Part shown: piece by piece, positions 1 through 64,000 of the stretch
Position numbering within the stretch: the first letter of the stretch is position 1
Layout of the letters: each line of letters starts with the position of its first letter
From: an uncultured Chloroflexia bacterium
GTDB taxonomy: Bacteria; Chloroflexota; Limnocylindria; Limnocylindrales; CSP1-4
Assembly: GCA_963713975.1 (NCBI GenBank)
Contig: OY970218.1
Span: 3,296,001 to 3,360,000, forward strand
Length of the DNA stretch: 64,000 nucleotides
Direction of reading: 5' to 3'
Notes under the pieces: model-generated
The model's input: only the letters and a program-made list of their open reading frames with translations
Database searches by the model: none
What the model was told of the DNA's origin: nothing
Translations under genes and position numbers: made by a program

Positions 1-44
1 GCGATCTGGGCTAGTGCGATGCGGAGCGGTTGCACGCTCCGAGT

Positions 45-1221
<1,177 letters not shown>

Positions 1222-1235
<14 letters not shown>

Positions 1236-2466
1236 TGCGATGCTCCGGTTCGGGCGGGACCGGCAGGCCACCGGCGCTGGGGTACAGGGACAGGGGGCCC
1301 TCCTCAGCCTCGACCCCGGCCACGAACCCCTTGAGGTCCGTGTATCCCGCCGCGGGTGCCAACTCGTCGGGCATGTCCTCGGGCGGCGGCGCGGCCACGA
1401 ACCCTGGGCGCTGTGGCCGACCCGCGCGGGCCTCCTCGGCGGTCGGCGGGTTGAAGCAGGCCACGCGGTGCGTGGCCGTGGCCCCGGTCGCGATGACGGC
1501 CGTGCCCTCGACGAGCGGGGTCAGCGCGGGGTTGTCGGTCCAGCACGCCTCCAGCCGCCAGGCGCAGCGGGGTGCGAACGGGCATCCGCTGGGTGCGTTG
1601 CGCATGTCGGGCGGCCGGCCCTCGATCGGGATGAGCGGCTCGCCCTCCCGCTCGTCCACCCGGGGCATCGAGTGCAGGAGGCCCACCGTGTACGGGTGTG
1701 ACGGCTTGTCGAACAGGTCGCCCGTCGGGGCCGTCTCGACGATGAAGCCCGCGTACATCACGTTGATCCGGTCGGTCATCCCGGCCACCACGCCCAGGTC
1801 ATGGGTGATCAGGATCAGCGACGTCCCCGACTCGCTCGTGAGGCGCGAGATCAGCTCGAGCACCTGGGCCTGGATCGTGACATCGAGGGCCGTCGTGGGC
1901 TCGTCCGCGATCATCAGCTTCGGCTCGAGCGCGAGGGCCATGGCGATCATGACCCGCTGCCGCATCCCGCCCGAGAACTGGTGGGGATAGCTCTTGAGGC
2001 GCTTCTCCGCCTGCGGGATCCCGACCATGCCCAGCAGCTCGACGGCGCGCGCCACCGCATCGCTCTTCGAGACCTTCTTGTGTGCCTGGATGGTCTCGAC
2101 CATCTGCTCCTGGACGGTCAGGACCGGGTTGAGGCTGGTCATCGGGTCCTGAAAGATCATCGCGATGTCCCGGCCGCGGATCTCCCGGAGGTCGGACTCG
2201 GCCATGGTGGCGAGGTCGACGCCGTCGAACAGCACGCTCCCGCCCTCGATCCTGCCCGCCGGCTTGGGCAGCAGCCGGATGATGGCGAGGTTGGTCACGC
2301 TCTTGCCGCAGCCGGACTCACCGACGAGGCCCAGGCGCTCCCCGCGGGCCAGCTCGAAGCTGACGCCATTGACCGCGTGGATCGTCCCGTCGTGGGTGCG
2401 GAACCTGACCACGAGGTCGCGGACGTCGAGGAGGGTCGTTCCGCCCTCGCCGCGCGCATCCGTCAT
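1222..2466 (-). CDS. dppD: Peptide ABC transporter ATP-binding subunit (DppD/OppD family)
   Basis: [39 protein letters not shown]...[11 protein letters not shown] overlap with the permease stop at 2463-2466. Confidence 0.93.
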
Positions 2467-3356
2467 CGCTTCATCCTCGGGTCGAGCGACTCGCGCAGGC
2501 CGTCGCCCAGCAGGTTGAACCCCACTGCGGTGATCACGATGGCGAGGCCCGGGAAGAAGATGAGCCACGGGGCCTGGCGCAGGAACTTCGTCGCATCGGT
2601 GAGCATGGTGCCCCACTCGGGCGTACGCGGATCGGGCGGGCCGAGGCCCAGGAAGCCGAGGCCGGCAACGTCGATGATCGCGGTCGCGAGGGCGAGCGTT
2701 GCCGCCACGATCAGGGGCGTCAGCGAGTTGGGCAGCATGTGCCGCAGCAGGATGCGGCCACCTCCCGCTCCGAGCGAGCGCGAGGCCATGATGTAGTCCG
2801 ATTCGCGCAGCGACAGCAGGCTGCCGCGCAGGATGCGGGCGAAGATCGGGACGTTGACCATGGCGACGGCGAACATGATCTGCGGGAGGCCGCGATCCAG
2901 CCAGGCAACGATGCCGATCGCGAGCAGGATGCCCGGGATCGCGAGCATGACATCCACGACGCGCATCAGGACGGAGTCGACCTTGCCGCCGAGGCCTCCC
3001 GCGAGGGCGCCGATCGTGCCGCCGATCAGGACACCCATGACGACCGAGGCGATACCGGCCACGAGGCTCACCTGCGCGCCGTAGATGACGCGGCTGAACT
3101 CGTCGCGGCCCTGGAGGTCCGTACCCATGATGTGGGCCGGGCTGGGGGGCTGGAGCCGGTTCGCCAGCGTGCCCTCCATCGGGTCGTAGGGCGCGATGGC
3201 CGACGCGAACACCGCCGTCAGGATGAACAGGATGATGATCAGTACGCCGACCATGGCCGGCGCGTTCCGCCGCAGGCGGCGGAGGGCGTCACCCCACAGG
3301 CCGCGACTCGCCCGAGCCTCGACTGGACGCCGGACCGGGACCGCAGGTGCAGCCAT
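2463..3356 (-). CDS. dppC: Peptide ABC transporter permease (DppC/OppC family)
   Basis: HIMGTDLQGRD motif, EAA-like loop (YIMASRSLGA...ILLRHMLPN), LGFLGLG, PEWG; multiple hydrophobic helices. Confidence 0.93.
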   Translation of the reverse strand: MAAPAVPVRRPVEARASRGLWGDALRRLRRNAPAMVGVLIIILFILTAVFASAIAPYDPMEGTLANRLQPPSPAHIMGTDLQGRDEFSRVIYGAQVSLVAGIASVVMGVLIGGTIGALAGGLGGKVDSVLMRVVDVMLAIPGILLAIGIVAWLDRGLPQIMFAVAMVNVPIFARILRGSLLSLRESDYIMASRSLGAGGGRILLRHMLPNSLTPLIVAATLALATAIIDVAGLGFLGLGPPDPRTPEWGTMLTDATKFLRQAPWLIFFPGLAIVITAVGFNLLGDGLRESLDPRMKR

Positions 3357-4360
3357 CAGGCGTACCGGATCCGCGGGTTGAGGAAGGCGTACATCACGTC
3401 CACGATCAGGTTCACCACCAGGAAGACGAGCGCGAAGAAGAGGATCGTGTTCTGGACCACGAGGTAGTCGCGGTTGTTGATCGCCTCGACGATGAACCGC
3501 CCGACTCCTCCCCAGGCGAAGACGGTCTCGGTGATGACCGCCCCCGCCAGCAGGCCGCCCACCTGGATCCCCATCACCGTGACCACCGGAAGCCAGGCAT
3601 TGCGCATGACGTGCCGGCTGTTGACCCGCTTCTCGGACAGGCCCTTCGCCCGCGCGGTGCGGACGTGGTCCTCGTTGCTCACGTCGAGCACGGAGGCGCG
3701 GGTGATCCGGGTGATGATCGCCAGCGGGATGGAGCCCAGGGCGATCGCCGGCAGGATGAGGTGCGTGATCCCGTCCCAGAACAGGTCGGGGCGACCCATG
3801 AGCAGCGAGTCGATGAGGACGAAGTTCGTTTGGATCTCGAGATTCGCCCGGGGGTCGATCCGGCCGCCGGCGGGCAGGATCCCGAGCTGGACGGCGAAGA
3901 TGTACTGGAGCGTGAGGCCCAGCACGAACACCGGGATGCTGATGCCCAGGAGCGAGACGATCGTCACGGCACCGTCGGGCCAGCCCTGCGCGTGGCGGGC
4001 CGCGAACCGGCCGAGGGGGATCCCGATGCCGGCGGCGAAGATGATCGCCCCGACCGTCAGCTCGATGGTCGCCGGGAACCGGGTCAGCAGTTCCTTGAGC
4101 AGCGGCTGGTTGTTGATGACGCTGGACCCGAGATCGCCCTGGAACAGGTTCCCGAGGTAGCCCAAGTACTGCTGCCAGAGCGGGTCATCGAGTCCGAGGT
4201 ACTCGCGCATCGCCGCGACGCGCGCTGGTGTCGCGTGCTGGCCGAGGATGGCCGCCGCCGGATCGCCGGGCAGCAGGTGCACGAAGCCGAACAGGATGAT
4301 GGACAGCCCGAACAGGACGGGGATGGCACCGATAAGCCGTCGGGCGATGTACTTGGCCAT
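3356..4360 (-). CDS. dppB: Peptide ABC transporter permease (DppB/OppB family)
   Basis: LPGDPA, GDLGSS, RFPATIEL, TARAKGL EAA loop, TETVFAWGGVG. Confidence 0.93.
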   Translation of the reverse strand: MAKYIARRLIGAIPVLFGLSIILFGFVHLLPGDPAAAILGQHATPARVAAMREYLGLDDPLWQQYLGYLGNLFQGDLGSSVINNQPLLKELLTRFPATIELTVGAIIFAAGIGIPLGRFAARHAQGWPDGAVTIVSLLGISIPVFVLGLTLQYIFAVQLGILPAGGRIDPRANLEIQTNFVLIDSLLMGRPDLFWDGITHLILPAIALGSIPLAIITRITRASVLDVSNEDHVRTARAKGLSEKRVNSRHVMRNAWLPVVTVMGIQVGGLLAGAVITETVFAWGGVGRFIVEAINNRDYLVVQNTILFFALVFLVVNLIVDVMYAFLNPRIRYA

Positions 4361-4410
4361 CGGGTCGGGCGGTCCTCTGGATTGTGACGCGGTGTGCGGT
4401 CCCGGATGCG

Positions 4411-4445
4411 ATGGTCCCCCGGGGCTGAGGCCGCCGGGGGACCAT
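4411..4445 (-). terminator. Strong stem-loop after the solute-binding gene (attenuator or mRNA-stabilising hairpin)
   Basis: Inverted repeat ATGGTCCCCCGG...CCGGGGGACCAT between the SBP stop and the permease start; no clear U-tract. Confidence 0.55.
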
Positions 4446-4481
4446 CTGCGCGTGGTGCCCGCCGTCAGCGGGCGTCACACG

Positions 4482-6194
4482 CTACTTGTCGAGCCAGACG
4501 CTCTGGAAGCTCTCGAGGAGTGTCGGGGACGGAATGAAGCCCTTGACGTACGTCGCCGCTGCCGAGGGCGTCTTGCCCGAGGCGATCGGCAGCGCCGGCA
4601 TGTCGGCCAGGATCAGGTCCTGCGCCTTCTCCCAGGCGGCCTGCTGCGCCGACTCTTCGGTCGCGGCGAGCGCGTCCAGCATGGCCTGGTTCATCTCGTC
4701 GTTCTTGTACGCGAACTCGGGGTTCGGGCCGACGGGGTCGCCCCGGTAGCCGAAGTCCGCGGTGTACAGGAAGTTGTCGATCCCCAGCCAGTCGCAGTTC
4801 CAGCCGATGAGCCACATCGGGTACGTTCCCGTGGACTCGGCGGCCAGGTAGTCCGGGCGCCAGGGGGCGGTCTTCGGGTTCGGCTTGAACCCGACGGCCT
4901 CGAGGTCACGCAGGATGGCCTCGAACTCGCCCTTCGGATCGGGCATGTAGGCGCGGCTCACGTCGGACGGATACCAGAAGTCGAACGACAGGTCGGTCAC
5001 GCCGGACTCGGCGATGAGCGCCTTGGCGGCCTCGGGATCGTAAGCCGGGAACGCGAGCTCCTTGGCGAACTTCGTGCCGGGCGGGGCCCAGTTGGAGGGC
5101 ACGACGCCGGCGGCGCCGAAGAATGCGTCGACCATCGCCTGGCGGTTGACGGCGGCGGCGACGGCCTGGCGGATCTTGACGTTGTCGAACGGCTTGTGGG
5201 TCTGGTTCATGGCCAGGATGCCCACGTTGCAGGAGCTGCCGCGATCGATCGCGGCGAGGTTCGGGTCGCTCGCGGCCGCCTCGATGTCGTTGGGCGCGAT
5301 GGCCTGGGCGATGTCGACGTCTCCGGCCTGCAGCGCGTTGAGCGTAGCGGTCGTGTCGGTGATCGGCTTGAACGTGATCTGATCGAGGTACGGGCCGCCG
5401 GCGGCCGCGTTCCAGTAGTCAGGGTTCTTGGTCACGATGACCTGCTGGCCCGGTGTCCACTCCTTGAACACGAAGGGGCCCGTGCCGACCATCGCGGGCG
5501 GCCCGCCGGTCGCGTACGTGTTGTTCGCGAAGTCGGGGGCGCTGGCGTTGCCGGCCTCGAGGGCCGCCGGGCTGGAGATGCCGAACGGCGTCAGCGTCAG
5601 CTGGATCAGGAACGCGGAGTTCGGCGCGTTGAGCGTGACGGCGACCGTCGACGCATCGGGGGCCTCCACCGCCTTGATCGCCGGCGTGATGACCGTGTCG
5701 ATGTAGTAGGTGTAGCCGAGATCGACGTAGGACTGCGGGATGTTCATCCAGCGGTCGAAGTTGAACTTGACGGCAGCCGCATCGAGGGGGGTGCCGTCAT
5801 GGAACTTGACGCCGTCGCGGATGGTGAACGTGTACGTCAGGCCGTCGTCGCTGACCTTCCACTCGGTCGCCAGCGCCGGGACGATCTGGTCGCCGGTGCC
5901 GGGGGCGAGCGTGATCAGCGTCTCCATGACCTGCTGGCCGACGTACGAAGAGTTCGCGTCGTCGATCAGGGCCGTGTCGGTCCGGTTGATGTCGCCGGGA
6001 AGCGCGACGACGAGGGTGCCGCCTTCCGTGATGCCGGCGGCCGGCGCCTCAGTGGCAGGTGCGGCAGTGGCGCCGGGCTCGACGCTCGCCGGAGGTGCTG
6101 CGCTCTCCGGCGCGGTGGTCGCCGTGGACCCACCGCAGGCTGCGAACGCGATCGCCGTAGCAGCGAACAGCGCCCCGAATCGGATACGGGACAT
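4482..6194 (-). CDS. dppA: Family 5 (peptide/nickel) ABC solute-binding lipoprotein, canonical domain order
   Basis: Lipobox FAAC, Ala/Pro/Thr linker, GGTLVVAL, PALATEW...YTFTIRDGVKFHDG, GTGPF. GGAGGAG RBS before ATG 6194. Confidence 0.92.
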   Translation of the reverse strand: MSRIRFGALFAATAIAFAACGGSTATTAPESAAPPASVEPGATAAPATEAPAAGITEGGTLVVALPGDINRTDTALIDDANSSYVGQQVMETLITLAPGTGDQIVPALATEWKVSDDGLTYTFTIRDGVKFHDGTPLDAAAVKFNFDRWMNIPQSYVDLGYTYYIDTVITPAIKAVEAPDASTVAVTLNAPNSAFLIQLTLTPFGISSPAALEAGNASAPDFANNTYATGGPPAMVGTGPFVFKEWTPGQQVIVTKNPDYWNAAAGGPYLDQITFKPITDTTATLNALQAGDVDIAQAIAPNDIEAAASDPNLAAIDRGSSCNVGILAMNQTHKPFDNVKIRQAVAAAVNRQAMVDAFFGAAGVVPSNWAPPGTKFAKELAFPAYDPEAAKALIAESGVTDLSFDFWYPSDVSRAYMPDPKGEFEAILRDLEAVGFKPNPKTAPWRPDYLAAESTGTYPMWLIGWNCDWLGIDNFLYTADFGYRGDPVGPNPEFAYKNDEMNQAMLDALAATEESAQQAAWEKAQDLILADMPALPIASGKTPSAAATYVKGFIPSPTLLESFQSVWLDK

Positions 6195-6488
6195 CGATAC
6201 TCCTCCTCCAGCCGGGTCAGACGACACGAATCGTCAGGCGGGCGGCCCGGCACCGCGGCTCCGCCGTGTGCGGGTGCATGATACTCACCCTACGGCTCAG
6301 TGCCAGCGGAGGTTCGCGCTCGATCGCCGCCTGGCGCGTCCGCCGGCCCGGCGGGCGCCCCGGTCCGGGGAGTCGGTGTAGGCTTCCGGGACGCCACGAC
6401 CAACCCTGGCATCGGGCGCCGGGGGCGTGCAGCCGACCCCCGTACTCCGCCCCCGAACCCCGTATTCCGACCCGGAGCCGCCATCTCC

Positions 6489-8288
6489 ATGACCCCGATC
6501 CGCAGGAGGCTGCCGGCTATCGCGCTCGCGATCCTGGCCGTGGCCGCGTGTGGGAGCGAGCCGGTGCTCACGCCGATCCCATCGGTGGATCCGGCGGCCC
6601 TGGGTGCCACCGCGAAACCGGCGGCCTCCGAGCGCCCGTTCGCCCAGGTGGCGTGGCCGACCTCCGCCAGCGCCTGTGACCTCCCCGACTACGCCGGCCG
6701 CCTGGGCCGGCTCGAGGCCGTCAACGCCCGGACGATCCGGTTCACGCTGTGCGATGCCGATGGGGCGTTCCCCGCCCGTCTCGCCCATCCCGCCCTGGGG
6801 GTCGTCGACTCGGCCACGGTGGACCTCGTGGCGGCCGACCCTGCCTCGGCCCGCCTCGTCGCGGGTGCGGGCGAGTTCCGCGTGGAGGCCTGGGCCGAGG
6901 GTGAGAACGTGCGGCTCGGCCGCGTCCCGAGCAGCACCGCCTCGCCGAGCCCGCCCGCTGCCGGCGTCCCGTCCGGCTCCGCCTCGCCGGTGGCGTCGGG
7001 CGCGCGGCCTGAGGGGCCTGGTTCGCCGCCCGCGACCATCGTGCTCCGCTGGGCCGCGACGTCCGCCGATCGGGCGGCGGCATTGCGCGAGGCCGAGGTG
7101 GACGGCATCGACGCGCCGGCCGCGTCGGACATCGCGGACATGTCGACCCTGCCAGAGATCGTGATCACGCCCCGCCCGGGAACGGCCACGGCCTACCTGG
7201 GGTTCGGGACGGGCCACGGCTTCGGGCAGACGGCGGTCCGGCGCGCGTTCGCCCAGGGGCTCGACTCGGCGGCACTTGCCCGCGACGCCTTCGCTGCCGG
7301 CGCCATCGCGGCCACGCACGTCGCCCCCTGCGAGGTTGCCGGTGGCTGTGCCGGCATGGCCTGGTACGAGTTCAACGGGCCGGCCGGAGCGGCCGCGCTC
7401 GGCCTTGCCGGCTACGACCTCACGGCATCCGTCCCGCTCCGGATCCCCGATGGACCCGTGGCCGGCCTCCCTGATCCAGCGGGGCTGGCGGCGGCCATCC
7501 GCGACCAGCTGCAGGCGAGCCTGGGGGTCACGGCGGAGATCGAGGAGATGCCCGCAGCCGAGCTCGCCACGGCCATTGCCGAGGGAGATCTCGATGGGCT
7601 CTACCTCGGTGGGATCGCGTCGCCCCTCGCGGACGCGTCCGGGTATCTCGAGCCCCTCTTCGGCGCCGACGCGACGGGGACCGCCGTGCAGCGGGCCCGT
7701 GGCGTGACCCGCGCCCTGGGCGATGTCGCCGGGGCCGTCGAGGATGCCGCCCGTCGGGATGCGTTCGGGGCGATCAACGACCGTATCCGGTCGGCCGCGC
7801 CGATCATCCCGCTGGTCCACCCCGGAGCGATGACCGCATACCGGGCCGACGTGTCCCGGGTCGCGATCTCGCCCCTGGGCGTGGATCCGCTGGGCGACTT
7901 CATCGCGGGCGACCGAAGCCAGCTGGTCGTGATGCAGGCCGGGGAGCCGGTCGGCGCCTGGTGTGCCGTCACCACCTCGGTTGAGGCGCTGCAGCTGTGC
8001 GGGCTGGTGACGCCGGGCCTGTTCCGCTTCGCCGGTGCGTCGCTGGTCCCGGTCCCGTCGCTCGCATCACGGTGCGACCCGTCCAAGGACGCAACGGTCT
8101 GGACGTGCCGCCTCCGCAGTGACCTCTCGTTCTCGGACGGCAGGCGCGTGGATGCAGGGGACGTCCTCGCCTCGATGCGGGCCCAGGCGGATGCCGGCAG
8201 CCCGCTCCGCGTCAGCCGGCCGGCGACGACGTTTGCCACCTGGGACGACCTGTTCCGCGGTCCGGTCCCGGCGAACGCCTTGCCCTGA
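6489..8288 (+). CDS. Circularly permuted family 5 ABC solute-binding lipoprotein
   Basis: Lipobox VAAC. Family-5 motifs are present, but the normally N-terminal block (LVVMQAG...PSLASRC...WTCRLRSDLSFSDGRRVDAGDV) lies at the C-terminus. Confidence 0.8.
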   Translation: MTPIRRRLPAIALAILAVAACGSEPVLTPIPSVDPAALGATAKPAASERPFAQVAWPTSASACDLPDYAGRLGRLEAVNARTIRFTLCDADGAFPARLAHPALGVVDSATVDLVAADPASARLVAGAGEFRVEAWAEGENVRLGRVPSSTASPSPPAAGVPSGSASPVASGARPEGPGSPPATIVLRWAATSADRAAALREAEVDGIDAPAASDIADMSTLPEIVITPRPGTATAYLGFGTGHGFGQTAVRRAFAQGLDSAALARDAFAAGAIAATHVAPCEVAGGCAGMAWYEFNGPAGAAALGLAGYDLTASVPLRIPDGPVAGLPDPAGLAAAIRDQLQASLGVTAEIEEMPAAELATAIAEGDLDGLYLGGIASPLADASGYLEPLFGADATGTAVQRARGVTRALGDVAGAVEDAARRDAFGAINDRIRSAAPIIPLVHPGAMTAYRADVSRVAISPLGVDPLGDFIAGDRSQLVVMQAGEPVGAWCAVTTSVEALQLCGLVTPGLFRFAGASLVPVPSLASRCDPSKDATVWTCRLRSDLSFSDGRRVDAGDVLASMRAQADAGSPLRVSRPATTFATWDDLFRGPVPANALP

Positions 8289-8387
8289 CGGCGGCAACGT
8301 CGCCCTGACTTCGCCGGGCGCGGCGTCCGGAGAGCGGTGTGCCCGGGTCATGACCAGCGGCAAGGTCCCGGGCGGATCGCGCCCGGC

Positions 8388-8972
8388 CTACTTGGTCAGC
8401 AGCCGCTGCATCAGGAGTGCCTGGTCCGCGAGCGGGCCGATCAACCGTCGGGCCTCCGCGTAGCGGATCAGCCCGTCCGCCAGCTGCTGGCTGCCGGTGG
8501 TGACCCCGGCGGCGTCGCCGGCGATGAGGGCGAGGTGCAAGGTGGTCGCCCCCGCCAGCATCGCGGGGAACGCCGCCTCGTAGGCTCGGGCGGCCGGTGC
8601 GGTCTCGGGGTACTCGGCGAGGCGCGGGATCTGCGTCTCGAGGCGCTCGATGAGCGTGGCGAGGCCGTCTGCCGCACCAAGCATCGCGTCGAGGTCCTCG
8701 TACGCGGCGGCCGCGCCCAGGTCCGCACCGGCCGCCTGGATCTCCGCGTCCGCCTTCGCCAGGATCATCACGGCCTCAACGATGCCGCCGGGCCAGCGCG
8801 TGGGCGAAGGGGCGGGACTGACATCGCCGGGAGATGGTGGCGCCTGCGACGCCGATGCCGAGGGCGAGCCCGCAGTCGTGGACGGGCTCGCGCCCACGGG
8901 GCTGCATGCCCCCACCAGCGACGCGAGCGCGAGCAGGGCCGCCGCTGCGAACCACGCCCGGAACGTGCCCAT
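8388..8972 (-). CDS. Hypothetical lipoprotein (Ser/Pro-rich linker plus helical domain)
   Basis: Signal peptide with lipobox-like VGAC, low-complexity linker, Ala-rich amphipathic helices. Last gene of the second ABC operon. An alternative GTG start at 8993 overlaps the upstream stop. Confidence 0.7.
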   Translation of the reverse strand: MGTFRAWFAAAALLALASLVGACSPVGASPSTTAGSPSASASQAPPSPGDVSPAPSPTRWPGGIVEAVMILAKADAEIQAAGADLGAAAAYEDLDAMLGAADGLATLIERLETQIPRLAEYPETAPAARAYEAAFPAMLAGATTLHLALIAGDAAGVTTGSQQLADGLIRYAEARRLIGPLADQALLMQRLLTK

Positions 8973-8989
8973 CTGACCGGGACCCGGGG

Positions 8990-10681
8990 TCACTCGACGT
9001 CGATGCCCGACGTGACGACCGTGGCCGTCTCGGCGGCGACCTCCGCGACCACCGTCTGGCTGATGTCCTCGGCGAAGTGGCAGGCGACCCGGTGGCCGGC
9101 CTCGGTGAAGGTCCGGAGCTCGGGCACCTCGGTCGTGCATTGCTCGGGATTGCCCAGGCGCTCGCGCAGCCAGCACCGCGTGTGGAAGCGGCACCCGGAC
9201 GGCGGGGCGGCCGGCGACGGCACATCCCCACGCAGGACGAGGCGCTTCTTCCGGCGCCGGGGATCCGCCTCCGGGATCGCGGACAGCAGCGCCACCGTGT
9301 ACGGGTGCCGCGGGTCGGCGTACAGCTGTTCCACGGTGCCGACCTCGACCAGCCTGCCCAGGTACATGACCCCGACGCGGTCCGAGAAGTACTGCACGAC
9401 GGACAGGTTGTGGCTGATGAACAGGTAGGTGAGGTTGAGGTCCCGCTTGAGGTCCAGCAGCAGGTTGAGCACCTGGCTCTGGATCGACACGTCGAGCGCG
9501 GACACCGGCTCGTCCGCGACGATGAAGTCGGGGCCGAGCGCAAGGGCACGCGCGACGCCGATGCGCTGCCGCTGGCCGCCCGAGAACTCGTGCGGGTAGC
9601 GGCGCGTGTACTCGCGCCGGAGGCCGACGAGCTCGAGGGCGTCCTCCACTCGCTTGTCCCGCGCCTTCCGATCCGTCAGCCCCTGCGAGAGCAGGCCCTC
9701 GCCGATGATGTCGCTGATCGGCATCCGCGGATTGAGCGACCCGAACGGGTCCTGGAAGATGATCTGCATGCGGCGGCGAAGCGGCCGCATGTCCTCGGGA
9801 TCCACGTCCGCCAGCTCGTAGCCGTCGAAGACGACCCTTCCGTCCGTGGACGGCGTCAGCTGGATGAGGGTCCGCCCCAGGGTGGTCTTGCCGCAGCCCG
9901 ACTCACCCACGAGGGCGAAGGTCTCGCCGGGCATGATCTCGAAGTCAACGCCGTCCACCGCGTAGACGGTGCCGATCTGGCGGCGGAGCACGCCGCCATA
10001 GATCGGGAAGTGCTTCTTGAGGTTCTGGACCACCACCAGCGGCGCGGTCGCCGCAGCGGGGACAGCGCGCGCGGCGGCATCGCCGGCCAGGATGACACCG
10101 GCGGCAGCTCCGGCGGCTCCGGACGGCGCGGCGTCGGGTGTCACGGGCTCGGACACGACGGTCAGCGGTGCATCGATCGGACGCGCACCCGTCTCCTCCG
10201 GCTTCAGGCGGCGCTCGCGCGTGCCGTCGAACCAGCTCGCGGCGCGGGTGAAGTGCCAGCCCGAGAAGACCGCGAGCACGAACGGCACCAGCAGCCCCAG
10301 CTGGGCGAAGAACACGGAGTTCGGGTCTGTGATCCGATCGCCCATGGTAACCATCAGGTAGCCAAGGACGATCGAGAGCACCCCATCGGTCAGGAGGACC
10401 AGCGCCAGGGCCCAACGCTGGCGGGTCGCCGTGAGCCGCACGACGGCCACGATCACGACCGCCAGCGGGACCACGATCAGGGCCGTGGGCGGCAACACGT
10501 CCAGGACGCCCTTGACCCCGATGAGGATCCCCAGCACGAGGAGCACCAGGAGAACGATGCCGTAGGCCGCGATGCTCAGGAGCAGGGCCCTGCCGTTGCG
10601 GATGCCGACCGGCGGCCGCCGGCGCAGGCGATGGCGGATCTGGAGCTCGGCGGCGGAGGCTGCGTCGGTCGTGGTCGTCAT
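8990..10681 (-). CDS. oppF: OppF-family ABC ATPase with N-terminal ~4-TM membrane domain
   Basis: [25 protein letters not shown] and HPY/Cys domain, preceded in frame by about 210 aa with four hydrophobic segments. ATGA overlap with the oppD stop. Confidence 0.88.
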
Positions 10682-11799
10682 CCGTTGCCGAGCCTGTCCG
10701 GTGCGCCGGTCATGCGCCGGCCCGTCGTCATGTTCTGCTCGTGCCGTGCGACCGCGCGATCCAGCCGCCCGCCCGCCTCGGCAAGGTGGAGGTGGCAGCG
10801 GGCCAGCCGACCGGACGCACCGGCCGGGTACAGCTCGGGTGGCACCTCGCGGCAAGTCTCCCAGCGATACGGGCAGCGCGGCTCGAACCGGCAGTTCGGC
10901 GGCAGGTGGAACGGCGAGGGCACGACGCCCGCGATGGCCGACAGCCGCCCGCCGCGCTTCTCGACGGTCGGGATCGACTCGATCAGGCCCATCGTGTACG
11001 GCATCCGGGGCTCGATCAGGACCTCTTCCACCGTCCCCTTCTCCACGACCTGTCCCGCATACATGACGATCACGTTGTCGACCATCTCCGCGACCACGCC
11101 GAGGTCGTGCGTGATCAGCACCAGCGCGGCACCCGTCCGCTGCTGGATGACCTTGAGCAGCTCCAGGATCTGCGCCTGGACCGTCACGTCTAGCGCCGTG
11201 GACGGTTCGTCCGCGATCAGGAGCTTGGGCTCGCAGGAGAGCGCCATCGCGATCATCACGCGCTGCCGCATCCCACCCGAGAGCTCGTGCGGGTACTGCT
11301 TGGCGCGCCGCTCGGGACTCGGGATGCCCACGAGGCGCAGCATCTCCACGGCGCGATCGCGTGACTCGCGAGCGTTGACGTCGAGGTGCAGCTCCACCTG
11401 CTCGGCGATCTGGTCGCCCACGGAGAACACGGGGTTCAGGGCGGTCAGCGGCTCCTGGAAGATCATCGCCATGTCGTTGCCGCGGATCCGGCGCATGTCG
11501 GGCTCCGGGAGCGAGAGCACCTCCCGGCCATCGAACCAGATCTCGCTGCCCTCGCCGATCTCGGCCGGGGGGATGTCGAGCAGACGCATGATCGTGAGCG
11601 CGGTCACGCTCTTGCCGGAGCCTGACTCACCGACGATGCCCAGGGTCTGGCCCTTGTCGAGCGAGAAGCTGACACCGTCCACCGCCGGGACGACGCCGTC
11701 CATCACCTTGAAGTAGGTCCGCAGGTTGCGGACGTCCAGCAGGGTGTCCTCGGGGGGCGGGGCCCCGAGCCCGGGGCGGACGGTCGAGGTCTCGCTCAT
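10678..11799 (-). CDS. oppD: Peptide ABC transporter ATP-binding subunit (OppD family)
   Basis: [33 protein letters not shown]...C...ARCH. Confidence 0.93.
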
Positions 11800-12758
11800 G
11801 CCTTCGACCTCGGGTCGAACGCGTCACGCAATCCATCGCCGACGAAGTTGACCGCGAGGACGGTGATGATGATCGCGAGCCCCGGGAACAGCGGCCACCA
11901 CCAGTTGCCGAGACCGATGAACTGCAACCCGCCCGACAGGATATTGCCCCAGGTGGGCGAGGTTGGATCCACGCCGAACCCGAGGTAGCTCACGAACGCC
12001 TCCGCGATGATGTTGGCCGCGATGATGAGCGACGCCGCCACCACGATCGGGCTGAAGGCGTTGGGCAGGATGTGCCGGAAGATGATCCTGCGGTCCCTGA
12101 CGCCCGCCGCCGTCGCCGCCTCCACGAACTCCCGCTCCCGGATCGAGAGGAACAGGCTCCGTGTCAGGCGGCTGACGCCCATCCAGGACAGCAGGCCGAA
12201 GATGATGATGATCATCGAGACCGTGCCCCGGCCCAGGAAGTTGGCCGCGACCAGGATCACGAACAGGGTCGGCAGGCTGAGCATGACGTCGACCAGGCGC
12301 ATCAGGGCATTGTCGACGACGCCCCCGGCGAATCCGGCGATGGAGCCCACGATCGTGCCGATCAGGACCCCGATGGCCATGCTGGAGAAGCCGATCAGCA
12401 GGGACGTCCGGGCGCCGTTGACGACCAGGGTCAGGACGTCACGCTGGAGGCCGCCGGTCTCGCCCATCGGGTGCTGCAGGGACGGGGGCCGGCCCGCCTG
12501 GACAAACTCGTCCGGCTGCGGGATATCGGTGAAGCTGAAGGGCATCAGCATCGGGCCCACGACCGCCGTGAGCAGCAGCGCGAGGATGATGCCCAGGCCG
12601 ACCAGCGCCAGCTTGTGGCGGCGGAACTTGCGCCAGGCAAGCTGCCACTGGTTGAGGGATTGGAGCCCGACCTCGTAGTCCTCTGCGGCTGACGGATCAG
12701 GATCGACGATCTCGGTGACGTCGATGAGGCTCGAGGGGTGCTGGGGGGTCTGGGTCAT
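11796..12758 (-). CDS. oppC: Peptide ABC transporter permease (OppC family)
   Basis: WRKFRRHKLA N-terminus, EREFVEAATAAG...IIFRHILPN EAA loop, PTWG. Confidence 0.92.
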   Translation of the reverse strand: MTQTPQHPSSLIDVTEIVDPDPSAAEDYEVGLQSLNQWQLAWRKFRRHKLALVGLGIILALLLTAVVGPMLMPFSFTDIPQPDEFVQAGRPPSLQHPMGETGGLQRDVLTLVVNGARTSLLIGFSSMAIGVLIGTIVGSIAGFAGGVVDNALMRLVDVMLSLPTLFVILVAANFLGRGTVSMIIIIFGLLSWMGVSRLTRSLFLSIREREFVEAATAAGVRDRRIIFRHILPNAFSPIVVAASLIIAANIIAEAFVSYLGFGVDPTSPTWGNILSGGLQFIGLGNWWWPLFPGLAIIITVLAVNFVGDGLRDAFDPRSKA

Positions 12759-12766
12759 CGGGGCGC

Positions 12767-13888
12767 TCAGTACTTGATCCGGGGATCGATGACCCCGTAC
12801 ATGATGTCCGCCAGCAGGTTCGCCATCACGACCATGATCGCGGTCACCAGCAGGACGCCCATCAGGATCGGGTAGTCGAACCCGCGGGTGGCGTCGATCG
12901 TCAGCTTCCCCACGCCGGGCCACGAGAAGATCGTCTCGGTCACGATTGCCCCGGTGAACAGGAACGGGATCTCGAGGCCGATGTTCGTGATGACCGGCAG
13001 CAGCGCATTGCGCAGCGCGTGCTTGAAGTTGACGGCGCGCTCATGCAGGCCCTTGGCCTTCGCCGTGCGCACGTAGTCCTGACCCAACGACTCCAGCATG
13101 CTCGCCCGGACGAAGCGGCTGTCGCCCGCGATGTTCACCACCACGAGCGTGATGACCGGCAGGATGAGGTGCTTGCCGATATCCATGATCGCCTCGACCG
13201 GATTGCTGGCGAAGTACGTCCAGTAGGCGTCGCTGCCGAAGGCGGGCGAGATGCGGGTCTCAGTCATGCCGCTGGCCGGGAGGATGTTCAGGCCGGGACC
13301 GCTGAAGAGGAAGATAAGCATCATGCCCAGCCAGAATGTGGGCATGGCAAAGCCCACATAGGCGAACACCGTGGACACGTTGTCGAACAGCGAGTAGCGG
13401 TGGATGGCGGCATACACGCCGATCAGGATGGCGAAGGTGAGCCAGATAACCAGCGCCACCCCGGCCAGGATGATCGTCGGCACGGCGGCCCGTGCGATGC
13501 GGTCCGCCACCGCCTCGCCGGAGTTGATCGAATAGCCGAGATCACCGTGCAGCACGCCGTTCGAGGCGCCGCTCAGGAAGGTCGGCAGGAAGTTGGGGAG
13601 GCCCGTCGGGCCGATGAACGCGGCCGGCACCGGCAGCGAGCCGAGCCAGACGCCCTCGGTGTCGGGGTTGCAGAAGCCCATCCAGCGGCAGTACTGGATC
13701 GGGATCGGCTGGTCGAGGCCCCAGGCCTTGACGAACGCGTCCTTCTGCGTCTGGGTCATGCGGGGGTTGTTCGCGAACTTGGCCTGCGGTCCGCCGGGCG
13801 CCGCCAGCAGGATTCCGTACACGACGACCGTGATCCCGAACAGGACGGGGATCGCCTGGATCAAGCGGCGGATCACGAATTTTGTCAT
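12767..13888 (-). CDS. oppB: Peptide ABC transporter permease (OppB family)
   Basis: GLDQPIPIQY, GDLGYS, DYVRTAKAKGL, TETIFSWPGVG. Confidence 0.92.
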   Translation of the reverse strand: MTKFVIRRLIQAIPVLFGITVVVYGILLAAPGGPQAKFANNPRMTQTQKDAFVKAWGLDQPIPIQYCRWMGFCNPDTEGVWLGSLPVPAAFIGPTGLPNFLPTFLSGASNGVLHGDLGYSINSGEAVADRIARAAVPTIILAGVALVIWLTFAILIGVYAAIHRYSLFDNVSTVFAYVGFAMPTFWLGMMLIFLFSGPGLNILPASGMTETRISPAFGSDAYWTYFASNPVEAIMDIGKHLILPVITLVVVNIAGDSRFVRASMLESLGQDYVRTAKAKGLHERAVNFKHALRNALLPVITNIGLEIPFLFTGAIVTETIFSWPGVGKLTIDATRGFDYPILMGVLLVTAIMVVMANLLADIMYGVIDPRIKY

Positions 13889-14005
13889 CGGCGTCTCGCC
13901 TCAACCCCGAATGCGGCTTGCTGGGTGGACAGAGGGCCGTCTGGGGACGCGCCCGAGGACTGCGCGGAAGGTACACCCACCCGGGCATGCGCTGCCGGAC
14001 AGGAG

Positions 14006-14036
14006 AACGGGGCGCCCGACAGGCGGGCGCCCCGTT
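14006..14036 (-). terminator. Stem-loop after the solute-binding gene
   Basis: 13-bp perfect inverted repeat AACGGGGCGCCCG-acagg-CGGGCGCCCCGTT just downstream of the SBP stop. Confidence 0.6.
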
Positions 14037-14060
14037 TTCAGATGCGGGACTGAGCGGAGC

Positions 14061-15926
14061 TCAGCTCTTGGCGTACCAGTCCTCGCCGTTCCAGGTCGAG
14101 CCGACCTGGGTGCCGTTGGCAAAGAAGTTGCCAGCGGTCGGCGCGGCCAGCTCCACGTTCTTGCGGTAGTAGAGCGGGATCTCGACGGTCTGCTCGACGT
14201 AGACCTTCTGGAAGGTCGCCATCGCGTCCTTGATGAGGCTGAAGTCCACGTTGTTCTTCACGCCGTCAAGGGCCGTGTCGAGGTCCGGGTTGTTGACCTG
14301 GGCGTCGTTGGCGCCCTCGGGCCGGTTCTGGCTGCTGTGATAGCTGAAGTAGTTGCCCAGCGGATCGATCGACGAGCTGAACGCATGCTCGGCAAGGTCG
14401 AAGTTGCTGCGGGCGAGGATGCAGGGGGTATCGACGGTGCCCTCGTTGTAGTCGGCGAAGATCGCCGACGGGTCAACGGCGTTGATCACCGAATCGACGC
14501 CCACGGCCTTCAGCCAGGAACTGACGAGGGCCAGGGTGTCCTGACGGACCTGGCGGGTGGTGGTGCAGAGCTCGATCTTTGCAACGACGCCGTCCTTCTC
14601 GACGATGCCATCGCCATCCGAGTCAGCCCAGCCGCCGTCGGCCAGGATCTGCTTGGCCTTCTCGGGGTCATAGGTCGTCGCGGTCTGGTCCGCATAGAAC
14701 CATGCCGACGGGCTGATGTTGGTGTTCGCGATCTGGGCGTTGCCGCCGAGAAGACGAGTATTGATCTCGTCCTTGTTGATCGCGTAGGCGACGGCCTCGC
14801 GCATGGCCGGGTCGGCCATCGGGCAGCCATTGCCGCGATCGGTGACGGCTGCGTTCTTGGAGCAGCCGCCGGTGCCCTTGGTGGCGTCGACCGCCGTGAT
14901 CGGCGACCAGTTCGGGCGCATGAACTCGTACAGGAGAGCCGGGATGGCGCTGACCTGCTCGCCGAGATCCTGGACCTTCGGGATGTCCGAGTCCTGGAGG
15001 TCGAAGGCAACGTCGATCTCGCCACCGCGGAAGCCCGCGATCATGGCGTCGGGATCGCCGTACCACTTGAAGATGATGCCGTCGAGGTTGGCGGCCTTGC
15101 CGGTGCGCGGGTTCTGGAAGTTGTCGTTGCGGGCGAGCCGGAGCTCGGCCTGCGGGGTGACGGACTCGTACTTGAACGGACCCGGGACCGGCATCTTGGC
15201 GATCTCGTCGGGCCGGAAGCCCGCGCCGTTGACCTGGTCGGCGACCGGGATCGCCCCGAGGTAGTGGCGGGGAAGCGGCGCGATCATGAGGGTCAGGTAG
15301 CCCTCGTAGATCTTGCCGAAGTGCCAGATCATGTCCGTGTCCGAGGCGCACTCGAACTTGGTCACGTCCTCCCAGCCGGCGAGGATCACGCCGACGTTGT
15401 CCGGGCTCGTGACCCACTCGTAGGCGTACAGGAAGTCGTCGCACGTGAGCGGCTCGCCGTCGGACCACTTGAGGCCGTCGCGGATCTTCCAGCTGACGGT
15501 CATCGCGTCGCCGTTCTGGCCGACCGTGACGCCACCGTTGTCGGTGGTCGGGATCGGGTCAGCCGCGAGCTGCGGGATGTACTTGAAGTCGTGGCTGATC
15601 GACAGCAGGCTGTGCCACACGAGCGAGGCGACGTTGGCCTCGGTGACCTGGCCCAGGTAGTACGGGTTGAACTGGGTGGCTTCCTGCCAGTCGCCAATGA
15701 TCGTGGTGCCGCCGGTGGCGACGTCCGTCTCCGGGTTGTAGACCGTCCCGAACAGGTCGACGGTCTCGGCCGGGGCTTCGGTGGCCGGGGCTTCGGTGGC
15801 CGGGGCTTCGGTGGCCGGGGCCACAGTGGCCGGGGCTTCGGTGGCCGGTGCCGGGGTGGTGCTGGTGCCGCCGCAGGCTGCGACCAGAATGGCCGCACCC
15901 GCGAACAGGCCCACCAGTTTTCGCAT
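14061..15926 (-). CDS. oppA: Family 5 peptide ABC solute-binding lipoprotein (OppA/AppA-like)
   Basis: Lipobox VAAC, WKIRDGLKWSDGEPLT, PGPFKY, YDPEKAKQILADGGW. GGAGGAG RBS before ATG 15926. Confidence 0.92.
   Translation of the reverse strand: MRKLVGLFAGAAILVAACGGTSTTPAPATEAPATVAPATEAPATEAPATEAPAETVDLFGTVYNPETDVATGGTTIIGDWQEATQFNPYYLGQVTEANVASLVWHSLLSISHDFKYIPQLAADPIPTTDNGGVTVGQNGDAMTVSWKIRDGLKWSDGEPLTCDDFLYAYEWVTSPDNVGVILAGWEDVTKFECASDTDMIWHFGKIYEGYLTLMIAPLPRHYLGAIPVADQVNGAGFRPDEIAKMPVPGPFKYESVTPQAELRLARNDNFQNPRTGKAANLDGIIFKWYGDPDAMIAGFRGGEIDVAFDLQDSDIPKVQDLGEQVSAIPALLYEFMRPNWSPITAVDATKGTGGCSKNAAVTDRGNGCPMADPAMREAVAYAINKDEINTRLLGGNAQIANTNISPSAWFYADQTATTYDPEKAKQILADGGWADSDGDGIVEKDGVVAKIELCTTTRQVRQDTLALVSSWLKAVGVDSVINAVDPSAIFADYNEGTVDTPCILARSNFDLAEHAFSSSIDPLGNYFSYHSSQNRPEGANDAQVNNPDLDTALDGVKNNVDFSLIKDAMATFQKVYVEQTVEIPLYYRKNVELAAPTAGNFFANGTQVGSTWNGEDWYAKS
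15768..15855 (-). repeat. 15-bp tandem coding repeat (APATE units) in the SBP linker
   Basis: About six copies of GTGGCCGGGGCTTCG (plus strand), some variant. Confidence 0.9.
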
Positions 15927-16076
15927 CAAGGCTCCTCCGAGTTGCGCTAGGGGTTTCCTGGACTCTGCTCCCTTGGCAGGCAGGATGGCCGGGTCTCCCG
16001 GACGGGGGTCCGGGCCACCGGAACCGGGCGTGCGCATGCGCGCACGCCGCGGCGGCCAGCCGGCTGCTCTCTCGCA

Positions 16077-16105
16077 AAGATCGCCTACCGCGATACGAGT
16101 GTCAA
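16077..16105 (-). promoter_or_regulatory. Candidate sigma70 promoter for the second ABC operon
   Basis: Perfect TTGACA (16105-16100), 17-nt spacer, weak -10 GATCTT. Confidence 0.4.
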
Positions 16106-16146
16106 ATCCGCCCCCGGGGCAACTGGGCCGCGACCGGTCCCAGGCC

Positions 16147-16695
16147 CTACTGCGGCTCGAGCTCGCGCGCGGCGGCGTCGCTGGCGGGCACCTCCTTCCA
16201 GGGCCTTGTCAGGCCCTCCGGATAGCGGGGCGGGAGGGACCCGATCGCGACCACGTGGGCCACGTCGGGTCGAGCTGCGAGACGCTGTTCGGCCTCCCTC
16301 CAGGCCATGGTTGTCGCGGGAGGGACGGATGCACCGGCGTCGGTTGGTGCGGGGTCGTGCCGGATGCCAGGCTGGGGAAAGACGAGCATGACGGCCAGGA
16401 CCGCGCCGGTCGCGAGGCTCCCCAGCTGCAGCCGCCATGCCCATGGGCCCCGATGGCGGACCGGAGGGACCGGCGCACGCGTGGCCAATCGGGGAACAGG
16501 GAGCGCCCGGTAGGTCGTTCCGGCGCGGCGGAGCGCCGCGATCGTGAGCGCAAGCTCCGTCAACTCGTGCTCACACGATGGGCAACCGGCCATATGGTCC
16601 AGGGCCTCCGCGGTGGCCGGCCCTCGCTCGCCGCGGTCCACGAGGTCCACGAGCACCGGCCGGTGCCACCGGCAGCCGGTCTTGGGGCCGATCAC
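16147..16695 (-). CDS. Putative zinc-binding (ZAS, zf-HC2) membrane anti-sigma factor
   Basis: C...HMAGCPSC (HxxxCxxC) motif followed by one hydrophobic helix; overlaps the ECF sigma stop (GTGA). Confidence 0.72.
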   Translation of the reverse strand: MIGPKTGCRWHRPVLVDLVDRGERGPATAEALDHMAGCPSCEHELTELALTIAALRRAGTTYRALPVPRLATRAPVPPVRHRGPWAWRLQLGSLATGAVLAVMLVFPQPGIRHDPAPTDAGASVPPATTMAWREAEQRLAARPDVAHVVAIGSLPPRYPEGLTRPWKEVPASDAAARELEPQ

Positions 16696-17408
16696 GGGCC
16701 CGACTCGGCGACGTCCGGCGCCGCGGGGGGCTCGGCGGCCACCTCACCCCACGCGCCGCCGAAGCGGCGGTCCTCGCTCAACCGGCCCCGCAGGTCCCGC
16801 AGCGCGTGGTGGACGCGGCTCTTCACCGTCCCCAGAGGGAGACCGAGCGCGTCGGCGGTCTCCTGGAGCGAGCGGCCCTCCAGGTAGTAGAGGACGACCA
16901 CGGCCCTGTGCTTGGGCGACAGGCCGGCGATCCCCTCGCGCACGATCACGCGGAGCTCCGCCCACTCGGCATTGACGGCCGGGCCGGCGGTCGCATCCTC
17001 GAGCCGGTCGGCCACGAGATCCGTCACCGGCTGGCTGGGCAGGCGCCGGCGGCCCAACCGCGAGTAGCACAGGTTGAGCGCGACCTTGTGCAGCCACGGC
17101 AGGGGCGAGACGTCCTGGTGCAGCCGCCGGCGGTGCAGGTAGGCGCGACCGAAGGTGTCCATGACGACCTCCTCGGAGGCGCCGGGGTCACCGGTCAGCG
17201 AGAGGGCAACCCGGTACACCGACACGCGGTGGCGCTCGAACAGCGCGGCAAAGGCGTCGGCGTCGCCGTCTGCCATGCGGCGCAGCAGATCGGCGTCGAT
17301 CGAGGGCACGCGCGGCCTGGACGTGGTCTCGCTATTGATCTTGGACTCTCCGTGCGCGTCAAGGCTCCGGTTGGACCACGATACCGCTCGGGGCCGCCGC
17401 GGGTTCAT
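16692..17408 (-). CDS. ECF-family RNA polymerase sigma factor
   Basis: Region 2 (AFAALFERH...SEEVVMDTF...WLHKVALN) and region 4 (SLQETADALGLPLGTVKSRVHHA). True start may be GTG 17309. Confidence 0.9.
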   Translation of the reverse strand: MNPRRPRAVSWSNRSLDAHGESKINSETTSRPRVPSIDADLLRRMADGDADAFAALFERHRVSVYRVALSLTGDPGASEEVVMDTFGRAYLHRRRLHQDVSPLPWLHKVALNLCYSRLGRRRLPSQPVTDLVADRLEDATAGPAVNAEWAELRVIVREGIAGLSPKHRAVVVLYYLEGRSLQETADALGLPLGTVKSRVHHALRDLRGRLSEDRRFGGAWGEVAAEPPAAPDVAESGP

Positions 17409-17420
17409 TCGCGCTCCAGG

Positions 17421-18920
17421 TCAGTCGGGACAGGGCGTCTGGGTGCCGGTCATCCCCCGCCAGCGGAGGTTCGGCTGCCTGGCCGCCGTCGCCTCATCGA
17501 GCCGGCGCACCGGGGCGGCGTGTGGGGCCGACTGCACGAGATCCGGGTCCGTGTCGGCCTCGCGGGCGATCTCGATCAGGGCGTCGGCGAAGGCATCGAG
17601 CGTCTCGAGCGACTCCGTCTCGGTGGGCTCGATGAGCATCGCCTCCTCGACCGTGAGCGGGAAGTAGATCGTCGGCGGGTGATAGCCCTTGTCGATCAGC
17701 CGCTTCGCGATGTCCAGCGTGCGCACGCCGGTCCGGCGCTTGATGTCGGCCGCGGAGGCCACGAACTCGTGCTTGCACGCGCGGTCGAAGGGAACCTGGT
17801 AGGTGTCCCGCAGCCGGGCCTTGAGGTAGTTCGCGGCGAGGACCGCGTCGTCGCTCACCTCGCACAGGCCCGACGCACCGTGGGCGCGGAGATAGGCGTA
17901 GGCGCGGACGAGCACGCCGGTGCTGCCCACGAACGAGCGCATCCTCCCGATGGACGTGGGACGCTCCCCGGTCCGTTCCAGGCGGAAGGAGCCGTCGACC
18001 TCGCGGAGCACGCGGGGTGCGGGCAGGAACGGCTCCAGGACCGCGCGGACGCCGACCGGACCCGCGCCCGGGCCGCCACCCCCGTGGGGCGTGCTGAACG
18101 TCTTGTGGACGTTGAAGTGCATGACGTCGAACCCCGCCTCGCCGGGCCGGAAGCGGCCGAGGATGGCGTTGAGGTTTGCCCCGTCCATGTAGGCCAGGGC
18201 GCCCGCGGCGTGGGTCGCCTCGAGCAGCTCGCCGATCCGCCGCTCGAACAGCCCGAGCGTGGATGGGTTGGTGATCATGATCGCGGCCGTCTTCGGGCCC
18301 AGCGCCGCCCTGAAGGCGTCGAGGTCGACGCCACCATCCGGGGCGGACGGGATCGTGATGGTGCGGAAGCCGGCCATCGTCGCGGTCGCCGGGTTGGTGC
18401 CATGGGACGAGTCGGGCACGAGGACCTCGTCCCGGTCCGTGTCGCCGCGTGACCGGTGGTAGGCGCGGATCATCAGGATCCCGGTCAGCTCGCCGTGGGC
18501 GCCCGCCGCGGGCTGGAGCGTGACGGCGTCCATGCCGCTGATCTCGGCAAGCAGCGCCTCAAGCTCGTGCAGGAGCTGGAGCGTGCCCTGCGCCGCAGCA
18601 TCGGGCGCCATCGGGTGGAGGCCGGCAAACCCGGGCAGGCGCGCGGCCCACTCGTTGAGCTTGGGGTTGTACTTCATGGTGCACGAGCCCAGCGGGTAGA
18701 AGCCCGTGTCCACCGAGTAGTTGAGCTGGGACAGGTTGACGTAGTGGCGGACGACCTCGGGCTCCGCGAGCTCGGGCAGGGCCGGGGCCGTGGACCGCAG
18801 TGCGGCGGCCGGGATCCGGTCCAGGGCATGCGCGGGAGGGTGCGGGATCTTGCCGCCTCCCCGGCCGGGCCGGCTGCGCTCGAAGATCGTGGGCTGGAGC
18901 CGCTCGCCGACCACGCTCAC
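17421..18920 (-). CDS. gcvPB: Glycine dehydrogenase (decarboxylating) subunit 2
   Basis: YPLGSCTMKYNP, QPAAGAHGE, PLP-lysine motif HFNVHKTFSTPHGGGGPG, IEPTETES. Confidence 0.97.
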   Translation of the reverse strand: MSVVGERLQPTIFERSRPGRGGGKIPHPPAHALDRIPAAALRSTAPALPELAEPEVVRHYVNLSQLNYSVDTGFYPLGSCTMKYNPKLNEWAARLPGFAGLHPMAPDAAAQGTLQLLHELEALLAEISGMDAVTLQPAAGAHGELTGILMIRAYHRSRGDTDRDEVLVPDSSHGTNPATATMAGFRTITIPSAPDGGVDLDAFRAALGPKTAAIMITNPSTLGLFERRIGELLEATHAAGALAYMDGANLNAILGRFRPGEAGFDVMHFNVHKTFSTPHGGGGPGAGPVGVRAVLEPFLPAPRVLREVDGSFRLERTGERPTSIGRMRSFVGSTGVLVRAYAYLRAHGASGLCEVSDDAVLAANYLKARLRDTYQVPFDRACKHEFVASAADIKRRTGVRTLDIAKRLIDKGYHPPTIYFPLTVEEAMLIEPTETESLETLDAFADALIEIAREADTDPDLVQSAPHAAPVRRLDEATAARQPNLRWRGMTGTQTPCPD

Positions 18921-20302
18921 CGGTCACCTCCCGTCGTGGGGGTCGCCAGCTCCGCCGCGAGCGCGGCGGCGAAGCGATCGATCTCCTCGCCTGTCGTGAC
19001 CTCGGTCGCGCAGACGAGGAGGCCGTCGGCCAGGGCCGGCTCGTCCGGGAGGATCTCCGCCGTGGGTATGCCGGCCAGGATCCCGTGATCCAGGAGCCGG
19101 GCGTGGACCGCCCGGGCATCGGGGACCCGGACCACGAACTCATTGAGGTACGGGCCGTCGTGCATCCGGGGCGCACCGGCCGCGTCGAGTGCCGCCACGA
19201 GCTCGGCCGCCCGTGCGGCACCGTTCGCGGCCACGTCGCGCAGCCCGTGGGGACCGATCGCCGCCAGGTAGATCGACGCCGCCAGTGCGAGCAGCGCCTG
19301 GTTGGTGCAGATGTTGCTGGCAGCCTTCTCGCGCCGGATGTCCTGCTCACGCGCGCGCATGGTCATGACGAAGGCGCGCCTGCCGTCCAGGTCCTGCGTG
19401 AGACCCACGAGACGCCCCGGGATCTGGCGGACGAGGGCGTCGGTACAGGCCACGATCCCGAGATATGGACCGCCGTACTGGAGCGGGATCCCGAGCGGCT
19501 GGCCTTCACCCGCAGCGATGTCGGCACCGTACTCCCCGGGCGGCGCCAGCACGGCGAGCGACACCGGCTCGATCACGCTCACGAACAGGGCACCGGCCGC
19601 ATGCGCGAGGCCGCCGATCTCTGGCATCGCCTCGAGGAGGCCCAGCACGTTGGGCTGGGCTGCGACCACGCCCGCCACTGGCCGGTCAGCCTCAAGCAGC
19701 ATCCGCTGGAGCGACTCCAGGTCCGTCGTACCGGCCAGCCGCCCGCCGGCGACCAGGGGCACCTCATCCACGGTGAGGCCGGCGCCTTCGGCATACGTCT
19801 CGAGCACCTGCCGGTAGTGCGGGTGAACCGCCCGGGACACGAGGATCCGCTCCCGCCGAGTTGCCCGGCAGGTCATCAGGGCAGCCTCGGCGGTCGCCGC
19901 CCCGCCGTCGTAGTGGGAGGCGGAGACCACGTCCAGGCCGGTCAGCGTCGCGAGCAGGCTCTGGTATTCGTAGATGCTCTGGAGCGTGCCCTGGGACACC
20001 TCCGGCTGGTAAGGCGTGTAGGCCGTGTACCACTCGCCGCGGAGCAGCATCTGGTCGACGGCGGCAGGCGTCCAGTGGCGGTAGGCGCCGGCGCCCAGGA
20101 AGGAGGCGAGGTCCACCCGGTTGCGCCCGGCCAGTGCCTGGAGGCGGGCCGCCAGGAGCAGCTCCGGCTCGGGCTCGTCCAGGTCCAGGGGTCCTGCCCG
20201 CAGGGCCTCGGGGATGTCCTCGAACAGCTCGTCAACGGTGGCGATCCCGATCGCCTCGAGCATCCGCGCCCGATCGTCGGCCGCGTGCGGGCCGTACGGC
20301 AT
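18917..20302 (-). CDS. gcvPA: Glycine dehydrogenase (decarboxylating) subunit 1
   Basis: FLGAGAY, YTPYQPEVSQGTLQ, REQDIRREKAASNICTNQAL. Confidence 0.97.
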   Translation of the reverse strand: MPYGPHAADDRARMLEAIGIATVDELFEDIPEALRAGPLDLDEPEPELLLAARLQALAGRNRVDLASFLGAGAYRHWTPAAVDQMLLRGEWYTAYTPYQPEVSQGTLQSIYEYQSLLATLTGLDVVSASHYDGGAATAEAALMTCRATRRERILVSRAVHPHYRQVLETYAEGAGLTVDEVPLVAGGRLAGTTDLESLQRMLLEADRPVAGVVAAQPNVLGLLEAMPEIGGLAHAAGALFVSVIEPVSLAVLAPPGEYGADIAAGEGQPLGIPLQYGGPYLGIVACTDALVRQIPGRLVGLTQDLDGRRAFVMTMRAREQDIRREKAASNICTNQALLALAASIYLAAIGPHGLRDVAANGAARAAELVAALDAAGAPRMHDGPYLNEFVVRVPDARAVHARLLDHGILAGIPTAEILPDEPALADGLLVCATEVTTGEEIDRFAAALAAELATPTTGGDR

Positions 20303-20305
20303 CGA

Positions 20306-20686
20306 TCAGCCCTCGGAGACGAGCTGCTCGTATGCATTGGCGTCGAGGAGCCCATCGACCTCGGACGCGTCGGCCGGGCTCAGCCGGAGCATCCAGCCCT
20401 CGCCGTACGGATCGCTGTTGACCAGCTCCGGTCGGTCGGCGAGCGCCTCGTTGGTGGCCTTGACCTCACCAGCCAGGGGGGCGAACAGGTCGCTCACGGC
20501 CTTGACCGACTCGACGACCCCGAAGGTCGCGTTGCTTTCCAGCGATCGGCCGGTGGCGGGCAGCTCGACGAACACGATGTCGCCCAGCTGGTCGGCGGCG
20601 AACTGGGTGATGCCCACGACGGCCTCGTCGCCGTCCATGCGGACCCACTCGTGCTCCTTGGTATAGCGCAGGTCGCCGGGGACCAT
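20306..20686 (-). CDS. gcvH: Glycine cleavage system H protein
   Basis: YTKEHEW, GITQFAADQLGDIVFVELP, lipoyl motif VESVKAVSD, NSDPYGEGW. Confidence 0.97.
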   Translation of the reverse strand: MVPGDLRYTKEHEWVRMDGDEAVVGITQFAADQLGDIVFVELPATGRSLESNATFGVVESVKAVSDLFAPLAGEVKATNEALADRPELVNSDPYGEGWMLRLSPADASEVDGLLDANAYEQLVSEG

Positions 20687-20774
20687 CAGGACGGTACCTC
20701 CGATAGCGCGCCGCCCCGGCGGGGAGCGACGCAGGCGCGGTGCAATTGCGGTGGTGCGGAGATGGCGCCGGACG

Positions 20775-21887
20775 TCAGGCGGGCCGCTGGTAGAACGGGA
20801 GCTGGACGACCTCGGCGGCCACCCGGGCGCCGCGGATCTCGACGTCGAGCATCGTACCGGGTTCGCCATTGCCGGGTGTGACGTACGCCATCGCGATGGC
20901 GGTACCGAGGGTCGGCGACATCGTCCCCGACGTTACCGTGCCGATGGGTCCGCTCGCATCGAGGACCGGGTAGCCGTGTCGCGCGATCCCTCGCCCCCTC
21001 AGGGCCAGGCCCACCAGCCTGCGGGCCACGCCGTCCCGGGCGATCCTGTCCAGCGCGGACCGGCCGGTGAACTCACCCGGCTTGGCCAGCTTGACCACAC
21101 GACCCAGGCCGGCCTCGTAGGGATTCGTGGTGAGGTCGAGCTCGTTGCCGTAGAGCGGCATCCCGGCCTCCAGCCGCAAGGTGTCGCGGGCGCCGAGGCC
21201 CACGGGCACGAGGCCGTGCGGCCGGCCGGCGTCGAGCACCGTGTCCCAGGCATCGCCGGCCTGCTTCTCGTCGAGGAACAGCTCGAATCCATCCTCCCCG
21301 GTGTAGCCCGTTCGGGCGATCAGCGCCGGGGTCCCGGCGACATGTCCCTCGACGATCCCGTAGTACCGGATCGAGGCGAGGTCGACGTCCGTCAGTGGCT
21401 GCAGGATGTCGACGGAGCGCGGGCCCTGCACCGCGACCAGGCCGGTCGCCAGGCTGGTGTCATCCAGCACCGCCCCAAAGCCATCCAGCCGCTCGATGAG
21501 GGCGTCGGAGACCACCGCGGCGTTGGAGGCGTTGGCCACGACCATGAACCGGTCCTCGGCCAGGCGGTACACGATCAGGTCGTCCAGGATCCCGCCGTCG
21601 GGGGCGCAGATCATCGAGTAGTGTGCGCGTCCCACGGCGAGCGAGGGCGGATCGGTCACAAGCGCAGCGGCGAGGGACTTGCCGGCGTCCGGACCCTCCA
21701 CGACCAGCTCGCCCATGTGGGAGAGGTCGAACAGGCCGGCGGCCGAGCGAACGGCGCGGTGCTCCTCGAGGATGCCCGCGTAGGAGATCGGCATGAGCCA
21801 GCCCGCGAACTCGACGATCCTGGCCCCGAGCGCCACGTGGCGGTCCAGGAGCGGCGTCGGGATCGGCCCGGGCTGTGTTCCCGTCAT
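20775..21887 (-). CDS. gcvT: Glycine cleavage system aminomethyltransferase T
   Basis: FAGWLMP, GLFDLSHMGE, RTGYTGEDGFE, GLGARDTLRLEAG. ATGA overlap with the NUDIX stop. Confidence 0.97.
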   Translation of the reverse strand: MTGTQPGPIPTPLLDRHVALGARIVEFAGWLMPISYAGILEEHRAVRSAAGLFDLSHMGELVVEGPDAGKSLAAALVTDPPSLAVGRAHYSMICAPDGGILDDLIVYRLAEDRFMVVANASNAAVVSDALIERLDGFGAVLDDTSLATGLVAVQGPRSVDILQPLTDVDLASIRYYGIVEGHVAGTPALIARTGYTGEDGFELFLDEKQAGDAWDTVLDAGRPHGLVPVGLGARDTLRLEAGMPLYGNELDLTTNPYEAGLGRVVKLAKPGEFTGRSALDRIARDGVARRLVGLALRGRGIARHGYPVLDASGPIGTVTSGTMSPTLGTAIAMAYVTPGNGEPGTMLDVEIRGARVAAEVVQLPFYQRPA

Positions 21888-22363
21888 GGCGTGGGCTCCT
21901 CGCGCAGGGGCGCATCCGAAAACGCGCCATCCGTGGCCGCCACGAGGGCCCGGGCCACGAGCGCTCGCTCCGTCTCGAAGGTCAGGAGCGTCGATGCCTC
22001 GTCGAACCCGACCCACCGGACCTCGTCGAACTCGTGATCGTGGCGTCCGAGGTCGCCGCCGGTCGGGATCATCAGGAAGTAGTGCACGGTCTTGTGGATC
22101 CGCGTCCGCCCCTGCACGAAGCTGTACTCGATCGAGTCGAAGGGCCGGATGATCCGGACCTCGAGGCCGGATTCCTCGCGCACCTCGCGGACCGCGGTCT
22201 CCTCCCGTGTCTCGCCACCGTTCGGGGTCCCCTTGGGCAGCGTCCAGGTCATGGTGTCGCGCTCGCGCACGCGCTTGCCGACCACCAGCTGGGGGGCTTC
22301 CTCGATGAATCGGACGACGATGCCACCGGCGGAGGTGGCGGTGGCCTGCCTCAGGCGCGCCAC
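21884..22363 (-). CDS. NUDIX hydrolase
   Basis: SAGGIV and Nudix box LPKGTPNGGETREETAVREVREESGL. Start uncertain (GTG 22363 or 22489). Confidence 0.85.
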   Translation of the reverse strand: MARLRQATATSAGGIVVRFIEEAPQLVVGKRVRERDTMTWTLPKGTPNGGETREETAVREVREESGLEVRIIRPFDSIEYSFVQGRTRIHKTVHYFLMIPTGGDLGRHDHEFDEVRWVGFDEASTLLTFETERALVARALVAATDGAFSDAPLREEPTP

Positions 22364-22668
22364 GCCGGCGCCAGAGAGGGTCGGGGCGGGCCGCTGCCAC
22401 GACTCGAGCTCGTCCAGGACATCGTCGTCGCCGGCTTCGGTCGCCCGCTGCGTACCGGCCGCGCCGGTGCGCAGATCAGCGTGCGCCACGGGGCTTGCAG
22501 CGCCGTCATGAGCCCCACGTTGGGACTGCGGAGGACCGTGCGATGGCTCGTCGCTGCGGCGAACGAGGGGCCGGCGTGCAGCCCGAGGCGCCGCTCACGG
22601 GCCCGGGTACCCGGGTGGACATACTGGGCCGGCCACGCCGCATGGCGAGCGACGATGCTGTGCTGCAT
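22351..22668 (-). CDS. Hypothetical protein (105 aa), probably leaderless
   Basis: Fills the gap between the panG-like gene and NUDIX; TACGAT -10 box exactly 6 nt upstream of the ATG. No recognisable domain. Confidence 0.42.
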   Translation of the reverse strand: MQHSIVARHAAWPAQYVHPGTRARERRLGLHAGPSFAAATSHRTVLRSPNVGLMTALQAPWRTLICAPARPVRSGRPKPATTMSWTSSSRGSGPPRPSLAPAWRA

Positions 22669-22685
22669 GCCCGCATCGTACCGCG

Positions 22686-23747
22686 TCACGGGTCGGCTGC
22701 AAGTGCAGCCGCGAGCCGGTCCGCAGCTTCCGGTGACAGCACGCCCCGCGCATTGGCGAGCGGGATCGATCGCGCCACCAGCGCCCGGTACACGGGCAGC
22801 GCGCCAGGGGCGCCCGACGCGAGCGCCGCGAGATGCGCCTCGATCGTGCCTGCGTCGCCACGCGTGACCGGGCCCGTCAGGGCCCCCGCGATGCCCAGCG
22901 CACGCGCGTTGGCAACGGTCTGCTCGAGGAGGGGCACGTAGACCTGCAGAGTGCCGTGCTCGTCCAGGCCCATCACGGCCGCGATCTCGCGGATCGTGTC
23001 CAGCAGCGCCGTGACGCCACCCGCCGCCAGGACCGCTGCGGCGTGGTAGGCGGCCTTGGAGCCCGGAGCCAGGCGGACTGCAACCCCACCGATGGCGGCG
23101 GCCATGTCGGCCAGGTGCGCGACCAGGTCGTCGTCCCCCTCGATGGCGATCGTCGCCCCGGCGAGCGACGCGAGCGCACGATCGAGGTCCGCGAACGCCA
23201 CCAGGGGGTGGAACGCGCCGGCCTGGCTGCCCGCGCCGAGGGCCGGGTAGAGCACCTCGGCGCCCAGGAGGCCGCTCGTGTGGACGATGGCCTGGCCCGC
23301 GTACAGGCGGAGCGACGCCGCCAGCGGTGCCACCACGTCGTCCGGCACCGCCAGGATCACGAGCTCCACGTCGTCCACCAGCGCGGTGGCCTCGGCGAAC
23401 CCCCGGGCCGACCCGACATGGGCCCGGAACCGCTCCCGGCGCGCAGCATCACGCGATGCCACCGCCCCCACCGGCCAGCCGGCCCGGTCGAGGGCGACAC
23501 CGAGGGCGAGACCCACCGCGCCGGCTCCGACGATGCCCACGACCGGCCGCTCGCCGGGTTCGGAGTGGGCGTGCGGATGCTCGTGGTCGCTGTCGTGCTC
23601 GAGGTCCTCATGGCGGTGGCGGCCGGGAAGGGCCGGATCGAGGTTGATCCCCTCCTCCTCGAGCGCGCGCAGCGTCTCGGCGTCCTCAGCGGCACGGCGT
23701 TCGGCACGCTCGCGAAGGATGTCGTCGGCGCGGTCCCAGGCCCTCAT
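22686..23747 (-). CDS. Rossmann-like/DUF2520 oxidoreductase (PanG-type ketopantoate reductase family) with His-rich N-terminal extension
   Basis: GIVGAGAVG, LAVPDD, VHTSG, FHPL, YHAAAV, LTGPVTRGD motifs. Confidence 0.85.
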   Translation of the reverse strand: MRAWDRADDILRERAERRAAEDAETLRALEEEGINLDPALPGRHRHEDLEHDSDHEHPHAHSEPGERPVVGIVGAGAVGLALGVALDRAGWPVGAVASRDAARRERFRAHVGSARGFAEATALVDDVELVILAVPDDVVAPLAASLRLYAGQAIVHTSGLLGAEVLYPALGAGSQAGAFHPLVAFADLDRALASLAGATIAIEGDDDLVAHLADMAAAIGGVAVRLAPGSKAAYHAAAVLAAGGVTALLDTIREIAAVMGLDEHGTLQVYVPLLEQTVANARALGIAGALTGPVTRGDAGTIEAHLAALASGAPGALPVYRALVARSIPLANARGVLSPEAADRLAAALAADP

Positions 23748-23779
23748 CGGGTACCGATGCCCCCCGAGCCAGGACCCGC

Positions 23780-23821
23780 GCGGTATGCTTCCATGCAGCG
23801 GCGGTATGCTTCCATGCAGCG
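23780..23821. repeat. Perfect 21-bp tandem duplication in a divergent promoter region
   Basis: GCGGTATGCTTCCATGCAGCG at 23780-23800 and 23801-23821. Confidence 0.95.
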
Positions 23822-23883
23822 AGTGTAGCGAGCGGTTCGAGGGCGCACCCTCATCGCCCGGTCCCCACCAGCGGAGACAGAGC

Positions 23884-26559
23884 ATGGCCACGCCCAACGC
23901 ATTCGGCTCCCGGGCATCCCTTGGCCCCGGCCTCCCAGACTTGTACCGCCTGTCCGCGCTGGCCGGATCCGGCCTCGCGGTCGGCGTCGATCTCGGGCGG
24001 GCGCCCGTGACCCTCAAGATCCTGCTCGAGAACGCGCTCCGCCACGCTGGCGGCGGCATCGTCCTCGAGGAGGACGTCGCGACGCTGGCGGGCTGGCGGC
24101 CCGATGGCACGGGTGAGGCCGAGATCCCGTTCATGCCCAGTCGGGTCGTCCTCCAGGACTTCACCGGTGTCCCCGCCGTGGTCGACCTGGCCGCCATGCG
24201 CGATGCCATGGCCTCGCTCGGCGGGGATCCTGCGCGGGTCAACCCGCTCGTCCCGGCGGACCTGGTGATCGACCACTCCGTCCAGATCGATGCGTGGGGC
24301 GGCAGCGGCGCCTTCGCCTTCAACGTCGGTCGCGAGTACGAGCGCAACGGTGAGCGCTACCAGCTCCTGCGCTGGGCCCAGACGGCGTTCCGCGACCTGC
24401 GGGTCGTGCCGCCGGGCACGGGCATCATCCACCAGGTGAACCTCGAGTTCCTCGCCTCGGTGGTCGCCGACCGCGAGGACCCGGGAGGCCGTGTCGCGTT
24501 CCCGGACACGCTGGTGGGCACCGACTCCCACACCACGATGATCAACGGCCTCGGGGTCCTGGGCTACGGCGTCGGCGGGATCGAGGCCGAGGCCGTGCTG
24601 CTGGGCCAGCCGCTCTACCAGCCGATGCCGCGGATCGTTGGCGTCCGGCTCCACGGCGAGCTGCCCGGGGCAGCGACGGCGACCGACCTCGTGCTCGTGA
24701 TCACCGAGATGCTGCGCAAGTACGGCGTCGTCGGCGCGTTCGTGGAGTTCGCCGGCGATGGGCTGGCCGGGCTCTCGCTCGCCGACCGGGCGACGATCTC
24801 CAACATGAGCCCCGAGTTCGGGGCGACTTCGACCCTGTTCCCCATCGACGACGAGACGCTCGCGTACCTGCGGCTCACCGGCCGTCCCGCCGCGCGGGTC
24901 GAGCTCGTGGAGCGCTATGCCAAGGCGCAGGGCCTGTGGCGCGAGCCCGGAAACGGCCCGGAGTTCAGCGCCGCCCTGGAGCTGGACCTGGGGTCCGTGG
25001 AGCCCTCCCTCGCGGGCCCGCGGCGCCCGCAGGATCGGGTCGCGCTGGCCGGCGTGCCCGACAACTTCCTCGCCGCCTATCCGCAGACCGCGGGCGTCGC
25101 GGCCAAGCCCGTCGAGGCGGGTGGCCGGGAGGTCGAGATCGGGCATGGCTCGGTCACGATCGCCGCGATCACCTCGTGCACGAACACCTCGAACCCGGCG
25201 GTCATGGTGGGGGCCGGCCTGCTGGCCCGGAACGCCGTGGCCAGGGGCCTCCGGTCCTCGCCGATCGCCAAGACGTCGCTGGCCCCGGGCTCGCGCGCGG
25301 TGACCGGCTACCTCGAGCGTGCGGGCCTCATGGAGCCGCTCGCCAAGCTCGGGTTCGCGTTGGCCGGCTATGGCTGCACGACCTGCATCGGCAACTCCGG
25401 TCCGCTCGACGAGCCGGTGGCACGGGCCATCGAGGCCGACGAACTGGTCGTGGCGGCCGTGCTGTCGGGCAACCGGAACTTCGAGGGTCGCGTGCATCCG
25501 CTGGTGCGGGCGGCCTACCTCGCGTCGCCGCCGCTGGTCGTCGCGTACGCGCTTGCCGGGCGCATGGACATCGACCTCACCACGCAGCCGCTGGGCATCG
25601 GCGACGACGGGTCGCCCGTCATGCTGGCCGACATCTGGCCGAGCCCCGACGAGGTAAGCGAGGTCATGGCCGCGTCCATCGATCCCGCCCTGTTCCGCGA
25701 GACGTATGCCACGGTGTTCGAGGGCGACGAGCAGTGGCGCGCCCTGCCGATCCCGGCTGGCGACCGCTACGCGTGGGACGAGGCATCGACGTATGTCGCC
25801 AGCCCGCCGTTCTTCGCCGGCCTGACGGCGGAGCCCGCGCCGCTCACCGACATCTCGGGGGCCCGGGCCCTGGCGGTCCTCGGCGACTCGGTCACGACGG
25901 ACCACATCAGCCCCGCCGGGTCCATCGCCGCCTGGTCCCCCGCCGGCGAGTGGCTGCAGGCCCACGACGTGAGCCCCGTGGACTTCAACTCGTACGGTGC
26001 CCGGCGCGGCCACCACGAGGTGATGATGCGCGGGACCTTCGGCAACATCCGCCTGCGGAACCGGCTGGCCGAGGACCGGGAGGGGCCGTACACGGTCCAC
26101 CTGCCCGATGGCGAGCAGGCCTTCATCTACGACGCCGCGATGCGCTACCGGGACGAGGGCGTGCCGCTGGTGATCCTCGCGGGCAAGGAGTACGGATCGG
26201 GCTCGTCGCGGGACTGGGCGGCCAAGGGCACCACGCTCCTGGGCGTCCGCGCAGTGATCGCGGAGAGCTACGAGCGGATCCACCGCTCCAACCTCGTGGG
26301 CATGGGCGTGCTGCCGCTCCAGTTCCGGCCCGGCGAGAGCGCGACATCCCTCGGGCTGACCGGCCGCGAGTCCTTCACCATCGCCGGCCTGGCCACCATG
26401 GGACCGCGCGAGATCGTGACGGTCGTCGCCCGCTCCGACGAGGATGGCTCGGAGCGGGAGTTCCAGGTGATCGCCCGGCTTGACGGCCCGATCGAGGTGG
26501 ACTACCTCCGCCAGGGCGGCATCCTGCCGGCGGTGCTGCGGCGGCTTGCCGCCCTCTGA
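23884..26559 (+). CDS. acnA: Aconitate hydratase A
   Basis: SRVVLQDFTGVPAVVDLAAMR, DHSVQ, AAITSCTNTSNP, GYGCTTCIGNSG, GSGSSRDWAAKG. Confidence 0.97.
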   Translation: MATPNAFGSRASLGPGLPDLYRLSALAGSGLAVGVDLGRAPVTLKILLENALRHAGGGIVLEEDVATLAGWRPDGTGEAEIPFMPSRVVLQDFTGVPAVVDLAAMRDAMASLGGDPARVNPLVPADLVIDHSVQIDAWGGSGAFAFNVGREYERNGERYQLLRWAQTAFRDLRVVPPGTGIIHQVNLEFLASVVADREDPGGRVAFPDTLVGTDSHTTMINGLGVLGYGVGGIEAEAVLLGQPLYQPMPRIVGVRLHGELPGAATATDLVLVITEMLRKYGVVGAFVEFAGDGLAGLSLADRATISNMSPEFGATSTLFPIDDETLAYLRLTGRPAARVELVERYAKAQGLWREPGNGPEFSAALELDLGSVEPSLAGPRRPQDRVALAGVPDNFLAAYPQTAGVAAKPVEAGGREVEIGHGSVTIAAITSCTNTSNPAVMVGAGLLARNAVARGLRSSPIAKTSLAPGSRAVTGYLERAGLMEPLAKLGFALAGYGCTTCIGNSGPLDEPVARAIEADELVVAAVLSGNRNFEGRVHPLVRAAYLASPPLVVAYALAGRMDIDLTTQPLGIGDDGSPVMLADIWPSPDEVSEVMAASIDPALFRETYATVFEGDEQWRALPIPAGDRYAWDEASTYVASPPFFAGLTAEPAPLTDISGARALAVLGDSVTTDHISPAGSIAAWSPAGEWLQAHDVSPVDFNSYGARRGHHEVMMRGTFGNIRLRNRLAEDREGPYTVHLPDGEQAFIYDAAMRYRDEGVPLVILAGKEYGSGSSRDWAAKGTTLLGVRAVIAESYERIHRSNLVGMGVLPLQFRPGESATSLGLTGRESFTIAGLATMGPREIVTVVARSDEDGSEREFQVIARLDGPIEVDYLRQGGILPAVLRRLAAL

Positions 26560-26584
26560 CCCACCCGGGAGACCCGGTGGGCGC

Positions 26585-26619
26585 CACGAGGCCCCCCGTC
26601 GGAGACAGGGGGCCTCGTG
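26585..26619. terminator. Hairpin between the convergent acnA and MFS genes
   Basis: 12-bp inverted repeat CACGAGGCCCCC...GGGGGCCTCGTG. Confidence 0.55.
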
Positions 26620-26674
26620 TTCGACGATTCCTCGCGGCGCGGGGAGGAGAAGCCGCGCGACGAGGGGACCTCGT

Positions 26675-27907
26675 TCATGGCTTCGACGCGCGGGCATCGG
26701 CCCGTGTTACGGACCCTCGCGCGCGTCCCAGCCGGGCGCCCGCGTAGATCGCCCCAGCGGACGCGAAGGCGAACAGTCCGGCCCCCAGCATGCTGGTCCA
26801 CAGGCCCGCCGCCTCCGAGATCACGCCCATCAGCGGCGGGTAGACGAGCGAGCCGACCATGGCCGCCGACGTGAGCACGCTGCTGACGAAACTGGCACGG
26901 CCCGGGTACAGGGACCCCCCGATCGCCAGGATCATCGGGTAGACCGGGCCGGCGGCAAATCCCGCGATCGCGAAGCACGCCACGGAGACCGGCAGGGACG
27001 GCACGTTGATCGCCGCGATGATCGCCACGCCGCACGCGACCGCCCACGTGACCGCAAACCGCACGGCCCCCATCCGGTCCACGATGAACGAGCTCACCAG
27101 GCGCCCCAGCGCGAGCGCCGCCCAGAACAGCGACAACGCGATCGTGGCGACCGTGATGGGGGCGTCGTCCAGGTAGGCAACCAGCCAGCTCGAGACGCCC
27201 AGCTCCGCGGCCACGTAGCAGGCGATCGCCACCGAGAGCAGGACCAGGGGCAGCGGCACCCCGAGAGGACGCCGGGCTCGGGACGTGCCCTCACCACCCG
27301 CCGCTACGGGGCCGTGGGTGGGGGGCATTTTGCGCGTCGCGAGGAGCAGCGCGAGGGGCACGGCCGCCAGCGCCGTGACCGCCGCCACCGCCTGCCACGG
27401 GATCCCATTGGCCAGGCTCAGGCCGACCGCGAGCGGGACGGCGAGAGCACCCAGCGCGAAGAACAGGTGCAGGCGATTGAGCATCGCGGCCCGGCCGGCA
27501 AACAGGTCCATGAACAGGGCATTGACGCCCGCGTCGATGATCCCGGCGCCGAGGCCCATGGCCACGAACCCGGCCAGGAAGGCCGGCCACGACCCGGCGG
27601 CCGCGATCCCGGCCATGCCGACCGCGATCAGGCTCGGGCCGGCGGCGAGCAGCAGGCGCCGTGGCATGCGCCCCGCGAGGATCCCCGCGGACATGGTGCC
27701 CATGACGTACAGCAGGCCGTTGAGGAAGTAGGCCAGGCCCATGCCTCCATCGGTCTGTCCAAAGGTCCGCTGGACGTCCCGGATCACGGATGGGACGAGC
27801 AGGCTCGTCCAGCCCAGCAGCAGGAACGCGGCGAAGCCCACGACGACGGTCATCCGGCCGGGCACCTGGCTGGCGGCGGGCTGCGACGAGGCGGCGGGCT
27901 GCGACAT
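26675..27907 (-). CDS. MFS transporter
   Basis: About 12 hydrophobic helices; motif A-like GILAGRMPRR and SFIVDRMGAVR; LNRLHLFFALGA resembles FucP/TsgA-type members. Confidence 0.9.
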   Translation of the reverse strand: MSQPAASSQPAASQVPGRMTVVVGFAAFLLLGWTSLLVPSVIRDVQRTFGQTDGGMGLAYFLNGLLYVMGTMSAGILAGRMPRRLLLAAGPSLIAVGMAGIAAAGSWPAFLAGFVAMGLGAGIIDAGVNALFMDLFAGRAAMLNRLHLFFALGALAVPLAVGLSLANGIPWQAVAAVTALAAVPLALLLATRKMPPTHGPVAAGGEGTSRARRPLGVPLPLVLLSVAIACYVAAELGVSSWLVAYLDDAPITVATIALSLFWAALALGRLVSSFIVDRMGAVRFAVTWAVACGVAIIAAINVPSLPVSVACFAIAGFAAGPVYPMILAIGGSLYPGRASFVSSVLTSAAMVGSLVYPPLMGVISEAAGLWTSMLGAGLFAFASAGAIYAGARLGRARGSVTRADARASKP

Positions 27908-27919
27908 CGGGCTCCGGGA

Positions 27920-27949
27920 ATGCAGAAGGCGGAGCCGGAAGGCTCCGCC
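27920..27949 (-). terminator. Probable intrinsic terminator downstream of tRNA-Val
   Basis: Minus strand GGCGGAGCC-ttcc-GGCTCCGCC followed by TTCTGCATT. Confidence 0.6.
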
Positions 27950-27962
27950 GTGGTGGTCGCGG

Positions 27963-28043
<81 letters not shown>

Positions 28044-28100
28044 CCCGAGGGGGACCAGCATTCTAGCGCGCCCGAACGGGTCCCGGGAGCACCGACCCCA

Positions 28101-28382
28101 TCACGAGTGCAGGCCCGGCCATCGCTCCCGCGCCCGATCCGCCGGTAGCCCGTCCACGACGACCAGCTTGATCCGGCCCGCGGCGCCCGAGGCCAGGCGG
28201 AGGTCGCGGCGCGCCACGCCAAGCTCGTCCGCCAGGAGCCGGAGCAGCGCCTCGTTGGCAGCGCCGTCCACCGGGGGGGCGCTGACACGAGCCCGCAGGA
28301 CGCCGTCCGCGACACCATCGACCCGGTCCGACCCGCCGCGCGGCGTCAGGCGCACCCGGAAGCGGGCCTCAATCCCGCTCAC
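28101..28382 (-). CDS. yggU: DUF167/YggU family protein
   Basis: VRLTPRG, RVSAPPVDGAANEAL, SGAAGRIK. Confidence 0.88.
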   Translation of the reverse strand: MSGIEARFRVRLTPRGGSDRVDGVADGVLRARVSAPPVDGAANEALLRLLADELGVARRDLRLASGAAGRIKLVVVDGLPADRARERWPGLHS

Positions 28383-29116
28383 CTGGATCCGGCCGGTGCC
28401 GCGGTACGGTCGCCGAAGATCGCCCGGCCGACCCTGACGATCGTCGCGCCCTCCTCCACGGCCAGCTCGTAATCGTCGGACATGCCCATCGACAGCGCCG
28501 GGCCGAGGCCTGGCCAGGTGCGGCGCAGCGCGCCGGACAGCTCCCGCAGCGCGCTGAACGTGGCCCGCGCCTCGGCGGGGTCGGCGGTCAGGCGGCCGAT
28601 GGTCATCAGTCCGAGGACGTCGAGCGCCGGGAGCCGGACCAGGCGGTCCATCGCCGACCGCAGCGAATCGGGACTGAAGCCGGCCTTCGCGGGATCGAGG
28701 TCCACGTTCACCTGCAGCAGGATCGAGACGGGGCGTCCCACGTGAGCCTCGGATGCGATCCCGGAGAGCCGGACCGCAAGCTCCTCGGAGTGGACGGACT
28801 CGATGACGTCGAATAGCTCGATCGCCCGGCGCGCCTTGTTCCCCTGGACCGGCCCGATGAGATGCCAGGTGGCGCCGGGCACCTCGGGGATCTTGGCGGC
28901 TCCCTCCTGGACCCGGTTCTCCCCGAGGGTGGTGAAGCCCCCGGCCACGGCCGTGCGCACCCGGCTGGCAGGCACGGTCTTGGAGACCGCGACCAGGGTG
29001 ACCGAGTCCGGGTCGCGTCCACTGCGCGTCGCTGCCGCTGCGATGCGCTCCTGCACATCCTCCCGGGCGCGCGTGAACGCCTCGACCTCCAGGGGATCGA
29101 GGCGTTCAGTGGTCAT
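28379..29116 (-). CDS. yggS: PLP homeostasis protein (YggS/PLPBP)
   Basis: LVAVSKT, GENRVQE, WHLIG, GLMTIG, LSMGMSDDYELAVEEGATIVRVGRAIFG. Confidence 0.96.
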   Translation of the reverse strand: MTTERLDPLEVEAFTRAREDVQERIAAAATRSGRDPDSVTLVAVSKTVPASRVRTAVAGGFTTLGENRVQEGAAKIPEVPGATWHLIGPVQGNKARRAIELFDVIESVHSEELAVRLSGIASEAHVGRPVSILLQVNVDLDPAKAGFSPDSLRSAMDRLVRLPALDVLGLMTIGRLTADPAEARATFSALRELSGALRRTWPGLGPALSMGMSDDYELAVEEGATIVRVGRAIFGDRTAAPAGSR

Positions 29117-29148
29117 CGGAGCGGCCGCCCGCGGAGGCGGGCACCGGC

Positions 29149-30384
29149 TCAGCGGCGGCGGAGGAAGCTCGGGATCTCGAGGTCGTCCGCGTCGTAGGGA
29201 GCAGCCTTGCGCGCAGGGGCCTCACCAACGGACCGCGAGGGCGCAGTGTCCCGGACACGCGGCACGTCGGGGTCGACCTCGGTGCGCTGGCGCTCCAGCT
29301 CCTCCAGGAAGTCGCGAGCAGGGACGGTCGGCATCACCGTGGCGGGTGCCCCGGCGGCTGCGCCGGCGGGACGCGACCCCACGGCCGAGCCGGAACGCTC
29401 GGCGGCGGCGGCGCGACCGGTCTCCTGGCGGCGCCGGGCGTCGAAACCCGTGGCGATCACGGTGATCATCACGTCCTCGCCGAGGCGCTCGTTGAAGCTG
29501 GTCCCGAAGATGATGTTGGCCTCCGGATCTGCCGCGGCCTTGATCTCCTCGGCTGCCTCGGTGACCTCCCACAGGGTGAGGTTCGCCGAACCGGTGATGT
29601 TGAACAGGATCCCCTGGGCGCCGGCGATGCTGATCTCCAGCAGCGGGCTGGCCACGGCCTGGCGTGCAGCCTCGAGAGCGCGGCTCTCGCCGCTCGCCCG
29701 GCCGATGCCCATCAGGGCGGACCCCGCGTCCTTCATGATCGTGCGCACGTCGGCAAAGTCGAGGTTGATCAGCCCGGGCACCGTGATGATGTCGCTGATG
29801 CCCGCGACGCCCTGGCGGAGGACGTCATCCACGACCCGGAACGCGTCGACGATGGACACGTTCTTCTGCACCACGTCGCGCAGGCGGTCGTTGGGGATGG
29901 TGATCAGGGTGTCGACCTTGGCCTTGAGCTCCTCAGCGGCCTTTTCGGCCACGAGCTTGCGGCGGCTCCCCTCGAAGCTGAAGGGCTTGGTGACGACACC
30001 GATCGTGAGCGCGCCCTGTTCCTTCGCGATCTCGGCCACGATGGGTGCCGCGCCGGAGCCGGTGCCCCCGCCCAGCCCGGCGGTGATAAACACCATGTCC
30101 GAATCCGCGAGGGCGTCCGAGATCTTGTCCCGGTCCTCCTCCGCCGCGCGCGCACCGATGGTGGCGTCGCCGCCTGCACCGAGGCCGCGGGTGATCTTGT
30201 CGCCGATGCGGATCTTGTGCGGGGCGTCGGACTGGAGAAGGGCCTGGGCATCCGTGTTGCAGGCGATGAACTCGACGCCCATCATCTCGGCGCGGATCAT
30301 CCGGTTCACGGCGTTGCTGCCGCCGCCGCCCACGCCGATGACGCGGATGAGGGCGAAGTTCTCGGAGTCGGAACGCAGCGGCAT
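29149..30384 (-). CDS. ftsZ: Cell division protein FtsZ
   Basis: [13 protein letters not shown], tubulin motif [16 protein letters not shown]-terminal [12 protein letters not shown]. Confidence 0.98.
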
Positions 30385-30492
30385 CGGCGCTCTCCTGGAG
30401 GTTGGCGGCGCTGGAATTGGCGTCGGATCGTTGGTCGCTCGGCCCCGCGAGCCCCTGCGCCGGTGGCGCGCCGGACCCCTTCGGGAGTTTGG

Positions 30493-30498
30493 AGTATA
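30493..30498 (-). promoter_or_regulatory. Candidate -10 element of a dedicated ftsZ promoter
   Basis: TATACT on the minus strand, about 110 nt upstream of ftsZ within a 300-bp intergenic gap. Confidence 0.4.
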
Positions 30499-30683
30499 CC
30501 CGCGTGGTCGGGATCGGTCCCTGTCGAAATCGAGGACCGTCGGCCGTGGCTCACCGGTCGCCGCAAGGTCCTGGTTCCGATCCCTGCATGACTCAGGCCA
30601 CGCTTGGAGCCGTCAGGGCCATGCGGCTGCGGATCGGATCACAGGTCGGCGAGCGTGGCGGCGGCCGCCGCAGCCCCCAGCTT

Positions 30684-31097
30684 TCAGCCGGCGAGGAAGC
30701 TCAACCGGACGCGGCGGGTCGCGTTGTCCTCGTTGGGATCCAGCAGCGTGATCGACTGCCATGTGCCGAGCGCGAGGCGACCCCCGATCACCGGGACGCT
30801 CATCGACGGCGGCGCGAGCAGCGGCAGCACGTGGTCGGCGCCATGGCCCGGTGACCCGTGGCGATGGGTCCAGCGGTCATCACGCGGCAGCAGGCGGTCC
30901 AGGGCGGTCACGGCGTCGTCGTCGGAACCGGCACCCAGCTCGAGCACGACGATGCCCGCCGTCGCGTGCGGGACGAAGACATGGAGCAGCCCGTCACCAC
31001 CCTCGGCCGCCTCGGCGGCGAAGCGGGCACAGGCCGGTGTCAGGTCCGTGAAGCCCCGGTCTCGGCCGGTCCGGACCTCGAGCTCCAGCGAGCGCAT
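30684..31097 (-). CDS. yjbQ: YjbQ/UPF0047 family protein
   Basis: FVPHATAG, HRHGSPGHGADH, LGTWQSI. Confidence 0.9.
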   Translation of the reverse strand: MRSLELEVRTGRDRGFTDLTPACARFAAEAAEGGDGLLHVFVPHATAGIVVLELGAGSDDDAVTALDRLLPRDDRWTHRHGSPGHGADHVLPLLAPPSMSVPVIGGRLALGTWQSITLLDPNEDNATRRVRLSFLAG

Positions 31098-31100
31098 GCG

Positions 31101-32330
31101 CTACGGGAAGATCGAGCGGAATGCGCTCCGGATCCGGCTCAGGCCCCCGCCGCCGGGCGCGGACTCGTAGTGCATCGGGTCACCCGCGGCGATCTGCTCC
31201 GCGCCCCAGCGCAGGAGGCCCACGGCGGTCGCGTAGGACGGATCCTGGATCGTGTCGACGAGGCCGCTGATCCCGGTCGGGCCGCTCACCCGAACCGGCA
31301 TCTGGAGCACCTCGCGGCCGAGCTCGGCCGTACCGGCCAGCTGGGCGGCGCCACCCGTGAGGATGATCCCGGCCGGCAGCATCCCGTGGCCGCTGCGCGT
31401 CATCTCCGTACGCAGGAGCTCGAACGTCTCCCGCATCCGCGACTCGATGATCCGGCACAGCTCCTCGCGGCTGACCGTGCGGCCGGCGTCATCGCCCAGG
31501 ACCGCAACCGAGATCTCCTCGTCCTCGATGTTGCGCAGGTCGCACGTCCCGTGGCGGATCTTGAGCTCCTCGGCGACCTGGAGCGTGGTCTTGACGCCGA
31601 TCGCGACGTCGTTGGTCACGTTGTTGCCGCCGACTGGAAGGACCGCGGTATGGAACGGCGACCCGTCTGCGAACAGGGTGAGGTCGATGGTGCCGGCCCC
31701 GATGTCGGCGACCGCGACGCCCAGCTCCTTCTCCGTCTCGGACACGACCGCCTCGGCGGAGGCGAGCCCGTTGACGACCAGCTCGTCGATCTTGACGCCC
31801 GCCAGCTGCACGCACTTGGTGAGGTTCTGGACCGCGGTGGCGGACGCGGTGACGATGTGCACCTCGACCTCGAGGCGCAGGGCGCTCATCCCCAACGGGT
31901 CCTTGACACCCTCCTGGCCGTCGACGGTGAAGCCGCGCCGCTCCACGTGGAGCACGTCCCGGTTGCTGGGGATGGACACTGCCCGGGCGACCTCGATCGC
32001 TCGGCTGATGTCCTCGCGGGTCACCTCGCGATGGTGGGCGGTGACCGCCACTTGGCCCTTGGAGTTGAGGCTCTCGACGTGCTGGCCGCCGACGCCCACG
32101 AAGGCGCGATCGATCTTCCAGCCGGACAGCCGCTCCGCGTGCTCGACGGCGTCCGTGATGGACCGCACCGACTGGTCGATGTTGACGACCACGGCCTTCC
32201 GCAGCCCGGTCGTGGGCACCGTGCCGTGGCCCATGACGGTCAGGCGGCCGTCGCGGCTCACCTCCCCGATGAGCGCACAGACCTTGGATGTGCCGACGTC
32301 GATGCCGACGAGGACCGCTTCCCGTTCCAC
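31101..32330 (-). CDS. ftsA: Cell division protein FtsA
   Basis: GIDVGTSKV, DPLGMSALRLEV, DIGAGT, LTGGAA, YATAVGLL, amphipathic C-terminus. Confidence 0.97.
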   Translation of the reverse strand: MEREAVLVGIDVGTSKVCALIGEVSRDGRLTVMGHGTVPTTGLRKAVVVNIDQSVRSITDAVEHAERLSGWKIDRAFVGVGGQHVESLNSKGQVAVTAHHREVTREDISRAIEVARAVSIPSNRDVLHVERRGFTVDGQEGVKDPLGMSALRLEVEVHIVTASATAVQNLTKCVQLAGVKIDELVVNGLASAEAVVSETEKELGVAVADIGAGTIDLTLFADGSPFHTAVLPVGGNNVTNDVAIGVKTTLQVAEELKIRHGTCDLRNIEDEEISVAVLGDDAGRTVSREELCRIIESRMRETFELLRTEMTRSGHGMLPAGIILTGGAAQLAGTAELGREVLQMPVRVSGPTGISGLVDTIQDPSYATAVGLLRWGAEQIAAGDPMHYESAPGGGGLSRIRSAFRSIFP

Positions 32331-32357
32331 CTGCCTGTCGTCCCTCGCTGTCGCTGT

Positions 32358-32681
32358 CTAGATGAAGTGGCGCCGGATCAGCGCGACGTTGTTGAAGATC
32401 CGGAAGCCGAAGTTGATGAGGGCGACCAGGTAGAGGTCGATGTTCAACCTGTCGCCGATGAAGGTCAGCACCACTGCCACGATCGCGTTGGTGAGGAAGC
32501 CGCTGATGAAGATCCGATTGTCGTAGACCCCGTCGAGCTCCGCCCGAACCGCCCCGAGGACCGAGTCGAGGGCCGCGAGGATCGCGACCGCCACGTAGCG
32601 CGAGAGCTCGAAGCTGACGTTGACGTTGAGGGCAAGCCCCGCGATGACACCGAGGAAGAGACCCACGAGGGGCAGGAGCAC
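32358..32681 (-). CDS. sbp: Small basic protein (Sbp/DUF1290)
   Basis: YVAVAILAALDSVLGAVRA...FISGF...GFRIFNNVALIRR; position between ftsQ and ftsA as in Bacillus. Confidence 0.88.
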   Translation of the reverse strand: MLLPLVGLFLGVIAGLALNVNVSFELSRYVAVAILAALDSVLGAVRAELDGVYDNRIFISGFLTNAIVAVVLTFIGDRLNIDLYLVALINFGFRIFNNVALIRRHFI

Positions 32682-32772
32682 GGGCGGGCATCCTCCGTCC
32701 GGTAGAACGTCGCATCTACGCTACCAGACCATTGGCGGGCGGGGCCCGTCGTCGGGGTGAGTGTCGGGGTCG

Positions 32773-33768
32773 TCACGGGACGGGGGTCCCAGTGGGCTTC
32801 GGTACGGCGGTCGGCTTGGGGGTCTTCTCGGGCTTGGGGGTCTTCTCGGGCTTGGGCGTCCCGGTGGCCTTGGGGGTCTTCTCGGGCTTGGCCGTCTCCT
32901 TGGGCACATACGTTCCGGAATGATCGTCCGCGAGGATCACGCGCTCCACATCGTCCTCGCGCCCCGCGAGGAGGCTCCGGAGCAGCCGGACCTGGCCGGG
33001 GACGAGGTCCGGTGTGCGCAACGTCGGGGTGTAGAACCCGAACACGGCCGTCCAGGACGCGGGGCGCGTCCGCATCGTGAAGCCGTTGGCGTCATCCACG
33101 CGCATGACGAGATCCCGCGCGCCGCTGCCGACGTCTGCCGGTGACAGCGAGCCCAGGCGGAGCGCGGCGTCGAGCGTCACGGGGTCCAGCGTGGATCCGA
33201 TGCCGAGCTCCGTGGACGACAGTCGTGCGTCGTCCACGAGGGGGAGGTCGGCGGCGACGGCCGCCGCATCGGGGCCGAGCTCGCCGAACAGGCGGCCGTC
33301 GCCGTCCACCAGGAAGGTGCGATCCCCGATCCGCCACGCGAGCAGGGCCGCCCGCTCCGTGACGGCTACGCGCACCTCATCCGGCAGGGCGATCGTCACC
33401 GTTGCCGAGGCGATCGACGGGATCGAGGCGACGCGCTGCGCCAGCTCGCCGGTCTGGATCGTGAACACGTTCTCGCCATCGGGTATCGCCATCGCGGCCA
33501 GCACGGCCGCCTCCGGCGTCCAGGTTGTCCCCATGACCACGGTCCGCCGGGCCGCGAAGGCATCAGACGAGGCAAGGCCGTACACGGCGGCCGCTCCGGC
33601 CAACAGTGCCAGCAGCGCTCCCGCCCGGACGGGCGTCAGGCCCGCCGAGGCGCGTCGGACCGGTCGCGTCCGCCGGCCCGCGCCGCCGGGCCGTGCCCCC
33701 GGCCGGAGCACCGCGGGGCGGATGGTGCGGGACGACGGTGACGAACGGCCCGAGGATCGGCGGATCAC
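32773..33768 (-). CDS. ftsQ: Cell division protein FtsQ/DivIB
   Basis: Basic N-terminus, single TM helix, POTRA-like segment (IPSIASATVTIALPDEVRVAVTER), LVDGDG; dcw position. Confidence 0.8.
   Translation of the reverse strand: MIRRSSGRSSPSSRTIRPAVLRPGARPGGAGRRTRPVRRASAGLTPVRAGALLALLAGAAAVYGLASSDAFAARRTVVMGTTWTPEAAVLAAMAIPDGENVFTIQTGELAQRVASIPSIASATVTIALPDEVRVAVTERAALLAWRIGDRTFLVDGDGRLFGELGPDAAAVAADLPLVDDARLSSTELGIGSTLDPVTLDAALRLGSLSPADVGSGARDLVMRVDDANGFTMRTRPASWTAVFGFYTPTLRTPDLVPGQVRLLRSLLAGREDDVERVILADDHSGTYVPKETAKPEKTPKATGTPKPEKTPKPEKTPKPTAVPKPTGTPVP
32783..32904 (-). repeat. 18-bp coding repeats (KPEKTP) in the FtsQ C-terminal tail
   Basis: Repeated GGCTTGGGGGTCTTCTCG units on the plus strand. 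Confidence 0.85.
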
Positions 33769-33786
33769 GAGTCGCTCACGGGTCGC

Positions 33787-34929
33787 TCACCGGGGCAGGT
33801 CGGCAGGAGCGAGCCGGTGGCGGATGCGGGACCGGTCGCGAGCGAGCGCCAGGTCCACGACCCGGCGGCACACCGCCGCGAAGTCGTAGCCACCCTCCGC
33901 GCACAACGCCGGGAACAAGCTGATCGGGGTGAAGCCTGGGATGGTGTTGATCTCGGATACGAGCAGCGTGTCGCCGGCGACCAGGAAGTCGACGCGCGCG
34001 AACCCCTCGGCGCCGATCGCCCGGTAGGCGTCGCGTGCGAGCTTGTGCATCGCGGCCCTCTGGGCGATCGTGACCTCGGCGGTCAGGTTGGAGCGGGAGA
34101 CACCCTGCGTGTACTTGGCCACGTAGTCGTAGAACTCGTGGCCGGACACGATCTCGCCCGGCCCGTAGAGCTCCAACTCGTGCGGCTCGTTGCCCAGGAC
34201 CGAGACCTCCATGTCACGGGCTCCGGCGAGGTAGCGCTCCACGAGCACCACGTCGTCGAAGCGGAACGCCTCGACCAACGCCGGAACCCGCTCCTCCGCG
34301 GTATGGGCGAGCGTCATGCCGACGGAGCTGCCGAGGCGCGCCGGCTTGACCATGAGGCGCGTGTCCCCGCCCGCTGCTGCGAAGGCATCGAGCTCCGACA
34401 GGACGCTCCTGGGGTCCGACGACCAGCGGCCGGCGCGGACCTCCACCCAGTCCGCGACCGGGAGGCCCAGGCCCCTGGCCAGCCGCTTGAACACCGCCTT
34501 GTCCATGCCCACGGCGCTCGCGGTGACGCCGGACCCCGTGTATGCCAGGCCGGCCGCCTCGCACAGCGCCTGCGCCGTTCCGTCCTCACCGAACGGGCCG
34601 TGGAGGGCGAGGAACACCACGGGCCGCGCCGGGCGCCCGGCCAGGCCGTGCAGGGCCCGGCCCACATCAATGGGACCGGCGGCTCCAAGGGCCGCGGGGT
34701 CGTCGTAGTCGGCCTGCGGACGACCGTCCCGGCGGAACCCGTCGGGCAGGCGCCACCAGGCTCCGTCGAGGTCGATCAGCCAGGTCTCGACCGGATAGCC
34801 GGACCCGGCCAGCGCATCGGCGATGGCGGACCCCGACACGATCGACACGTCGTGCTCGGCCGACGGGCCGCCCAGGACCACCGCGACCGGCGTCGCGACG
34901 GGATCGTGGGCCGGCGGCGGCATGGGCAT
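33787..34929 (-). CDS. ddl: D-alanine--D-alanine ligase
   Basis: GGPSAEHDVS, LHGPFGEDG, MDK, GSSVG, FYDYVAKY, EINTIPGFT. Confidence 0.96.
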   Translation of the reverse strand: MPMPPPAHDPVATPVAVVLGGPSAEHDVSIVSGSAIADALAGSGYPVETWLIDLDGAWWRLPDGFRRDGRPQADYDDPAALGAAGPIDVGRALHGLAGRPARPVVFLALHGPFGEDGTAQALCEAAGLAYTGSGVTASAVGMDKAVFKRLARGLGLPVADWVEVRAGRWSSDPRSVLSELDAFAAAGGDTRLMVKPARLGSSVGMTLAHTAEERVPALVEAFRFDDVVLVERYLAGARDMEVSVLGNEPHELELYGPGEIVSGHEFYDYVAKYTQGVSRSNLTAEVTIAQRAAMHKLARDAYRAIGAEGFARVDFLVAGDTLLVSEINTIPGFTPISLFPALCAEGGYDFAAVCRRVVDLALARDRSRIRHRLAPADLPR

Positions 34930-35921
34930 CAGGCGGTCTCCTCCGGACTCCAGGCGGACCAGTCGCCGGCAAACTCGACCTCGTACGCGAGCTCGAGGCC
35001 GTGGTGGTCCCGCACCGCGGCGCGGACGTGCTCCGCCACGCTGCGGACATCGGCTGCCGTACCGTGCTCGTCGTTGACGATGAAGTTGGCGTGCTTCGGT
35101 GACACGACGGCGCCGCCCACACGGTAGCCCTTGAGGCCCAGCGCGTCGATCAGCCGGCCCGCGGAATCGCCGGGGGGGTTCCGGAACACGGAGCCCGCGG
35201 ACGGGATGCCCAGTGGCTGGTGCTCGCGGCGCCAGCGCCGGATGTCGTCGAGGCGTGCCTTGATCGCGACCGGCTCCGCGGGCTGCAGGTGGAAGACGCC
35301 GCCCAGCACGATCTCGGCAGGCCCAGGCGAGCCCGATGCGCCGTTCGCCCCCGCCGGCGAAGCGTCCTTGAACCGGCTGTGGCGGTACGCGAAGCCGAGC
35401 TCGGCCGCGGGGACCACCGCCTCCGTGCCGTCGGCCAGGAGCACCGTCGCCGACTCCAGCACCGATGCCGTCTCCGCCCCGTGCGCCCCCGCGTTGGCCC
35501 AGATCGCGCCGCCCACGGTGCCCGGGATCGCCAGCCCGTACTCGAGGCCGGTGAGCCCCGCCCTCTGCGTCTCGGTGGCGGCGCGGGCCATCGGCACCCC
35601 CGCATCGGCCCGGTACCGGTCCCCATCCACGCGCGATGCCTCCGCGCGAGCCTGGATCACGAGGCCCCGGAACCCGGCATCCGCGATCACGAGGTTGCTG
35701 CCGCGACCCAGGATGAGCAGCGGGATCGAGCGCGCCCGCGCGAACCGGACGAGGCCGCGCAGCTCGAAGCCGTTGTGGGCGACCGCGAAAAGGTCCGCAG
35801 GGCCGCCGACCCGCATCGTGGTGTAGCGCGCGAGTACCTCGTTGCGAACCGTCTTCACGCCGATCCGCCGCTGGATCTCGGACCCGGTCGCGAGCGCGTC
35901 GAACGCGGGCGCATCTCTCAT
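34929..35921 (-). CDS. murB: UDP-N-acetylenolpyruvoylglucosamine reductase
   Basis: TTMRVGGPA, GRGSN, IPGTVGGA, NAGAHG, SAGSVFRNP, KHANFIVN. Confidence 0.96.
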   Translation of the reverse strand: MRDAPAFDALATGSEIQRRIGVKTVRNEVLARYTTMRVGGPADLFAVAHNGFELRGLVRFARARSIPLLILGRGSNLVIADAGFRGLVIQARAEASRVDGDRYRADAGVPMARAATETQRAGLTGLEYGLAIPGTVGGAIWANAGAHGAETASVLESATVLLADGTEAVVPAAELGFAYRHSRFKDASPAGANGASGSPGPAEIVLGGVFHLQPAEPVAIKARLDDIRRWRREHQPLGIPSAGSVFRNPPGDSAGRLIDALGLKGYRVGGAVVSPKHANFIVNDEHGTAADVRSVAEHVRAAVRDHHGLELAYEVEFAGDWSAWSPEETA

Positions 35922-37066
35922 GGCCGGCCGCCGCGCGCGATGGCGTCGATCTCGGCCTGCGTGGGCAGCGGCTCGTGCGAGGCGACCGCGAGCACGAGAT
36001 CCGCAACCGCCCGAGCGGCGTCGGGTCGGGCGAGGTCCCGCGCCGCCGCGGACATGACGGCGTGCCGGGCCGGATCGGACAGCAGGCCCGCGATCTCGAC
36101 AAGCCGGTCGCCGTCCATCGCCTCGTCCTCGATCAGCACCGCCGCGCCGGCGTCCACGAACGCCTGCGCGTTCAGCCGCTGGTGACCGGCGGCGTGCGGG
36201 TACGGGACGATGGCCATGGGCAGGGCGAACGCGGCCCCCTCGGCCAGGGTGGATGCCCCCGCCCGCCCGACGCCGAGGTCCGCGGCCGCGAGCGCCGCCG
36301 TCATGTCCTCGTGCAGGAACGGGAACGGTCGGTAGCGGTCCCGCAGCCCGTCGGGCAGCGCGTCCCGGGCGGCCAGTGCAGCCGCGTAGCCGTCGTCGCC
36401 GGCGACGTGGACGACCCGCACCCGCTCCACCAGCCGGGGAAGCGCAGCGGTGACCGCGTCGTTGATCCGGCGCACGGCCTGCGACCCGCCGAACACGAGG
36501 AGGATGCGCTCGCCCGGTCGTCCGCCGAACCGCTCCCGGGCCTCGTCGACGTCCACCTCGTCGAACGACCGGATGGGCGTGCCGGTCACGAAGGTCCGAG
36601 GATGCCCAAGCTCGCGGGCGGTCGCCTGGTGGCTCACCGTGACGACGGTCGCCAGCCGCGCGACGAGTCGGACGCTGCGGCCCGGGACCACGTTCCCGTC
36701 CCACAGGACGGTCGGGATGCGCAGGATGGCGGCCGCGACCAGCGTGGGGATGGCGACATAGCCGCCGGTCGTGAAGATGGCCGCCGGGCGACGGGCGATC
36801 AGCAGCGCCAGGGCCTGCGGGACCGAGACGGCTAGCCGGATCGGGTCGAGGGCCAGGTGGACGTCACGGCCCGCCGAGCGGAGCGAGCGCAGGGCCAGAC
36901 GACGCAGCGGGATGCCGGCCGGCGGGACGATCTCCCGCTCGAGGCCACGGTGGCCGCCGAGCCAGCCGAGCTCAGGCGTTCCGGCCCGACCTCGGAGTGA
37001 CCGGGCGACGGCGAGGGCCGGGTAGATATGACCGCCCGTCCCCCCGCCCGCGATCAGCAGGCGCAT
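35918..37066 (-). CDS. murG: Lipid II GlcNAc transferase MurG
   Basis: GGGTGGHIYPA, GGYV, FGGSQA, RAGAST, HQRLNA. Confidence 0.96.
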   Translation of the reverse strand: MRLLIAGGGTGGHIYPALAVARSLRGRAGTPELGWLGGHRGLEREIVPPAGIPLRRLALRSLRSAGRDVHLALDPIRLAVSVPQALALLIARRPAAIFTTGGYVAIPTLVAAAILRIPTVLWDGNVVPGRSVRLVARLATVVTVSHQATARELGHPRTFVTGTPIRSFDEVDVDEARERFGGRPGERILLVFGGSQAVRRINDAVTAALPRLVERVRVVHVAGDDGYAAALAARDALPDGLRDRYRPFPFLHEDMTAALAAADLGVGRAGASTLAEGAAFALPMAIVPYPHAAGHQRLNAQAFVDAGAAVLIEDEAMDGDRLVEIAGLLSDPARHAVMSAAARDLARPDAARAVADLVLAVASHEPLPTQAEIDAIARGGRP

Positions 37067-38249
37067 CGTTCCAGGTTCCTTTCTCGACCGTCTCGCGTGA
37101 GATCGACAGCAGGATGCCGACCGCCGCAAAGCTGATGATCAGGCTGGACCCGCCTGCCGAGACGAATGGCAGCGGGATCCCGGTGACGGGGATCAGCCCC
37201 ACCACCACGCCGATGTTGATGAACGCCTGGAGACAGATCCAGGACGTGATGCCGGCCGCCAGCATGGCGCCGAAGGTGTCCGGTGCACCGAGCGACGTGC
37301 GGATCCCGAGATAGCCGATCGCGAGGAACAGCACGATCACCAGGCCGGCCCCCAGAAGGCCGAACTCCTCGCCCACGATGGCGAAGATGAAGTCGTTGAA
37401 CGCGTTGGGGAGGAACAGGCCGCCGGCGAGGCGGCTCTCCCCGAGGCCGGCCCCCAGCACCCCGCCCAGGGCGAGGGCGAAGTAGCCCTGGATGCTGTGG
37501 AACCCGTCGCCGGCGGCCGCGCTCCACGGGTCGAGCCAGGTCGTGATCCGGGTCATCTGGTAGCCCTGCAGGAACACGAGCAGCACCGCCGGGACCGCGG
37601 CGGCGGCCATCGCCAGGAGATGGAGCACGTTGGCGCCCGCGAGGAAGAACACCGTGAACGCGGTGAACGCCAGGACCGAGGTCGTGCCCAGGTCCGGCTC
37701 GAGCAGGACGAGCACCATCACCGGCACGGTGATCACGAGGAACGGGAGCGTGCCGGTCAGCAGGCCGTGAACGGCGGTCCCACGCTTGGCGAACCAGTGG
37801 GCGAGGTACACCACCAGTGCCAGCTTCATGAACTCGGCCGGGTGCACGGCCGGCAACGGCCCGATCTTGAGCCAGCGGGCGGACCCGCCGACCTCGATGT
37901 TGATCGCCGGGATGAACACCAGCAGCAGGCCCACGATGCCGGCCAGGAACAGCGGGACGGACGCGACCCGCAGCCACCGGTAGTCGACGCGCATCATCAC
38001 CAGCATCGCGACCAGGCCCAGGGCCGCCCACTGGATCTGGGGACCCACGATCGCGAAAGTGTTGTTCTCCTTCGAGAGGAAAGCCTTGATCGCGGACGAC
38101 GAGTAGACCATCAGGATCCCGATGGCCGCCAGGGCCACGGTCGCCACGAGGATCCCATACTCCGGCTCGTGGCTCTCGCGCTGGAGCGTGTTGCTCCGCG
38201 ATCGATCGCGCGCGGGCGCTCGCACGGCGGTCAGCGGCGTGGTACTCAT
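36972..38249 (-). CDS. ftsW: SEDS peptidoglycan polymerase FtsW
   Basis: MVYSSS, GSARW, PAEFMK, EPDLGT, DFIFAIVGEEFG, GIPLPFVSAGGSS. Confidence 0.95.
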   Translation of the reverse strand: MSTTPLTAVRAPARDRSRSNTLQRESHEPEYGILVATVALAAIGILMVYSSSAIKAFLSKENNTFAIVGPQIQWAALGLVAMLVMMRVDYRWLRVASVPLFLAGIVGLLLVFIPAINIEVGGSARWLKIGPLPAVHPAEFMKLALVVYLAHWFAKRGTAVHGLLTGTLPFLVITVPVMVLVLLEPDLGTTSVLAFTAFTVFFLAGANVLHLLAMAAAAVPAVLLVFLQGYQMTRITTWLDPWSAAAGDGFHSIQGYFALALGGVLGAGLGESRLAGGLFLPNAFNDFIFAIVGEEFGLLGAGLVIVLFLAIGYLGIRTSLGAPDTFGAMLAAGITSWICLQAFINIGVVVGLIPVTGIPLPFVSAGGSSLIISFAAVGILLSISRETVEKGTWNDAPADRGRGDGRSYLPGPRRRPVTPRSGRNA

Positions 38250-39814
38250 GCGGGCCTCCCGTCGCCGGCGGAGCCGGCACCGCGAGCCGCGGCGAGGCGG
38301 CCCACTGCTGCGATGAAGGCTCGACCCCGGGCCGCGTAGTCCTCGAACATGTCGAACGAGGCGGCGGCCGGGCTCAGGACCACCGTGGCCACGGCCCCCT
38401 CCGGGGCGTCGGCCAGCGCCACGTGGGCGAACGCGTCGGCGACGGTGACCGCCTCGTCCATTGTGGAGGCGCCCGCCGTCCGGCCCAGGCCGGCCGCCCG
38501 GAACAGGTGCTCCAGCGTGGGTCCGCTCTCCCCGATCAGCACCGCCGCCGCGAGCGTCTGGCCGGCGACGCTCGCCAGCCCGGACAGGTCCACGCCCTTG
38601 TCCCGCCCGCCGGCGATCAGCACCACTGGGCCCGGGAAGGCACGCAGGGCGGCGATCACGGCGTCCGGCTGGGTCCCCTGGGAGTCGTTGACGAACCGGA
38701 CGCCGTCGAGCAGGCCCACCGACTGGAGACGGTGCTCGACACCGGTGAACGACGCGGCGGCGCGGCGGATCGCATCCGGGGCCACCCCGAACAACAGGCC
38801 CACCGCGATGGCGGCCATGGCGTTGGACACGTTGTGGCGGCCCGGGATGCCCAGCTCGTCAACCGGCATGATCCCGCCACCGGGCCCGGTCTGGGCAGGT
38901 CCCCCACCCGCCAGTGGCAGGCGCTCCGTGGCCGCCGAGACGATCCAGCCGTCCACGACACCGAGGCCGCCCGGCACCGGACGGTCGTTCCGGTACAGCA
39001 CGGCAGGGGCGGTGCCGAGCCCCGCGTAGCCGCCGACCACGGGATCCTCGAGGTTGAGCACGAGGGCGCCGTCGGGATCGACGAGCTCCGCCAGACGCCG
39101 CTTGACCCGTCGGTAGGCCTCCACCGAGCCGTGCCGGTCAAGGTGGTCCGAGGTGATGTTGGTGTACGCCGCGACCGTCGTGCCCCGCGAGAGCGCGGGC
39201 AGCTGCAGCTCCGAGAGCTCCACCACGACCCGGTGGGCGGGCGTCAGCTCCGGCAGACGCTCCACCAGTGGCGTGCCGATGTTGCCGCCCAGCACGGCGG
39301 GGTGGACCGGGTCCGCCGCGAGGATCGCGTGCGCCAGCGAGGATGTTGTCGTCTTGCCCTTGGTCCCGGTCACGCCGATCGTGGGAGCCGGGCACAGGCG
39401 CAGGAACAGGCCCGATTCGCTGACCAGGGCCGGGGCCGCCGGATCGCCACCGGCGCGAGCGGCGACGAGCGCCTGCAGCGCGGCCCGGAGGCGGGACTCG
39501 GTCGTCGGGTAGTCCGGGGTGATCGACGGCGACGTGGTCACGAGCGCCGCGTCCACCCAGGTGGAAGGGGGGTCGATGTCCGGGCCCAGCCGGAGGACGA
39601 CGTCCCGGTCGCCCAGCTTCCCGATCGCGGGCTCGAGCTCCGCGGCGGATCGTCCGTCGTAGACCGTGACCCGCGCGCCGGCATCGTGGAGGAAGCGGGC
39701 CAGCGCGATGCCGCTGCGGGCAAGGCCCAGCACGGTGACCGGCCGGCCGTCGAGGGCACCCGCGCGGACGTCGTCGAGCGTGAGGCTGTCGATGTCGATC
39801 GGTCGCACGGCCAT
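38246..39814 (-). CDS. murD: UDP-MurNAc-L-Ala--D-glutamate ligase
   Basis: GLARSG, GVTGTKGKTTT, GGNIG, DHLDRH, EHRLQ, GGRDKG, SPAAASFDMF. Confidence 0.94.
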   Translation of the reverse strand: MAVRPIDIDSLTLDDVRAGALDGRPVTVLGLARSGIALARFLHDAGARVTVYDGRSAAELEPAIGKLGDRDVVLRLGPDIDPPSTWVDAALVTTSPSITPDYPTTESRLRAALQALVAARAGGDPAAPALVSESGLFLRLCPAPTIGVTGTKGKTTTSSLAHAILAADPVHPAVLGGNIGTPLVERLPELTPAHRVVVELSELQLPALSRGTTVAAYTNITSDHLDRHGSVEAYRRVKRRLAELVDPDGALVLNLEDPVVGGYAGLGTAPAVLYRNDRPVPGGLGVVDGWIVSAATERLPLAGGGPAQTGPGGGIMPVDELGIPGRHNVSNAMAAIAVGLLFGVAPDAIRRAAASFTGVEHRLQSVGLLDGVRFVNDSQGTQPDAVIAALRAFPGPVVLIAGGRDKGVDLSGLASVAGQTLAAAVLIGESGPTLEHLFRAAGLGRTAGASTMDEAVTVADAFAHVALADAPEGAVATVVLSPAAASFDMFEDYAARGRAFIAAVGRLAAARGAGSAGDGRPA

Positions 39815-39815
39815 C

Positions 39816-40799
39816 TCAGCGGAGCGCATCGATCGACGCCATGAACAGGGTGACGCCCAGCAGCCCGGCCAGGATGCCCACGATCCAGAACCGGAGCGTG
39901 ATCTTCTCCTCGTCCCAGCCACCCAGCTCGAAGTGGTGGTGCAGGGGCGCCATCCGGAACACGCGCTTCCCGCCGGACATCTTGAAGTAGCCGATCTGGA
40001 TGATGTCCGACATCGTCTCGACCACGAAGATCAGCCCGATCAGGGGGAGCACGAGGATCTGGCCGGTGATCAGGGCGATGACCGCCAGGGTCGCCCCGAG
40101 CGAGAGTGATCCCGAGTCCCCCATGAACACCTGCGCCGGGTGGACGTTGAACCACAGGAAGCCGAGCAGGGCCCCGATGATCAGGGCGCACAGGAACGCG
40201 ATGTTGGTCTGCGCGACCGGCGCGTTGAGCAGGGCGATGATCAGGAACGACACGAACGCGAACGCGAGCGTGCCGCCTGCGAGGCCGTCGAGCCCGTCGG
40301 TGATGTTCACGCCGTTGGACGCGGCCACGATCGCGAACGCTGCGAAGAAGATGTAGACGACGGGATCGATGCCCACGTCCCCGACGAACGGGACCCGGAT
40401 CGCGGTGATCTGGTACGTGCTCTGGATCTGGTAGGCGACCACCAGGGCCACGACCGACTGCCACAGGAGCTTCTGGCGGGCACGGATCCCCTCGCCGGTC
40501 CGGGCGTTGAGGTAGTCGTCCGCGGCGCCCAGGAGACCCACCAGGGCCAGGGTCGCCAGCGGCGCGATGACGCCGCCCTGGACGGGCCAGCGCAGCAGCA
40601 GGAAGATCCCGAGCACCACGAGGATCACCAGGAGGCCGCCCATCGTGGGGGTCCCCCGCTTGACCATGTGGCTCTGCGGGCCCTCCTCCCGAATCTGCTT
40701 CGCGAAGCCGAAGTGCTGGAGCAGACGGATGTACGGCGGCATCAGGATCACCACCAGCGCGAACGCCAGCAGCAGGCCCTGGATGAGCTCCAGGGTCAT
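39816..40799 (-). CDS. mraY: Phospho-N-acetylmuramoyl-pentapeptide transferase
   Basis: KRGTPTMGG, NITDGLDGL, VFMGDSGS, MAPLHHHFEL. Confidence 0.97.
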   Translation of the reverse strand: MTLELIQGLLLAFALVVILMPPYIRLLQHFGFAKQIREEGPQSHMVKRGTPTMGGLLVILVVLGIFLLLRWPVQGGVIAPLATLALVGLLGAADDYLNARTGEGIRARQKLLWQSVVALVVAYQIQSTYQITAIRVPFVGDVGIDPVVYIFFAAFAIVAASNGVNITDGLDGLAGGTLAFAFVSFLIIALLNAPVAQTNIAFLCALIIGALLGFLWFNVHPAQVFMGDSGSLSLGATLAVIALITGQILVLPLIGLIFVVETMSDIIQIGYFKMSGGKRVFRMAPLHHHFELGGWDEEKITLRFWIVGILAGLLGVTLFMASIDALR

Positions 40800-42307
40800 G
40801 CGCCGTCCTCCACGCCCGGGCCCGTCGCCAGGCCGCCCAGGGCCGCCACCAGCCCGTCCACGACGCGCTCCAGCTCCACGCCCCGCGACGCCTTGACCAG
40901 GATGACGTCCCCCGGCACGGACAGGTCGCGCAGCAGCTCCACGGCCTCCGCCGGCCCATCGGCAACCAGCACGTTGCCTGGCGCCATGCCCGCGGCTCGA
41001 GCCCCGTCCGCGATGCCAGCCGCCTCGCCGCCCGGACCGCCGTCCAGAACGACCAGCAGGTCGAGGTCGGCCGCGGCCTCCCCGACCTCGATGTGGCCCA
41101 CGGCATGCGTGTCACCCAGCTCCCGCATCGCCCCGAGGACGGCCACGTGGCGCCCCGGGAGGCCGCGCAGCATGTCCAGGGCCGCGCGCATCGTGGCGGG
41201 TGAGGCGTTGTAGGCATCGTCCACGACCGTCCGGCCCGCCGCCCGGACCACCACGGACCGATGCGGGGCGGTGGACGGGACTGCCAGCCCGGCCACGATC
41301 TCGTCGAGCCCCAGGCCGGCGGCCAGGCCGGCGGCGGCGGCGGCGAGGGCGTTGTGGACCGCCATGGCGCCCAGCCCTGGGACGGCCGCCGGGCGATCCC
41401 CTGCGGGGGTCCTGAGGCGGAACCGCATCCCGGCGAAACCCGCCGATGCGACCTCATCGGCGCCGATCTCCGCACCGGCGGCGAGCCCGTAGGTCACGAT
41501 CCGGGCGCGCGTCCGGGCCGCCATGCGTGCCACCCGGTCGTCGTCGGCGTTGAGGATGGCGACCCCGCCGTCCGCGTCCGGCGGCAGGGCCTCGACCAGC
41601 TCCGCCTTGGCATCCTCGATGGCCTCCACGCTGCCGATCCGTGACAGGTGCACGGGCTGGACCGCGGTCACGATCCCGATCGACGGTCGTGCGATGGCTG
41701 CCAGGTCACGAATCTCCCCACCCGTGTACATGCCCATCTCGAGCACGGCCGCAGCGTGCTCCGGCCCGAGACCCAGGACGGTGAGCGGCAGGCCGATCTC
41801 GTTGTTCTGGTTGCCCTCGGAGCGAAGCGTCCGGAACCGCTGGGCCAGGACGCCTGCAACGGCCTCCTTGGTCGACGTCTTGGCAACGCTTCCCGTGATG
41901 CCGACGACCAGCGGACAGAACCGCTGCCTCCAGATCGTCGCCACCGCGTGCAGGGCACGGAGCGTGTCCGGGACGCGCAGGACGGTGACATCCCCGAGCG
42001 TCTCGAACGCGGGCTCCCCGCCCGACGGATCGGGGTCTCGCGAGACCAGGATCGCCGCCGCGCCCGCTGCCGCCGCCGCGCGAAGGAATCGGTGGCCGTC
42101 CGTCCGCTCGCCAGGAAGCGCGACGAACAGGCTGCCGGGCACGACCAGCCTCGAGTCGACGGCGCCGCCGCGGATTGGTCGGGTGCTCCGCTGGACGAGC
42201 TCCCCGCCGGTCGCTGCAAGCAGGTCCTCGGCGGTCAGGGCGGGGTCGGCGGCGGTCGGCCGATCGGGGTCCGTCACGGGATCGAGTGTCGCACGGGCAG
42301 CCGTCAC
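40796..42307 (-). CDS. murF: UDP-MurNAc-tripeptide--D-Ala-D-Ala ligase
   Basis: VDSR, DGHRF, GITGSVAKTSTKE, NNEIGLP, LEMG, DDAYNASP, VKASRG. Confidence 0.96.
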   Translation of the reverse strand: MTAARATLDPVTDPDRPTAADPALTAEDLLAATGGELVQRSTRPIRGGAVDSRLVVPGSLFVALPGERTDGHRFLRAAAAAGAAAILVSRDPDPSGGEPAFETLGDVTVLRVPDTLRALHAVATIWRQRFCPLVVGITGSVAKTSTKEAVAGVLAQRFRTLRSEGNQNNEIGLPLTVLGLGPEHAAAVLEMGMYTGGEIRDLAAIARPSIGIVTAVQPVHLSRIGSVEAIEDAKAELVEALPPDADGGVAILNADDDRVARMAARTRARIVTYGLAAGAEIGADEVASAGFAGMRFRLRTPAGDRPAAVPGLGAMAVHNALAAAAAGLAAGLGLDEIVAGLAVPSTAPHRSVVVRAAGRTVVDDAYNASPATMRAALDMLRGLPGRHVAVLGAMRELGDTHAVGHIEVGEAAADLDLLVVLDGGPGGEAAGIADGARAAGMAPGNVLVADGPAEAVELLRDLSVPGDVILVKASRGVELERVVDGLVAALGGLATGPGVEDGA

Positions 42308-44130
42308 GGGTAGTCCGGCACGGCGGGAAGCAAATGCACGTCCGAGACGAGGTCGGGCGTGTTGATGGCGTTGTGGGCGATGCGGCGAAACAGCTCGAAG
42401 ACCATCACCGGCATCTCTAGATGGCCGAGGCGGACGACCGTCGGCGTGCCCTCCTCGATCCGGACCGCGATCGCGAGGTCCGGCCGGCCGGGCTGACGGG
42501 CGACATAGCCGACGAACGAGTAGTTGAACAGGTTGACCTTCCAGGCCTTCTTGGCACTGTCCCAGATCTGGGCGGTCCCGGTCTTGCCACCCACCTCGAA
42601 CCCCGGGATCAGCGTCCGAGTGCGGTAGAAGTCCACCTCCGTCACGACGTGGTTCATGAGCTTGGTGAGGGACGTCGCCAGCTTCTCCGACATGACCCGC
42701 TCATGCGCCACCGGCGCGGTCTCACGATCCCCGACCGCCTTGACGACGCGCGGCTGGACCAGGATCCCCCCGTTGAGCATGGCCGAGTAGGCTTGGGCCA
42801 GCTGGATCGGCGTGACGGCGACGCCCTGTCCGAAGGCACCGTTCGCAAGGTCGATCTCGCGCCACCGGGTCACGGCGGGGTCCCTGACGATCCCCGCCAC
42901 CTCGCCCGCCACGTCGATGCCCGTGCGGGCGCCAAAGCCCAGCTTCCGCCAGGTGTCGTACAGCCGCGTGCTCGCCTGGGTCGTGGTCTTGCCCAGCTTG
43001 AGGGCCACCTTGGCGGCGACGACGTTCCGCGAGTAGGCGATCGCGTCCTCGAACGTCATCGGGCCCATCGCCTTGTGGTCGGCATCGTCGACGCGGGAGC
43101 GGCCACCGTCCACCCGCAACGTCCCGGTGTCGCGGATCTTCGTCTTCATGGTCACCGTGCCCGTGCCCAGGGCGGCGGTCGCGGTCATCATCTTGAACAC
43201 CGAGCCCGGCTCGTAGACGGTGGACACGACGGGGTCCACGAACACGCCGGGGTCGTCGGCAGCGATCGCCTGGTACTCGTTGGCGTCGTAGGACGGGTAG
43301 CTCGCGTAGGCGTAGACCTCACCCGTGTATGGATCCATGACCACGGCGGAGACACGCTTCGCGCGGTCGGCGATCCAGGCCGACAGGAGCTCCTGTTCCA
43401 CGGCCACCTGGAGCGACGCGTCGATCGTGAGGGTCAGGTTCTGGCCGGGATACCCATCCTCGATCACGGTCGAGGTATCCGGCACGGCGTTGCCGGAGGA
43501 ATCCCTCTGCGCGGCGACGACCGTTTCGAGGCCCGCGAGATCGTCCTGGTAGAACTGCTCAACCCCGTATTGCCCGGCTCCCTCCCGGTTGACGAAGCCG
43601 AGCAGGTGCGCGGCGAGTGTCGAGCGCGGCCCGCCGCCAGGCTGGGGATAGAGCCGCAGCTGCTCGGGCTCCAGGATCAGGCCGGAAAGCTCGGGGTCCT
43701 TGCCGGCGGACATCGCACGGATGCGATCGGAGATCTCGGGTTCCAGGTCCCGGGCGAGGATCCTGTACGGCGAGTCGGACATCATCCGAGAGGTCAGGGT
43801 CGTCGCCGCGTCGCCCTCGAGACCGAGCAGCTTGACCAGGCTCGCCGCCACCTCGATCCGACGCAGGCGCGAGAGCGAACTCGGGTTCGCTGCGAGACGG
43901 TCGCGGGAGACGCTGGTCGCCAGGACCACCGTCCCGGTCCGGTCGTAGATCGAGCCGCGCTTGGCGGGGATCTCATAGCGCATCGACGACTGCTGGAGCG
44001 CCTTGGCGGCGAGCTCATCGCGGCGCACGACCTGCCAGTACGCGAGACGCGCGCCGAGACTGCCCGCGATCACAACGAAGGCAACCAGGAGCAGCAGTGC
44101 CCGGGTACGGGAGTCGGTCCGGCCAAGCAT
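42304..44130 (-). CDS. ftsI: Class B penicillin-binding protein (FtsI)
   Basis: RGSIYDR, RLYP, SxxK (EPGSVFK), SxN (YSRN), KTG (GGKTGTAQ). Confidence 0.94.
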   Translation of the reverse strand: MLGRTDSRTRALLLLVAFVVIAGSLGARLAYWQVVRRDELAAKALQQSSMRYEIPAKRGSIYDRTGTVVLATSVSRDRLAANPSSLSRLRRIEVAASLVKLLGLEGDAATTLTSRMMSDSPYRILARDLEPEISDRIRAMSAGKDPELSGLILEPEQLRLYPQPGGGPRSTLAAHLLGFVNREGAGQYGVEQFYQDDLAGLETVVAAQRDSSGNAVPDTSTVIEDGYPGQNLTLTIDASLQVAVEQELLSAWIADRAKRVSAVVMDPYTGEVYAYASYPSYDANEYQAIAADDPGVFVDPVVSTVYEPGSVFKMMTATAALGTGTVTMKTKIRDTGTLRVDGGRSRVDDADHKAMGPMTFEDAIAYSRNVVAAKVALKLGKTTTQASTRLYDTWRKLGFGARTGIDVAGEVAGIVRDPAVTRWREIDLANGAFGQGVAVTPIQLAQAYSAMLNGGILVQPRVVKAVGDRETAPVAHERVMSEKLATSLTKLMNHVVTEVDFYRTRTLIPGFEVGGKTGTAQIWDSAKKAWKVNLFNYSFVGYVARQPGRPDLAIAVRIEEGTPTVVRLGHLEMPVMVFELFRRIAHNAINTPDLVSDVHLLPAVPDYP

Positions 44131-44143
44131 CGATGGGGTCGCC

Positions 44144-44527
44144 CTAGCGGGCCGCGACGATCTCGGGCTCCGGCAGCGGGCCAAGCCCGGCGTCGATCGC
44201 CTGCTTGCGGATGGCCGGTGCCTTGCCGAGACGGTTCAGCGAGTTGCGGAGATCCTCGGCGCGTGCGTCGAGGCGGCGGTTCTGGGTCGTCAGGCGGTCC
44301 AACTCGTATCCCGTGGCCGACACGCGGATGTCCTGCGACAGGGAGAAGAACGCGCCCGAGAATGCCACGACGATCGCGGCCAGGAGGATCGCGATGCGGG
44401 ACGGGCCGCGCCGGGCGCGGACGGCTGCCCGAGCCCTGCGGCGCGGAAGCGCCGGAGCCTGCACCTCGATCCGCGGCCGACGCGGCAGGACGATGGTGCG
44501 CGGTCGCGCACCCTGGTAGACGGCCAC
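44144..44527 (-). CDS. ftsL: FtsL-like cell division protein
   Basis: Basic N-terminus, single TM helix, leucine-zipper-like coiled coil; immediately upstream of ftsI. Confidence 0.7.
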   Translation of the reverse strand: MAVYQGARPRTIVLPRRPRIEVQAPALPRRRARAAVRARRGPSRIAILLAAIVVAFSGAFFSLSQDIRVSATGYELDRLTTQNRRLDARAEDLRNSLNRLGKAPAIRKQAIDAGLGPLPEPEIVAAR

Positions 44528-44530
44528 CGG

Positions 44531-44725
44531 TCAGTCGCCCAAGGCGTAGCGCACGCGCGGGGCACGGAGATCCAGGAACGCGAACCGGTCGGCGATCACG
44601 GCGGGGTCAAGATCCTCGAGATCGGCATCGACATCGGGCACGGCGTCACGCTGACGGCGCTCGGCCAGCTCGTGCTGGCGGCGACCGTAGGACTTGCGAC
44701 GATTGGACTGGTGGCGCTGGCTCAC
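44531..44725 (-). CDS. Small hypothetical protein (64 aa) inside the dcw cluster
   Basis: Strong GGAGGAGGAG RBS before GTG 44725; stop lies 3 nt before the ftsL start. Confidence 0.6.
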   Translation of the reverse strand: MSQRHQSNRRKSYGRRQHELAERRQRDAVPDVDADLEDLDPAVIADRFAFLDLRAPRVRYALGD

Positions 44726-44833
44726 GGGACTCCTCCTCCGTGGGCGGACCGGCGGGATCACCGGTTCGATGCGTGACGCGGGTCGGCTCGTTGGGCTGCC
44801 GCTCTGTTCGTCCGGTCCGCTACCTCCCGCGCT

Positions 44834-45781
44834 TCATGCGGCGAGCCGTTCGGCCGCGCGAAGGCGCGCGCTGCGGGCCCGCGGGTTCGCGCTGACCTCC
44901 TCGTCGGTGGGGGTCAGCGAAGGACGAGTCACGAGACGGAGCCGCGGCGTCTTGCCGCACACGCACACGGGCGCCTCGGGCGCGCAGGTGCAGCCGCGGC
45001 GCTCCGCTGCCAGGAACCGCTTGACGATCCGGTCCTCGAGCGAGTGATAGGAAAGGACGACGATGCGCCCGCCCGGCCGAAGCAGGTCCACGGCCGCGGT
45101 GAGGCCTTCCTCGAGTGCGTCGAGCTCCTCGTTGACCGCGATGCGCAGTGCCTGGAAGACGCGGGTGGCCGGGTGGATCCGGCGGCGGATGCGCGGATTT
45201 CCGGGCAGCGTGTGCTCCACGAGCGCCGCGAGCTCCTCCGCTGTACGGATGGGATGCATGGTCCGCTCGGCGACCACCGCCTGGGCGATCCTCCACGCGG
45301 AGGGCTCCTCGCCGTAGCGGCGGAACAGGGCCGCCAGCTCGTCGGCGGAGAGGGTCTCGAGCAGGTCGGCTGCGGGGACGCCGCGGCCCGTGTCGAAGCG
45401 CATGTCCAGGGGACCGCCGGCTCGAAAGCCGAAGCCGCGCTCGCGGTCGGCCAGTTGGAACGAGGACAGCCCGAGGTCGAACAGGGCCCCGTCCACGACC
45501 CCGAAACCCGCGTCGGGCGCGACCTCCGCCAGCTCGCGGAAGTTGGCGCGGCGCAGGACCAGGCGATCCCCGAAGCGCGCCAGGCGGACTCTCGTGCGCT
45601 CGACCGCGGCATCGTCCGCATCCAGTCCCAGCACCCGGCCCTCGGGGCTGGCGGCCTCCAGGATCCGCTCGGTGTGCCCACCGCCGCCGACCGTCGCGTC
45701 GATCTGCAGGCTGCCGGATGCCGGGGCCAAGGTCGCGAGGACCTCGGCCGGCATGACCGGCTTGTGCCCTTCCTGCATCAC
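44834..45781 (-). CDS. rsmH: 16S rRNA m4C1402 methyltransferase
   Basis: HKPVM, DATVGGGGH, DLGLSSFQL, PLDMR, FQALRIAVNEEL, SYHSLEDRIVK, NPRARSARLR. Confidence 0.97.
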   Translation of the reverse strand: MMQEGHKPVMPAEVLATLAPASGSLQIDATVGGGGHTERILEAASPEGRVLGLDADDAAVERTRVRLARFGDRLVLRRANFRELAEVAPDAGFGVVDGALFDLGLSSFQLADRERGFGFRAGGPLDMRFDTGRGVPAADLLETLSADELAALFRRYGEEPSAWRIAQAVVAERTMHPIRTAEELAALVEHTLPGNPRIRRRIHPATRVFQALRIAVNEELDALEEGLTAAVDLLRPGGRIVVLSYHSLEDRIVKRFLAAERRGCTCAPEAPVCVCGKTPRLRLVTRPSLTPTDEEVSANPRARSARLRAAERLAA

Positions 45782-45839
45782 TCCTCCACAGATCGGTTGC
45801 GGATCCCGAGCGGACCCTGGAAGCGCATATGGTTCGACG

Positions 45840-46280
45840 TCAGATCCCCAGGCCCGCGATGGCCGCGGCGAAGGCGGACGAGTCCTCGAGGCCCTGGCTG
45901 TACTCGGCCCAGCGCGCCGGTGCCCAGATCTCCGCGTGGTCCCGGGATCCCAGGACCATGGCCTCGCCCTCGAGCCCGGCGAACGTGCGAAGCCCCTGCG
46001 GGAGAAGGACCCGGCCCTGGCGGTCGAGCTCCGTCTCGAAGGCTCCGGAGAACAGCTGCCGCTGGAGCAGGCGGGCGTTGGGATCAGTCATCGGCAGGCT
46101 CCCGACCTTCGTCGCGAGCTCGTCCCAGGCCGCCATCGGCAGGATCGCGAGGCAGGTGTCGAGCCACCTCGCAACCACGCATCCACCGTCGAGCTGCGTG
46201 CGGAAGCGCGACGGGACGGCGATGCGCCCCTTCTCGTCAACCGCGTGCCGGTACTCGCCGGTGAACACCGCGTCCATCAC
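45840..46280 (-). CDS. mraZ: Transcriptional regulator MraZ
   Basis: Two DxxGR repeats (VDEKGRI, LDRQGRV); first gene of the dcw cluster. Confidence 0.96.
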   Translation of the reverse strand: MMDAVFTGEYRHAVDEKGRIAVPSRFRTQLDGGCVVARWLDTCLAILPMAAWDELATKVGSLPMTDPNARLLQRQLFSGAFETELDRQGRVLLPQGLRTFAGLEGEAMVLGSRDHAEIWAPARWAEYSQGLEDSSAFAAAIAGLGI

Positions 46281-46348
46281 TCCCTGACGTCGAGCGCGCT
46301 GGGTGGACCGTCAACCTGGGTCCCCTTGGCCGGTCGCCCGGTTGGTTC

Positions 46349-46409
46349 CCCACTTTCCACCACTTCGCGCCACTCGGAGGCATTCTAGCCCCCGCGGGGG
46401 GGTCGTCAA
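46349..46409 (-). promoter_or_regulatory. dcw (mraZ) promoter with MraZ operator repeats
   Basis: Minus strand TTGACG (46409-46404), 16 nt, TAGAAT (46387-46382), then three AGTGG repeats at exact 10-nt period (CCAC at 46350, 46360, 46370). Confidence 0.75.
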
Positions 46410-46636
46410 TGGGCGAAATGGCACATCGGTGCCGGAAATGACAGCGGCCATGGGAATCTGGACGCAGGCGGACAGGAAGCTGGACGCCGGCGGCCACGAG
46501 ATCTGAACGCCGCCGGCCACGCGATCTGGACAGCCCGCCCCACGGTCCCCTCACGGACACCGTGAACATCAAGCGTCCCTCCCCACGCACGCTGGGGGTT
46601 GCTGAGACAACCCAGGGTGAGCAGAGGAGGGACGTG

Positions 46637-48130
46637 GTGAAGCATGCCGGAGACGTGGTGGAGATCCTCGAGGCGTTCGACCTGACGGGCAGCCTGCGCG
46701 AGGCGGCACGCCTCACCGGCTGCTCGCCGATGACGGTTGCCCGCTATGTCCGACTGCGCGAGCGAGGCCAGGTCGCCCCTGACCCGGTGCGTCGTGACCA
46801 GATCGTCGATCCGTACCTCGCCAAGCTCGAGGAGTGGGTCGAGCGCAGCCATGGCCGGGTCCGCGCCGACATCGCCCACGAGAAGCTGCTCGCGCTCGGC
46901 TTCGACGGCTCCGAGCGGACCACCCGACGGGCAGTCGCCGACATCAAGCACGCGTATGCGGCGGGCCACCGGCGCGTCTTCCGACCCTGGATCCCCGAGC
47001 CCGGCATGTGGTTCCAGTTCGACTGGGGCAAGGGTCCCGTGATCGCCGGCCGCGACACGCTGCTGTGGTGCGCCTGGCTCGCCTGGAGCCGGTACCGGGT
47101 GATCATCCCGACCTGGGACCGGACGCTGCCGACCGTGATCGCCTGTCTCGACGAGACCCTCCGCCGGTTCGGCGGTGCCCCCACGTACGCCCTCACCGAC
47201 AACGAGCGGACGGTCACGGTCGACCGGGTGGCCGGGATCGCGGTGAAGCACCCGATCCTCGTCGCCGCCGCCCGCCACTACGGGCTCGTCATCCACGCCT
47301 GCGTGCCGGCCGACCCGGCGTCCAAGGGCGGCTCGGAGAGCACGGTCAAGATCGCCAAGGCCGATCTGGTCCCGACCGACGCGAACCTGCTCGAGGCCTA
47401 CCCCTCGTTCACGGCCCTCCGGGTCGCCTGCGCCGCGTTCTGCACGCAAGTCAACGAGCGCCCCCATCGCGAGACCCGGCGGCCACCCCTCGAGCTGCTC
47501 GCCGACGAGCGCCGGCGGCTCCACCCCGTCCCCGTCGAGCCGTACACGGTCGCCTTCGGGCTGACCCGGGTCGTCGACGACGAGTCGACGGTCCGCCACG
47601 GCTCCGCCCGCTACTCGGTGCCGCACAAGCTCGTCGGCGAGCGGGTCTGGGTGCGGGTCGACGGCGACGAGCTCGTCGTCGTCCACCAGGGACCGCCGGG
47701 AGCCCGCGAGGTCGCCCGCCACCCGCTCACGACGCCCGGCAACCCCCGGATCGATCCGGCCCACTATCCCGAGCGCACGACCGATCCGCTCAACCCGCGG
47801 CCGCGGGCCGTGAGCCCCGAGGAGACCGCGTTCCTCGGGCTCGGCGAGGGTGCCGAGCGCTGGCTGATCCTCGCCGCCGCCTCGGGCACCGAGCGGATCC
47901 GGACCAAGATGCGCCGGGCGACCGAGCTTGCCGCCCTCGTCGGTGCCGTCCCGGTCGACGAGGCCCTGGCCCTCGCGGCCGAGGCGGGCCGCTTCGCCGA
48001 GGGCGACCTCGAGTCGATCCTCGACCACCGCCGGCTCATGGGCGACCGGGCGGGCGAGCGCCTCGGATCGGGTGACGCCGATGACACGCTCCAACCGGGC
48101 ACGGGCGCTTGGGAGGACCTGGGCCGGTGA
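46637..48130 (+). CDS. istA: IS21 transposase IstA
   Basis: N-terminal HTH, QFDWG, LTDN, SKGGSESTV (DDE triad), YSVP. GAGGAGG RBS before the GTG. Confidence 0.93.
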   Translation: MKHAGDVVEILEAFDLTGSLREAARLTGCSPMTVARYVRLRERGQVAPDPVRRDQIVDPYLAKLEEWVERSHGRVRADIAHEKLLALGFDGSERTTRRAVADIKHAYAAGHRRVFRPWIPEPGMWFQFDWGKGPVIAGRDTLLWCAWLAWSRYRVIIPTWDRTLPTVIACLDETLRRFGGAPTYALTDNERTVTVDRVAGIAVKHPILVAAARHYGLVIHACVPADPASKGGSESTVKIAKADLVPTDANLLEAYPSFTALRVACAAFCTQVNERPHRETRRPPLELLADERRRLHPVPVEPYTVAFGLTRVVDDESTVRHGSARYSVPHKLVGERVWVRVDGDELVVVHQGPPGAREVARHPLTTPGNPRIDPAHYPERTTDPLNPRPRAVSPEETAFLGLGEGAERWLILAAASGTERIRTKMRRATELAALVGAVPVDEALALAAEAGRFAEGDLESILDHRRLMGDRAGERLGSGDADDTLQPGTGAWEDLGR

Positions 48131-49017
48131 CCGGCGGCCCGTCGCACGATGCCTACGAGACCCGCAGCCGGCTCCAGGGCGCCGAGGCCGCCGACGAGTT
48201 CGCCCAATGGCGCGAGCTGCCACCCCGCCTGCAGCCGGTCGCGCCACCGCCGCTGCCGCCCGATATCGCACGGCTGCTCCACAGGCTCCGCCTGCGCTAC
48301 GTCCGGCTGGCGGGACCCGCGGTCCTGGCCCGGGCGCGCGACGAGGGCTGGGACCATGCCCGGGTGCTCAAGGTCCTGCTCGCGGAGGAGGCGGCCGGCC
48401 GCGACCGGTCGACCCGGGAGCTCCACCGCAAGGCAGCGAGGCTGCCCTCGGGCAAGACGTTCGATGCCTGGGATCCTGCGGCCTCGGCGATCCCGGGCGA
48501 CGCCCAATGGGCGCTCCGGAGCCTCGACTGGATCGGGCGCGCCGAAAACCTCGTCCTGGTCGGACCGTCAGGGACCGGCAAGAGCCACTTCGCCGAGGCG
48601 ATCGCCCATGCCGCGATCGACCGCGACCTGCGGGTCAGCTGGTTCAGCCTCGAGACCCTGACCGCCACCATCGCCCGGTCGCGGATCGACGCCACCACCG
48701 GCAAGGTCGTCGAGCGGATCGTGCGCTCGGAGCTGGTCGTGATCGATGACATCGGCCTCCTGCCCGCCGGGGCGGACGAGGCCGAGGCCCTCTACCGTCT
48801 CGTCGACGCGGCGTACGAGAAGCGCTCGCTGATCCTGACCTCGAACCTCCACCCGGCCCGCTTCGACACCATCTTCCCCAAGGGCCTGGCCACCGCAGCG
48901 GTCGACCGGCTGCTCCACCACGCCCACGTCATCGTCACCGAGGGCCGGTCACATCGCCTCGCCGAGGCGCTCGACGGGCGCGGGGTCCAGGCCCTGTCCG
49001 CGGGCGAGGGCGGCTGA
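48127..49017 (+). CDS. istB: IS21 helper AAA+ ATPase IstB
   Basis: GPSGTGKSH, VIDDIG, AYEKRSLILTSN, AVDRLLHHA, GRSHR. GTGA overlap with istA. Confidence 0.94.
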   Translation: MTGGPSHDAYETRSRLQGAEAADEFAQWRELPPRLQPVAPPPLPPDIARLLHRLRLRYVRLAGPAVLARARDEGWDHARVLKVLLAEEAAGRDRSTRELHRKAARLPSGKTFDAWDPAASAIPGDAQWALRSLDWIGRAENLVLVGPSGTGKSHFAEAIAHAAIDRDLRVSWFSLETLTATIARSRIDATTGKVVERIVRSELVVIDDIGLLPAGADEAEALYRLVDAAYEKRSLILTSNLHPARFDTIFPKGLATAAVDRLLHHAHVIVTEGRSHRLAEALDGRGVQALSAGEGG

Positions 49018-49215
49018 CGCCCGCTGGACGCAGCGCGACTCCACTCAGCGTCACCGAGGGAGAGAGAACGGACGGTGTCCAGTTCTCATGGCCGCCAGCG
49101 TCCAGCTCCGGCGTCCGCCAGCGTCCAGATCTCGTGACCGTCTCCGTCCAGATTCACCTGTCCCTTGACAGGAAACGGAGGAATTGCCTCCGCGCATCCC
49201 GGGCGAGGGCCGCGC

Positions 49216-49289
49216 CGGGCCCCAGGGCGCGGCGAAAGCGGGCCCCAGGGCGATGGCAAAAGCGGGCCTAGGGCGATGGCGGAGGCGGG
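49216..49289. repeat. Three imperfect 23-24-bp tandem repeats
   Basis: CGGGCCCCAGGGCGCGGCGAAAG / CGGGCCCCAGGGCGATGGCAAAAG / CGGGCCTAGGGCGATGGCGGAGG. Confidence 0.75.
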
Positions 49290-49317
49290 TGCAGGCTCCT
49301 GCGAGGAGGCGCGGGCA

Positions 49318-50394
49318 CTACCTCGTCGGCGGCGGCATGCGGATCTGGTCGCCTGCGCGGAGTCGCCCGCCGTTGGCGTACTTCGGGTTCCAGGCGTAGA
49401 TCGTCGCGATCGGATGTCCGAACCAGTTGGCGATGCTGAACAGGTTGTCGCCTGACCGGACGGTGTAGACGTAGCACTTCTTGCGGTCCGGGCACGCCGT
49501 CAGCACCGCGTACCGATCGCTCTTGGGGGTGGCGGACGGCTCGGTGGTCGGGGTCGGCGTCGGTGCGATGGTGGGCGTGGGGCTGGGGATCGGGGTCGGA
49601 GATGGCGCCGGGGTTGACGTCGGAGCTGGCGTCGGCGTCGGGGCAGGCGGCAGGGAAGCCGCGCTCGCCGGCACCGTGGCCGTTGGAACGGGGGCGGGTG
49701 TCCCTACGACGGCCTGCCCGGTGGGTTCCGGGCGGACCGAGGCAGCCGCGACGCCTGGCGAGGACGCACCGATCACGGGCATCTCGATGCCGCCCCGCTG
49801 AACCACGAAGCCGAACGACAGCGCGGCGCTCAGGACCAGGATGAGAAGTGCGGCGACTGTCGCGGTCGGCACCTGGGGCAGCGACCGGGATCGGGCCGGC
49901 GTCGCGGACATCGCACCGTGGAGGTAGCGCGGGCAATCGGCGTGGGCGGCGCGAAGGCAGACGAGCTCCTGCTGCCGGAGCGACTGGAGCCGCGGGGCGC
50001 CGATGGCAACGCACGTCTGCTCCGCGCCGGGAGCGATCGCCGGCGCCACCAGCGCCCCATCGACGTCCCGACGCAGGAACGGACAGACCGATGGATCGGG
50101 GGACCGTCCCGCCGTGTCGAGCGCCGGCGGCTCGGCACGCAGGCCGACCGGGGGAATGTCGACCGGTGACACGCCGCCCGGGGGCACGTCTACGGGCGCA
50201 ACGGGCGGCACGTCTGCGCCCCCGGGACCGGATGGCGCGTCGTCCGCGACCGGCGATGCGGATACCTCCGGGTCGGGCGTGGGCTCAGCCGGGACAGGTT
50301 CCACGCCATCCGGAACCGGGTCCTCCCGGTCCGGTGCGGCCCCGTCGTCCGCGGGCTTCTTCCTCAGCTCGAGTCCCTCCCGGTGGGTGCTCAT
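49318..50394 (-). CDS. Membrane-anchored LysM-domain protein with an N-terminal Cys/His motif
   Basis: C-terminal LysM (YTVRSGDNLFSIANWFGHPIATIYAWNP...LRAGDQIRMP), Pro/Thr linker, one TM helix, CPFL...C...C...H..CPRY. Confidence 0.85.
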   Translation of the reverse strand: MSTHREGLELRKKPADDGAAPDREDPVPDGVEPVPAEPTPDPEVSASPVADDAPSGPGGADVPPVAPVDVPPGGVSPVDIPPVGLRAEPPALDTAGRSPDPSVCPFLRRDVDGALVAPAIAPGAEQTCVAIGAPRLQSLRQQELVCLRAAHADCPRYLHGAMSATPARSRSLPQVPTATVAALLILVLSAALSFGFVVQRGGIEMPVIGASSPGVAAASVRPEPTGQAVVGTPAPVPTATVPASAASLPPAPTPTPAPTSTPAPSPTPIPSPTPTIAPTPTPTTEPSATPKSDRYAVLTACPDRKKCYVYTVRSGDNLFSIANWFGHPIATIYAWNPKYANGGRLRAGDQIRMPPPTR

Positions 50395-50598
50395 CAGCGT
50401 CCGTGGGCCCGAGTCTAGTACCTCCGGTACCTTGTCGCGGTCGAATCGCGGGTGCTAGGCTGCGGCTCCGGCGCACCGGGATCGGCTGCGACCGCCACTA
50501 TCGTTGCTACGGCCAATACCGGCCGGGAGAGATCGAGCCCCAGGTTCATGGCCCTTCCGCCCGCCACCGCGACGCCGCCGCATCAGCGCGAATCGGAC

Positions 50599-50802
50599 GT
50601 GTCGCACCTCGCCCCTCACCGCATCAAGCGCTGCACGTATCGCCGCCTGATCTCCATCGACCGGCCTGACGAGCGCCTGTACGAGGTGGAGTGCCTCTAC
50701 CCGGACCGCAAGGTGCCGATCCCCCTGGGTGACCTCGACACCAGCATGCCGATCTGCAACGCCTGCACGGCCGCGCACATCTTCCGCGCCGACGAGGATT
50801 GA
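50599..50802 (+). CDS. Small Cys-rich hypothetical protein (about 67 aa)
   Basis: Nearly all codons end in G/C; C...C...CNAC pattern. Start uncertain (GTG 50599 or ATG 50548). Confidence 0.65.
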   Translation: MSHLAPHRIKRCTYRRLISIDRPDERLYEVECLYPDRKVPIPLGDLDTSMPICNACTAAHIFRADED

Positions 50803-50879
50803 ACGACCCACGGCACTGCCGGGACTGACCGGCCGGGGTCTTGCGCGCATCTCAGGGGCCGAGGAGTTGCTGCGCTCAC

Positions 50880-51051
50880 GAGCGCCCGTGAGCCGCTGGG
50901 CGGCTGAACCGTCGGGTGGCGTGCATTCCGGGCCGCCTGGCGGCACACCTGTCGGTCTGACGGGTGTAACTCAGCCCGCCCAAGCGACAGACGTGCCGCC
51001 AGGCGACGCAAATCACGATGCGCCCGACCGTTGATCCGGTGGGCGGCGCTC
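50880..51051 (-). ncRNA. Candidate structured RNA (long rod-like hairpin), family unassigned
   Basis: 23-bp helix (50932-50954 with 50985-51007) that is continuous only on the minus strand, via three G-U pairs, plus nested inner and outer stems. Confidence 0.35.
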
Positions 51052-51061
51052 CTGTCATGGC

Positions 51062-51727
51062 TCAGAGGCAGGTCACCTCGAAGCTGCCGGTCAAGGTTCC
51101 CGATGCCCGACCGAACAGGATCGCGGCCTGATCGCTGAAGGTCGCGGTGCCGGTTGCCTGCACCGGGCGCCCATCCGGCACTGAGTAGCTGTCGATCTGG
51201 CTCTTGCCCGCTGGGTGCGAGTCGTTGAACCAGCCATCGTCGCCGGCCACCCAGTGGACACCGTCGGTGGCCTCATCGCCAATCTTGACGGCCACCAGAG
51301 GCGAGCCGTACGTGTCGCCCTCACTCTCCCAACCCTCGGGCGGGAGCAAGATGATCACCTCAGGGTCGCCACCGTAGTTGCCGGCCTGGATGTAGCGAGG
51401 CGCGAAGATATCGCATCGGACCTCGGTGAATTCGTAGCGGTCCGGTCCGATCGTCACAACGGCGGACTTCAGGGCGGCGCCCCCAAGGTCGCCACCTGGA
51501 ACAGCTGGATCCGCCGGGGGCGATGTCGATTCCGGACTCGGCGCGGTCGAGTCCGCCGGGCGCGAGGTTGACGCCGGAGATTCGCCGGGTGCGGCGGACG
51601 GGTCGGACTGGTTTCCAGCCGGGCTACCGGCTTCGCCGGCAGCGCATCCGAGCACGCTCGGCGACACGGCAACGACACCTGTGATCCGCCGCAACGACAC
51701 GAACGGAATGGTCTGACTTCCCTGCAT
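51062..51727 (-). CDS. Hypothetical secreted protein or lipoprotein
   Basis: Weak lipobox-like VLGC, Ser/Pro/Ala linker, beta-rich C-terminal domain. Start uncertain. Confidence 0.55.
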   Translation of the reverse strand: MQGSQTIPFVSLRRITGVVAVSPSVLGCAAGEAGSPAGNQSDPSAAPGESPASTSRPADSTAPSPESTSPPADPAVPGGDLGGAALKSAVVTIGPDRYEFTEVRCDIFAPRYIQAGNYGGDPEVIILLPPEGWESEGDTYGSPLVAVKIGDEATDGVHWVAGDDGWFNDSHPAGKSQIDSYSVPDGRPVQATGTATFSDQAAILFGRASGTLTGSFEVTCL

Positions 51728-51875
51728 GAGTGCCTCCGGCTCTCGGGGGGACGCGCCGATCGGTCGGCACGATCGCCTGGCGACGAGCAGTTGGTCACTT
51801 GAGGACACGCAGGGCAGCAAGCGATCGGGCTCAGATTGCCACCTGGCTCAGATCCGCCGCGGTCGGGAGATGGCG

Positions 51876-52220
51876 CCAGCGAGGCGGCCTGTAAGCCGAG
51901 TTCTGTGCCGCGGCTGGCGCCACGGCGACGGTCATCCATCTAGGCCGCCGGTTGCCCGACGGCTCATGCAGCCGACCCGAGGGCTGGGCAGCGCGCCTCT
52001 CCCCCCGGCGGACCGGGGTTGCGCCCTCCTATTTGGCCTTGCTCCGGGTGGAGTTTGCCGCGTTTCACTCCGGTCCCAAGGGACCGGCATCGTCACTGTG
52101 GCACTAGTCCTCGCCTCACGGCGGACGGGCGTTACCCGCCACCCTGCGCTGGGGAGCTCGGACTTTCCTCACGCCGCCCGGTTGCCCGGCCGACGCGCGA
52201 CCGTCCGGCCGCCTCGCTGG
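51876..52220 (-). ncRNA. rnpB: RNase P RNA
   Basis: Minus strand GAGGAAAGTCCGAGCTC, AGTGCCACAG, GGCAAACTCCACCCGGAGCAAGG, ACAGAACTCGGCTTAC; P1 from CCAGCGAGGCGGCC/GGCCGCCTCGCTGG. TACAAT -10 at 52233-52228. Confidence 0.96.
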
Positions 52221-52245
52221 CCCGCGGATTGTAGGCGCGATCGCG

Positions 52246-52656
52246 TCAGGGGGCGACGAACAGGAGGACGTCGCCTGACTCGGTCGTGAGCCGCAGGCGC
52301 CCTGTGCCTGTGTCGAACTCGAACCGCGGCCGGCCCTCGACGACCCGGAGCAGGATCGCATCCTGGGCGGCCATGGCCTCGTCACAGGGGCTGGGCTGCA
52401 GGATCTCCGAGTCAAGGAGGATGCGGTTGCCCTCGAGGTGGTACGAGCCCCCGCCGCTCCGGCAGCCGGTGTTGACCGTGAAGCGGCCGTCCGCTCCGAA
52501 GCCCACTCCGACGATCCCGTCGGGGTCGACGGGCGCGGTGCCCGCGATCTCATCCAGCTTCCAGGTCTGATCCACCAGGACGTCCGACGTCGTCACGCAC
52601 GCGGCCACCTGCAGCAGCAGTACGACGAGCCAGGCGAGCCTGAGAAGGGAGATCAC
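52246..52656 (-). CDS. META/HslJ-domain lipoprotein
   Basis: Lipobox VAAC, TWKLDEIAG, NTGCRSGGGSY, second Cys (PCDEAMAAQD). GTGA overlap with the upstream gene. Confidence 0.75.
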   Translation of the reverse strand: MISLLRLAWLVVLLLQVAACVTTSDVLVDQTWKLDEIAGTAPVDPDGIVGVGFGADGRFTVNTGCRSGGGSYHLEGNRILLDSEILQPSPCDEAMAAQDAILLRVVEGRPRFEFDTGTGRLRLTTESGDVLLFVAP

Positions 52657-53285
52657 GACAGCAACTCCCGCACGGCCCCCGCGATGACCCGACCCAGGGA
52701 CGCGTGGCCGGCCGGCGTGAGATGGACGCCGTCCACGGGGTCCACGTCCGCAACGGTGGACGCGTCCAGGAGCGCGACCCCATTCATCTCGGCCACTGCC
52801 CGGTACAGGGCCGGCATCCGTTCGCACTTGGCCCTGGCCTCCCCGAACCCCCAGACCTCGGAGCGGTCCGTCACCGCGCCCGGTCGCGGCGGGGCGACGA
52901 GAAGCACCCGGGGAGCCGCACCGTCCGGGCCCGTCCCCGAGCCAAGTGCCACACTCACGAGGGCCCCGACCCCGGCCGCGATCTCCGCCGCGCTCCGCCC
53001 GAAGATCGACTTCAGGTCGTTCGTCCCGAGCATGAGCACCAGGACGTCCACGGGGGCGTGCGAGCGGAGGCAGGGCAGCACGTACGTCCGCCCGTTGCGG
53101 CCGTCGAGGTACGGGTCGTCCCAGATCGTGGTCCGGCCGTTGAGGCCCTCCTCGATCACGTCGGCGGCATCCCCCAGCTCCGCCGCCAGCACACCGGGCC
53201 AGCGCACGCCCTTCGGGTACCGCCCGCCCGTCGCCGCGTCGTAGCCGTAGGTGTTGGAATCGCCGTAGCAGACGATGGTGGGCAT
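52653..53285 (-). CDS. SGNH/GDSL hydrolase (arylesterase-like)
   Basis: CYGDSNTYG, EGLNGRTT, MLGTND, DGVH. Confidence 0.92.
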   Translation of the reverse strand: MPTIVCYGDSNTYGYDAATGGRYPKGVRWPGVLAAELGDAADVIEEGLNGRTTIWDDPYLDGRNGRTYVLPCLRSHAPVDVLVLMLGTNDLKSIFGRSAAEIAAGVGALVSVALGSGTGPDGAAPRVLLVAPPRPGAVTDRSEVWGFGEARAKCERMPALYRAVAEMNGVALLDASTVADVDPVDGVHLTPAGHASLGRVIAGAVRELLS

Positions 53286-53312
53286 CGCGCTCCCTTCGCT
53301 CGGGCTACCGGT

Positions 53313-53795
53313 TCAGGTTCCGGGCTGGACCCGGCGGGCCCGGGCCACCCTCGCGGGCCCCCCGGCGGCCACCCGGTCCAGGGCCTCGTTGGCGAGACGG
53401 TCCGCGGTCGAGTTCTGGGCCCGCGGCACATGTGCCGCCGACCAGCGGCGGAAGCCTCCAAGCATTGCCTTCGCATCGGCGTGGAGCGGGATCAGCTTGG
53501 CGTCCTTGACCCGCCACCGGCCGTGGAGCTGCTCCACGATCAGCTTGGAGTCGAGGAACAGGTCAACCCGCTCGGCGCCCAGCCGCTGCGCCAGCCTGAG
53601 CGCCTCCACGACGCCCCTCCACTCGGCCACGTTGTTGGTCTGGATGCCGAGCGCCTCGGAGATGGTCGCATCGGGCGGTGCGGCGGGCTCGAGGGCATCC
53701 GCGCGGGCGCCGTCGATGAGGGCCGCCCCCAGTGAGGCCGGCCCGGGATTGCCCCGCGCCGCACCGTCGGTGCGGATCACGAGGTGCGCGATCAC
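53313..53795 (-). CDS. rnhA: Ribonuclease HI (archaeal/actinobacterial-like type)
   Basis: TDGAARGNPG, TNNVAE, LDSKLIVEQ, VPRAQNSTADRLAN (DEDD catalytic set). Confidence 0.88.
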   Translation of the reverse strand: MIAHLVIRTDGAARGNPGPASLGAALIDGARADALEPAAPPDATISEALGIQTNNVAEWRGVVEALRLAQRLGAERVDLFLDSKLIVEQLHGRWRVKDAKLIPLHADAKAMLGGFRRWSAAHVPRAQNSTADRLANEALDRVAAGGPARVARARRVQPGT

Positions 53796-53839
53796 CGGGA
53801 GCTGGGCGGTCCCGGCACCGGAGTCCGGACGCGGTCCGC

Positions 53840-54541
53840 TCAGGCGCGACGCCCCACGATCGCCGAGGACACCTCGAGGATCGCCTGGGTGATGTGGATG
53901 CCGCGCGGGCAGGCGTCCGTGCAGTTGAAGATCGTGCGGCAGCGCCAGACGCCGTCGCGGTCGGCCAGGATCTCCAGGCGCTCCTCGGCCGCATCGTCGC
54001 GGGTGTCGAAGATGAACCGGTGGGCGTTGACGATCGCCGCCGGCCCGACGTAGTCCGGCTGGGCCCAGAAGGACGGGCACGAGGTCGTGCACGCCGCGCA
54101 CAGGATGCACTTCGTGGTGTCGTCGAACTTCGCCCGGTCCTCGGCGGATTGCCGGCGCTCCCGGTCCGGTGGCGGAGCATCGGCCTGGAGGAACGGCTGC
54201 ACGCTCCGGAACTTGGCGAAGAAGGTGTCCATGTCGACGACGAGGTCCTTCATCACCGGCAGGCCCGGCAGCGGTGCCACCGTGATCCTCCTGCCACCCA
54301 GCTGGTCCACCCGGATCTTGCACGCAAGCCGGTTTCGACCGTTGATCAGCATGGCGTCCGACCCGCAGACGCCGTGGGCGCAGGACCTGCGGAACGTCAG
54401 CGTCCCGTCCTGCTCGTACTTGACCTTGTGCAGGAGGTCCAGGACGCGGTCCATCGGACCGGCCTCGACCGTGTAGCGCTCCTCGTGCGGCTTCTCGTCC
54501 CGCTCCGGGTCGTAGCGGAGGATCCGCAGCTCGATCTGCAT
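53840..54541 (-). CDS. sdhB: Succinate dehydrogenase iron-sulfur subunit
   Basis: RRSCAHGVCGSD, CILCAACTTSCP, CRTIFNCTDACP. Confidence 0.96.
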   Translation of the reverse strand: MQIELRILRYDPERDEKPHEERYTVEAGPMDRVLDLLHKVKYEQDGTLTFRRSCAHGVCGSDAMLINGRNRLACKIRVDQLGGRRITVAPLPGLPVMKDLVVDMDTFFAKFRSVQPFLQADAPPPDRERRQSAEDRAKFDDTTKCILCAACTTSCPSFWAQPDYVGPAAIVNAHRFIFDTRDDAAEERLEILADRDGVWRCRTIFNCTDACPRGIHITQAILEVSSAIVGRRA

Positions 54542-54557
54542 CGGTCGCTCCCCCGCC

Positions 54558-56306
54558 CTAGTAGACACGCGGCTTGGGCTGGAACCTGGTGATCGTGACC
54601 GGCTTGTAGGCCAGCTCGATCGCCCCGTCCGCGCCCTTCGTCGCGAGGGAATGGGTCAGGAAGTTCACGTCGTCCCGGTCCGGGTAATCCTCCCGGCTAT
54701 GGGCCCCGCGACTTTCCTTCCGGTTGATGCATGCGGCGACCATCGTCTCGGCGCAGTCGAGCAGGTAGCCGACCTCACGTGCCTCGAGGAGGTCCGTGTT
54801 GAAGGTCATGCCCTTGTCGTCGATGCTGACGCCCTCGTAGCGCTGCCGAAGCTCGGCGACCTTGGACCGGGCGCGCTCGAGGCCGGCCGCGTCGCGGTAG
54901 ACCCCGGCATCGTCCATCATCACGTCGGCCAGCTCCGTGCGGATGACCTCCTTCCGCTCGCCCCGGGGGCGTTCGCGGATGGCTTCGAGCTCCGCTCGGA
55001 CGGGCTCGGTGACCTCCTCCGAGACCTCGGCGAGGTCCACGCCCCGGATGTCGGCCGCCATCTGGCGTCCGGCCCGCCGCCCGAAGACCAGCAGGTCCAC
55101 CAGCGAGTTCGTCCCCAGGCGGTTGGCCCCGTGGACGGACACGCAGGCTGCCTCGCCGGCCGCGTAGAGACCCGGCACCACCGTGTTGGCGGCGTCGCGC
55201 GTCACCTGCGTCAGCATGTTGGTGGGGACGCCGCCCATCGCGTAGTGCGCGGTCGGCTGGATCGGGATCGGGTCCGTGTAGGGCTCGATGCCCTGGTAGA
55301 CCCGGACGAAGTCGGTGATGTCGGGCAGCTTCTCGTCGATCTTCTTGCGCCCGAGGTGGCGGACGTCGAGGTAGACGTAGTCCTTGCCATCGATGCCGCG
55401 CCCGGCCCGGATCTCCTGCACGATGGCCCGGCTGACCATGTCCCGTGGCGCCAGCTCCATGAGCTTGGGGGCGTAGCGCTCCATGAACCGGAAGCCGTCG
55501 TTGTCAAGCAGGTAGGCGCCCTCGCCGCGAGCCGCCTCCGAGAGCAGGATCCCGATCCCGACGATGCCCGTGGGATGGAACTGGTAGAACTCCATGTCCT
55601 GCATCGGGACGCCATGGCGGTAGGCCAGGGAGACTCCGTCGCCGGTGAGGCTCCAGGCGTTGGAGGTAACCCGGAACATGCGCCCGAAGCCACCCGTCGC
55701 GATCAGCACGGCCTTGGAGCGCAGCGTTACCAGCTCGCCGTCGGCGATCCGGTAGGCCACCACGCCGGCAGCGCGTCCGCCCGAGCCCAGGGCACCACCG
55801 TCGGTGACAAGGTCCACCACGTGGTACTCGTCGTAGAACTTGACGCCAGCCTTGAGGCACTGCTGGTAGAGGGTCTGGAGGATCATGTGGCCGGTGCGGT
55901 CGGCGGCGAAGCACGCCCGCATGACCGGGCCCTCGCCGTAGTTGCGCGTGTGACCGCCGAACCGGCGCTGGTCGATCTTGCCGTCGGGTGTCCGGTTGAA
56001 CGGCAGGCCCATATGCTCGAGCTCGATCACCGTCTCGATGGCCTCGCGGGCGAGCACCTCGGCCGCGTCCTGGTCCACCAGGTAGTCGCCACCCTTGATG
56101 GTGTCGAACATGTGCCACTCCCAGTGGTCCTCCTCCTGGTTCCCCAGGGCGGCACACACGCCGCCCTGGGCGGCGCCGGTGTGGGAGCGGGTCGGGTACA
56201 GCTTGGTCAGGACGGCCGAATCCACCCCGGCCTTGGCGAGCTCGAGGGCTGCCCACAGGCCGGCGCCGCCGGCCCCTACGATCAGCGCATCGTGGTCCCG
56301 GATCAT
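54558..56306 (-). CDS. sdhA: Succinate dehydrogenase flavoprotein subunit
   Basis: GAGGAG, RSHTGAAQGG (FAD-His), QFHPTG, HYAMGG, HGANRLGTNSL. Confidence 0.97.
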   Translation of the reverse strand: MIRDHDALIVGAGGAGLWAALELAKAGVDSAVLTKLYPTRSHTGAAQGGVCAALGNQEEDHWEWHMFDTIKGGDYLVDQDAAEVLAREAIETVIELEHMGLPFNRTPDGKIDQRRFGGHTRNYGEGPVMRACFAADRTGHMILQTLYQQCLKAGVKFYDEYHVVDLVTDGGALGSGGRAAGVVAYRIADGELVTLRSKAVLIATGGFGRMFRVTSNAWSLTGDGVSLAYRHGVPMQDMEFYQFHPTGIVGIGILLSEAARGEGAYLLDNDGFRFMERYAPKLMELAPRDMVSRAIVQEIRAGRGIDGKDYVYLDVRHLGRKKIDEKLPDITDFVRVYQGIEPYTDPIPIQPTAHYAMGGVPTNMLTQVTRDAANTVVPGLYAAGEAACVSVHGANRLGTNSLVDLLVFGRRAGRQMAADIRGVDLAEVSEEVTEPVRAELEAIRERPRGERKEVIRTELADVMMDDAGVYRDAAGLERARSKVAELRQRYEGVSIDDKGMTFNTDLLEAREVGYLLDCAETMVAACINRKESRGAHSREDYPDRDDVNFLTHSLATKGADGAIELAYKPVTITRFQPKPRVY

Positions 56307-56698
56307 GGCCGCACCGGGAAGCTCATGGTGGCGACCGCGATCGTGCCCATCGCGAAGATCACGAGGGCGCCCATGTAGAGCAGCAGCGTCAGCGCCATCC
56401 GCAGGCCACCGGACGTGTAGTCCTGGACGACAGTGCGCATGCCCATGAACGCATGGAAGACGACGAACGAGAGCATCAGCCAGTCGGCCGTCCGCCACGC
56501 CAGGCTCCCCCACCGCTCATCGAGGATCCACTGCGCCGTCTGGTCCTTGGGGTCGTACAGGAAGTGGACGATGATGTAGTGGGCGAGGGCGGTCACGAAC
56601 AGGCCCAGGCCCGTCAGCCGCATGAGGTACCAGATCGCGAGCTCCCAGCCGCTGCCCGACGGGCGGACACGACCGGAGCGGGAGTACTTGGTGGTCAT
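56303..56698 (-). CDS. sdhD: Succinate dehydrogenase membrane anchor subunit
   Basis: MRLTG...AHY, FHAFMGMRTVVQDY; three TM helices. Confidence 0.88.
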   Translation of the reverse strand: MTTKYSRSGRVRPSGSGWELAIWYLMRLTGLGLFVTALAHYIIVHFLYDPKDQTAQWILDERWGSLAWRTADWLMLSFVVFHAFMGMRTVVQDYTSGGLRMALTLLLYMGALVIFAMGTIAVATMSFPVRP

Positions 56699-57081
56699 GA
56701 CTGGAACCTGAAGGGGGGCTCGAACCCGAAGGCGGGTGCCATGATCTGGACGAGGATCGGCAGCCCGATGATGACGAACAGGACCCAGCTCGCGTACCAC
56801 AGCTGCTTGTGGTAGCGGGTCATCGACGGCCAGAAGTCCATGATGATGATCCGCACGCCGTTGAGCGCGTGGTACAGGAGCGCCGCGCCGAGCAGCGACT
56901 CCACGACGCGCCCGCCGGGGCTGGCGTAGATCACCAGGAGCTCGTCGTACAGCGGCGGATTGGCGCCCGCGAGCCAGATGTCGAAGACATGGAGCAGGAT
57001 GAACGCCCAGATGGCGATCCCCGCGATGCGATGGAATGCCCACGCATACATCCCCTCGCTGCCCCGGTACCGCAGGAGCAT
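56695..57081 (-). CDS. sdhC: Succinate dehydrogenase cytochrome b subunit
   Basis: FHRIAG, LLHVFD, YHALNGVRIIIMDF. GGAGG RBS. Confidence 0.9.
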   Translation of the reverse strand: MLLRYRGSEGMYAWAFHRIAGIAIWAFILLHVFDIWLAGANPPLYDELLVIYASPGGRVVESLLGAALLYHALNGVRIIIMDFWPSMTRYHKQLWYASWVLFVIIGLPILVQIMAPAFGFEPPFRFQS

Positions 57082-57140
57082 GGAGCCTCCGTTGTCTCCC
57101 GACCCGCGGCCGCGGGTCGCAGCTTGGCTTGGGCCGGCCG

Positions 57141-58145
<1,005 letters not shown>

Positions 58146-58354
58146 GGATCCATTCTAGCCGCGCCATTGGACCCGCGGAGGCTCGGGCGGCCCCCCTTTC
58201 CCGGGTGCCGGAGGTCGCCTAGGCATGGGCCATCCGGCCGTAGCCGAGCGGGCACGCACCGTTCGAAGCCGGAATGGCCCGCCCCGCCCAGCGGTCGCGC
58301 GGCTATCATCGGGATCAGCCCAGGTCCCGCTCGCCCGGAGGTCTCGCCCGTCGC

Positions 58355-59535
<1,181 letters not shown>

Positions 59536-59539
<4 letters not shown>

Positions 59540-60420
59540 GCATCCTGATCGGGCGCGACACGCGGCTCGTGGTCCAGGGCATCACCGGGCGCGAGGGCGA
59601 GTTCCACAGCCGGGCCATGCTCGAGTACGGCACCCCGATCGTCGCCGGCATGACGCCGGGCAAGGGCGGCCAGACGGCCCTGGACGGTCGGGTCCCGGTG
59701 TTCAACACCGTGATCGACGCCGTCCGCGAGACCGGCGCCAACACGTCCTGCATCTTCGTCCCGGCCGGCGGTGCCCCGGACGCGGTGCTCGAGGCCGTGG
59801 ACGCCGGGATCTCCACCATCTTCTGCATCACCGAGGGCATCCCTGCCCTGGACATGGTCCCGGTCGTCGAGGTCGTACGGCGCGCCGGCGCCCGCCTGAT
59901 CGGCCCCAACTGCCCGGGGGCCACGTCTCCGGGACGGGCGAAGGTGGGCATCATCCCGGGCTCGATCCATCGCGAGGGCCACGTCGGCGTCGTCTCCCGC
60001 TCCGGCACGCTGACTTACGAGGCCGTCCAGGCCATGACCGACGCCGGCCTCGGCCAGTCCACCTGCGTCGGGATCGGCGGCGACCCAGTCATCGGGACCC
60101 AGTTCCTGGACGTCCTGGAGCTGTTCGCGGCGGATCCCGAGACGGAGGCCCTGGTGCTCATCGGCGAGATCGGCGGGGCCGCCGAGGAGGAGGCCGCGGC
60201 ATGGGCCGCCGAGCACATGGCGCACGTCCCGAAGGTGGCGTTCATCGCCGGTCGCACGGCCCCCGAGGGCAAGCGCATGGGCCACGCCGGAGCGATCATC
60301 TCGGGCGGACGCGGCACGGCGGCCTCCAAGGTGACGGCGCTGGAGACCGCGGGCTTCCGGGTCGCCGGCTCGCCCACGGAGCTGCCCGCGCTGCTGCGCG
60401 AGGCCGGATACCGGGGCTGA
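59536..60420 (+). CDS. sucD: Succinyl-CoA synthetase alpha subunit
   Basis: [21 protein letters not shown], phospho-His motif MGHAGAII. Confidence 0.97.
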
Positions 60421-60499
60421 CGGACGCCGTAGACTGTCGCCTTGCGATCCCGCGCGGGTCGTGGTGCGAGATGGAAGGAGGAGCGGCGCCCCGGCGCCT

Positions 60500-60967
60500 A
60501 TGAGCAGTCTGATGGACCTCGTCGCGGGCGACGCCCGGGACATCGTCCTCGCGCTCTCGATCGACGACGTCGCGGCGTTCGACGACACGGACCGGTTCGT
60601 CGCCCACCTGCCCCTCGGCGGCGGGCTGGACCCGACCTGGCTGGACCTGTTCAGCGAGGCGGTCCGCGCGGTGACCGGCAGGGATGAGCCCTCCGACTTC
60701 CTGGATGCACGCTCCGATCTCGACGGGTCCACGAACACCGAGCTGATCCTGGACCGCGTCGATCCGGATTGGGTCGAGGTGGTCGCGAGTCTCCCGGATG
60801 ACCAGGTCGGTGCGCTGGCCGGACACTGGATCGAGCTCCTGGAGGAGGAGCTGGGGCTGCTGCCCCGGGAAGAGAAGCCGTGGATCCGGGACCTCGCCGG
60901 CCGGATCGTGACCTTCTCGCGCGCCGCCGTGGGCGCCCGCGACATCGTCTTCGCCTGGGCCTTCTAG
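60500..60967 (+). CDS. Hypothetical acidic protein
   Basis: Strong G/C third-position bias, protein-like composition; no family recognised. Confidence 0.7.
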   Translation: MSSLMDLVAGDARDIVLALSIDDVAAFDDTDRFVAHLPLGGGLDPTWLDLFSEAVRAVTGRDEPSDFLDARSDLDGSTNTELILDRVDPDWVEVVASLPDDQVGALAGHWIELLEEELGLLPREEKPWIRDLAGRIVTFSRAAVGARDIVFAWAF

Positions 60968-61076
60968 GCGCCGCTCGCCCCGGGCCACGACCAGGCCACC
61001 GCCCCGGGCCGAACCGCCCGCTGCCGGGACGCCTCTGGCCCTGCCGCATCGGTGGACGGGCGTCCATGCTGCCCGG

Positions 61077-61733
61077 GTGACCGCTTCACCCGCTCCAGCC
61101 GGAGCCTTTCCACCGCTCGCCGAGCCTCCGCTGGCCGATGGCGGATGGGCCATGGCCGAACCCTGGCTCCGCCGCGGCTTCAAGTGCCTGAACCGCGGAT
61201 TCATGGTGCCGCTCCACCGGGCCGGCCTCGGGGCATGGCTGGGCACCCCGATCGGCGGCTACATGCTGCTGCTCCGGGTCCGCGGGCGGAAGAGCGGGCT
61301 GGTGCGGGAGACGCCGCTCAGCTACCTGGTCGCGGAAGGAGCGGCCTGGGTGCTGGCCGGCTTCGGTCCCCGCACCGAGTGGTACCGGAACCTGCTGGTC
61401 GACCCGCGAGTGGAGGTCTGGATGCCCGGTGGCCGCCACGCCGGCATCGCCGCCGAGGAGCTCGATCCGGTCGTGCGCGCCCGGATCCTCCCGGACCTCA
61501 CGAGGGCAACGGGCGCTCCCGCCCTGATGATCGGCCTCAACCCATGGTCGGCGACGGACGAGGCCATCATCGGAGCGCTCGCATGGGTACCCCTCGTGTG
61601 CATCCGACCGGACAACGGCCCGCTGGAAGCCGGTCCGGACGACCCGGGCGGGCGCGCCTGGATCTGGCGACAGGCGGCGGTCGTGGCCGGCAGCCTGCTG
61701 GCCTGCGGGGTCGTGCGCCGGCTCGTCCGCTGA
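61077..61733 (+). CDS. Deazaflavin (F420)-dependent oxidoreductase, Ddn/FDOR-A family
   Basis: LLLRVRGRKSGLVRETPL and WYRNLLVDPRVEV motifs. Confidence 0.85.
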   Translation: MTASPAPAGAFPPLAEPPLADGGWAMAEPWLRRGFKCLNRGFMVPLHRAGLGAWLGTPIGGYMLLLRVRGRKSGLVRETPLSYLVAEGAAWVLAGFGPRTEWYRNLLVDPRVEVWMPGGRHAGIAAEELDPVVRARILPDLTRATGAPALMIGLNPWSATDEAIIGALAWVPLVCIRPDNGPLEAGPDDPGGRAWIWRQAAVVAGSLLACGVVRRLVR

Positions 61734-61776
61734 TCCGGCGGCCGGGCGGATCGGCGTCACAGGGCACAATGGCGGC

Positions 61777-62379
61777 ATGACCAGCTTCGATGATCGAGCC
61801 CCCGAGTGGGACACCCCAGAGCGCACGGAGCGCGCCATCGCGATCGCGGCGGTGATCCTGGCCGCCACGCAGCCCGCCCCGGACGCCCGCGTCCTGGAGC
61901 TTGGTGCCGGGACCGGCCTCCTCGGTCTTGCCCTGGCGCCGCACGTCGGGTCCGTGGTCCTGGCCGACGCCTCAGGCGGGATGCTGGACGTGGCGGATGC
62001 CAAGATCAGGAGCGGCGGCTATGCCGGCGTGCGGACCCTGCGTCACGCGCTCACCGTGGACCCGCTGCCCGCGGAGCGGTTCGACCTCGCCGTGAGCCTG
62101 ATGGCCCTCCACCACGTCCTTGACACGGCCACCGCCATGGAGCAACTCGCCGCGATGCTCGACCCCGGCGGACGGATCGCGATGGTCGACCTCGAGGCCG
62201 AGGACGGCTCGTTCCACACGGACCCGGACGATGCCGTCCTGCACGGCTTCGAGCGTGACGATCTGCGGCGACGCGCCGAGGCGGCCGGGTTCCGGGACGT
62301 CACCTTCCAGCCCGCCTGGGACGTGGCCAAGAACGGTCGCGCCTACCCGCTGTTCCTCGTGACGGCGGTCCGGCCCTAG
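61777..62379 (+). CDS. Class I SAM-dependent methyltransferase
   Basis: VLELGAGTG, DASGGML, FDLAVSLMALHH, LDPGG. Confidence 0.9.
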   Translation: MTSFDDRAPEWDTPERTERAIAIAAVILAATQPAPDARVLELGAGTGLLGLALAPHVGSVVLADASGGMLDVADAKIRSGGYAGVRTLRHALTVDPLPAERFDLAVSLMALHHVLDTATAMEQLAAMLDPGGRIAMVDLEAEDGSFHTDPDDAVLHGFERDDLRRRAEAAGFRDVTFQPAWDVAKNGRAYPLFLVTAVRP

Positions 62380-62861
62380 CCTGCCGGGTACCCGAGAGCG
62401 GCCCACGCAGGGCCGCCGGCCTTCTCGATCAGCTCCACCAGGACGCCGTGGCAGGAACGCGGGTGGATGAAGGCCACCGGGCCCTCGGCGCCCTTGCGGG
62501 CCACGGTGTCGATCAGCTCCATCCCGTCCATCTCGAGGCGCATCAGGGTCTCGGAGACGTTGTCCACCTCGAAGCACACGTGGTGGAAGCCCTCCCCCTT
62601 GGTCGCCAGGAACCGTGCGACGCCGGTCGTGTCGTCCGTGGGCTGGACGAGCTCCACCTTGGACTCCCCGACCGCCAGGAACGCGATCGTGACGCGGTCC
62701 TGCTCGATCGGGAGGACCAGCTCGACAGGCAGGCCAAGGGTGTCGCGCCAGAACACGAGCGACTCGTCCAGGTCCCGCACGACGAGCGCGACATGGTGGA
62801 TCCTGCCCAGCTGTCGGATGTGCCCCGGCACCCTGCGGGCCTCACTCATGGGATCACTCAT
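62376..62861 (-). CDS. mce: Methylmalonyl-CoA epimerase (VOC family)
   Basis: IHHVALVV, ELVQP, GEGFHHVCFEV, FIHP...GVLVEL; adjacent to the mutase. Confidence 0.9.
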   Translation of the reverse strand: MSDPMSEARRVPGHIRQLGRIHHVALVVRDLDESLVFWRDTLGLPVELVLPIEQDRVTIAFLAVGESKVELVQPTDDTTGVARFLATKGEGFHHVCFEVDNVSETLMRLEMDGMELIDTVARKGAEGPVAFIHPRSCHGVLVELIEKAGGPAWAALGYPAG

Positions 62862-62873
62862 GGCCGGCTCCTC

Positions 62874-64000
62874 TCAGACGGTGATCAGCTCGCGATGGAC
62901 ACCCCACGCGGACCGCAGGCGGTCGGCGATCTCTCCGACGGTGGCGTAGGCAGCGACCGCCTCGATCATCGCGGGCAGCAGGTTTCCGGTGCCCTGCGCC
63001 TCCTCATCGAGCCGTCGCATGGCGGATGCCCAGGCGGCCGCGTCCCGCTCCGCCCGGACGCGGCGCAGGCTCGCCACCTGTCGCCGCTCCCCCTCCGGGT
63101 CGATGCGCAGCAGCGCGGGACGGCCACCAGGCTCGTCGTCGCGGAACCTGTTGACGCCCACGACGATCCGGTCCGCCCGCTCGATCTCGCGCTGGACGCG
63201 ATAGGCCGACTCCTGGATCTGGCGCTGCTGGAAGCCGCCCTCAATGGCGGCCAGCGTGCCACCCATGGCATCGATCTCGGCCAGGTAGGCGGTGGCCGCG
63301 GCCTCGAGCTGGTCCGTCAGCGACTCGACGAACCAGGATCCGGCCAGGGGATCCGGGGTCTCGGTCACGCCAGCCTCGTGGGCGATGATCTGCTGGGTTC
63401 GCAGCGCCAGCCGGGCGGACTCGACGGTGGGCAGCGCCAGCGCCTCGTCGCGGGAGTTGGTGTGCAGGCTCTGGGTGCCCCCGAGCACGGCGGCGAGCGC
63501 CTGGAGGGTCGTCCGGACCACGTTGTTGTCGATCGACTGGGCGGTCAGCGAGGAACCCGCGGTCTGGGTATGGAACCGGCACATCATCGACTTGGGGTTC
63601 CGGGCCCCAAAGCGCTCCTTCATGATCCTGGCCCACATCCGCCGGGCCGCCCGGAACTTGGCGACCTCCTCGAACAGCTCGGACCAGGCCGCGAAGAAGA
63701 ACGAGAGGCGCGGGGCGATGTCGTCCACCGCGAGCCCTCGGCCCAGGGCAGCCTCGACGTAGGCGATCCCGTCGGCCAGCGTGAACGCCAGCTCCTGGGC
63801 CGCCGTGGCCCCTGCCTCACGCATGTGGTAGCCGGAGATGCTGATGGTGTTCCACCGCGGGAGCTCGCGCGACGCGAACTCGAAGACGTCGGTGACCAGG
63901 CGCATGGACGCCCTCGGCGGATAGATCCATGTCCCCCGGGCGATGTACTCCTTGAGGATGTCGTTCTGGGTCGTGCCCGAGACCAGGCTGCGGGTGACGC
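62874..64000 (-). CDS. Methylmalonyl-CoA mutase, catalytic (N-terminal domain) subunit; 5' end outside the window
   Basis: [49 protein letters not shown]. No C-terminal B12-binding domain, so a split-type mutase. Confidence 0.93.

Follow-up and report, generated by a model that had tools for sequence, protein, structure and literature searches.

Family 5 solute-binding proteins (SBPs) are among the most studied receptors of ABC transporters, and to our knowledge the order of their segments along the chain has hitherto been treated as fixed. A gene in the window analysed here, i.e., the whole stretch of 64,000 nucleotides, raises the question of whether this order can be changed in nature: its product, P0003, had been predicted from the sequence to be a circularly permuted binding lipoprotein encoded beside a canonical paralogue. 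If so, it also has to be asked how such a protein arose and what it does. For the explanation developed below, which takes permutation, origin, and function together, we estimate a probability of roughly 0.6.

The frame from 6300 to 8288 (+) is open throughout, and an ATG at 6489, preceded by GGAG at a distance of about 11 nt, gives a protein of 599 aa (Table 1). Based on a hydrophobic stretch leading to a lipobox-like V-A-A-C21, P0003 is a predicted lipoprotein; C21 was kept in at least 90% of 34 aligned homologues. Tat export was considered because of an R-R pair in the signal peptide and is not proposed here; according to the alignment, the pair appears not to be conserved in the family, and no TAT model matched. 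In the AF2 model, pLDDT was below 50 at residues 5–42 and exceeded 90 from residue ~50 onwards, W56, P57, and C63 were invariant or nearly so among the 34 homologues, and segment 22–69 had no counterpart in an HMM built from canonical SBPs. Besides C21, P0003 contains C63, C88, C281, C287, C492, C504, C529, and C540, nine cysteines in total, of which C88, C281, and C287 are located in the body and the pairs C492/C504 and C529/C540 in the relocated N-module. The body also carries GAGEF (126–130) in place of the GTGPF of the neighbouring P0002, in line with the motif erosion that had been predicted, and an insert (147–183) at which most alignment rows are gapped and pLDDT drops below 50 (150–178).

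Table 1. Features of the P0003 locus (coordinates refer to the window).
Feature	Position	Strand	Basis or remark
Divergent Opp/Dpp-type importer: permeases 3356-4360, 2463-3356; ATPases 1222-2616, 45-1271	45..4360	-	Pfam
Canonical colinear family-5 SBP lipoprotein (P0002), first gene of divergent operon	4482..6194	-	Pfam
Intergenic region, shared with divergent canonical SBP gene	6195..6488	.	sequence
CDS of permuted family-5 solute-binding lipoprotein (P0003)	6489..8288	+	599 aa + stop; ORF, translation, Pfam
Putative signal peptide, ending in lipobox-like V-A-A-C21	6489..6551	+	sequence reading; hydrophobic stretch
Linker and new N-terminal segment with C63 (residues 22-69)	6552..6695	+	pLDDT, alignment
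Body (residues 70-442): second part of domain II, rest of domain I, domain III	6696..7814	+	
Pro/Ser/Ala-rich insert within body (residues 147-183)	6927..7037	+	only some homologues have the insert
Junction (residues 443-481)	7815..7931	+	old C-terminus straight into old first beta-strand (478-482)
Relocated N-module (residues 482-599)	7932..8285	+	HbpA chain 39-120, Pfam positions 2-54
Small lipoprotein gene lp10, family unassigned, convergent with P0003	8388..9194	-	tblastn
Second Opp/Dpp-type operon, convergent with P0003: SBP 14061-16037; permeases 12767-13888, 11796-12923; ATPases 10678-11799, 8990-10855	8990..16037	-	Pfam

The predicted paralogue next door proved to be real. P0002 starts at an ATG behind GGAGGAGGAG, with its ORF open to 6227, and matched Pfam over one continuous stretch (residues 114–492 to profile positions 1–362; 308.7 bits) as well as the NCBIfam GsiB and DppA models, the latter two below their cut-offs. 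On the other side of P0003, tblastn with nine lp10 homologues from related loci matched the window at 8391–8918 or up to 9194, so that the true start of lp10 is probably near 9000; its homologue in locus L004 had no Pfam match.

Comparison of P0003 with family models and solved structures resulted in matches that were split and out of order throughout. Residues 74–395 aligned with positions 67–365/368 of the Pfam profile SBP_bac_5 (PF00496; 116.9 bits, E 1.4e-33), while the last 132 aa, scanned alone, matched positions 2–54 with residues 521–573 (40.9 bits, E 1.8e-10); both scores exceed the gathering score of 32.4 bits. Instead of the colinear order with the N-module first, the chain thus runs from the body through the old C-terminus to the N-module. 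BLASTP against P0002 revealed the two offset diagonals that had been expected (522–559 to 116–153 and 75–343 to 187–444), and among the NCBIfam models, the C-terminal parts of SapA, DppA, and GsiB were found at 184–465 and the N-terminal parts of NikA and OppA at 521–569, though all of these matches are far under their cut-offs (29.7 bits for the DppA model, with a cut-off of 1005). A search of the PDB with the family profile aligned residues 72–442 with HbpA (3tpa) chain 131–506 and residues 482–557 with chain 39–120 (E 6.9e-47), no HbpA segment being absent or doubled and the break in chain order falling near HbpA residue 121–130; GbpA (3m8u) and DppA (1dpp) gave a like split and not a single colinear alignment. 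Since only about 50 residues separate the lipobox from the body, there is no N-terminal N-module, which marks the chain as permuted rather than partially duplicated. Altogether, these alignments bear out both the permutation and the breakpoint of the original prediction: the gene product is a cluster C (family 5) SBP that has been circularly permuted in nature, about 110 residues from the usual beginning of the chain now standing last. The chain begins midway through domain II, immediately ahead of the strand that corresponds to HbpA residue ~131. Past the normal C-terminus, it enters the first beta-strand and the N-module (HbpA ~39–120) without a linker, and it ends where it began in the fold. 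By sequence, P0003 is homologous to the SBP_bac_5/cluster C family but a topological variant of it.

An arrangement of this kind could also result from misassembly, from a frameshift fusion of gene fragments, or from a partial duplication adding an extra N-module; an assembly error between tandem SBP genes would give a join near 7815–7931, and model confidence at the junction is low (pLDDT below 50 at 447–477, followed by a strand at 478–482). However, from 68 sources, in which the locus ORFs were picked by a rule on G+C by codon position, a target ORF was called in 60 and none in eight, and our own HMM of 75 canonical SBPs found the order of body, then N-module, in 57 of the 60. Originating from independent assemblies of Chloroflexota, these 57 ORFs have the breakpoint in common and contradict a misassembly near 7900. 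A profile of the junction retrieved 188 representatives at E≤1e-30, the best 150 of which all cross it in one stretch, so that it is present in at least 150 representative clusters; at E≤1e-10, the profile gave 3590 proteins, which may comprise canonical as well as permuted ones. D475, R476, and Q478 are invariant across the junction in the homologue alignment, there is no room for a second N-module before the body, and the total length fits one SBP. We therefore regard an artefact as practically negligible. All 67 loci with relatives belong to Chloroflexota; 120 listed homologues of P0003 (44–69% identity) have an intact frame, and 120 listed relatives of the more distant permuted protein of locus L066 are each at least 64% identical to it. 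The permuted architecture is thus a trait of a Chloroflexota-wide clade and not a one-off. We found no description of a circularly permuted family 5 SBP in the literature, so that this permutation has apparently not yet been described, and the current label "ABC transporter substrate-binding protein" conceals a topological subclass.

The AF2 model of P0003 (pTM 0.77) gave its best Foldseek matches to YliB/GsiB, HbpA, and DppA, with E-values down to 4.6e-14; among 169 PDB folds matching at E≤0.001, each of the 47 listed was a binding protein of the family-5 type, which points to a three-domain DppA/OppA-like fold in the model. When the C-terminal module and the body were folded as separate chains, they reached a score of 0.89 compared with 0.00 for the best control, with at least 87% of contacts agreeing between runs and a partner pLDDT of at least 87. 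Of 157 solved complexes, 116 attain the mark applied here, compared with 2 of 215 mismatched pairs, and a pass denotes likeness to the canonical fold, as solved SBPs hold identical contacts in one chain. The modelled contacts, of strand 536–540 with 82–87 and of 476–496 with 181–190, would return the C-terminal module to the sheets of domains I and II, i.e., to the N-terminal subdomain position foreseen for it, though this support is drawn from predicted contacts and may go back to solved SBPs known to the model.

Regarding the origin of the clade, a tandem-fused family 5 protein, P0182, holds two complete copies in one chain. Permuted proteins are colinear with it from 185/224 to 661/669, across its inner junction, over about 450 residues at 30–37% identity. 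As P0182 has no cysteine pairs and only this level of identity, it serves as a model of the intermediate and not as the ancestor. We infer a single origin of the clade, in which two SBP genes were fused head to tail and the outer parts were subsequently lost.

The eight cysteines outside the lipobox are invariant in the homologue alignment and are arranged in near-neighbour pairs along the sequence, in agreement with the four pairs predicted; they are among 59 invariant columns. Two of the pairs, C63/C88 at the newly formed N-terminus and C492/C504 directly past the old first strand, are invariant in all permuted members compared; they are probably disulfide-bonded and thereby secure the new ends. 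At positions equivalent to those contacting the peptide ends in DppA, P0003 has lost the conserved residues: in the profile alignment to 1dpp, R355 is replaced by V324, Y357 by G326, and D408 by P379, and only D411 meets an invariant residue, D382. We take D408 and R355 of DppA to hold the amino and carboxyl ends of the peptide. Since R, Y, and D are retained at these positions in the distant permuted proteins of loci L062–L067 and lost in the P0003 subfamily only, the earlier idea of a different ligand is consistent with the alignment.

P0003 evolves fast. Compared with locus L001, its dN was 0.216, while seven flanking genes ranged from 0.010 to 0.050 and the other small lipoprotein had 0.251, so that its non-synonymous rate is 4 to 20 times that of its neighbours. 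Such fast evolution is also compatible with relaxed constraint or a surface role. The G+C content of the gene is raised (0.75 vs 0.68), and low-complexity inserts vary among its homologues. With a dN/dS of 0.26, the P0003 family is under purifying selection. This value, together with the invariant columns including all eight cysteines, the conserved synteny, and a frame kept intact in the listed homologues down to 44% identity, speaks against a decaying orphan paralogue, i.e., a permuted gene left jobless and drifting once its operon had been taken over by a canonical SBP. Though the eroded motifs, the dN, the raised G+C content, and the variable inserts would fit such decay, we consider it very unlikely.

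The function of P0003 has to be weighed against its gene neighbourhood. The gene is monocistronic, both flanking ABC operons lie on the opposite strand and have their own SBPs, and Pfam analysis of the neighbours confirmed that the window holds no co-oriented permease for it. In the shared intergenic region, a weak sigma-70-like site was detected on the minus strand only (6306–6278; 1 found vs 0.2 expected); an Rfam scan of 5900–9300 gave no match and a terminator scan of 6100–9100 found none. An ABC operon adjoins the permuted gene downstream in 43 of 47 related loci and upstream in 25 of 48, a synteny count in which the window itself was scored "C-" because the gene caller took 8834–11716 (+) where Pfam shows two ATPase genes. 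In 21 of the 48 loci there is no divergent ABC operon upstream.

In each of the six loci L062–L067, co-oriented permease genes follow the permuted gene; since these relatives have their own permeases, permutation does not in itself imply a loss of transport. Moreover, the window permease at 3356–4360 groups with the permeases co-operonic with permuted SBPs in L062–L067 (SH-like 98; midpoint-rooted FastTree tree of 71 proteins, from the examined loci only) and is their closest relative among the permeases compared. We tentatively suggest, at slightly less than even odds, that P0003 is a lipid-anchored accessory binding protein which would be transcribed from its own promoter within the shared divergent intergenic region, would bind a ligand probably other than an ordinary free peptide, and would hand it to the divergently encoded Opp/Dpp-type permease (45–4360), its proposed docking partner. 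The transport part of this proposal is weak, given the monocistronic gene, the canonical SBPs of the neighbouring operons, and the loci devoid of a divergent operon.

The same permuted fold might instead feed no transporter and serve as an extracytoplasmic sensor or an accessory factor, signalling to a membrane partner or modulating it, a role presumably played by the fused members of the clade. In six Ser/Thr-kinase, two TIR, one caspase+FHA, and one zinc-ribbon protein among the 150 best representatives of the junction profile, the permuted domain was found C-terminally behind a single hydrophobic helix, which lends the sensory idea of the original prediction indirect support. The isolated gene between operons with SBPs of their own, the lost DppA-type residues, the fast evolution, and a Pfam score of 117 bits, compared with 240–308 in operon-linked relatives, would also fit. 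However, the fused forms fall in the less diverged part of the clade, outside the P0003 subfamily, and no kinase, TIR, or other signalling gene adjoins the permuted gene in the window or among the recurring neighbours of 60 loci, which comprise only ABC importers, CN-hydrolase, NAD synthase, RsmI, and the small lipoprotein. We consider a sensor of this kind rather unlikely for P0003. In a broader form, the permuted fold would be a phylum-wide ligand-sensing module of Chloroflexota, repeatedly recruited to Ser/Thr kinases, TIR, and caspase-FHA proteins, as an N-terminus in domain II would ease attachment to a preceding membrane helix or further binding domain; the orphan, four-disulfide, fast-evolving P0003 subfamily would then sense a non-peptide ligand as a free-standing protein or be an accessory receptor for it, without a part in transport. 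We consider this doubtful as well and retain the accessory binding protein as our working proposal.

The clade combines a junction of clear homology with a living tandem-fused relative and a putative second breakpoint, which makes it a clean example of how circular permutation can come about by duplication and trimming. It also demonstrates that the fold can accommodate new termini in domain II, a property of use in biosensor design. The subclass is further employed as outer domain in membrane proteins of the kinase, TIR, and caspase types. Its representative in the window is a fast-evolving orphan lipoprotein of the surface, for which the ligand is probably something other than an ordinary peptide.

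The closest known systems are the permuted family 5 proteins of L062–L067 and their relatives from Anaerolineae and other Chloroflexota, labelled "peptide ABC transporter substrate-binding protein". They share the breakpoint, the junction, and the pairs C63/C88 and C492/C504 with P0003, and L062 and L063 additionally its other two cysteine pairs and the upstream CN-hydrolase and NAD-synthase neighbours. Unlike P0003, to which they are 28–30% identical, they reach 240–308 bits with Pfam, retain the GTGP(Y/F), R.Y, and GW..DYPD motifs, and are encoded by the first gene of a permease operon; some operon-linked members have a signal of the signal-peptidase-I type in place of the lipobox. Among canonical proteins, DppA, GsiB (YliB), and HbpA-GbpA gave the best profile and fold matches (3tpa, 3m8u, 1dpp, and 1uqw). 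Every segment of their fold occurs in P0003 once, and P0003, as a predicted lipoprotein, resembles their lipoprotein or secreted forms and is likewise encoded beside Opp/Dpp-type permeases, whereas it is permuted, has four extra cysteine pairs, and is without a co-oriented permease gene. Natural circular permutation among ABC-type binding proteins is also described for the TpMglB-2 (Tp0684) family, glucose-binding lipoproteins proposed as "Type Ic/Cluster Bc", in which, according to the parts of that paper available to us, the N-terminal strands of one lobe are shifted to the C-terminus, tethered lipoprotein forms occur, and a link between permutation and tethering is raised (PMC4990184). The same parts note no fused receptor forms or tandem intermediate for TpMglB-2 and indicate that its permuted part is poorly conserved (PMC4990184), while that of P0003 is clearly homologous (E 1.8e-10 alone). 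TpMglB-2 belongs to cluster B, binds sugar, has another breakpoint, and shares no sequence relation with P0003. Since all sequence and fold matches of P0003 belong to cluster C, it is an analogue and not a member of "Cluster Bc".

The gene for P0003, the permuted family 5 (cluster C) solute-binding lipoprotein, lies in a window with a G+C content of about 70% and starts with an ATG that is preceded by a GGAG motif about 11 nt upstream. This start agrees with the starts of homologues in an alignment of 34 sequences. The signal peptide of the deduced 599-aa protein terminates in V-A-A-C21, and all eight cysteines outside the lipobox (63, 88, 281, 287, 492, 504, 529, and 540) as well as the junction residues D475, R476, and Q478 are invariant in this alignment. 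A Pro/Ser/Ala-rich low-complexity insert (residues 147–183) between two strands of the body (second part of domain II, rest of domain I, and domain III) was seen in some of the aligned homologues only and varies in length, and the C-terminus of some relatives is extended by a long Pro/Thr/Ser-rich tail. The signal peptides of most, though not all, homologues contain a twin arginine, and a few resemble a Tat motif; in the profile scans of P0003, no Tat model matched.

Coordinates of the target gene and its neighbours (SBP, solute-binding protein)
Feature	Window position	Strand	Remark
Target ORF	6300–8288	+	open frame, ORF scan
P0003	6489–8288	+	from ATG
Signal peptide	6489–6551	+
Pro/Ser/Ala-rich insert	6927–7037	+
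Upstream Opp/Dpp-type operon	45–6194	−	complete; divergent from target
SBP (P0002)	4482–6194	−	upstream operon
Permeases	3356–4360, 2463–3356	−	upstream operon
ATPases	1222–2616, 45–1271	−	upstream operon
lp10	8388–9194	−	no known family; real start probably near 9000; convergent with target
Second Opp/Dpp-type operon	8990–16037	−	convergent with target
ATPase ORF	8990–10855	−	621 aa
Overlapping ORF	10678–11799

We regard the permutation of P0003 as real, conserved, and homologous throughout, with a probability of about 95%. All features described in the original prediction, namely the permuted order, the cysteines, and a canonical paralogue, are present in the sequence, although the paralogue next door (P0002) is encoded on the other strand. 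As had been expected for a permutant, Pfam SBP_bac_5 matched P0003 in two out-of-order stretches, the best covering residues 74–395 (profile 67–365 of 368; 116.9 bits), while the last 132 aa alone matched the beginning of the profile (residues 521–573 against 2–54; E 1.8e-10, 40.9 bits), and BLASTP against P0002 resulted in the two offset diagonals that had been foreseen. The C-terminal parts of the NCBIfam models SapA, DppA, and GsiB matched residues 184–465 and the N-terminal parts of NikA and OppA residues 521–569, in each case far under the family cut-offs. Since the body begins only about 50 residues after the lipobox, the N-module, i.e., the normally first segment, is absent from its usual place. 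In a search of PDB sequences, a profile built from the 34 homologues matched HbpA (3tpa) with positions 72–442 on chain residues 131–506 and then 482–557 on 39–120, so that the canonical chain is covered once, with a break near residue 121–130, within the extra domain II; GbpA (3m8u) and E. coli DppA (1dpp) gave a similar pattern.

An AlphaFold2 model based on the 34-sequence alignment reached a mean pLDDT of 76 and a pTM of 0.77, with low confidence for residues 1–42 (signal and linker), 150–178 (Pro/Ser-rich insert), 202–230, and 447–477 (junction). Foldseek against the PDB returned family-5 type proteins only, with YliB/GsiB (1uqw) on top (E 4.6e-14, TM 0.48/0.57); the alignments comprised only about 350–410 columns, as expected when a sequential aligner meets a permutant. 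Folded as separate chains, the body (43–446) and the C-terminal module (471–599) scored 0.89, compared to 0.00 for the best of three controls; 116 of 157 solved complexes attain this mark, as do 2 of 215 mismatched pairs. At least 87% of the contacts agreed between runs, with a partner pLDDT of at least 87. Strand 82–87 was predicted to pair with strand 536–540; judged by the equivalent positions of P0002, these two are neighbours in the sheet of domain II. Residues 476–496, including the old first strand, were predicted to contact domain I (181–190 and 203–209). The modelled split-chain fold thus shows likeness to the canonical SBP fold, the point in question, but this pass may reflect model memory, since these contacts also occur in solved SBPs, there within a single chain.

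A protein search with P0003 resulted in 134 matches among 8000 scored candidates, of which the 120 listed shared 44–69% identity, mostly with at least 90% query coverage; the few named ones among them are Limnocylindrales and Chloroflexota MAGs. Scanning one genome per species revealed 67 loci, all in Chloroflexota. An HMM from 75 canonical SBPs encoded at these loci was run over 60 target-type ORFs in 68 sources (L026, L044, L051, L055, L057, L059, L060, and L061, having no called target ORF, stood outside this test). The body (HMM c. 205–610) followed by the N-module (c. 90–190) was found in 57 ORFs, and the common breakpoint was thereby recovered, while those of L019, L027, and L058 showed a single recognisable part each. 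With this order recurring across separate genomes, we regard it as the trait of a clade and consider an artefact unlikely. A junction profile of 211 positions, made from 22 sequences, was run against 1.84 billion representatives. It matched 39833 proteins at E<=0.001; 3590 of them passed E<=1e-10 and 188 passed E<=1e-30. Each of the best 150 spans the junction in a single stretch; as inspection covered these, the number of permuted clusters is at least about 150 and at most a few thousand.

Among the closer relatives, 47 loci have a long enough flank, and in 43 of these the next gene downstream encodes the ATPase of a convergent ABC operon; at 7 of the 43, a small lipoprotein gene lies in between. 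In the window this gene is lp10 (about 200 aa, lipobox of the L-V-A-A-C-G type), which immediately adjoins the ATPase stop codon, matched no Pfam family, and has homologues in the equivalent place at 9 related loci. The ABC_tran domain of the adjoining ATPase ORF begins only at residue 301, so either translation starts far downstream or the protein carries a long extra stretch at its N-terminus; this ORF shares 177 nt with the next one. At 22 loci (L008, L010, L014, L015, L019, L021, L024, L030, and others), the convergent operon downstream of the match has the unusual order permease C, SBP, permease B, ATPase, ATPase, and permease B of these operons falls into a long-branched clade of its own. 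Upstream, a divergent ABC operon was found in 25 of 48 loci and genes for CN-hydrolase, NAD synthase, or RsmI in 21. In a FastTree phylogeny of 71 DppB-type permeases from target-related loci (midpoint root), the permeases of the distant permuted relatives L062–L067 grouped with those of upstream divergent operons, including the first permease of the window's own (27 rows, SH-like 98). Because of this grouping in a quick tree of locally sampled sequences, the upstream divergent transporter is proposed as the likely partner of P0003.

Regarding the ligand site, R355, Y357, and D408 of DppA (1dpp, mature numbering) align with V324, G326, and P379 of P0003, and of the compared positions D411 alone aligns with an invariant residue (D382). 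In DppA, R355 and D408 are the residues holding the dipeptide ends. The reading we favour, though at slightly less than even odds, is that P0003 may assist the divergent Opp/Dpp-type importer as an accessory binding lipoprotein whose ligand is something other than an ordinary peptide. Compared to the nearest genome, L001, identities were 66% for P0003 and 67% for the small lipoprotein versus 84–99% for ten flanking genes. Nei-Gojobori analysis of this one genome pair gave dN 0.216, dS 0.84, and dN/dS 0.26 for the target and 0.251, 0.55, and 0.46 for lp10, versus 0.010–0.050, 0.27–0.46, and 0.02–0.16 for seven flanking genes; dN of the two is 4 to 20 times that of the flanks. P0003 is under purifying selection, yet evolves much faster than its neighbours; a decaying gene, with which such fast change might be compatible, is unlikely. 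The stretch 6489–9194 (L001 8001–10623) forms a local hot spot of protein divergence and coincides with raised G+C (0.75–0.77 across 6000–9000 versus 0.68 in the flanks).

Pfam analysis of 25 longer representatives among the junction-profile matches identified 19 fusion proteins in which the permuted domain is the C-terminal one. Partners were Pkinase of the Ser/Thr type (P0145, P0160, P0163, P0164, P0176, P0224), TIR (P0147, P0178), Peptidase_C14 plus FHA (P0167), a double zinc ribbon (P0236), Peripla_BP_6 (four proteins), SBP_bac_3 (three), and DUF11 or Big_9 (two). In P0189, P0193, P0220, and P0132 as well as P0170, P0228, and P0261, Peripla_BP_6 or SBP_bac_3 precedes the permuted domain in one chain. 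All ten fusions to cytoplasmic-type domains have exactly one hydrophobic window between both parts, as in single-pass receptors. A non-transport sensor or accessory role of P0003 itself ranks next after the importer-associated function and is considered less likely.

The distant relatives L062–L067, labelled Anaerolineae, generic Chloroflexia, or unclassified Chloroflexota at NCBI, share 28–30% identity and the breakpoint with the target. Their Pfam scores (240–308 bits) are well above that of P0003, and they retain GTGP(Y/F), the R.Y motif, and the GW..DYPD motif. The pairs C63/C88 and C492/C504 are common to all, the other two pairs also to L062 and L063. In all six loci permease genes follow on the same strand, so permuted SBPs can be the first gene product of ordinary ABC operons. 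The L066 protein, used as query, found at least 120 relatives; those listed all share at least 64% identity with it and are annotated as 'peptide ABC transporter substrate-binding protein', with Anaerolineae among the sources. P0182 (1202 aa) consists of two complete SBP5 copies head-to-tail (HMM 56–594 and 98–590) and a tail of about 170 aa, and the proteins of L062 and L064–L067 are colinear with its residues 185/224 to 661/669, across the inner junction (30–37% identity). This architecture is the intermediate needed by a duplication-and-trimming model; as P0182 lacks the cysteine pairs, it serves as a model of the intermediate, not as the ancestor. A single origin of the permuted clade by tandem fusion and trimming is likely. 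P0137 (575 aa; 50–64% identical to the L062–L067 proteins), a single representative, has its signal peptide first and a different order (HMM 434–621, then 124–437), which reflects a second permutation or else an error of assembly.

The openly accessible full-text literature searched yielded no account of a permuted family 5 / cluster C protein; the other matches appeared to concern engineered sensors or unrelated topics. The permutation is of interest to the fields of binding proteins, protein topology, and sensor design, though it opens no long-standing question. Among binding proteins, natural circular permutation is known from TpMglB-2, a sugar-binding lipoprotein of cluster B from Treponema pallidum, which led its authors to propose the term 'Type Ic / Cluster Bc' (PMC4990184).
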